A DNA stretch of 32,240 nucleotides from an archaeon (GCA_043815885.1 JBDRIL010000037.1:1-32240); one strand, 5' to 3'. Counted from the first letter of the stretch, positions 1 through 32,240 are shown. Notes: generated by a model from the sequence alone, not told the origin. Translations and numbers: made by a program.

Positions 1-2
1 TA

Positions 3-566
3 AGACAACTTTTAACAATAAAAATAAAGATTGATAGAAACAAAATTTTGTTCTTTGACCAGAATTCAGAAGATATTATAAGAAATTTGAAATTCATTGA
101 AGAAGTCTATTTTGAGAGATTAAAATCTGAATGGATGGAATATATCTTATTAGTAAAATCAGAAGGGGGAAAGACAAAAATTGTTGATGTCATTATCTCA
201 AAATTGGTTCACCTATGCCAACAAGGATATAACCCCATCCTGTTGATAGATTTGGATGGTGGCACAATAAATCCTTTTGGAAAAAAACTTAAAGAAAAGT
301 TAACCAATAGATTTAGAGGGTGTAATCTAAACTTAAATTCGTGCAAGTTATTAGATAAGATTGATGAAGCTTCTATGTGGTCGATTGAATTGTTTAAAAA
401 TGCCAAAAATATTGGTACGATATATGTTATAGGATTTCACTCAAAGTTGGAAGATGTGATAGGAATTAAAGATACTGATAGCGATGAAGAAAAAAAAGTT
501 ATAGCAAATACTTATATTAAAAATAGCCGTATACACGAGATGTTTCAGAAAGCATTACAAATTTAG
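3..566 (+). CDS. Partial (5'-truncated by the window edge) hypothetical protein, possibly TOPRIM-like (DUF3226/OLD-associated type)
   Basis: The frame is open from position 3 (RQLLTIKIKIDRNKIL...) into the 48..566 ORF, so the true start is probably outside the window. It has 'LVKSEGGK' followed by a hydrophobic strand ending in DxD (PILLIDLDGG). The family call is weak. Confidence 0.5.
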   Translation, partial: RQLLTIKIKIDRNKILFFDQNSEDIIRNLKFIEEVYFERLKSEWMEYILLVKSEGGKTKIVDVIISKLVHLCQQGYNPILLIDLDGGTINPFGKKLKEKLTNRFRGCNLNLNSCKLLDKIDEASMWSIELFKNAKNIGTIYVIGFHSKLEDVIGIKDTDSDEEKKVIANTYIKNSRIHEMFQKALQI

Positions 567-675
567 GATGATGATTGAAAATGACCGATATCAACCGCAT
601 TCGACTTAATTTTCATCAACCGTTAATACGACAAAGCCCTGAAAGCGGGTTCTGAATAGCTTTTTAAGGCTTCCG

Positions 676-690
676 TAACCTTTTTATATC
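676..690 (+). promoter_or_regulatory. Putative archaeal TATA-box promoter of tbp
   Basis: TAACCTTTTTATATC lies about 55 nt upstream of the ATG; an SD-like GGAGGGGGGG is at 731-740. Confidence 0.4.
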
Positions 691-742
691 TAGTATTTAA
701 ATGACTTAAACATAATGATTCGCTTTCTTTGGAGGGGGGGAA

Positions 743-1504
743 ATGAAAATGGAATATCACATTGTGAATTTAGTTGCTTCATCTAACCTGAATGCTACAC
801 TTGATTTATATAATCTGGCTATTTCTGTTCCAAACATTGAGTATGAACCGGAACAGTTTCCTGGAGCAATACTTAAATTAAAGGAACCAAAGGTTTCAAT
901 GCTTTTATTCAAGAACGGAAAAGTAATCTGCAGCGGGGCATCAAATGAAAAAGAAATATCCCAGGGAATCCTTAAAGCAAGCAAAATAATTCATGAAATC
1001 CAGCCCAAAGTAAAGGTATTGAAGGAAGTGGAATACACTGTAGTGAATCTGGTTGCTACAGCTAACCTGAACCAAACACTTGATTTATTCCAGACAGCAT
1101 TGACTCTGGATAACGTTGAATACGAGCCAGAACAGTTTCCTGGAGCAATATTAAGGCTGGAAGACCCAAAGCTAACTTTATTGTTATTCAAGAACGGAAA
1201 AGTGATTTGTGCCGGAGCAAAGAAAGAGGAATACTTGAAGAAAGGTCTGGAAAAAGCAGCTCAATTAATCAGCACGGTAGGGAAAGCAGAAACATCGAAA
1301 AGGATATTCAAGATGAAAGTGCCAAAGCCGGTAATTAAGGTAAAGCCAACGAAAAAAGTCAAAGCCAAAAAGAAGGTTAAGAAGAAAACAGTGAAGAAAA
1401 AAGTAAAAAAGAAAGGCAAACCAAAAAAGGCAGTGAAAAAGAAAGCCAAACCCAAAGCAAAAAAGGTAAAAAAGAAGGCTAAAAAGAGCAAAAGAAAGAA
1501 ATAA
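743..1504 (+). CDS. tbp: TATA-box-binding protein with a Lys-rich C-terminal extension
   Basis: Two TBP repeats, each with VNLVA...YEPEQFPGA...LLFKNGKVICxGA. The start could be 743 or 749. Confidence 0.97.
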   Translation: MKMEYHIVNLVASSNLNATLDLYNLAISVPNIEYEPEQFPGAILKLKEPKVSMLLFKNGKVICSGASNEKEISQGILKASKIIHEIQPKVKVLKEVEYTVVNLVATANLNQTLDLFQTALTLDNVEYEPEQFPGAILRLEDPKLTLLLFKNGKVICAGAKKEEYLKKGLEKAAQLISTVGKAETSKRIFKMKVPKPVIKVKPTKKVKAKKKVKKKTVKKKVKKKGKPKKAVKKKAKPKAKKVKKKAKKSKRKK

Positions 1505-1529
1505 AAAGGATTTCAAACAGTACTATTAT

Positions 1530-1649
1530 TGATTAGCGGCCATAGCGAAGGGGAAACACCTGGACTCATCCCGAACCCAGAAGTTAAGACCTTCAGCGAT
1601 TAGGTTTGCACTGCTTTTTTAAGTGGAGCGCCCTTGACGCTGCTAATCA
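1530..1649 (+). rRNA. rrf: 5S ribosomal RNA (not linked to 16S/23S in this window)
   Basis: 120 nt. Terminal helix I TGATTAGCGGC/GCTGCTAATCA, with conserved GGCCATAGCG, ACACCTGGACTCATCCCGAACCCAGAAGTTAAG. Confidence 0.95.
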
Positions 1650-1662
1650 TTTACTTTTTATT
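1650..1662 (+). terminator. T-rich putative archaeal terminator after 5S rRNA
   Basis: TTTACTTTTTATT follows the 5S 3' end directly. Confidence 0.35.
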
Positions 1663-1680
1663 AAACTGATTCTGTTTTCA

Positions 1681-3405
1681 TTATTGTTTTAGTTTTTCTG
1701 GGGATGGGTGTTGGTGTCTTTGTTTGTGTCTTTCTTTTAAGTGATTGATGTGTTTTTCTTTTTCTTTGAGGAATTCGTTTAAGTTCATTCCGTGCTTGTG
1801 TATCAGGGATGACGCGTGCTGGCCCCCTAAAAAGTAAGGCATTACTACATAGGTTGCACCGTTCTCATACAGGTTTAGTGCTTCCTCTATCTGGTGGCAT
1901 ACAATGATTATTATTGCGTTTTTATTGTTTTCCCTGACTTTTTTTATCAAAAGCAGGTTGGTTTCACTGTCTGGAATGGTTGAAATTATCATTTTTGCGC
2001 TGGAGAAATTCAATTGATTCATTAACTCCATGTCGTCTGCGTCTCCATACCTGCATTCATATCCTTCTTTAGCTAAACAGGTTATTTTTTCAGGGTCATA
2101 GTCAATGATGAGGAATTTTTTTCCGAGATCCTTAATGGGTTCAAGCAGACTGAAGCCAATCCTGTCATAACCAAACAATATGACTTCATAGTGTTCGCCT
2201 TTGTGATAGATGTGTTCGTCAATCTTCTTCCCTCTCCTTTCAAACACCCCCAGATATTTAGAGATGTGCAGGTACAGTTTATTGGCATGCATTATCAGGT
2301 AAGTGGAACCAAGTATTGTTATGAGCCCTATTGCTGTTACCATTGACAGTATGTTATTTGAGACATGGCCTAACTTTACTCCAAGAGCAACCAATATCAG
2401 GGAAAACTCGCTTATTTGAGCGACTGTCAGGCCGGCAAGAAATGCATTTCTCTTAGTGTATTTAAGCAAGCCCATTAAAACCATTACTATGAGCGGGTTT
2501 CCAATTAGAATGAATAATGAAAAAATCAGGATAGGCAGAAAGAATTCTGATACATTCATGAAAATCATCTGCGAACCCAACAAAACAAAAAAGAACAGAA
2601 TAAAGAAGTCTCTCAATACATTCATTCTTAATTTAATTTCATGGTGATAGGGAGAGACAGACATGCATACTCCTGCAATCAGTGCCCCGATCTCTATAGA
2701 GAAATTCAGGTAGCCAAAAACAACAGACAAAAGCAATAGCCAGCCAATGGAAAACAGCAATAGAAATTCCTGGAACTTGGCTATTGCCTTAATGATTCTC
2801 GGTAAAACAAAAATGCTGAAGAGAGCAATAAACAATAATGTACCCGCTCCAACCAAAATGCTTTCCAGAGTAATTGCCATTATATTAAATCCGCCAGTGG
2901 AAGAGGATATCAACATTAAAATTATTACTGCTATTACGTCCTGAACAATAAGAAAACCAACCGATATTCTTCCATAAAGTGTCTGGAGATCGCCTTTGTC
3001 TGAGAGAAGCTTTACAATTATAATAGTGCTGCTGAAGGTCAAGGCTATTGCAATATACAGTGCAGGAATATCAGGAAAACCCAATAACTTTGCAATAAAG
3101 AACCCTATAAGGGTAGTGAACAGAACTTGGCCGATTCCGGTTATCAGAGAAACCTTTCCAACACTCTTCATTATCCTTGGATTCAGGCTGAGCCCTGCAA
3201 TAAACAAAAGGAATACTATCCCGAAATGGGAGAAAGTCGCAACCAGGTCAGTTGATTTTACTATATTCAGGAAAAGAGGGCCGGCAATTATTCCGGTAAT
3301 TATGTATCCTATTATCAGTGGCTGCTTGAATAACTTCATTATTCCTGAAACAATTACTGCAAGAACCACGATTATGCTTAATTCAATAAAAACGCTCTCA
3401 ATCAT
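1681..3405 (-). CDS. CPA2/Kef-family cation:proton antiporter with C-terminal TrkA-N (RCK) domain
   Basis: About 12-13 hydrophobic segments with motifs FSSTIIIVKLL, LIVQD and AQISEFS; C-terminal GYDRIG...DYDPE...YGDADD. Confidence 0.92.
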   Translation of the reverse strand: MIESVFIELSIIVVLAVIVSGIMKLFKQPLIIGYIITGIIAGPLFLNIVKSTDLVATFSHFGIVFLLFIAGLSLNPRIMKSVGKVSLITGIGQVLFTTLIGFFIAKLLGFPDIPALYIAIALTFSSTIIIVKLLSDKGDLQTLYGRISVGFLIVQDVIAVIILMLISSSTGGFNIMAITLESILVGAGTLLFIALFSIFVLPRIIKAIAKFQEFLLLFSIGWLLLLSVVFGYLNFSIEIGALIAGVCMSVSPYHHEIKLRMNVLRDFFILFFFVLLGSQMIFMNVSEFFLPILIFSLFILIGNPLIVMVLMGLLKYTKRNAFLAGLTVAQISEFSLILVALGVKLGHVSNNILSMVTAIGLITILGSTYLIMHANKLYLHISKYLGVFERRGKKIDEHIYHKGEHYEVILFGYDRIGFSLLEPIKDLGKKFLIIDYDPEKITCLAKEGYECRYGDADDMELMNQLNFSSAKMIISTIPDSETNLLLIKKVRENNKNAIIIIVCHQIEEALNLYENGATYVVMPYFLGGQHASSLIHKHGMNLNEFLKEKEKHINHLKERHKQRHQHPSPEKLKQ

Positions 3406-3541
3406 TTTCCAATTCCTCTATCCTTATTTGAACGCAATTAAATATATTGCATTACCTACTTATAAAGATTCCTGGAAATTCCATTAGCTTTTTATTGGTT
3501 TTATTGGAAGGTTATTATTTACTATTTGAGGAGGCAAGAGA

Positions 3542-4336
3542 ATGAGCTGGGGATTAAAGAACAGGCTTTCAAGAATAATTCAGCCAAAGGATGGACGAAC
3601 AGTAATGCTTGCAATAGACCATGGGTATTTTTTAGGGCCGATAAGCAAATTAGAGGATCCAAGAAAAACGATTACTCCATTGATTCCTTATGCTGATGCA
3701 TTGATGCCTACAAGAGGAATAATTAGAACGTGTTTTGATGAAACACTGGAAAAGCCGTTTGTTTTGAGGGTTTCTGGAGGAAACAGCATTATCGGAGAGG
3801 ATCTATCCAATGAAGGAATAACTACTCCAATGGAGGAAGCAGTGAGACTGAATGCTTCTGCTGTTGCATTAAGCATTTATGTTGGAACAAAGCACGAAAA
3901 AGAGACATTGCTGAATTTATCTCATTTGGTGAGTGAAGGAGAAGAAAAAGGAATTCCTGTTCTGGCGGTGACTGCAGTGGGAAAGGAACTAGAAAAGAGA
4001 GATGCAAGGTATCTGAGTTTATGCTGCAGGATAGCAGCAGAATTAGGAGCGCATTTCGTGAAAACATATTACTGTGAAGACTTTGAGAAGGTAGTGAATG
4101 GATGTCCTGTTCCATTGGTTATTGCTGGCGGTCCTAAAATGAAGACAGAAATGGATGTATTCCAGATGGCTTACGATGCATTGGAGGCAGGAGCAATCGG
4201 AGTTGACATGGGAAGGAATATCTGGCAGAACGAGAATGCAATTGGAATGATTAAGGCAGTAAGGGCAGTAGTGCATGAAAAGGCTTCTCCAAAAGAAGCA
4301 ATGGAAGTCTTTGAAAGCGAGAAAAAGAAAAAATAA
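3542..4336 (+). CDS. lsrF: LsrF-type 3-hydroxy-5-phosphonooxypentane-2,4-dione thiolase (class I aldolase fold)
   Basis: MSWGLKNRLSRII, MLAIDHGYFLGP, RDARY, catalytic Lys in VKTYY, IAGGPK, GVDMGRNIWQ; SD GAGGAGG at 3528-3534. Confidence 0.88.
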   Translation: MSWGLKNRLSRIIQPKDGRTVMLAIDHGYFLGPISKLEDPRKTITPLIPYADALMPTRGIIRTCFDETLEKPFVLRVSGGNSIIGEDLSNEGITTPMEEAVRLNASAVALSIYVGTKHEKETLLNLSHLVSEGEEKGIPVLAVTAVGKELEKRDARYLSLCCRIAAELGAHFVKTYYCEDFEKVVNGCPVPLVIAGGPKMKTEMDVFQMAYDALEAGAIGVDMGRNIWQNENAIGMIKAVRAVVHEKASPKEAMEVFESEKKKK

Positions 4337-4358
4337 AAACTTTTTTTAGTGAAAGGAA

Positions 4359-5378
4359 ATGAAGGCAGCAGTATATTACAGCAACAGAGATGTGAGAATA
4401 GAGGAAGTGGAAAAGCCAGTGATAGAGGAAGGAGAATTACTGATTAGAGTTAAAGCTAGCAGTATCTGCGGCAGCGATGTAATGGAATGGTACAGGAAAA
4501 AGAAGGCTCCAATTGTATTAGGACATGAAGTAACAGGAGTAATAGAAGAAATTGGAAGGAATGTTAAGGGATTCAGGAAAGGAGACAGGGTGTTTGTAAC
4601 GCATCATGTTCCGTGCAATGAATGCTGGTATTGCGGAAAAGGAAAGGAAACTGTTTGTGATACATTAAAGAAGACTAATTTTATTCCAGGAGGATTTGCT
4701 GAATTCATCAGGATTCCAAAGACAAATGTAGAAAAAGGAACAATTAAGTTGCCTGAAGAAGTTTCTTTTGAGGAAGGAAGCTTCATTGAACCTTTAGGGT
4801 GTGTGGTCAGAGGCCAGAGAATTGCGGGAATGAAGAAGGGAAGTAATGTACTGGTTTTAGGGGGCGGGATTTCCGGATTGCTTCACATTCAGTTGGCAAA
4901 GGTATTGGGAGCAAAAAAAATTATTGCAACTGACGTGAATGAATACAGGTTGAATGCAGCAGAAAAATTTGGAGCAGATAAGGCAATTAAAGCAGGAGAG
5001 CTTAATGCAGAGAAATTGATTGAATTGAATGAAGGAAGGAAAGCTGATTTGGTTATTGTCTGCACTGGAGCAAAGAAAGCTTTTACTCAGGCATTTGAGT
5101 CAGTGGAAAAAGGAGGAACCATTCTATTGTTTGCTCCAACGCTTCCGGGAGAGAGTGTTCCTTTTCCTGTAAATGATGTGTGGATGAAGGGAGTGACAAT
5201 CACTGCTTCCTATGCAGCAGTAAAAGAGGATTTAATGGAAGCAATTAAATTAATCAGGGAAAAGAAAGTGAAAGTAAAGGAAATGATTACACATAAACTG
5301 AAATTAGAGGAAACAGGGAAAGGGTTCGAGTTAGTGGAAAAAGCAGAGGATTCAATTAAAGTAATTATTTATCCCTGA
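4359..5378 (+). CDS. Zn-dependent medium-chain (polyol/threonine dehydrogenase-like) dehydrogenase
   Basis: ICGSD, GHE, structural Zn motif CxxCxxCx7C, EPLGC and Rossmann GGGISG. The Asp in ATDV suggests NAD preference. Confidence 0.92.
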   Translation: MKAAVYYSNRDVRIEEVEKPVIEEGELLIRVKASSICGSDVMEWYRKKKAPIVLGHEVTGVIEEIGRNVKGFRKGDRVFVTHHVPCNECWYCGKGKETVCDTLKKTNFIPGGFAEFIRIPKTNVEKGTIKLPEEVSFEEGSFIEPLGCVVRGQRIAGMKKGSNVLVLGGGISGLLHIQLAKVLGAKKIIATDVNEYRLNAAEKFGADKAIKAGELNAEKLIELNEGRKADLVIVCTGAKKAFTQAFESVEKGGTILLFAPTLPGESVPFPVNDVWMKGVTITASYAAVKEDLMEAIKLIREKKVKVKEMITHKLKLEETGKGFELVEKAEDSIKVIIYP

Positions 5379-5379
5379 T

Positions 5380-6621
5380 TTAAATTCCCTTCAGAGCGCA
5401 GTACTCACCGCACATGGAACAGAAATCATTGCTTACTTTTGATTTTTTTCTGTATGCAATGGCTTTTTCTTTGTCTATTGCCAGAGAAAACATTTTGTTC
5501 CAGTTAAGCTTTTTTCTGTGGAAGGACATTTTTTCATCCCATTCCTTTGCTCCTTTAAGGCCTTTAGCGATGTCTGCTGCATGGGCAGCAATTCTTCCGG
5601 CAATCACTCCTTCCTTTACGTCTTCAATTGAGGGAAGGCTTAAGTGTTCTGCAGGAGTAACATAGCAGAGGAAGTCAGCTCCGTGGAATGCAGCCAAGGC
5701 TCCGCCAATTGCAGCAGTAATGTGGTCATAGCCAGGAGCAATATCTGTCACTAATGGCCCGAGAACATAGAATGGAGCATTATTGCAGTATTTTTTCTCT
5801 AATTCAATATTTCTCTTTATTTCATGCAATGGAATATGCCCTGGGCCTTCAATCATTACCTGAACATCTTTTTTCCAAGCGCGTTGAGTTAGTTTACCTA
5901 ATTCTTTTAGTTCACTTATTTGGGCTTTATCGGTTGAATCAAAGATGCTTCCAGGCCTTAAGCCATCGCCTAAACTGAGAGTTAAATCATATTTTTTTGC
6001 AATCTCTAATACTTCATCAAATGCTTCATATAAAGGGTTTTCCTGCTGGAAGTGATTCATCCATTTAATGAGCAAGGAACCGCCTCTGCTTACTACGCCA
6101 GTTTTTCTTTTTTTCAGGAGAGGAATGATTTTTTTTCTTACTCCTGAATGGATTGTAACAAAATCCACTCCGTCTTTCGCGTGTCTTTCAATTGATTGAA
6201 GGAAGTCTTTTTCCTGGACATTGAAGAATTTTTTTTCGATAAATGGCTGGTAGACTGGAACTGTTCCAATAGGAACAGAGCAGTTGCTTATTACTTTTTT
6301 TCTAATTGAATCAATGTTTCCTCCAATGCTTAAATCCATTACTGTATCGGTTCCAGCATTGAGTGCAACCTTTAATTTCCTTAATTCTGTTTTAAGGTTT
6401 GATTCACAGGGAGAACTGCCGATATTTGCGTTAACCTTTACCCTTAAACCTTCCCCTATCCCAATTGGGGAGAGTTTTTTATGGAGAGGATTTGCAGGAA
6501 TTACTGCTCGGCCTTTGGAAATTTTTTTTCTGAGAGAATCAGCTGAAAGAGATTCTTTTTTTGCGACTGTTTTCATTTCTCTGGTAATTATTCCTTTTCG
6601 GGCTTTCTCTAATTGAGTCAT
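5380..6621 (-). CDS. thiC: Phosphomethylpyrimidine synthase ThiC (short archaeal/anaerobe type)
   Basis: KVNANIG, TVMDLS, IGTVPVYQ, VSRGGS, SLGDGLRPG, MIEGPGH, FYVLGPLVTDIAPGYDH, YVTPAEHL, C-terminal CSMCGEYC. Confidence 0.9.
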   Translation of the reverse strand: MTQLEKARKGIITREMKTVAKKESLSADSLRKKISKGRAVIPANPLHKKLSPIGIGEGLRVKVNANIGSSPCESNLKTELRKLKVALNAGTDTVMDLSIGGNIDSIRKKVISNCSVPIGTVPVYQPFIEKKFFNVQEKDFLQSIERHAKDGVDFVTIHSGVRKKIIPLLKKRKTGVVSRGGSLLIKWMNHFQQENPLYEAFDEVLEIAKKYDLTLSLGDGLRPGSIFDSTDKAQISELKELGKLTQRAWKKDVQVMIEGPGHIPLHEIKRNIELEKKYCNNAPFYVLGPLVTDIAPGYDHITAAIGGALAAFHGADFLCYVTPAEHLSLPSIEDVKEGVIAGRIAAHAADIAKGLKGAKEWDEKMSFHRKKLNWNKMFSLAIDKEKAIAYRKKSKVSNDFCSMCGEYCALKGI

Positions 6622-6627
6622 GAAGGA

Positions 6628-7686
6628 TTACTTCCAGGACAGGGTTTTTATTTCTTGCGGGGAAAGAAGGCCTCTCTCAGTGAGAATTCCTTTAATGTAT
6701 TTGGCTGGAGTGACATCAAAGGCAGGATTTCTTGCATTAGAAGAAGGATTGCTTATGCGGAATTTTTCTTGTACGCCATTTTCATTCAAGCCTGTCTGGA
6801 ATAATACTTCTTCCTGGCTTCTTTCTTCAATTGGAATGGAGGAACCTTCCTTTACACTGAAATCAATTGAAGAGGTAGGAGCAGCAATGTAAAAAGGAAT
6901 ATTGAATTCCTTTGCAAGGATTGCTTTTTCAAGTGTGCCGATTTTGTTGGCGGAATCTCCGTTCAATGCAATCCTGTCAGCTCCAACAATAACTAAATCA
7001 ATTTCTTTTTTACTCATGTAATGGGCTGCGGCATTGTCAGGAATAATGGAATGAGGGACTCCTTCATTACTCAATTCCCATGCAGTTAGTTTTGCTCCCT
7101 GCAATTTTGGACGGGTTTCATCTACAAATACAAATACTTTCTTTCCTTTTCTGTGAGAGACATAGATTGGGCTTAAAGCTGTACCGTAATCAACAAATGC
7201 AAGCCATCCGGCATTACAGTGCGTGAGTATTTTCATTCCGTCCCTAATTAGAAGCTTTTCTCCTAGTTCGCCGATTTTTTTGCATGAAGCTGCATCTTCG
7301 TCTGCAATCTTTTTTGCTTCCAGGAATGCAGTCTGGGAAGGCCTTACAGAGGACTTTGCTTTATCGAATACTCTTTTTGTTGCATGGAATAAATTAATTG
7401 CCGTAGGGCGGGTGGATTCAATTTCCTTCCTTGCTTCTACTGCAAAGTTTAAATCAGAATTTCCTTCAATGAATGCCTGTGCTAGAGCAAATGCTGCTGC
7501 TGCACCAACTGCTCCAGCACCCCTTACAGTCATATTATTTATTGCTTCAATGGCTTCCCTGTAGGTTTTGCATTCGTGGATTTCAAAAGAAAAAGGAAGT
7601 TTTTCCTGATTGATGAGAAAAACCTTTGAACCTTCCATCCACACAGTGAGGTAATGCTTTTCTTTTCCTTCTACTTTTACTTTCAT
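6628..7686 (-). CDS. mtnA: Methylthioribose-1-phosphate / 5-deoxyribose-1-phosphate isomerase
   Basis: MTVRGA, TRPTAINL, LTHCNAGWLAFVDYGTAL, DETRP.LQGAKLTAWEL, GADRI, NKIGT, NPAFDVTP. The ATG at 7686 (MKVKVEG) is preferred over the TTG at 7710. Confidence 0.92.
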   Translation of the reverse strand: MKVKVEGKEKHYLTVWMEGSKVFLINQEKLPFSFEIHECKTYREAIEAINNMTVRGAGAVGAAAAFALAQAFIEGNSDLNFAVEARKEIESTRPTAINLFHATKRVFDKAKSSVRPSQTAFLEAKKIADEDAASCKKIGELGEKLLIRDGMKILTHCNAGWLAFVDYGTALSPIYVSHRKGKKVFVFVDETRPKLQGAKLTAWELSNEGVPHSIIPDNAAAHYMSKKEIDLVIVGADRIALNGDSANKIGTLEKAILAKEFNIPFYIAAPTSSIDFSVKEGSSIPIEERSQEEVLFQTGLNENGVQEKFRISNPSSNARNPAFDVTPAKYIKGILTERGLLSPQEIKTLSWK

Positions 7687-7792
7687 AAAAAAAACCTGCT
7701 TTTGGTACAATAATAAAAGTAAAAGAGTATGTTTTAATTTATTTGCCTTTCCTTATTAATTACATTATAACTTGGTTCTTTAGTGAAAAATA

Positions 7793-9703
7793 ATGGAAAT
7801 AAAGGAAAAAGTAATTGAAAGAGTTAGGAATGTAGATAGAAGACAGTTATTTATAGTAGTGCTGATTTTCTTGCTGGCTTTTGGAGTGAGAGGAGCATTA
7901 ATGAAGCATGAGCTCTTCTTTGAGTTTGACACCTACTGGCATGCAAGGGTTGTATCCTATATTTTGCAGGGGGGAGGAGTTCCTGACAGAGACCCAATGG
8001 CTTACTATCAATTGGGGGGGAGTGAGATTGGATGGAAAATGGCTCCAGTGTGGTGGTATAGTTCGGCATTATTTTACAAGATATTTACCTTGAATGCTCC
8101 ATATGATAAGGAGTTATGGATTTTTTTCGTGAAATTGATTCCTGCGTTCTGGGGGGCATGCATTGCCGTGGCAATGTTTTTCTTGTTCAAGGAAATGTAT
8201 GGAAGAAAGGCAGGCTATGTAGCGGGATTTTTTGCAGCAGTAGTGCCGGCATTTGTTTACAGGACAATGGCAGGACAGTTTGAAGATGACGCTCTAGGAT
8301 TTCTTTGGTTTGTAATAGGATTTTATTTCTTCTTTAAGGCAGTAAAGGAAATGGAATTCAATAAAGAATCAATAAAGAATGCAGTTATTTCAGCAATCTT
8401 TTTTGGATTAATGGCGTGGACTTGGGAAATGTTCCTACTGATTCCATTAGTGTTAGTGAGTTACTTTGTGGTTACCTTTATCTTAATGTGGTTCAAGAGA
8501 GTTGAGACAGCAAAGCTACTGAATTTTGCAAAGATATTTGTAATAGTGTTTGTTATTTTTGGTGTTCTGGCCACTTTAAAGGATGACGGGCGGTGGGTCA
8601 ATACAAGCATTGGTTATGCTACTAAATTTATCCCAATGCCTGGAAAAGATATTAGTATTGGGGAAGCAGGGATTTTTGGACAGACTGTAGGGGAAGAAAA
8701 TGTGGGTTATCCTTATTGGGGAACAAAATATAATGCACTAATAATTTTTCCATTGCTTGCATTATTCCTGGTTCCTTACAGGGTACTAAGAAAAAAACAG
8801 GACCATCTAAGCCTTTTTGTATTCTTTTGGGTAATAATTACTTTGGTAATGGCTTACACTAAACTTAAGTTTACCTATACCTTTGGATTGCCTCATGCTG
8901 CCGCGGCAGGATTTATAGCAGTAGAGGCATTTGAATTCATGCAGAAAAGGACTCATTCAGAGAAAATGATTATTGGAATCGCTTTTGGTTTTATGTTACT
9001 GGTGGGAGTGGCTTCTGCAACCTTTTTCATGACCCAAAACACTCCAAACATTGAATACGATCATACCTGGAAGGATGGACTAAAATGGCTGAGTGAGAAT
9101 ACACCGGAAGGAAGCAAGATATTTAATTGGTGGGACGAAGGCCACTGGATTACCTTTATTGGAGAGAGAAAGGTGATTGAGGACAACAGGAACATTGACT
9201 TGAATGCAGACATCGATACAGCGAGATTTGTGTTGGAGGAAGATGAAGAGGAAGCATTCAAAATAGTCCAGAAATATGATTCTGACTATATACTGCTTGG
9301 TACTGACACATTAGAGAAAGGCGGAAGCATGGCCATATATGCCTATCAAATACTTGATACAAGCGATCCAAGGTTACAGAAATACTTTGGAACACAGCTT
9401 AGATGCAGTAAACAATTGGAAGGATTAACTGGAAAACTCTTCTACCAGTGCGGAGCAAATAATTTTAATGAAGAACAAATGAATGCCATTCCAACTACTT
9501 ACTCCACTACCCCAAACATTCCTTACAGTGATAGAGTATGGTTGTTTGGTTACAGGGAAAAAGATAACTCAGCGATTTATTTCTTGAATGCTGCAACAAA
9601 CAAAACCATTCTTGCAAGAATGTGGTTTGATGACCCAGAGATTAAACACTTCAAGGAAGTCTATGGCAATGTCGGGGTAAAAATCTTTAAAGTAATAAAA
9701 TGA
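7793..9703 (+). CDS. aglB: Oligosaccharyltransferase AglB/STT3
   Basis: EFDTYWHAR, RTMAGQFEDD, TVGEE, multiple TM helices, then WLSENTPEGSKIFNWWDEGHWI and DNRN. Confidence 0.93.
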   Translation: MEIKEKVIERVRNVDRRQLFIVVLIFLLAFGVRGALMKHELFFEFDTYWHARVVSYILQGGGVPDRDPMAYYQLGGSEIGWKMAPVWWYSSALFYKIFTLNAPYDKELWIFFVKLIPAFWGACIAVAMFFLFKEMYGRKAGYVAGFFAAVVPAFVYRTMAGQFEDDALGFLWFVIGFYFFFKAVKEMEFNKESIKNAVISAIFFGLMAWTWEMFLLIPLVLVSYFVVTFILMWFKRVETAKLLNFAKIFVIVFVIFGVLATLKDDGRWVNTSIGYATKFIPMPGKDISIGEAGIFGQTVGEENVGYPYWGTKYNALIIFPLLALFLVPYRVLRKKQDHLSLFVFFWVIITLVMAYTKLKFTYTFGLPHAAAAGFIAVEAFEFMQKRTHSEKMIIGIAFGFMLLVGVASATFFMTQNTPNIEYDHTWKDGLKWLSENTPEGSKIFNWWDEGHWITFIGERKVIEDNRNIDLNADIDTARFVLEEDEEEAFKIVQKYDSDYILLGTDTLEKGGSMAIYAYQILDTSDPRLQKYFGTQLRCSKQLEGLTGKLFYQCGANNFNEEQMNAIPTTYSTTPNIPYSDRVWLFGYREKDNSAIYFLNAATNKTILARMWFDDPEIKHFKEVYGNVGVKIFKVIK

Positions 9704-9747
9704 TTTTTTTAGAGTTTTCTTTATTTTGACTAAAAAGGGAATAAGAA

Positions 9748-10782
9748 ATGATTGAACTTATTTTGCTTTCTTTAATAATCTTGTTTTTTTCTTTTCTTAC
9801 AACTTTTCTGGTTACGCCATTCATTACCAAGAGAATTTATAGAAGGGGTTTGGTTGGAAGGGATATGAACAAGTATGATAAAAGAAAAGTTGCAGAAATG
9901 GGGGGCATTGGAGTAATTTTTGGTTTTTCATTTGGGATAATTGCATCAATTTTCCTGCAAACCTACTTTAATTTATTTGAATTGAATCTAACAGTATTGT
10001 TCGCTGCTTTCTCTACAATAATATTGATTGGTTTTTTGGGGATAGTTGACGATCTGATTGGATGGAAGAAAGGAATAAGGCAGTGGCAGCATGCGCTATT
10101 CCCTATATTTGCCTCTCTTCCATTAATGGCTGTAAATGTTGAATACTTTGAATTTAATCTGCCTTTAATTGGGGTAATTCCTCCGGAAATAATTCTTCCA
10201 TTTATTGGAGCTGTCTCATTTTCATTGATTTACTCTATTCTTTTAGTGCCCATAGGAATTACTGGTGCAAGCAATGGATTCAATATGCTTGCAGGATTCA
10301 ATGGATTGGAAGCTGGGTTAGGAATACTTACACTTGGAACAATTCTGTTAATTACTTTTTTTACTGGAAACATAGAGGCAATGATTTTAATGGCTGCAAT
10401 GGTTGGAGCCCTACTTGCATTCCTAAAGTTTAACTGGTTTCCTGCAAGAATCTTTCCAGGAGATGCCCTCACTTTAATGACTGGAGCTGCATTAGCTGCA
10501 GCAGTAATAATAGGAAATATGGAAAAGATTGGAGTAATGTTAATGGCATTGTTTTTCATTGAATTAATCTTTAAGGCAAGGCACAGATTTCAGTCAGAAT
10601 GTTATGGCATCCCGCAAAAAGATGGTACTCTCAAAGCTAATCCAAGAGGAGGTTCACTAACGCAATGGGTTATGAGAAGGGGTTCTTTCACTGAAGCAGG
10701 GATTACTTCAATTATTCTTGCAATGCAGTTTATTGTTTGTTTAATTGTGTTTCTTTTATTCTGGTTCAAGGCAGTTATTTAG
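9748..10782 (+). CDS. Polyprenyl-phosphate HexNAc-1-P transferase (Alg7/DPAGT1/AglH-like, MraY superfamily)
   Basis: GRDMNK, VAEMGG, GIVDD, NGFNMLAGFNGLEAG, FNWFPARIFPGD. Confidence 0.92.
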   Translation: MIELILLSLIILFFSFLTTFLVTPFITKRIYRRGLVGRDMNKYDKRKVAEMGGIGVIFGFSFGIIASIFLQTYFNLFELNLTVLFAAFSTIILIGFLGIVDDLIGWKKGIRQWQHALFPIFASLPLMAVNVEYFEFNLPLIGVIPPEIILPFIGAVSFSLIYSILLVPIGITGASNGFNMLAGFNGLEAGLGILTLGTILLITFFTGNIEAMILMAAMVGALLAFLKFNWFPARIFPGDALTLMTGAALAAAVIIGNMEKIGVMLMALFFIELIFKARHRFQSECYGIPQKDGTLKANPRGGSLTQWVMRRGSFTEAGITSIILAMQFIVCLIVFLLFWFKAVI

Positions 10783-10800
10783 TTTTTAAAGGAGAGAAAA

Positions 10801-11253
10801 ATGAAGTTATGCTTGGCTTGTTCTGCTGGAGGACATTTAAGTGAGATGAGCCAATTAAGAGAAATATACCTCAAACACAATCACTTCTTTATTACATTCA
10901 AGAGAAATGATTCAATTGAATTAATGAGAAAGGAAAATGTTTTTTTTGTAATTGACCCTAAAAGAAATCCCTTACTGTTTTTAATTAATTTCTTTCAAAC
11001 ACTAAGAATTTTTTTAAGAGAAAAACCTGACGCGATTATTTCAACTGGAGCAGGAGTGGCAATAGCTGTCTGCCTGATTGGAAAAATTTTCGGAAAAAGA
11101 GTTGCCTTTATTGAAAGTTACTGCAGAATCAAAGAACCCTCCCTTTCCGGAAAAATAATTTATAGGTTAAAGGGAGCTGATCTGTTTCTGGTTCAATGGA
11201 AAGAAAACCTTAAATTTTTTCCAAAAGCAAAGTATTATGGTGGAGTGTTTTGA
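10801..11253 (+). CDS. Alg14/PssD/Cps14F-like acceptor-binding subunit of a split GT-B glycosyltransferase
   Basis: CSAGGHL, EKPDAIISTGAGVA, FIESYCR, FLVQW, KAKYYGGVF. Confidence 0.92.
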   Translation: MKLCLACSAGGHLSEMSQLREIYLKHNHFFITFKRNDSIELMRKENVFFVIDPKRNPLLFLINFFQTLRIFLREKPDAIISTGAGVAIAVCLIGKIFGKRVAFIESYCRIKEPSLSGKIIYRLKGADLFLVQWKENLKFFPKAKYYGGVF

Positions 11254-11727
11254 TTTTCGTTACAGTTGGAACTCACAGGCAGCAGTTTAATAGACTAATA
11301 CAGAAAATTGATGAATTGGTTAGGGAAGGGAAGATAAAGGAAGAAGTATTCATCCAGAAAGGAAATTCAACTTATATTCCAGAACACTGCATCCATAAAA
11401 GTTTTCTTGAACCAAAGGAATTCCAAAAAAAAAATAAAGGAATCTTCAATCATTGTAACACATGGAGGAGCAGGAGCAATTATCAGTTCCTTAAAAGAAG
11501 GAAAGGCAGTGATTGTTGTGCCAAGACTGGAGAAGTATGGCGAACATACAAATGACCATCAAATCGATTTGGTTAGGGTACTAGAGAAAAAAGGAAAAGT
11601 GATTGGATGCTTTGAATTGAATGATTTAGGGGAAAAAATAAATATTGCAAAGAAGTTCAAACCAAAAAAACAGGAAAAAACAAGGATAATAACTGCATTA
11701 AATGAATTTTTGAGGGAAGGAAATTGA
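11250..11727 (+). pseudogene. Alg13/PssE/Cps14G-like catalytic subunit, split by a one-base frameshift at an A10 tract (11425-11434)
   Basis: The N-half (MIFVTVGTHRQQFNRL, IQKG) and C-half (IIVTHGGAGAI, VVPRL..YGEHTNDHQ) are in different frames. Removing one A gives a continuous 158-aa protein. TTGA overlaps couple it to both neighbours. Confidence 0.85.
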
Positions 11728-13490
11728 ATAAGATAAAGGAAAAAACCGTTACACTGCTGATTGCTGTTCTTTATATTTTATTGTTCCTTATCTTTTCTTC
11801 AAGCTACTTCCATGATGACCTTGCATTTGATTTTGCTGGTTATGCAATACGTTATCAAAATGCTTTCACTGGATGGTTTGAAAATATTTATCTTGGTTTG
11901 CCTGCTTCAACCTATGACCCCTTTCTCCCAGCATTATTGCCAAAGACCTTTGCTTTCCTTGGTTTTGGTTCATTCACTCTTCCCCTAACCCTTTCAATCT
12001 TTTCATTCTTTATTTTAGTGCCTCTCTGTTTTGTTTTAGTTGGGAAAGAATTCAACTTCAGCAGAGAGAATTCACTTCTCTTTGGATTGATTTTTGTATT
12101 GAATCCAATTACCTTTAAGTTCTTGAACCGTTACTATGAATTGGCTGCATGGTTTTTCTTTTTACTGGCTTTTGTGTTTTTCTATAAATTCATTAAAGAA
12201 AAGAATTTCCCAAAAAAATATCTCGTATTTTCAGTTCTCTTTGCATGCCTGACTGCATTGTCTCATTTAGCTCCGTTCTTCTTTTTGTGTCTTGGAACAG
12301 TTTTCTTGATAAAAAACAGGTTAGAGTTAAAGAAGATTATTTTCTTCTTTGCTTCCGTGTTTTCCTTGATGGCATTCTGGTTTATTCCCTATTTCTACTA
12401 CTTACCTCTGTCATCCTCAAGTGTTCTCCAAGGAACGTCTCTAATAACTAGAGGAATCCTGTTCTCCACTTATTTTCTTGTAATAGTTTTATTGCTGCTG
12501 TTCTTTTTGTTTTATAGTCTTAGAAAAAAATACGCTTCCAATTATAGATTAATTCTCTTTTCTTTTTTGCTTTCACTATTACTCGTTTGCTTTCCCTCCC
12601 TTCCAATCCTTTCCGCTCCATTTTATCATTCTTATCATGTCTTCTTTATTTTTGTCATTCTTTTTTCTTTAATGCCTTTATTGAAGGAGAAACCTCTTTC
12701 AAAAAAGCACTTAATTGTGATTGCATTGGTTATTTTGGTTTGTGGTTTTGTTGCTTTTGAAGAAATTCAAAGGCAGTACTTTTTCAAAGAGCCAAGGTTT
12801 TCTGACAGCCCATACGGTTTCGGGGCTTTTGGTTTCAGTGATTTTTCAGAGATTGATTTACTTTTAAAAGAAATCCCTGCAAACAACAGGTTTGAGGTTA
12901 TTCCTTACGATCCATTGATTTCAGCTCATGCAACCGCAAAGTATGATTTGAGTTCCTTGAATGGATGGGGCTACAATCCTTACGCATTAAAGAAAAGCAA
13001 GAAAATTGCTGAAGAAATGATTTCAATGCAATTAAACTGCAGCGAGTTCTCTAAGGGGATTGAAGAAACGTTTACCATTTACTGGATTTCAATGGATTCA
13101 ACTGGATTCAATTATTTAAGTGAATGTGGATTAAGTGAAACAGCTGGAAAGGAACCAATAACTCTATTCAAATATGATAAAGAAGTTTCTTTCATAGAAA
13201 ACGGGGAATTAATTGATAGAAGCAATAATTACATTAAATTTGAGACAGGAGAGGGTTCGGTAAAGGTAAAAGAATCATATTTCCCGAGATGGAATGCTTA
13301 CTCTGGAGAAGAAGAGTTAAATGTTTTAGAAAAGGATGGAATAATGGAATTAAGAGTGAATGAACCAAAAATAATTGAATTAAAGTATGAATCAACAGAA
13401 ATCGATTATCTTGGAGTCGTAATCTCTTTTATTGCCTTAATTTCTTTAGCAATAGTTTTAAGTAAAAAGAATATGCCTCCACATTTTTAG
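11724..13490 (+). CDS. Multi-pass membrane protein, putative GT-C fold glycosyltransferase (YfhO-like C-terminus)
   Basis: More than 10 hydrophobic segments, an acidic first loop (HDDLAFDF), LSH, C-terminal VKESYFPRWNAY and a final TM helix. Confidence 0.6.
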   Translation: MNKIKEKTVTLLIAVLYILLFLIFSSSYFHDDLAFDFAGYAIRYQNAFTGWFENIYLGLPASTYDPFLPALLPKTFAFLGFGSFTLPLTLSIFSFFILVPLCFVLVGKEFNFSRENSLLFGLIFVLNPITFKFLNRYYELAAWFFFLLAFVFFYKFIKEKNFPKKYLVFSVLFACLTALSHLAPFFFLCLGTVFLIKNRLELKKIIFFFASVFSLMAFWFIPYFYYLPLSSSSVLQGTSLITRGILFSTYFLVIVLLLLFFLFYSLRKKYASNYRLILFSFLLSLLLVCFPSLPILSAPFYHSYHVFFIFVILFSLMPLLKEKPLSKKHLIVIALVILVCGFVAFEEIQRQYFFKEPRFSDSPYGFGAFGFSDFSEIDLLLKEIPANNRFEVIPYDPLISAHATAKYDLSSLNGWGYNPYALKKSKKIAEEMISMQLNCSEFSKGIEETFTIYWISMDSTGFNYLSECGLSETAGKEPITLFKYDKEVSFIENGELIDRSNNYIKFETGEGSVKVKESYFPRWNAYSGEEELNVLEKDGIMELRVNEPKIIELKYESTEIDYLGVVISFIALISLAIVLSKKNMPPHF

Positions 13491-14378
13491 ACCTGTCACC
13501 ATTCCTTTAGAGAAACTGCTTCCAACTCCTTTACTTATGCCAACCCTTTTTCTGAAGGTGATGGGGATTTCTATTACCTTTAAATCGTTCTTTAAGGAAA
13601 CCAGAATAAGGTCAACCAAAAAATGGTTTCCTGTAACACTTAATTGGTTAATTATCTTATCTAATGCTTCTGGTCGGACTACTCTGTAAGCACATCCAAC
13701 GTCTGTAAGCCTGCATTGGTCCCAGTAACGTAATTGAATTAGTTTTGCAATGAAAAGATTGCCGTACCTCATAAACCAATTCACCTGAGAATCACTTGAA
13801 ACAATTTCTGCAGTGGTTCTTGTCCCCACTACCATGTCAACGTTTTCAATGTAAGAAGTTAATTTCTTTAAATCAGAGGCTGAAAAAGTACAGTCTCCCT
13901 CAACAAGACATACAAGGTTGCCGTGTTTCCTTGCTTCTTTTAAAGCTCTAATGCATGCTGAACCAAACCCCTGCACTTTCTCTTCAACTACTCTTGCTCC
14001 CTTCCTTCTTGCTTCTAACGCAGTATTGTCAGTGCAATTGTTATCAATTACCGTTACCTGCACTACATCAGCTGCCTTTTTGAAATCCCTTACTGCCTTT
14101 CCAATGGGTTCCTCATCATTATAGGCAGTCATCCCAACACTTATCTTCATGTCTTTTATTGGTTCATAGCGAAGTTTTCTCTTTTTGGCAAAAAATACAG
14201 TTGGTATAGCCAGATCAATTAAAAACGCGGTGAATGCAATTAAGAAAAGCATATTGGAAAGAAAAAAAAGAAGGCTAGTCAAAGTTACTTCATAAAAAAA
14301 ATATGAGAGCACTGTAACCAAATAAAAAAATAATGCTAATAGAAAGATATGAAATCCGTACAATACTGCCCTGCCCAC
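13458..14378 (-). CDS. GT2 polyprenol-phosphate glycosyltransferase (DPM1/GtrB-like) with N-terminal TM helices
   Basis: TAYNDE, IDNNCTD, QGFGSA, MVVGTR, LTDVGCAYR, EIPITFRKRVG.SK. Confidence 0.85.
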   Translation of the reverse strand: MGRAVLYGFHIFLLALFFYLVTVLSYFFYEVTLTSLLFFLSNMLFLIAFTAFLIDLAIPTVFFAKKRKLRYEPIKDMKISVGMTAYNDEEPIGKAVRDFKKAADVVQVTVIDNNCTDNTALEARRKGARVVEEKVQGFGSACIRALKEARKHGNLVCLVEGDCTFSASDLKKLTSYIENVDMVVGTRTTAEIVSSDSQVNWFMRYGNLFIAKLIQLRYWDQCRLTDVGCAYRVVRPEALDKIINQLSVTGNHFLVDLILVSLKNDLKVIEIPITFRKRVGISKGVGSSFSKGMVTGLKMWRHILFT

Positions 14379-15314
14379 TTAGCCCACATCTCCTGACAAG
14401 TTGTTTTCATCTTCCATTACAAAAGGAGGAGTAAACTTTGGTTCTTTAAACGGAATATAAATTCTTTTTTTTCTCCGCTCTCTTAAAATTATTCTCCAGT
14501 CTTTTAAGTTATTCCAATAGGATTTCAATAATAACATAAATCTCTTCTCTTTAATGCTGTTAACAGCTATTAACCCCAAACCAGGCACGAATTTGATTAA
14601 TTCACCCAAAGACAGATTAAATAACATGCTTCTAAGCCTGTGCGTGTTGAGTAAAACAAATTGTTTTTGATTGCCTAATCCCTTGCTTGCGTCTTTTGAG
14701 GAAAAATGTATTACAATACATTTAGAGCATTCCATTATCCTGTAACCAAGTTTTCTGGCCCTAAAATTCCAGTCTGCTTCTTCGCCATAAACTGGAGAAA
14801 AGTATTCTGTATCAAGATAGCCCACTTCTTGCAACATCTTGCGTTTCATTACCCAGCCAACAGGAAGAGTCATTTTTTCTCTGTTAGGGGAATTCCTTAT
14901 TTTTTCAATTAATTCCTTGTCTTCAAATTGTTGTGGAGAAACTTCCTTTACTCCAACGATGCCTATCTTTTCATCTGACTCCAAAAGGTTGATTGCCTCA
15001 TTAAGCCAATCCTTTGTAACCAAAGCATCGTTATTCATTGGAACCAAATAATTTCCTCTCGAGACTCTATATCCTTGATTTAATCCATAAGGAAAGCCTT
15101 TATTGACTTTGTTTTTTATAAAGATTAAATCCGGGAATTGTTTTTCCAGTCTTTCACATGAACCATCTTTGCTTCCATTGTCAACTAATATAATTTCATA
15201 ATTTATGTCTGGAGTATTTTTTTTTATTGAATTAATGCAGTTTTTTGTGTAACCATAGCTGTTCCAATTCAATATTATTATGGAGGCATCAGGTTTACTC
15301 TTTGTTCTTTTCAT
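14379..15314 (-). CDS. GT2 glycosyltransferase (rhamnosyltransferase-like group)
   Basis: IIILNWN, VDNGSKDGS, NKGF..GLNQG, NNDA, YGEEADWNFR. The ATG at 15314 follows an SD-like GGTGGT. Confidence 0.88.
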   Translation of the reverse strand: MKRTKSKPDASIIILNWNSYGYTKNCINSIKKNTPDINYEIILVDNGSKDGSCERLEKQFPDLIFIKNKVNKGFPYGLNQGYRVSRGNYLVPMNNDALVTKDWLNEAINLLESDEKIGIVGVKEVSPQQFEDKELIEKIRNSPNREKMTLPVGWVMKRKMLQEVGYLDTEYFSPVYGEEADWNFRARKLGYRIMECSKCIVIHFSSKDASKGLGNQKQFVLLNTHRLRSMLFNLSLGELIKFVPGLGLIAVNSIKEKRFMLLLKSYWNNLKDWRIILRERRKKRIYIPFKEPKFTPPFVMEDENNLSGDVG

Positions 15315-16710
15315 TTTTTGACCACCTGAAAACATTGGTAGATCCAACGGATTCCTTGTTTTTTTCGTTTAGCCTTGCAATCTCTTTTGTCATTATATCA
15401 ACGACTTCTTGGAATTCCTGTTCCGTCATTTTAAAAGAAAAATGATTGAAAGGACTCTCAGGTTCAAACATATAAAAGTCTTCTTCTTTTATACTGTAAA
15501 GAGAATAAAACTTGGTTCCTGGAAACGGCGTGAAGATATGCATTGAGGTGTGGCTTGGATTCAATTCCTTCATAAACTCCAGTGTCTCAAGAATATTCTC
15601 TTTTGTTTCCATTGGCAATCCAATCATTATAAATCCCTTCCAAGGCAAACCAACTTTTTTAAAGATTTTTGAAGCCTGCCTCATTTCTTCTTTGGTTACT
15701 CCCTTGTTGCACTGTCTAAGTACTTCATTGTTACCACTCTCAATTCCAATTCCAACACTTGCACACCCTGCTTCTTTTATTCGTCTGCATATTTCTTCAT
15801 CAATATTTGTTGCCCTCTCTTGACATTCCCAGGTAATATCCAGATTTTCTCTTTTGATTGCTCCACAAAACTCCTCAACCCTTTTTCTTGGCACCAAAAA
15901 ATTGTCGTCTTCAATATATATGTGTGTAGTGCCAAATTTTTCTTTGACGTGTTTTATTTCTTCTATCACATTTCCAACCGACCTATATCTTACGGTGCCA
16001 TTCCAAACCACTCTTGAAGCACAGTAGAAACAGTTGTAAGGACAGCCCCTTACTGTCATCATTAAACCGAAATCCCTTGGAGTATATTTTTCTTTGTTTA
16101 TTATTAATTCTCTGAAAGTGAAAGGCAGTTCATCCAAGTCTTCTATAAACCTTCTTTTATTGTTTGCAATTATTTTTCCATCATCCTTCCAATAAAGACC
16201 ATCCACGTTCTGAAAGTCTTTTTTTCCGTTCTCAATTTTTCCAGCAAGTTCAGCAAAAGTTATTTCACCTTCGCCTTTTACTACAAAGTCTATTTCAGGG
16301 TGATTGATTACATCAAAAGGCAAAGCCGTAGCATGAGGCCCTCCGATCGCTATTCTTATTTCAGGGTTTATTTCCTTTGCAATCCTTGCGGTAAGATATG
16401 CTGACTGATTTTTGGATGAAATCGCGCTAATCCCAATCAAATCTGGTTTGTATTTTTTTATTACCTCACGCATTTCTTTCCATACTTCATGCTGGGGATC
16501 TTTTATTCCTTTAATGTATTCTGGATAATTTTTTATTTGCTCTCTTCTATTCATTGAGACCGCTTCTGGATCAAAGTCTGCATCATAAACCCTCGCTCTA
16601 TGCCCTGCCTTGTCTAAATAGCCTGCAATGTATGCAATCGATAAGGGATAATAAAATCTCCTGTATCCCATGAATCTATGCATCGGTGGGTCAAGTAACA
16701 ATACATTCAT
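15295..16710 (-). CDS. B12-binding-domain radical SAM protein
   Basis: YPLSIAYIAGYL, GGPHAT, KGEGE, RGCPYNCFYC, EDDNF, GIESG. Confidence 0.93.
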   Translation of the reverse strand: MNVLLLDPPMHRFMGYRRFYYPLSIAYIAGYLDKAGHRARVYDADFDPEAVSMNRREQIKNYPEYIKGIKDPQHEVWKEMREVIKKYKPDLIGISAISSKNQSAYLTARIAKEINPEIRIAIGGPHATALPFDVINHPEIDFVVKGEGEITFAELAGKIENGKKDFQNVDGLYWKDDGKIIANNKRRFIEDLDELPFTFRELIINKEKYTPRDFGLMMTVRGCPYNCFYCASRVVWNGTVRYRSVGNVIEEIKHVKEKFGTTHIYIEDDNFLVPRKRVEEFCGAIKRENLDITWECQERATNIDEEICRRIKEAGCASVGIGIESGNNEVLRQCNKGVTKEEMRQASKIFKKVGLPWKGFIMIGLPMETKENILETLEFMKELNPSHTSMHIFTPFPGTKFYSLYSIKEEDFYMFEPESPFNHFSFKMTEQEFQEVVDIMTKEIARLNEKNKESVGSTNVFRWSKNEKNKE

Positions 16711-16719
16711 TTTTTTGCC

Positions 16720-17685
16720 TCAAAAAATTGAACTCCTCACCGGACAATTCCTGCAGATGTTCGGAAGATTCTTTGACTTAAGCTTTTCCCTGAAGCCTTT
16801 GTAGTTTTCCGAATTCCATATTTCTTTTATTCCCTGTTTTTTTGCATTACCCATGACACATTCTTCAATTATCCTTTTTGAATCTCTCTGCATTACAAAA
16901 CAACATGGAAGAACCTTTCCCTCAGCATTAATGTAAAGAGAATTCCAAGGCAGGTAACATGCCCCCATATCCTTTCTCTCTGAAGGGAAACCTATTATCT
17001 GTATTCCCTCTTCTTCTGCTTTAGTCAATATTTCTTGTTTCTTTTCCTCAAACAAATCCTTATCTTTTACGGCAAAAGACTCGTTTCCTTTAAACTCTAT
17101 CATTCCAACAAACAGTATTTTTTTTATTCCAAGTTCTTTTGCAAGCAAAACAAATTCTTTCAGTTCAGAAAGATTCTCTTCCATTACCACTACAACAAAA
17201 AACAATTCAGGCACATTCTTCTTTAATTCCTTTTTTATTTCTTGAAAGTTTTTTATATTCTCTTTTACAACGTTAAATTTGGCTCCCCGTCTTATTGCCT
17301 CATACGTTTCTCTTCTTGCTCCATCCATGGATACTGCTATGGCATCTGTCCCTAACTGGATTAATTTTTTTGCCTTATCTTTTGTCATTAAAGTAAAATT
17401 ACTGTTAAACCATACATAAATATTTTTTCTTTTAGCATATTCAATCATATTAAAAAAATCTTTGTTCAGTAGGCTTTCTCCTATTCCTGTAAAGTTGATT
17501 AATTGAAAGAATTCATTTGAATCAATGATTTTTCTGAATTCCTGGAAATTCAAATCGAAAGGATTTTCTTTTGTGTGTGAGTGCTCACACATAACGCAAT
17601 CAAGATTGCACGCAGTGGTTATTTCTATTTGGAGAGACAATGGATAATGGGAAAGCGCCAAAGGCATATTTTTTTGGTCCATCAC
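16720..17685 (-). CDS. Radical SAM protein with SPASM/Twitch domain
   Basis: CNLDCVMC, GIGE, VSMDGA..ETY..IRRG; C-terminal CYLPW...G.V.PCC...GN...CRNC. Confidence 0.92.
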   Translation of the reverse strand: MMDQKNMPLALSHYPLSLQIEITTACNLDCVMCEHSHTKENPFDLNFQEFRKIIDSNEFFQLINFTGIGESLLNKDFFNMIEYAKRKNIYVWFNSNFTLMTKDKAKKLIQLGTDAIAVSMDGARRETYEAIRRGAKFNVVKENIKNFQEIKKELKKNVPELFFVVVVMEENLSELKEFVLLAKELGIKKILFVGMIEFKGNESFAVKDKDLFEEKKQEILTKAEEEGIQIIGFPSERKDMGACYLPWNSLYINAEGKVLPCCFVMQRDSKRIIEECVMGNAKKQGIKEIWNSENYKGFREKLKSKNLPNICRNCPVRSSIF

Positions 17686-17734
17686 CCGGTAATAAAGATT
17701 TAATGCTCCCTTTATTCCTTTATTTTTTATTGCC

Positions 17735-19210
17735 CTAATTACTGCATCTGATTTTTTTTGAAGTATGCTGTTCCCTCCTCTTTAACCCAAACATATACAT
17801 CGTTCTCTTAATTAATTCCCTTGAAAATCCATTGAATTGCTGAAAAAACCTTTTCCATAAGCCTAATTCAAGTAAATACTTTGGTTTTATTTTAAGCAAA
17901 CCCATTCCATAATTTTTTTCTTCATAAGCTTTTTGGATTAACGGCAAAACATTTTTTTCAAATTCATTCCAAGGAATTATTTCCTCATTCAAGTAAGCTC
18001 GCTTATGAAAGCCTGCACTCCAATCAGAGAAATCCATATCATCAGCTGCTAACCCCTTTTCTTTTGCTAGTTCCCAGAACTCGTTTTGAGGGTAAGCCAA
18101 TAACTGGAAAAACAGGACTCTATCCAAATTCGGATTCCTGACTAATTCAAAGCTTTTTTCAATGTCCTGCATTGTTTCCCCTGGAACCCCAAAAATAAAA
18201 GTGCCTTCAGTTTTTAGCTTATGTCTTCCGCAAGCATCCAACGCACTGTAATGTTGTTTCACTGTAGCGCTTTTATCCTTTAAATAACTAAGTATTCTTT
18301 CACTTCCGCTCTCTAAACCAAAATTAATGTATTGAGTATTAAATGACTTCAATATCTTACATGTCTCGTTATCAATCAAGCTGGTTCTACCATAAACATA
18401 GAATTCAGTCTTTTGGTGGATTCCTTCTTTTCTAAGCAATTCAGCGATTCTCTTCAATCTTTTTTTGTCTATCACAAATAAGTCATCCATTACTTTAATC
18501 ATATCAATTTTAGGATACTTCTCAATCAACTGAATTATTTCTCTTGCAACATATTCTGGAGAGTGAAAGCGCATTGTTCTCTGCCAGAAATGTTGCTGAG
18601 AACAAAAAAGACAGTTAAAACAACATCCTCTGTTGGTTATTATGCTTGTGCCGATTGAAAGCTTGTCAAAGGAATGCCTTGCAGGTTTAAGGTAATATTC
18701 CTTTATTTTCATTAAGTCTCTTGCAGGAAAAGGGATTAAGTCCAATGGTTCAATATTCTTTCTTCTCTCGTTAATGACAACTTTTCCTTTCTCATGAAAA
18801 CAAATTCCTTTAATTTTATTTAATTCTTTTGATTCAAATGATTTCTTTCTTTCAAATAATTCAATTAATTCACTTAAGGTTTTTTCTCCTTCCCCAAGGA
18901 TGCCAATATCAAAGCAGTCAGGCATTAAATGAGGCAAGGCAGTCACATGAAATCCGCCTAAGAGAATTGGAACATTTGTTTCTTCCTTGACTTTTCTTGC
19001 TAATGATTTTGCTTTCTCGTAGTCAATAGTTGTACAGGAAATTCCAATCAAGTCAGGTTTTTCTCTCTTGATTCCCTTCAACAAATTCTCTTTATCAATA
19101 ATAACAGTATTATCAAATCCATTATATTTCCTTAAATAAGACGCCAAGTAACCTAATCCAAGAGGAGGCAATGCTTCTACTTCGTCAATGCTAACTAATG
19201 CAAGCTTCAT
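17735..19210 (-). CDS. B12-binding-domain radical SAM protein
   Basis: PPLGLGYLASYL, GGFHVT, GEGE, RGCCFNCLFC, MDDLF, GLESGS. Confidence 0.93.
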   Translation of the reverse strand: MKLALVSIDEVEALPPLGLGYLASYLRKYNGFDNTVIIDKENLLKGIKREKPDLIGISCTTIDYEKAKSLARKVKEETNVPILLGGFHVTALPHLMPDCFDIGILGEGEKTLSELIELFERKKSFESKELNKIKGICFHEKGKVVINERRKNIEPLDLIPFPARDLMKIKEYYLKPARHSFDKLSIGTSIITNRGCCFNCLFCSQQHFWQRTMRFHSPEYVAREIIQLIEKYPKIDMIKVMDDLFVIDKKRLKRIAELLRKEGIHQKTEFYVYGRTSLIDNETCKILKSFNTQYINFGLESGSERILSYLKDKSATVKQHYSALDACGRHKLKTEGTFIFGVPGETMQDIEKSFELVRNPNLDRVLFFQLLAYPQNEFWELAKEKGLAADDMDFSDWSAGFHKRAYLNEEIIPWNEFEKNVLPLIQKAYEEKNYGMGLLKIKPKYLLELGLWKRFFQQFNGFSRELIKRTMYMFGLKRREQHTSKKIRCSN

Positions 19211-19310
19211 TTTTTATTTTCTCTCCTGCAAATTATTATTGTTTCTTTTAATTAAATTCAGGCAAGTGTACAGAAAAATTCAATCTCTCTAAATACCAGA
19301 ATTGACACTA

Positions 19311-19402
19311 ATATCAAAAGACATTAATTATGAAACTTTTTTAATGTCTTTTGATAGCTATCAAAGGACAAATTTTGTTTCTATATTTTTGTCCTTTGAT
19401 AT
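19311..19402. repeat. Nested palindromic array: four copies of TATCAAARGACA in alternating orientation
   Basis: Perfect 16-bp inverted repeat (19312-19327 / 19341-19356), then GC, then a perfect 14-bp inverted repeat (19359-19372 / 19388-19401). Confidence 0.92.
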
Positions 19403-19474
19403 AATTGCTAAAGCATCCTCTAAATAAATTTGAAAACAAATTATTTTAAAGATGCTTGGAAAAGAAGTAAATAC

Positions 19475-20524
19475 ATGCAAAAAGGAATGAATTCAATTCT
19501 TGTTACTGGTGGCGGGGGTTTTGTTGGAAGCCATGTGGCTGAATTCTATGCGAAAAAGGACAAGAGAGTGGCAGTGCTTGATAACCTCAGTAGAACGAAA
19601 TTACTGAAAAAAGAGGACAAGAATCAAGAATATAACTGGAATTACTTGAAGAAGTATGAAAACATAGAGTTAATTAAAGGAGACATAAGAAGAAAAGAGG
19701 ATTTGTCTAAGGCAATTGATGGAATTGATGCAGTGATTCATTGTGCTGCCCAGACAGCTGTCACTACCTCTGTAATTGAACCAGAACCAGATTTCACTAC
19801 CAATGCATTAGGGACATTCAATGTATTAGAGGCAGTGAGAAAGAATGACGTTAAAGCGATAGTTTATTGTTCTACGAATAAAGTGTATGGAGAAAACGTG
19901 AATAAAATTCCGATAGAGGAAGGAGAGAAGAGATATTCTTTTGGAAAAGAATTCAGTGAAGGAGTCCCAGAAAAATTTTCAATTGATTTATGCGAGCATA
20001 CTCCTTACGGTTGTTCTAAGCTGGCTGGAGACCTCTATGTACAGGATTACGCTCAGTTGTATGGAATAAAGACAGGAGTATTTAGGATGAGTTGCATCTA
20101 TGGAACAAGGCAGTTTGGGGTTGAGGACCAGGGATGGGTTGCATGGTTTACGATTGCCGCTCTTACAGGAAAACCAATTACAATTTATGGGGACGGAAAA
20201 CAGGTTAGGGATGTACTCTTTGTGAATGATTTGGTTGAAGCGTATGATGCATTTCTTGAAAGTAGCTTAAAGCAGGGAGTATTTAATACTGGGGGCGGAG
20301 CAAAAAACACCCTTTCCTTGAGGGAATTAATTGAAATACTGGAAGAAGATATTAATGGAAAAATAAAGAGTTCTTTTTCTGATTGGCGGCCCTCAGACCA
20401 AAAAGTATACATTTCAGATATCAGTAAATTAAAGGAACAATTACAGTGGGAGCCAAAGACAAGTCCAGAAGAAGGGGTAAAAGAATTAATTGAATGGGTA
20501 AAGGAAAACAAGAAGCTTTTTTAA
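19475..20524 (+). CDS. NDP-sugar epimerase, CDP-paratose 2-epimerase (RfbE/tyvelose epimerase)-like extended SDR
   Basis: TGGGGFVG, AQTAVTTS, STNKVYG, PYGCSK, FRMSCIYGTRQFGVEDQGWVAWF, WRPSDQK. The start is probably 19475 or 19487. Confidence 0.85.
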   Translation: MQKGMNSILVTGGGGFVGSHVAEFYAKKDKRVAVLDNLSRTKLLKKEDKNQEYNWNYLKKYENIELIKGDIRRKEDLSKAIDGIDAVIHCAAQTAVTTSVIEPEPDFTTNALGTFNVLEAVRKNDVKAIVYCSTNKVYGENVNKIPIEEGEKRYSFGKEFSEGVPEKFSIDLCEHTPYGCSKLAGDLYVQDYAQLYGIKTGVFRMSCIYGTRQFGVEDQGWVAWFTIAALTGKPITIYGDGKQVRDVLFVNDLVEAYDAFLESSLKQGVFNTGGGAKNTLSLRELIEILEEDINGKIKSSFSDWRPSDQKVYISDISKLKEQLQWEPKTSPEEGVKELIEWVKENKKLF

Positions 20525-20599
20525 TCTTCTGTTATTTCGTTGTTGTACCAAAAACTTATTATTAACTGAATTAATTACTTATTATGAAGGGGAAGCTAT

Positions 20600-21721
20600 T
20601 TGACTACAAAGAATATACTGGTTACTGGAGGCTGTGGATTCATTGGAAGTTTCTTGGTTGATAGATTGGTTAAAGATGGGCACACTGTAAGGATTCTGGA
20701 TAATTTGGATCCTCAAGTGCATCCAAATTCTTCTCCGCCTGATTACTTGAATGAAAAAGCTGAATTCATTAAAGGAGATATACGAAACAGAGAAGACGTG
20801 GGAAATGCTTTAGAGGGGATAGATATAGTGTTTCATGAAGCTTCTGCTGTAGGCGTCGGACAATCCATGTATGAAATCGAGCATTACGTGGATGTAAATA
20901 CAAGGGGAACTGCAACACTGCTTGATGTGATTGTCAACAAAGAAAATAACGTAAAAAAAATGATGGTTGCAGCTTCAATGAGCAGCTATGGAGAGGGAAG
21001 TTATGAATGTGAAAAATGTGGAGAGATTGAACCAGAGTTAAGAACAGAAGAACAAATGAGTAAAGGAGAATGGGAATTGATTTGTAGTAAATGCAATGGA
21101 ACTCTCCGACCAATAGCAACCCCTGAAACAAAGACACAGAAAACGAATTCAATTTATGCTTTAACGAAAAAAGACCAGGAAGAAATGTTTCTGCAGATAG
21201 GGAAAGCATATGGGATCCCAGCTGTTTCTTTAAGGTACTTTAATGTATTTGGGCCAAGACAGTCACTGAGCAATCCTTATACTGGAGTGATTGCAATCTT
21301 TTTAAGCAGAGTGAAAAATGATAAGCCCCCGATTATTTATGAAGATGGATTACAGACAAGAGATTTTGTATCGGTTCATGACGTGGTTGAAGCAAACGTT
21401 AAGGCAATGAATTCAAGTAATGCAAATTATGGGGTATTCAATGTTGGTTCAGGAAAAGACCTGAGTATAAAGGAGATTGCTTCAACTATAGTTGAGTTGT
21501 GTGGAAGTGAAGTCAGAACAGAAATAACGAATAAATTCAGAAAGGGAGACGTAAGACACTGCTTTGCTGATATAAGCAAGATAAGAAGTAAGTTGGAATT
21601 TGAACCAAAGACTTCTTTTAAAGAGGGAATGAAGGAATTAATTGAATGGAGTTCTTCCGTGAAAGCAGAAGACAGGTTTGAAGAAGCTGCAAGAGAACTA
21701 AAAGAAAGAGGACTAATCTAA
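20600..21721 (+). CDS. NDP-sugar epimerase/dehydratase (WbiB-like extended SDR with CxxC...CxxC insert)
   Basis: TGGCGFIG, AVGVGQSMYEI, YALTK, RYFNVFGPRQSLSNPYTGV, FRKGDVRHC. Confidence 0.85.
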   Translation: MTTKNILVTGGCGFIGSFLVDRLVKDGHTVRILDNLDPQVHPNSSPPDYLNEKAEFIKGDIRNREDVGNALEGIDIVFHEASAVGVGQSMYEIEHYVDVNTRGTATLLDVIVNKENNVKKMMVAASMSSYGEGSYECEKCGEIEPELRTEEQMSKGEWELICSKCNGTLRPIATPETKTQKTNSIYALTKKDQEEMFLQIGKAYGIPAVSLRYFNVFGPRQSLSNPYTGVIAIFLSRVKNDKPPIIYEDGLQTRDFVSVHDVVEANVKAMNSSNANYGVFNVGSGKDLSIKEIASTIVELCGSEVRTEITNKFRKGDVRHCFADISKIRSKLEFEPKTSFKEGMKELIEWSSSVKAEDRFEEAARELKERGLI

Positions 21722-21738
21722 TTTAGTGAGACAATAAA

Positions 21739-22383
21739 ATGAACTTAAAAGAATATTATGAAAGTTACTCCAAAGAAAGAGGCAATTATATAGCAAGGGT
21801 TCCTCTAGATAATGTTAAACGAGTTAATGACTTGCTCCCTTTTCTTGCTTCCCCTATGCTTGATGTGGGATGTGGAACTGGAGATAGTGTCAATTATTTC
21901 TCCAAAAAAGGTTTTATCGTAGAAGGATGTGATATTTCAGAAAATGCAATCAAAAAAGCAAGGAACTTGTTTGCCAAACATAATTTTTTTGTTCACGATT
22001 TTTCTTTGAAGTCTTTAAACAAGAAATACAATACAGTCTATGCCTTTGATGTAATAGAACACGTTTTTGATTATAACTCTTTTTTGCATAATATTTGGGA
22101 GAGCTTAAACAATAAAGGCAAACTTATTTTAGCTACCCCTAATGTTTGCGGTTTGAAGTCAAGAATAAAAGTGTTGCTTGGGAATGGAGAGCAGTTCATT
22201 AATTTCAGCGAGGGTAAACTCCAACCACATATTCGTTTTTTTACTGTGAAAACATTAAAGGAAGTACTTGAAAAGAATGAATTTAAGGTAATTAAAGTTT
22301 TTGGATACACTTCCATTCCCTTTAATTTATCAAATAACCTGTGCGGCAGCATTACTGCAATAGCAGAAAAAAGGACAAGCTAA
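21739..22383 (+). CDS. Class I SAM-dependent methyltransferase
   Basis: LDVGCGTG, GCDIS, DVIEHV, ATPN, HIRFFT. Confidence 0.9.
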   Translation: MNLKEYYESYSKERGNYIARVPLDNVKRVNDLLPFLASPMLDVGCGTGDSVNYFSKKGFIVEGCDISENAIKKARNLFAKHNFFVHDFSLKSLNKKYNTVYAFDVIEHVFDYNSFLHNIWESLNNKGKLILATPNVCGLKSRIKVLLGNGEQFINFSEGKLQPHIRFFTVKTLKEVLEKNEFKVIKVFGYTSIPFNLSNNLCGSITAIAEKRTS

Positions 22384-22426
22384 AATTAGAAAAAAACGAA
22401 TGCAAAATAATATGAAGGTTAAATAA

Positions 22427-23548
22427 ATGAAAATCTTTTACATCACAAGCGTATTATCAGACATCGGTGGAAGTGAAATCTATACAAGGGATCTATTGAA
22501 GGAATTAATAAACAGAGGGCATGAATTATTTGTTTTTACTACAGCCAAATACGATCTGCCTGGAGCAAAAGTTTACTCCATTCCTGTTTTTGGACATTCT
22601 GCTTTCCATAAATTTGAGGCACCATTGTTTTATTGGAAAGCAATTAGGGAAGCAAAGAAATTCAATCCAGATTTGATCCAGAGTCACTCCAATTCCTGTA
22701 TGGGTTTGATTGGGCATGTGGTGAAAAGAAACCTAAAAAAACCCCATGTAATGCTTATTGAATTAATTTCTTCAATGAATCAAAACCTTCATACTAAAAC
22801 CATTTTTCAAACAGAAAAATTCCTTCTCCCAAAACTGAATTACAATAAATTGGTTGTCTGGACTGAAAACATGAAGAAAAAATTCTTGCTTCCGTGGGGA
22901 GTGGAAGAAGGAAAGATTGAAGTGATTCCCGCAGCAGTAAATGTGAAAAATTATGATTTGGGGGCAAATGGAAGTGAGATTAATAAAAAATACGGAGAAA
23001 AGCTTATTACATCAATTAAGTCATTGTGGGGGACGAATGCAACAGGGATAGAGTACATCATTAAAGCAATGAAGATTGTTTCAAGGAAGTATCCTGAATA
23101 CAAATATATTATATTTGGATGGGGAAAAGAAAGAGAGAGGCTTGAGAGAATGGTGAAGGAATTAGCTCTGGAAGAAAACGTGCAATTCGCTGGCGCCATT
23201 CATCCAAATGAATGTGCAAATGTTGCTGCAGCCACAACTGTTGCACCGCATTCATTTGTTTATGAATTCTCAACTTCAATTTCATTGCTTGAATACATGG
23301 CTTGGGGAAAGGCATGCGTTGTAACAGACATAGGGAGCGTGAGAGAATTTGTGGGGGATTCAGCTTTAGTGGTCAAGGCAAAGGACGAAAAAGCAATGGC
23401 TGAAGGAATAATTAAATTGATTGAAGACAATGAGTTAAGGGAAAGCCTGGAAAGAAAGGCAAGAAAGAGAGTGGAAGAAAAATATTCAATTAAAGCAACA
23501 GTGGACAGGCTTGAAGGAATTTATGAGGGGTTAATAAAAAATAACTAA
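22427..23548 (+). CDS. GT4 (GT-B) glycosyltransferase with divergent donor-binding motifs
   Basis: GGSE, PDLIQSH, KIEVIP, LLEYMAWGK..VVTDIG. Confidence 0.85.
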   Translation: MKIFYITSVLSDIGGSEIYTRDLLKELINRGHELFVFTTAKYDLPGAKVYSIPVFGHSAFHKFEAPLFYWKAIREAKKFNPDLIQSHSNSCMGLIGHVVKRNLKKPHVMLIELISSMNQNLHTKTIFQTEKFLLPKLNYNKLVVWTENMKKKFLLPWGVEEGKIEVIPAAVNVKNYDLGANGSEINKKYGEKLITSIKSLWGTNATGIEYIIKAMKIVSRKYPEYKYIIFGWGKERERLERMVKELALEENVQFAGAIHPNECANVAAATTVAPHSFVYEFSTSISLLEYMAWGKACVVTDIGSVREFVGDSALVVKAKDEKAMAEGIIKLIEDNELRESLERKARKRVEEKYSIKATVDRLEGIYEGLIKNN

Positions 23549-23562
23549 AAAGGAAATCAAAA

Positions 23563-24936
23563 ATGAATAGTGAAATAACGATCAAAAATGATATTTTTGA
23601 TGAAGTGAAAAAAGAAAAGAAGCCAATTCACTTGGTTTTGATAGCAACAAAACCAGACATCATAAAACTAGCTCCATTGATTATTGAATTAAAAAAAGAA
23701 AATGAGTTCGTTTTAACGGTTCACTCAGGACAGCATTTTGACTGGAATCTTTCAGGTGGATTGGAAGAAGAATTTGGTTTAAGTCCAGACATTAATTTGA
23801 ATGTAAGGGGAATGCTCTTTGAACAGCAAGCTCAAATCATCGAGAGGCTTGGAAAAGTTTTATTCAAAATGAAGAAATTGAATAAAAGAATAATTCCCTA
23901 TATTCTGGGAGACACTACTACTGCTGTGGCAGGAGGAATTGCTTCCTTTGCTAACCTGCTTGGAACAGTTCATGTAGAGGCAGGATTAAGAACAATGACC
24001 CCGCCAAAAAAGAGGTTCTTTGAGCTGCTTTCAAACTTTGATGCTGAAGAATTCTATTTTAAATTAAGGGAGGCAAGTGGATGGAAAAAAGGTTCTTATG
24101 AACCTTATCCAGAACAATTTGATACAAGGGCTGCTGCTCCTTCCGCTGGGCTTCATTTCAGTCCAACACCGTTGAATAAAAAGCATTTGCTTGACGAAGG
24201 ATATGATGCAGAGAGAATAGTCACTGTAGGAAATCCTGTAAGTGATGCCATAGATTTAGTGGAAAAAAAAGGAAAGGAGAGTAACGTATTTGAGATGTTT
24301 CCACTGCTGGAGGAAGGAGAATGGATTAGATTCTGTATTCATAGGAGAGAGAATGTTTCCTCTCTTCACAGATTCAGTTCGTTAATAGAGGCAATAGAAA
24401 AACTTGTTAATAGAGGAGAAAAGATATTACTTGTATCGCTTGGAGCCACTGAGAAGGCACTCAATGACTTTGGACTGAAAAAGAAGATAGAAAAAATGAG
24501 TAAGAGCAATAAAAACTTCATTTACTCTCCTGTGTGGCCATACTACAGGGACGCGATTGCAGTAATGAAGAAATGCTCTGCTGTGGCAACTGATTCAGGA
24601 AGCATTCAGGAAGAAACCAATATACTTGGCGTTCCAGGGATAGTGTTAAGGTTTAATTCTGACAGACCAGAAGCAGTGTTTGCAGGAAGCAATACCCTTG
24701 CGCCTCCGATAAATGCAGAAATCGTTGAAAAGATTGTTAGAGAAGTAGTTGAAAACAAGAAACTAAACAAGCAGATGAGGAAAACACAAAAGCTCTATGG
24801 AAAGAATGTGTGCAAGAAGATTGTAAAGAATGCAAAAGAAGTATCTGCAAAGGAAGGATTATTCGAGTTATTCGAACAACAGAGATTGGGTTTAACTAAA
24901 CTTGATTTCTGGAAGAAAGGAGAAACGCAATGGTAG
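23563..24936 (+). CDS. UDP-N-acetylglucosamine 2-epimerase (WecB-like), elongated
   Basis: ATKPDIIK, SGQH, GDTTT, HVEAGLRT, VGNPVSDA, HRREN, TDSGSIQEE, DRPE. Confidence 0.85.
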   Translation: MNSEITIKNDIFDEVKKEKKPIHLVLIATKPDIIKLAPLIIELKKENEFVLTVHSGQHFDWNLSGGLEEEFGLSPDINLNVRGMLFEQQAQIIERLGKVLFKMKKLNKRIIPYILGDTTTAVAGGIASFANLLGTVHVEAGLRTMTPPKKRFFELLSNFDAEEFYFKLREASGWKKGSYEPYPEQFDTRAAAPSAGLHFSPTPLNKKHLLDEGYDAERIVTVGNPVSDAIDLVEKKGKESNVFEMFPLLEEGEWIRFCIHRRENVSSLHRFSSLIEAIEKLVNRGEKILLVSLGATEKALNDFGLKKKIEKMSKSNKNFIYSPVWPYYRDAIAVMKKCSAVATDSGSIQEETNILGVPGIVLRFNSDRPEAVFAGSNTLAPPINAEIVEKIVREVVENKKLNKQMRKTQKLYGKNVCKKIVKNAKEVSAKEGLFELFEQQRLGLTKLDFWKKGETQW

Positions 24937-25808
24937 CAGGAAAGGCAAGCATTGTAGTGCTTACCTTCAATAGAGAGGAAGTCATTGGCAAGACACTGGA
25001 TGCAATGATGAAACTCGATTATCCTCAAGAATATGAAGTAATAGTAATCAATGACGGAAGCAGTGATGGAACAAAAAGAGTTTTAGAGGATTACAGAAAA
25101 GAAAAAAGAGTAAGGATAATCAATCACGAAAAGGAATTAGGCCCTTGCAAGACAAGAAATGAAGGAATAAGGAAAGCAAGGTTTCCATTTGTAGTAATAA
25201 TGGATGATGACTGCATTCCTAAAAGAAATTGGCTGAAGGACTTAATGAAAGGGTTTAATGAAGAAAGAGTTGGAGTAGTGAGCGGGTTCTCAATTTATGG
25301 TGGTACGTCAACGGCATTCAGGAAAGATGTTTTGGATAGAGTGGGCCTGTATGACGAGGATTACTTCTATTACAGGGAAGACACTGACCTAGTTTTCAGA
25401 ATAATGGATGCAGGATACAAAGTAAAGCAGGTAAAGGCGGGATATGTACATGAACACGAGATAGAGAAACCAAATGGATTCATTGGATTATTAAGGCATG
25501 GATTTAAGAGGGCGAAAAATCATGCGAAAGATGTATTACTGTACAAAAAGAATCCGGAAAGAGCAAAAAAATTCCTCAATGTCAGACTAGGATTCTTTGT
25601 TGACCCGTTAACTGATTTTAGATCAGCTACAGGCAAATGGCATAAAGGAGGAACACTTAATTTGAGTTCCCCCAGAGGAATTATTTTTATTGAAAACAAG
25701 AATTTCTTGAATACTGTATTAATTTTTTTGCTTGGGATTAGTTATGTGATATCAGTAAAATTAGTTAGATTGAATGCGAGCATTAAGTATGGAAAATTAT
25801 TGATTTGA
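24930..25808 (+). CDS. GT2 glycosyltransferase
   Basis: TFNR, INDGSSDGT, RNEG, MDDDC, YREDTDL. Confidence 0.9.
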   Translation: MVAGKASIVVLTFNREEVIGKTLDAMMKLDYPQEYEVIVINDGSSDGTKRVLEDYRKEKRVRIINHEKELGPCKTRNEGIRKARFPFVVIMDDDCIPKRNWLKDLMKGFNEERVGVVSGFSIYGGTSTAFRKDVLDRVGLYDEDYFYYREDTDLVFRIMDAGYKVKQVKAGYVHEHEIEKPNGFIGLLRHGFKRAKNHAKDVLLYKKNPERAKKFLNVRLGFFVDPLTDFRSATGKWHKGGTLNLSSPRGIIFIENKNFLNTVLIFLLGISYVISVKLVRLNASIKYGKLLI

Positions 25809-25818
25809 GTGAATGTAA

Positions 25819-27279
25819 ATGAAGAAAAGAATGAAGGTATTAATATTGAATCCGCCTTTCCTGCCAAAATTCAGCCGGACCTCTAGGTCGCCAGCAGTAT
25901 CAAAAGGTGCAACAATCTATTATCCACTCTGGCTGGCGTATGCAACAGGAGTTTTGGAGAAAGAAGGATTTGAATGTAAGCTTATTGATGCACCTGCAAG
26001 AGGTTTAAGCTTGAAAGAAGTAATCAGGATAGCAAAAAAATTCAAGCCGGAAATGACTGTAATAGATACAAGCACTCCAAGCATTTACAATGACGTGAAA
26101 GTATTAGAGAATATAAAGGAAAGCCTTAATTGTTTCTGTGTACTGGTTGGAACCCATGTAAGTGCTTTGCCTGAGGAAAGCATTGGATTAAGTAAAAAAA
26201 TAGATGTAATTGCAAGAAAGGAATATGATTACACATTGAAAGAATTGGCCAAGGCATTGAGAGACAAAAAGGAATGGAGGAAAGTGAAAGGCATTTCTTA
26301 CAGGAAAAAAAACAAGGTTGTCCATAACAGAGACACTCCATTTATTGAGGATTTGGATGAATTGCCTTTTGTTTCAAGTGTCTATAAAAAACATTTAAGG
26401 ATAGAAGATTATTTTTATGCAGCAAACCTTTACCCAGAAATAACTATTATTACTGGAAGAGGCTGTCCAAACAGATGCACTTACTGTGTATTGCCACAGG
26501 TAATGAACGGGCATAATTACAGAACCAGGAGCGTTAAAAATGTGGTGGAAGAATTCAAGTATATCAAGGAAAACTTTCCTCAAGTGAAAGAAGTATTCAT
26601 TGAAGACGATACCTTTACTTCAGACAAGTTAAGGGTTAGAGATTTCTGTGATGAGTTAGTGAAAGAAAAATTAAAGGTTACCTGGAGTTGTAATGCAAGG
26701 GCAGACGTTGATCTGATAACGTTAAAAAAAATGAGGGAAGCAGGGTGCAGGCTGCTTTGCGTTGGGTTTGAGTCAGGGGTTCAAGAAATACTGAATAATA
26801 TGAAGAAGGGAACAAAGCTTGAAATAATTAGGAGATTCATGAAGGACGTGAAGAAAGCTGGAATCCTTGTGCATGGATGCTTTATGCTGGGAAATAAGGG
26901 AGAAACAAAGGAAACAATTGAAGAAACAATTGAATTCGCAAAAGAACTTGATCCGGATACAGCGCAATTCTTTCCCATAATGGTTTATCCCGGGACAGAA
27001 GCATATGGCCACTTTAAGGAAAAAGGCTTTCTGGAAAGCGAGGACTTCAGCAAATGGCTGACAGAGGACGGAAACCATTACTGTATTGTTTCCACTCCAA
27101 TTCTTTCAAACAAGGAATTGGTTGAGTTATGCGACAAGGGAAGAATGGAATTCTATTTAAGGCCCAAATACATTGGAAAAAAAGTAATTCAATCAATCAC
27201 AAATCCAAGAGAGATTCCGAGATTAGTGAAGAGCGGAAAGACTTTTTATAAATATTTGTTTAAAAAGGTAAAAAAATGA
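25819..27279 (+). CDS. B12-binding-domain radical SAM protein (HpnJ-like N-terminus)
   Basis: LNPPF..FSR..R.PA...YYPLWLAYATGVL, TSTPS, GRGCPNRCTYC, EDDTFT, VGFESG, YPGT. Confidence 0.92.
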   Translation: MKKRMKVLILNPPFLPKFSRTSRSPAVSKGATIYYPLWLAYATGVLEKEGFECKLIDAPARGLSLKEVIRIAKKFKPEMTVIDTSTPSIYNDVKVLENIKESLNCFCVLVGTHVSALPEESIGLSKKIDVIARKEYDYTLKELAKALRDKKEWRKVKGISYRKKNKVVHNRDTPFIEDLDELPFVSSVYKKHLRIEDYFYAANLYPEITIITGRGCPNRCTYCVLPQVMNGHNYRTRSVKNVVEEFKYIKENFPQVKEVFIEDDTFTSDKLRVRDFCDELVKEKLKVTWSCNARADVDLITLKKMREAGCRLLCVGFESGVQEILNNMKKGTKLEIIRRFMKDVKKAGILVHGCFMLGNKGETKETIEETIEFAKELDPDTAQFFPIMVYPGTEAYGHFKEKGFLESEDFSKWLTEDGNHYCIVSTPILSNKELVELCDKGRMEFYLRPKYIGKKVIQSITNPREIPRLVKSGKTFYKYLFKKVKK

Positions 27280-28244
27280 TTTCAGTGATTATTCCTACTT
27301 TTAATGCAGAAAAAACGATTAAGGACTGTATTAATTCGATACTAAAACAAAAGATAAATGAAGAAATTGAATTGATTGTTGTTGATGATGGAAGCAATGA
27401 TAGGACAAGAGAGATATTAAAAAGTTTTGGAGGAAAGGCAAAATTAATAGAACAAAAACATAAAGGGCCAGCTGCAGCGAGAAACAACGGAGCAAAAAAT
27501 GCAAAAGGAGAGATAATCCTATTCACTGACTCTGATTGTGTGGTGGGAGAGAATTGGGTTGATGAAATGAGCAAGCCATTAAAGGAAAAAGAAGCGGTTG
27601 GAGTACAGGGAAGCTATAAAACAGAACAAAAGGAATTGATTGCAAGGTTTATTCAAATAGAGATAGAAGAAAGGTATGGAAAAATGAAAAAGGAAAAGTA
27701 TATTGACTTTATTGGAAGTTATTCTGCGGCATACTGGAAAGCTGTCTTCCAGGAATTCGGGGGATTTAATGAAAGTTTTTCAATTGCTTCGGGTGAAGAC
27801 CCTGAATTGAGTTACAGGATATCAGAAAAAGGATTAAAGATGGTTTTTAATCCAGGCGCAATCGTGTATCACACTCACCCGACAAGTATGCTCCAGTATT
27901 TTAAAATAAAATTCTTCAGAGGTTACTGGAGGGTATTGCTTTACAGAAAGCACAAGGAAAAGGCAGTAAAGGATTCATACACCCCGCAAGCACTCAAATT
28001 ACAGATTGGAGTTTTTTACTTGTTTTTTCTTTTATTGATTTCTTCAATTCTTTTAATGAGCGAATTAATTTTTATTTCAGGGGTTTTTTTGGGGGGTCTT
28101 TTTGTTTTAATGATTCCGTTCATTTATTTTGCATTAAAAAAAGATTTTATTGTTGGAATTATTTCTCCGATAATGCTGTTAATTAGGACTGCTGCTTTTT
28201 CTCTTGGATTGATTGCTGGATTGTTTGGAGGAATAAAAAAATGA
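27276..28244 (+). CDS. GT2 glycosyltransferase with C-terminal TM helices
   Basis: IPTFN, VDDGSND, GPAAARNNG, FTDSDC, GEDPEL, hydrophobic C-terminus. Confidence 0.9.
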   Translation: MISVIIPTFNAEKTIKDCINSILKQKINEEIELIVVDDGSNDRTREILKSFGGKAKLIEQKHKGPAAARNNGAKNAKGEIILFTDSDCVVGENWVDEMSKPLKEKEAVGVQGSYKTEQKELIARFIQIEIEERYGKMKKEKYIDFIGSYSAAYWKAVFQEFGGFNESFSIASGEDPELSYRISEKGLKMVFNPGAIVYHTHPTSMLQYFKIKFFRGYWRVLLYRKHKEKAVKDSYTPQALKLQIGVFYLFFLLLISSILLMSELIFISGVFLGGLFVLMIPFIYFALKKDFIVGIISPIMLLIRTAAFSLGLIAGLFGGIKK

Positions 28245-29350
28245 ATGTTCTTCATGTTTCGACACATTTCCATCCCTGTGTAGGGGGAAAAGAAAACTAT
28301 CTCCTGAATCTGTGTACTCATCTAAATGGATTAGGGCATAAAAATGAAGTCGTGTGCCTTAATACGTGTGCCAAATCAGACAAGAAATTAAAAGCAGAAG
28401 AAACATTTAAAGGAATAAAAATTCACAGAACAGAATACTTTGGCAAAGATTTATACAAAATTTCCCCAAAAGTAATTGGGTTCGCAACAAAAAAAGACAT
28501 TGATTTAATCCATGTTCACGGAATAGGGTTTTTATCTGATTACCTGGCTTTAACTAAAGCAATCCACAGAAAACCTTTGGTTTTGTCTACCCTTGGAGGT
28601 TTCTTTCACACAAAGGAAAAGATTTGGCTGAAGAAGGCATACCTCAATTCTTGGTGCAGGATTGTTTTTAGGGCATTTGATGGAATAATTGCAAGCGGGG
28701 TTAATGACTACAAGCTATTCAAGAAATTATCGCCAAAAACCAAATTAATTGAAGCAGGAGTGGAAATAAAAAAGTTTTCCAAGAAGAAGAAAAAAGAAAA
28801 AGGAAGGATATTGTTTCTGGGGAGGATTTCCAAAAACAAGAGAATCGACAACCTAATCAATACTTTCTTCTTTGTAGCGAAAGAAAAACCAAAAGCAAAA
28901 CTGGTCATAGCGGGAGAAGACTGGGAGGGATTATCGAAAGAATACGAAAAGCTGGTGAAAGAGAAAGGAATGAAAGGAAAGGTTTTCTTTAAAGGAAAGA
29001 TTAGTGAAAGAAAATTAGTAGAGGAAATCAGCAGGGCGGAATTCATTATATCTGCTTCCGAGTATGAAGGATTTGGTATTTCGGTGGTGGAGGGAATGGC
29101 TTCTGGAGCAATTCCAATATTAAACAAGATAAGTGCTTTTGAAAGGTTTGTAAGGAATGGAAGAAATGGTTTTTTGGTTGAGTTCAATGAAGCAAAAAAA
29201 GCTGGAGAAAAAATAAGTAGAATAATGAATTTAAATGAGAAAAAGAAAAAAAGGATTGCGGAAAAAGCAATTAAGTCTGTTCAAAAATACGACTGGAGTG
29301 AAGTGGTGAAAAGAATTGAAAAAGAATACAAGGATTGCATTAATAAATGA
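28241..29350 (+). CDS. GT4 glycosyltransferase
   Basis: HPCVGGKE, HVH, GRISKNKR, EYEGFGISVVEGM. Confidence 0.92.
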   Translation: MNVLHVSTHFHPCVGGKENYLLNLCTHLNGLGHKNEVVCLNTCAKSDKKLKAEETFKGIKIHRTEYFGKDLYKISPKVIGFATKKDIDLIHVHGIGFLSDYLALTKAIHRKPLVLSTLGGFFHTKEKIWLKKAYLNSWCRIVFRAFDGIIASGVNDYKLFKKLSPKTKLIEAGVEIKKFSKKKKKEKGRILFLGRISKNKRIDNLINTFFFVAKEKPKAKLVIAGEDWEGLSKEYEKLVKEKGMKGKVFFKGKISERKLVEEISRAEFIISASEYEGFGISVVEGMASGAIPILNKISAFERFVRNGRNGFLVEFNEAKKAGEKISRIMNLNEKKKKRIAEKAIKSVQKYDWSEVVKRIEKEYKDCINK

Positions 29351-30368
29351 TTACGCTGAAGGAACCGGAATAGGGAACTATGCATTTTCCTTACTCGGAG
29401 AACTAAAAAAACTAATTGATATTGAATTAATCCAGCTTGAAAAAGGATTTCCTTTTCCATTAATGAAAAAGACCCTAAATAATTACCTTTATTTTCCTGG
29501 AAGAATCCCCAGGAACTATGAGATATTTCATTTAAGCAACCAGTTTCTTTCAAGGATTGCTCAAAGGAACAAACCTTCTGTAATTACGTGCATGGATGTA
29601 ATCCCAAGAGCGTTAAAGGAAGACTACCCAAAGGCATTGGTATTTCTTCTTGATAAATGCATGAAGAAAATGAGTGAAGCTGAAAGCATAATTGTTCCAT
29701 CAGAATTCACGAAAAGAGAAATAAAAAAGTATTATGGAATCGGGGAAGAAGTAATCAAAGTAATTCCGTTGGGATATAACAAAAAAGTATTTAAGCCAAT
29801 GAAAAAAAGTATTGCGAGAAAGAAGTTAAGAATTAATAAGGATAAAAAAATCATTTTAAATGTAGGTTCTGAGGAACCAAGAAAAAATATCCCCCTTTTA
29901 ATTGATGCATTTGATGAATTGAGGGAACAGGAAAAGAAGGTTGAGTTAATCAGAGTGGGAGAAGAAAGAAAGGAAACAAGAAAATTAATAGAAAAGAAGA
30001 GACTGACAAAAGTGATAGCATATTATAATAATGTCCCTGAAGAAAAACTTGCATTACTCTATAACAGTGCTGATGTATTCGTTTTTCCTTCAACGTATGA
30101 GGGTTTTGGATTGCCATTGCTTGAAGCAATGGCCTGCAACACGCCAATCATTACAACGAGCGAGACAAGTATTCCTGAAGTAGTAGGAAAAAGTGCCTTG
30201 TTCTTGGAAGAAAAGAATTCAATCGAATTAAGAGAATTAATTAAAGAAGTATTGAATAACAATAAATTAAGAGAAAAAATAGTAAGACAAGGCAAAAAAC
30301 AGGTTAAAGGGTTTTCTTGGGAGAAATGTGCAAAGAAAACAATTGAAACTTATAAAGAGGTTCTTTAA
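29316..30368 (+). CDS. GT4 glycosyltransferase (mannosyltransferase-like group)
   Basis: TGIGNYA, PSEFTK, VGSEEPRKN, FPSTYEGFGLPLLEAMAC. Confidence 0.92.
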   Translation: MKKNTRIALINDYAEGTGIGNYAFSLLGELKKLIDIELIQLEKGFPFPLMKKTLNNYLYFPGRIPRNYEIFHLSNQFLSRIAQRNKPSVITCMDVIPRALKEDYPKALVFLLDKCMKKMSEAESIIVPSEFTKREIKKYYGIGEEVIKVIPLGYNKKVFKPMKKSIARKKLRINKDKKIILNVGSEEPRKNIPLLIDAFDELREQEKKVELIRVGEERKETRKLIEKKRLTKVIAYYNNVPEEKLALLYNSADVFVFPSTYEGFGLPLLEAMACNTPIITTSETSIPEVVGKSALFLEEKNSIELRELIKEVLNNNKLREKIVRQGKKQVKGFSWEKCAKKTIETYKEVL

Positions 30369-30992
30369 ATGGATGCAGAAAAGAATTACAGTAGAATCTG
30401 TAATGAAAGAGGAAGGAAAAAGATTAGGAAAGTGTTTTTTCCCATAGAACCAAAGAAATTCATTGATGAAAAGATCATTCTTAAGGGCGAGGTACTGGAT
30501 TTTGGGTGTGGAATTAATTCATTTTACTATTCTAAAACCAAAAAAGATGGGGGGAAATACACTGGATTTGATTTAGACGAAGAAACAGTGAAATGGCTTA
30601 AAGAAAAAAGAGCATTCTTTGATTTCTGGAAAGAAGAAAAACAATTTGATTTTATTATTGCATCTCATGTCTATGAACACCTAGAAAAAAAAGAGAGAGA
30701 AAAATTCATTAAAAGGTCCCTGAAGCTCTTGAAGAAAGAAGGGCATCTACTAGTGGGTTTCCCTAACGCGCTTAACCTGAGTGGACTAGAGTACTGGAAA
30801 GACAAGACACATGAAGTTCCGCCATCTCCTTTTGATGAAGGAAATTACATTGAATTATTTGGATTCAGTACTGAAACAATTCTTATAGGCATAAGTGTTT
30901 GGCCGCCACACAATTTTTTCAGATTAATCGCTAATCTATTACTTGGTTTTTCACCACAGCATTATTGTCTGGTGCTGTGCAAAAAGAACTAA
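30369..30992 (+). CDS. Class I SAM-dependent methyltransferase
   Basis: VLDFGCG, GFDLD, SHVYEHL, FPN, WKDKTH. Confidence 0.85.
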   Translation: MDAEKNYSRICNERGRKKIRKVFFPIEPKKFIDEKIILKGEVLDFGCGINSFYYSKTKKDGGKYTGFDLDEETVKWLKEKRAFFDFWKEEKQFDFIIASHVYEHLEKKEREKFIKRSLKLLKKEGHLLVGFPNALNLSGLEYWKDKTHEVPPSPFDEGNYIELFGFSTETILIGISVWPPHNFFRLIANLLLGFSPQHYCLVLCKKN

Positions 30993-31906
30993 TAGCCTTT
31001 TCCCTTTTGAACTGCAAAGAGAGAAATTATTAATCCATGGATCATCCCCAAACCAAATAAAAGAAAGGTTAAAGTTCTCCCAAAAGAATAAGGATTTCTT
31101 TTTTTAATTGAATCAAGTATGATAGACAAAAAGATTAATATAAAAGGAATCAAGAAAACAAGGAACAGGGAATTAATTAAAGAGAGTAATGTGCCGACAA
31201 AGGAAAGAAAATAGATTGGCCTCAAATAAACCCTAAAAAATTGTTTCAGTAAAGACTTCCTTATTTTGGAGAGAAACATGACTGATGTTTTGCCATACCA
31301 TTTTGCTTGTTTATACATTTCGCTTAAGGAATGGACTCCATGGCCAGAGAAATAAGCGTCAGAAACAACCTTTTCCCTTAATCCTTTCTCTTGTTCGTAT
31401 TCCCTTAGTCTTTCAACAAGTACTTGGTCTTCACCGAAACCAATTTCAGGAAACCCCCCAACTTTCAAGAAAACACTTGCTATAATAAATTTTGGTTCCA
31501 TTGAGATTCCCTTAGGTAAAGTAACAATTTTCTCCAATAAAGTACATTGAATCGTTTTGTAGGAGGTATAGACTGCTACAACAGTTTTGTCTTCAAATTC
31601 TTTCAGACATCTAGCGAAAAACTGCTTATCTTCAATTAATGAATCAGCATCCAAAAAACAAATAATTTCAGCATCAGAATATCTCGCTCCTTTATTTCGA
31701 CAAAAAGCAGGACCTCCCTTTTTAGGTCTATTGAGTATCACGCTTGCTCCTTTTTTCTTGGCTGTTTCAACAGTTCTGTCTTTGCTTCCATCGTCAACAA
31801 CAATTATTTCTTTATTTTTATAGGAAGCATTTTTTATTGAATCAATTAATCTTCCAATGTTTTCTTCTTCATTTAGAGTAGGAATTATTATTGCTATTTT
31901 CTTCAT
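30989..31906 (-). CDS. GT2 glycosyltransferase with C-terminal TM helices
   Basis: IPTLNEE, VDDGSKD, RNKGA, FLDAD, GGFPE..FGED. The ATG at 31906 is preferred over 31939. Confidence 0.9.
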   Translation of the reverse strand: MKKIAIIIPTLNEEENIGRLIDSIKNASYKNKEIIVVDDGSKDRTVETAKKKGASVILNRPKKGGPAFCRNKGARYSDAEIICFLDADSLIEDKQFFARCLKEFEDKTVVAVYTSYKTIQCTLLEKIVTLPKGISMEPKFIIASVFLKVGGFPEIGFGEDQVLVERLREYEQEKGLREKVVSDAYFSGHGVHSLSEMYKQAKWYGKTSVMFLSKIRKSLLKQFFRVYLRPIYFLSFVGTLLSLINSLFLVFLIPFILIFLSIILDSIKKRNPYSFGRTLTFLLFGLGMIHGLIISLFAVQKGKGY

Positions 31907-31964
31907 AAAAAATCCTTTTTTCTCGAGAATATACTTCATAATATTCTTTTAAATTCATTAAAAT

Positions 31965-32240
31965 TCAAGATATTTCTTTGTATATTTTAATATATTTTTT
32001 CATCACCTCGTCTTTGTTGAACGTATGAGCCAGCCTCCTCGAAACTTTAATTGCTCTTTGGCGGAATTTTTTGTCAGTCAAAATCTTTTCAAGCAATCCA
32101 GCAAGTTCTTCACTATTGTCTCTTTCCACAACAAGAACCTCGTCTTTTTTATTGTCTTGAGAACCTATGCCGTCCGTACAAATCACTGGCTTTCCTATAG
32201 CCACTGCCTCCATCAGACTCAATCCAAATGCATCTCCATG
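31965..32240 (-). CDS. GT4 glycosyltransferase, C-terminal part (continues beyond the window)
   Basis: The frame is open to the window end and reads HGDAFGLSLMEAVAIGKPVICTD. Confidence 0.8.
   Translation of the reverse strand, partial: HGDAFGLSLMEAVAIGKPVICTDGIGSQDNKKDEVLVVERDNSEELAGLLEKILTDKKFRQRAIKVSRRLAHTFNKDEVMKKYIKIYKEIS

Follow-up and report, generated by a model that had tools for sequence, protein, structure and literature searches.

Genome interpretation and comparative analysis of an archaeal contig of 32,240 nt (the window) suggest, with a probability of roughly one half, a salvage route for 5'-deoxyadenosine in which a zinc-dependent dehydrogenase and an LsrF-like protein would complete the conversion of the sugar moiety to DHAP and acetyl-CoA. 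In the proposed route, MtnP, encoded in an operon with the adenine phosphoribosyltransferase gene apt, would split 5'-deoxyadenosine by phosphorolysis into adenine and 5-deoxyribose-1-P, and MtnA, whose gene lies beside the cassette and is predicted to be co-transcribed with thiC, would isomerize the latter to 5-deoxyribulose-1-P. The NAD-dependent dehydrogenase would then oxidize the CH3-CHOH- carbon (C4), yielding 3-hydroxy-2,4-pentanedione-5-phosphate (P-HPD). Finally, LsrF would bind the DHAP portion through a lysine Schiff base and transfer the acetyl portion to CoA. The net output would be DHAP, acetyl-CoA and NADH, and free acetaldehyde would be avoided; methylthioribulose-1-P may undergo the same treatment. 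On paper the chemistry is sound, since C4 oxidation of 5-deoxyribulose-1-P yields P-HPD, a product that 1-deoxyxylulose-5-P would give as well. A literature search retrieved no paper describing an MtnA-dehydrogenase-LsrF route. The pathway had been put forward in an earlier sequence-only reading of the window, which, taken as a whole, is partly supported by the results presented here.

Arrangement of the Locus and Genomic Complement

The gene encoding the LsrF orthologue (3542..4336, plus strand, 264 amino acids) and that of the zinc/NAD medium-chain dehydrogenase (4359..5378, plus strand, 339 amino acids) are separated by 22 nt (4337-4358). GAGGAGG is located 8 nt 5' of the lsrF ATG, and GAAAGGA precedes the ATG of the dehydrogenase gene. 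As deduced from the sequence and the ORF limits, the A+T-rich intergenic region upstream of lsrF (3406..3541, plus strand) is common with a divergent Na+/H+ exchanger gene. On the minus strand, mtnA (6628..7710), encoding the 5-methylthioribose-1-P/5-deoxyribose-1-P isomerase, is followed after 6 nt by thiC (5380..6621), encoding HMP-P synthase, as the second gene of the unit. The stops of thiC and the dehydrogenase gene are only 1 nt apart, and therefore the two units converge. The ORFs and the 22-nt gap thus correspond exactly to the apparent operon converging on mtnA-thiC that had been described before.

MtnA was identified by TIGR00512 (378.9 bits, cut-off 279), and its assignment as ribose-1,5-bisphosphate isomerase was rejected (199.7 bits, cut-off 314). 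ThiC matched PF01964 (638 bits) and, in the NCBIfam profile search, NF009895 (647.7 bits). It is a radical-SAM enzyme from which 5'-deoxyadenosine is released. Pfam searches confirmed four additional radical-SAM genes, namely a minus-strand trio at 15295..19210 (15295-16710, 16720-17685 and 17735-19210; Radical_SAM, two with B12-binding and one with SPASM domains) and a further B12-binding member at 25819..27279 on the plus strand (Radical_SAM 82 bits, B12-binding 44 bits). The five radical-SAM genes previously proposed to supply the substrate are therefore real, but the four additional ones all reside within a glycosylation cluster and represent a generic source of 5'-deoxyadenosine only. Genome-wide, 19 radical-SAM domain matches were obtained.

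The corresponding genome comprises 1.16 Mb and is 92% complete. The phosphorylase that had been predicted to reside elsewhere in it was found in an apt-mtnP operon on contig C39 (MTAP model TIGR01694, 282.8 bits, cut-off 274.85). Furthermore, triose-phosphate isomerase is present. Neither a class II aldolase (PF00596 profile search) nor a spermidine synthase was found in the 92%-complete genome, and tblastn searches of it returned no homologues of LsrK, LsrG, LsrB and LsrR. The absence of lsrK, lsrG and a class II aldolase, claimed earlier for the window, accordingly extends to the genome, which holds no full lsrK/lsrG set, as expected.

The LsrF-Like Protein and Its Dehydrogenase Partner

The LsrF-like protein exceeded the cut-off of NF006081 (389.4 versus 297 bits) and scored within the range of six cassette-linked LsrF proteins of other loci (347-425 bits), with E. 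coli LsrF reaching 560 bits. Profile models classify it as LsrF and not as FBP aldolase; an assignment as ADH synthase was rejected, as both models failed (193 versus 299 and 219 versus 241 bits). Identity to E. coli LsrF amounts to 50% over the whole core, and the closest structure matches are PDB 3GKF (E 2.7e-80) and, as the second-closest solved relative, MJ0400 (PDB 2QJG, E 5e-46). In the alignment to E. coli LsrF, the Schiff-base lysine is retained as K174 within a KTYY motif, aligning with the residue that we take to be K203 of the E. coli enzyme; the DHG motif is retained as well. Judged by its sequence, the product of 3542-4336(+) is an LsrF orthologue of the DeoC/LacD fold, i.e., a class I aldolase-type Schiff-base enzyme. 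It is proposed to act as a CoA-dependent thiolase cleaving P-HPD to DHAP and acetyl-CoA, and presumably it has retained this thiolase chemistry.

The dehydrogenase carries the zinc medium-chain (Zn-MDR) domains ADH_N and ADH_zinc_N (Pfam), and scored below the cut-offs of all named NCBIfam models, the top match being Tdh with 205 bits, far from the cut-offs of 380 and 458. Its clade comprises more than 582 species with 55-64% identity. Throughout an alignment of 26 clade sequences, the catalytic zinc residues C37, H56, E57 and E144, the structural zinc residues C86, C89, C92 and C100, and D192 are invariant; the position of D192 in the Rossmann fold suggests a preference for NAD. By these features the protein is a member of a distinct, highly conserved NAD-type zinc medium-chain clade. 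Its proposed role is that of a 5-deoxyribulose-1-phosphate 4-dehydrogenase, both the substrate and the regiochemistry being inferred.

Tdh, the nearest named relative, oxidizes a CH3-CHOH- group, and in the Tdh/Kbl system the oxidized product is then split with CoA to give acetyl-CoA. By analogy, the dehydrogenase and LsrF may follow the same logic, namely Zn-MDR oxidation and subsequent CoA cleavage of a beta-dicarbonyl compound to acetyl-CoA. The systems differ in that Kbl is a PLP enzyme, whereas the cleaving enzyme of the cassette is the Schiff-base LsrF, and in that the proposed cassette substrate is a sugar phosphate.

Conservation of the Cassette and Linkage to MtnA and MtnP

In order to evaluate conservation, 80 dehydrogenase loci were surveyed, the best among those of over 582 anaerobic species, both bacterial and archaeal. 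The predicted linkage was recovered: lsrF adjoins the dehydrogenase gene in 66 of these 80 loci and in all three close relatives of a first sample of the window's order. Of the 64 loci in which the distance was measured, 62 have lsrF on the strand of the dehydrogenase gene and no more than 1.7 kb away, and it is missing despite sufficient room in 12 of the 80. Moreover, the identity matrices of both proteins are correlated (Mantel r 0.66, a value that none of 999 permutations attained). These data suggest that both genes form a single co-transcribed, horizontally spread cassette.

Cassette genomes nearly always encode MtnA, as anticipated. Within the window's order, MtnA occurs in 5/6 LsrF-bearing genomes versus 36/190 others (Fisher p 0.0017), and in Dehalococcoidia in 32/33 cassette genomes versus 85/118 others (p 0.0017), although these and all further p-values overstate the case because related genomes are not independent. 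In Hadarchaeota the difference is not significant (26/30 versus 15/22, p 0.17), and in another sample 45 of 50 cassette genomes passed the MtnA cut-off. MtnA is common in cassette-free genomes anyway (72% of Dehalococcoidia, 68% of Hadarchaeota), and 11 of 119 cassette genomes lack a match above the cut-off, some of them containing fragments.

The expected linkage of the cassette to mtnA and/or mtnP was observed in archaea as well as bacteria and in several gene orders (the window, genomes G047 and G048, loci L034, L036, L096, L029 and L155, and, with an IF-2B isomerase gene, L082 and L069). For example, mtnP converges on mtnA-lsrF-x-dehydrogenase in L034, L096 shows the order mtnA-HAD-x-lsrF-dehydrogenase with mtnP 3 kb off, and L029 contains thiC, a radical-SAM gene and mtnA divergent from lsrF. 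In the Dehalococcoidia genome with L155, lsrF-dehydrogenase converges with mtnP...mtnA. However, mtnA is located within 10 kb in only six of the 80 loci, and the linkage may partly reflect block inheritance, since the cassettes nearest to that of the window (L034, L036, L029) are the linked ones.

Relation to Class II Aldolases and Alternative Functions

An anti-correlation between cassette and class II aldolase had been predicted. It is clear in Hadarchaeota (aldolase in 4/30 cassette genomes versus 13/22 others, p 0.0008), weak in the window's order and absent in Dehalococcoidia (24/33 versus 88/118, p 0.82). Within the window's order, the aldolase gene lies within 3 kb of mtnA in 24 of 41 MtnA genomes, and cassette genomes G000, G003 and G033 lack it. 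No aldolase was found in 38 MtnA neighbourhoods from cassette genomes. However, at 10 or more of the 80 loci the cassette directly adjoins class II aldolase genes, which belong to several different subfamilies, and the same applies to G047 and G048 of the window's own order and to L150-L154 and L156 (L152, L153, L154 and L156 being from Dehalococcoidia). Hence, the cassette cannot be regarded as a simple stand-in for the aldolase, and replacement is not general.

These adjoining genes favor a possible, albeit rather unlikely, alternative in which the cassette serves the same deoxy-pentose salvage alongside the class II aldolase and not in its place. For example, the dehydrogenase might then act on the aldehyde product (acetaldehyde or 2-methylthioacetaldehyde), reducing or oxidizing it as the ADH does in the DHAP-ethylene shunt, and one of the two ketopentose phosphates might be cleaved by the LsrF-like protein as a class I aldolase or transaldolase. 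Alternatively, two branches may divide MTA-derived and 5'-deoxyadenosine-derived sugars between them. Consistent with this, L082 and L069 combine genes for an IF-2B isomerase, aldolase, ALDH, LsrF and dehydrogenase, in that order, in one operon. Moreover, in the window's order all eight genomes encoding spermidine synthase and MtnA possess the aldolase, including the cassette-bearing G047 and G048, and three cassette-only genomes are devoid of spermidine synthase, but this pattern is not significant (8/32 versus 0/9, p 0.16). The dehydrogenase is bound far more tightly to LsrF than to any aldolase, and its partner matches the LsrF model and neither FBP aldolase nor ADH synthase. Furthermore, no class II aldolase occurs in the window genome, G003, G033, G358 and 26 of 30 Hadarchaeota cassette genomes, where the cassette must therefore function without one.

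Degradation of another deoxy-ketose phosphate unrelated to SAM by-products, such as 1-deoxy-D-xylulose-5-phosphate (DXP) or a DKFP-type 6-deoxyhexulose phosphate, is improbable. DXP (CH3-CO-CHOH-CHOH-CH2OP) would likewise become P-HPD when oxidized at C4, the methyl-ketone sugar DKFP is a substrate of the LsrF relative MJ0400, and two of the 80 loci (L103 and L038) have a gene for DXP synthase no more than 10 kb away. In addition, an EamA-type transporter gene directly 5' of lsrF in 13 of the 80 loci may indicate that some bacteria import the substrate. However, DXP synthase was not found in the 92%-complete window genome, where the sole DXS-like match is a transketolase (Transketolase_N 182 bits, DXP_synthase_N 27 bits), and the recurrent neighbours are mtnA and mtnP, not dxs or fucose/rhamnose genes. 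MDR enzymes of the Tdh, sorbitol and galactitol-1-P types oxidize the penultimate carbon beside CH3 or CH2OH, which fits 5-deoxyribulose-1-P and not C4 of DXP.

It is very unlikely that the cassette operates biosynthetically, with LsrF joining acetyl-CoA and DHAP and the dehydrogenase drawing the reaction forward by reducing the diketone to a deoxy-pentulose phosphate for a cofactor, e.g., thiamine. Thiolase-reductase pairs such as PhaA/PhaB can work synthetically, thiC lies beside the cassette in the window and in L029, and NMT1/THI5-like genes follow the dehydrogenase gene in 10 of the 80 loci, but bacterial NMT1-like proteins are mostly binding proteins. D192 suggests an NAD-linked, catabolic enzyme, linkage to the MtnP phosphorylase and adenine salvage (apt) point to breakdown, and we know of no archaeal cofactor pathway requiring a deoxy-pentulose phosphate. 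Least credible is true autoinducer-2 catabolism, in which LsrF would act on phospho-AI-2 imported from neighbours: the LsrF cut-off is passed and a PGAP-style annotation would read AI-2 thiolase, yet LsrK, LsrG, LsrB and LsrR homologues are absent from the genome and all 80 cassette loci, the lsr pathway has no role for a dehydrogenase, and the cassette resides in archaea and in bacterial anaerobes that are uncultured.

Comparison with Known Systems and Biological Meaning

LsrF of E. coli and Salmonella (PDB 3GKF, 3GLC, 4P2V) belongs to the same curated-HMM family as the window protein, which has no counterpart to the N-terminal 31 residues of the enterobacterial enzyme. As summarized in PMC7828210 (citing Marques 2014), it converts P-HPD and CoA to DHAP and acetyl-CoA, a reaction identical to that proposed here. 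In contrast, lsrK, lsrG, lsrACDB and lsrR are missing throughout the window genome, the window-type LsrF is always paired with a zinc dehydrogenase, and its proposed substrate would derive from 5'-deoxyadenosine and not from AI-2.

The DHAP shunt for 5-deoxyribose disposal, as outlined in PMC6079011 and PMC10986504, employs MtnP or MtnN plus MtnK/DrdK, then MtnA/DrdI, and finally the class II aldolase Ald2/DrdA. Its first two steps, MtnP and MtnA, are also encoded in the window genome, and the proposed route would share its input (5'-deoxyadenosine, possibly MTA) and its product DHAP. Unlike the shunt, it would end without the class II aldolase, which the genome lacks, in oxidation and CoA thiolysis to acetyl-CoA and NADH and not in acetaldehyde; certain other genomes carry the two endings next to each other. 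For Methanocaldococcus jannaschii, the same two sources outline the conversion of 5-deoxyribulose-1-P to 6-deoxy-5-ketofructose-1-P as an archaeal fate of the MtnP/MtnA product. The LsrF-like protein is related to the ADH synthase MJ0400 of this organism but fails the ADH synthase models, its partner is a dehydrogenase, and a dehydroquinate synthase II context was not observed.

If the proposed route is true, the sugar waste of SAM-using enzymes would yield DHAP and acetyl-CoA with no need for the aldolase that is normally employed.

Gene arrangement in the window

The lsrF-like gene (3542-4336, plus strand), called as an ORF of 264 aa with a DeoC/LacD fold, is followed after a gap of 22 nt by the gene for a zinc-dependent medium-chain dehydrogenase (4359-5378, plus strand; 339 aa), and purine-rich ribosome-binding motifs precede both. 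On the minus strand, mtnA (6628-7710) is located 6 nt upstream of thiC (5380-6621), and co-transcription of these two genes is predicted for the genome concerned (G000; 1.16 Mb in 62 contigs, the window being C37; 92% complete). The radical-SAM enzyme ThiC shows sensitivity to 5'-deoxyadenosine (5'-dA). Since a single base separates the stop codons of the dehydrogenase gene and thiC, two operons converge head-on at this point. ORF calling placed all four genes exactly as described in the sequence-only reading, and the observation is therefore real. The mtnA product passed the MtnA model TIGR00512 (378.9 bits, cut-off 279) and scored well under the cut-off of the ribose-1,5-bisphosphate isomerase model TIGR00511 (199.7 versus 314 bits).

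Domain searches revealed a TATA-binding protein (TBP), AglB/STT3 and an extensive glycosylation cluster, which identify the window as archaeal. The cluster (7793-31939) comprises AglB, Alg14/Alg13-like genes, about ten glycosyltransferase genes, two sugar epimerase/dehydratase genes, a UDP-GlcNAc 2-epimerase gene and two methyltransferase genes. Three B12-binding radical-SAM genes and one SPASM radical-SAM gene in this cluster hint that a glycan is methylated or otherwise modified by radical chemistry. The TBP ORF (743-1504, plus strand) is 253 aa long as called and may start too early or bear an N-terminal extension, since the higher-scoring of two TBP repeat matches spans residues 98-177. 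Two plus-strand ORFs, namely 3-566 (187 aa, 5' end open) and 11724-13490 (588 aa), showed neither Pfam nor NCBIfam matches.

Identity of the LsrF-like protein and the dehydrogenase

The LsrF-like protein passed the curated equivalog model for 3-hydroxy-5-phosphonooxypentane-2,4-dione thiolase (NF006081; 389.4 bits, cut-off 297), for which E. coli LsrF scored 559.9 bits and six further cassette-linked LsrF proteins 347-425 bits. It is 50% identical to LsrF of E. coli K-12, and its closest solved structures are those of LsrF (3GKF, 3GLC and 4P2V; E about 1e-80), with MJ0400 (5e-46) coming next. K174, located in a KTYY motif, aligns with the Schiff-base lysine of 3GKF (chain position 205, native 203), K203 of E. 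coli LsrF. Compared with enterobacterial LsrF, the first 31 residues are absent, the NF006081 match beginning at model position 32, and this absence is common to all six other cassette-linked LsrF proteins examined. Assignments as ADH synthase (TIGR01949, 192.9 versus 299.45 bits; NF005556, 218.8 versus 241 bits) or as archaeal class I FBP aldolase (NF040816, 145.2 versus 430 bits) were rejected based on the respective cut-offs.

The dehydrogenase, a member of the zinc medium-chain dehydrogenase/reductase superfamily, features the Pfam domains ADH_N and ADH_zinc_N (95.9 and 91.5 bits) and fell under the cut-off of all 23 named NCBIfam models. L-threonine 3-dehydrogenase (Tdh) was the best named model, with both curated cut-offs being missed (NF003808, 204.7 versus 380 bits; TIGR00692, 204 versus 458 bits). 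Solved relatives, namely ADH, ketose reductase, Tdh and sorbitol dehydrogenase, scored 145-170 bits with no standout. An alignment of 26 clade members from bacteria and archaea showed a mean column identity of 74%, with the catalytic zinc ligands C37, H56, E57 and E144, the structural-zinc cysteines C86, C89, C92 and C100, and D192 being invariant. The latter is the acidic residue of the Rossmann fold that usually marks the use of NAD over NADP.

Conservation of the gene pair

Three of the 40 relatives sampled first encode a close LsrF (67-76% identity), and each of them carries the dehydrogenase gene directly 3' of lsrF within differing flanks. In one genome of the window's order (G033), a NifU-like gene is split by an intein that contains a LAGLIDADG homing endonuclease (L013:4027-5556). 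Scanning one genome per species located the dehydrogenase clade in more than 582 species. The best 80 loci of these, at 55-64% dehydrogenase identity, belong to bacteria (Dehalococcoidia, Thermodesulfobacteriota, Binatia, Nitrospirae, WOR-3 and Omnitrophota) and archaea (Thermoplasmatota, Hadarchaeota, Halobacteriota and DPANN groups). Clustering of all ORFs detected LsrF in 66 of these 80 loci, a count that, like all counts on the 80 loci, includes one unpublished locus (L060, genome G227), which adds one and on which no claim rests. In 62 of 64 measured loci, lsrF lies on the same strand within 1.7 kb of the dehydrogenase gene, and in 58 upstream of it. Among the 14 loci lacking LsrF, two were cut too near to judge; in the other 12, which offered enough room, LsrF is absent from the DNA compared (L030, L032, L038, L039, L072, L088, L090, L094, L098, L100, L102 and L107, mostly Thermoplasmatota, Halobacteriota and Methanosarcinales records).

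Furthermore, pairwise identities of LsrF and the dehydrogenase are correlated (Mantel r 0.66, reached by none of 999 permutations), which is the pattern of co-inherited genes, yet to some extent expected for any gene pair sharing the same genomes. The gene pair noted in the sequence-only reading is a conserved cassette well beyond the window, and lsrF and the dehydrogenase gene almost certainly constitute one functional module.

A conserved small protein encoded between the two genes was rejected, the intervening ORFs of five loci (L034, L036, L101, L153 and L154) being mutually unrelated and having no counterpart in G000. The sole intervening ORF with a family, found at one locus only, is a 74-aa 4-oxalocrotonate-tautomerase-family gene of a Dehalococcoidia genome (L156:5439-5663, G293; PF01361, 55 bits); next to an enzyme that cleaves beta-diketones, a keto-enol tautomerase could act in the manner of LsrG. 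Recurrent neighbours in the 80 loci were EamA transporters (13), class II aldolases (at least 10), IF-2B-family isomerases (6) and MtnP (2). In its 13 loci (Binatia, deltaproteobacterial-type; e.g., L087:7695-8588), the EamA-family gene immediately precedes lsrF in the same orientation. In addition, NMT1/THI5-like binding-protein genes were observed 3' of the dehydrogenase gene on the opposite strand in 10 of the 80 loci.

Association with MtnA and MtnP

Linkage of the cassette to mtnA or mtnP, proposed as a check in the sequence-only reading, was encountered in several arrangements in archaea and bacteria; chance alone would place one given gene at most 10 kb from another in about 1-2% of genomes of this kind. 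A Methanosarcinales MAG (L034) encodes mtnA-lsrF-x-dehydrogenase (x, an intervening ORF) convergent with mtnP, L036 features mtnA ... lsrF-x-dehydrogenase, and L096 mtnA-HAD-x-lsrF-dehydrogenase with mtnP 3 kb further on. L029 carries thiC and a radical-SAM gene in convergent orientation to mtnA, the latter being divergent from lsrF. In a Dehalococcoidia genome of 1.0 Mb (L155), lsrF-dehydrogenase is convergent with mtnP-maf-methyltransferase-mtnA, and in G047 and G048, from another family of the window's order, mtnA-aldolase converges on lsrF-dehydrogenase. The bacterial loci L082 and L069 show the order isomerase-aldolase::SCP2-aldehyde dehydrogenase-lsrF-dehydrogenase. The cassettes nearest to that of the window, L034, L036 and L029, are themselves mtnA-linked, and therefore part of the linkage may represent one inherited block.

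At the genome level, MtnA was detected in 5/6 cassette genomes versus 36/190 others within the window's order (196 genomes; cassette-bearing defined by an LsrF of the same clade at 62% identity or more; Fisher p 0.0017), in 32/33 versus 85/118 of 151 Dehalococcoidia genomes at least 85% complete (five genomes with weaker dehydrogenase matches of 300-362 bits scored as cassette-less; p 0.0017) and in 26/30 versus 15/22 of 52 Hadarchaeota genomes at least 80% complete (p 0.17), p-values to be read in view of MtnA being common in two groups anyway and of related genomes not being independent. The sixth cassette genome of the window's order, in which MtnA was not found, is 67% complete. Among 50 cassette genomes drawn from the wide scan, MtnA exceeded the cut-off in 45, and several of the remainder contain fragments. 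As far as genome completeness allows, these four samples bear out the rule that the cassette implies MtnA. Moreover, G000 encodes the phosphorylase that the sequence-only reading expected elsewhere in the genome, namely MtnP on contig C39 (G000:C39:17094-17864; TIGR01694, 282.8 versus 274.85 bits), directly after a phosphoribosyltransferase gene. The module probably belongs to MtnP/MtnA-dependent salvage.

A second MtnA-like match of about 195-215 bits was observed in open frames of 505-572 aa in G199, G207, G210, G213-G218, G223, G226, G227 (unpublished) and G243, and in G092:C35 an MtnA-like and a class II aldolase match share one frame of 574 aa. The long frames with a second MtnA-like match suggest isomerase fusions alongside canonical MtnA and the cassette.

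Relation to class II aldolases

The DHAP shunt and G000 have the phosphorylase MtnP in common, whereas the class II aldolase (Ald2/DrdA) of the shunt was not found in G000, neither with the PF00596 profile at 92% genome completeness nor when three class II aldolases of related loci served as tblastn queries; the absence noted for the window hence extends to the whole assembly. Within the window's order, mtnA is normally accompanied, in a DHAP-shunt-like manner, by a class II aldolase gene no more than 3 kb away (24 of 41 MtnA genomes), e.g., in sister genus g2 of the window's family. The cassette occurs in 2/32 MtnA genomes with aldolase versus 3/9 without (G000, G003 and G033; p 0.06).

The predicted anti-correlation between cassette and aldolase was seen in Hadarchaeota, where aldolase is present in 4/30 cassette genomes versus 13/22 others (p 0.0008) and MtnA genomes divide into 23 with the cassette only, 7 with aldolase only, 3 with both and 8 with neither. 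It failed in Dehalococcoidia (24/33 versus 88/118) and was consequently rejected as a general rule. No aldolase was found in 38 MtnA neighbourhoods drawn from cassette genomes, and aldolases of several subfamilies adjoin the cassette in L073, L101, L152, L153, L154, L156, G047 and G048, none of which passed the MtnB model. These mixed counts indicate that the cassette can stand without an aldolase, yet both are kept together in many genomes. A division of labour with the aldolase serving the sugar of MTA and the cassette that of 5'-dA was examined through spermidine synthase (present in G001, G047 and G048; absent in G000, G003 and G033), which across the order showed the right direction at 8/32 versus 0/9, but no significance (p 0.16).

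In G001:C2, of the window's family, mtnA is followed by a gene (L157:5184-6347) for a 387-aa fusion of a weak class II aldolase-like with a Bud32/protein-kinase-like domain, which might be an aldolase-kinase for methylthioribose or 5-deoxyribose.

Proposed pathway and alternative substrates

The dehydrogenase would oxidise C4 of 5-deoxyribulose-1-phosphate (CH2OP-CO-CHOH-CHOH-CH3) to CH2OP-CO-CHOH-CO-CH3, i.e., 3-hydroxy-2,4-pentanedione-5-phosphate (P-HPD), the substrate of LsrF, and the cassette-linked LsrF, as its putative activity, would split P-HPD with CoA into DHAP and acetyl-CoA. Tdh, sorbitol dehydrogenase and galactitol-1-phosphate dehydrogenase, the named enzymes most closely related to the dehydrogenase, oxidise the penultimate carbon of their substrates. 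The Tdh/Kbl couple, in which CoA is then used to free acetyl-CoA, follows the same logic. G000 contains 19 radical-SAM domain matches and a triose-phosphate isomerase; ADP-forming acetyl-CoA synthetase (PF13607) was not found in this genome. Going beyond gene identities and genomic associations, the full chemistry is given a probability of about 0.5. The salvage interpretation of the sequence-only reading is supported in part.

Oxidation of 1-deoxyxylulose-5-phosphate (DXP) at C4 would yield the same product, P-HPD, and this sugar is therefore kept as a rival substrate for bacteria. It was rejected for the G000 archaeon, in which DXP synthase was not found and the sole DXS-like match is a transketolase. 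Catabolism of AI-2 was rejected, tblastn with E. coli K-12 LsrK, LsrG, LsrB and LsrR yielding no match in the whole of G000 (confirming for the genome the lack of lsrK and lsrG noted for the window) and LsrA generic ABC ATPases alone, with no LsrK, LsrG, LsrB or LsrR homologues in the 80 cassette loci. Salvage of 5-deoxyribulose-1-phosphate is the preferred reading.

To our knowledge, every radical-SAM enzyme releases inhibitory 5'-dA, and the known disposal routes leave most anaerobes uncovered. The fates listed as known in PMC6079011, PMC6302742 and PMC10986504 are the DHAP shunt, 7-deoxysedoheptulose and, as a proposal, the DKFP route of M. jannaschii. In the full-text literature searched, which covers few subscription journals, no paper ties LsrF to SAM by-product salvage, and the combination of 5-deoxyribulose, dehydrogenase and acetyl-CoA retrieved E. 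coli DHAP-shunt papers only. The cassette plausibly represents a widely distributed variant way of completing the salvage of SAM by-products, one that seems not to have been described. More tentatively, and with somewhat less confidence than the chemistry itself, it may be a main, hitherto undescribed means by which hundreds of species of anaerobic bacteria and archaea dispose of 5'-dA, and perhaps MTA, converting the sugar to DHAP, acetyl-CoA and NADH with no free acetaldehyde; the 'AI-2 thiolase' label would then be wrong, and enterobacterial LsrF a late recruit from an older salvage enzyme. If true, this would provide a function for a dehydrogenase clade of more than 582 species, explain LsrF genes lacking AI-2 machinery, correct a widespread annotation and add an aldehyde-free, energy-conserving ending to the salvage of SAM by-products.
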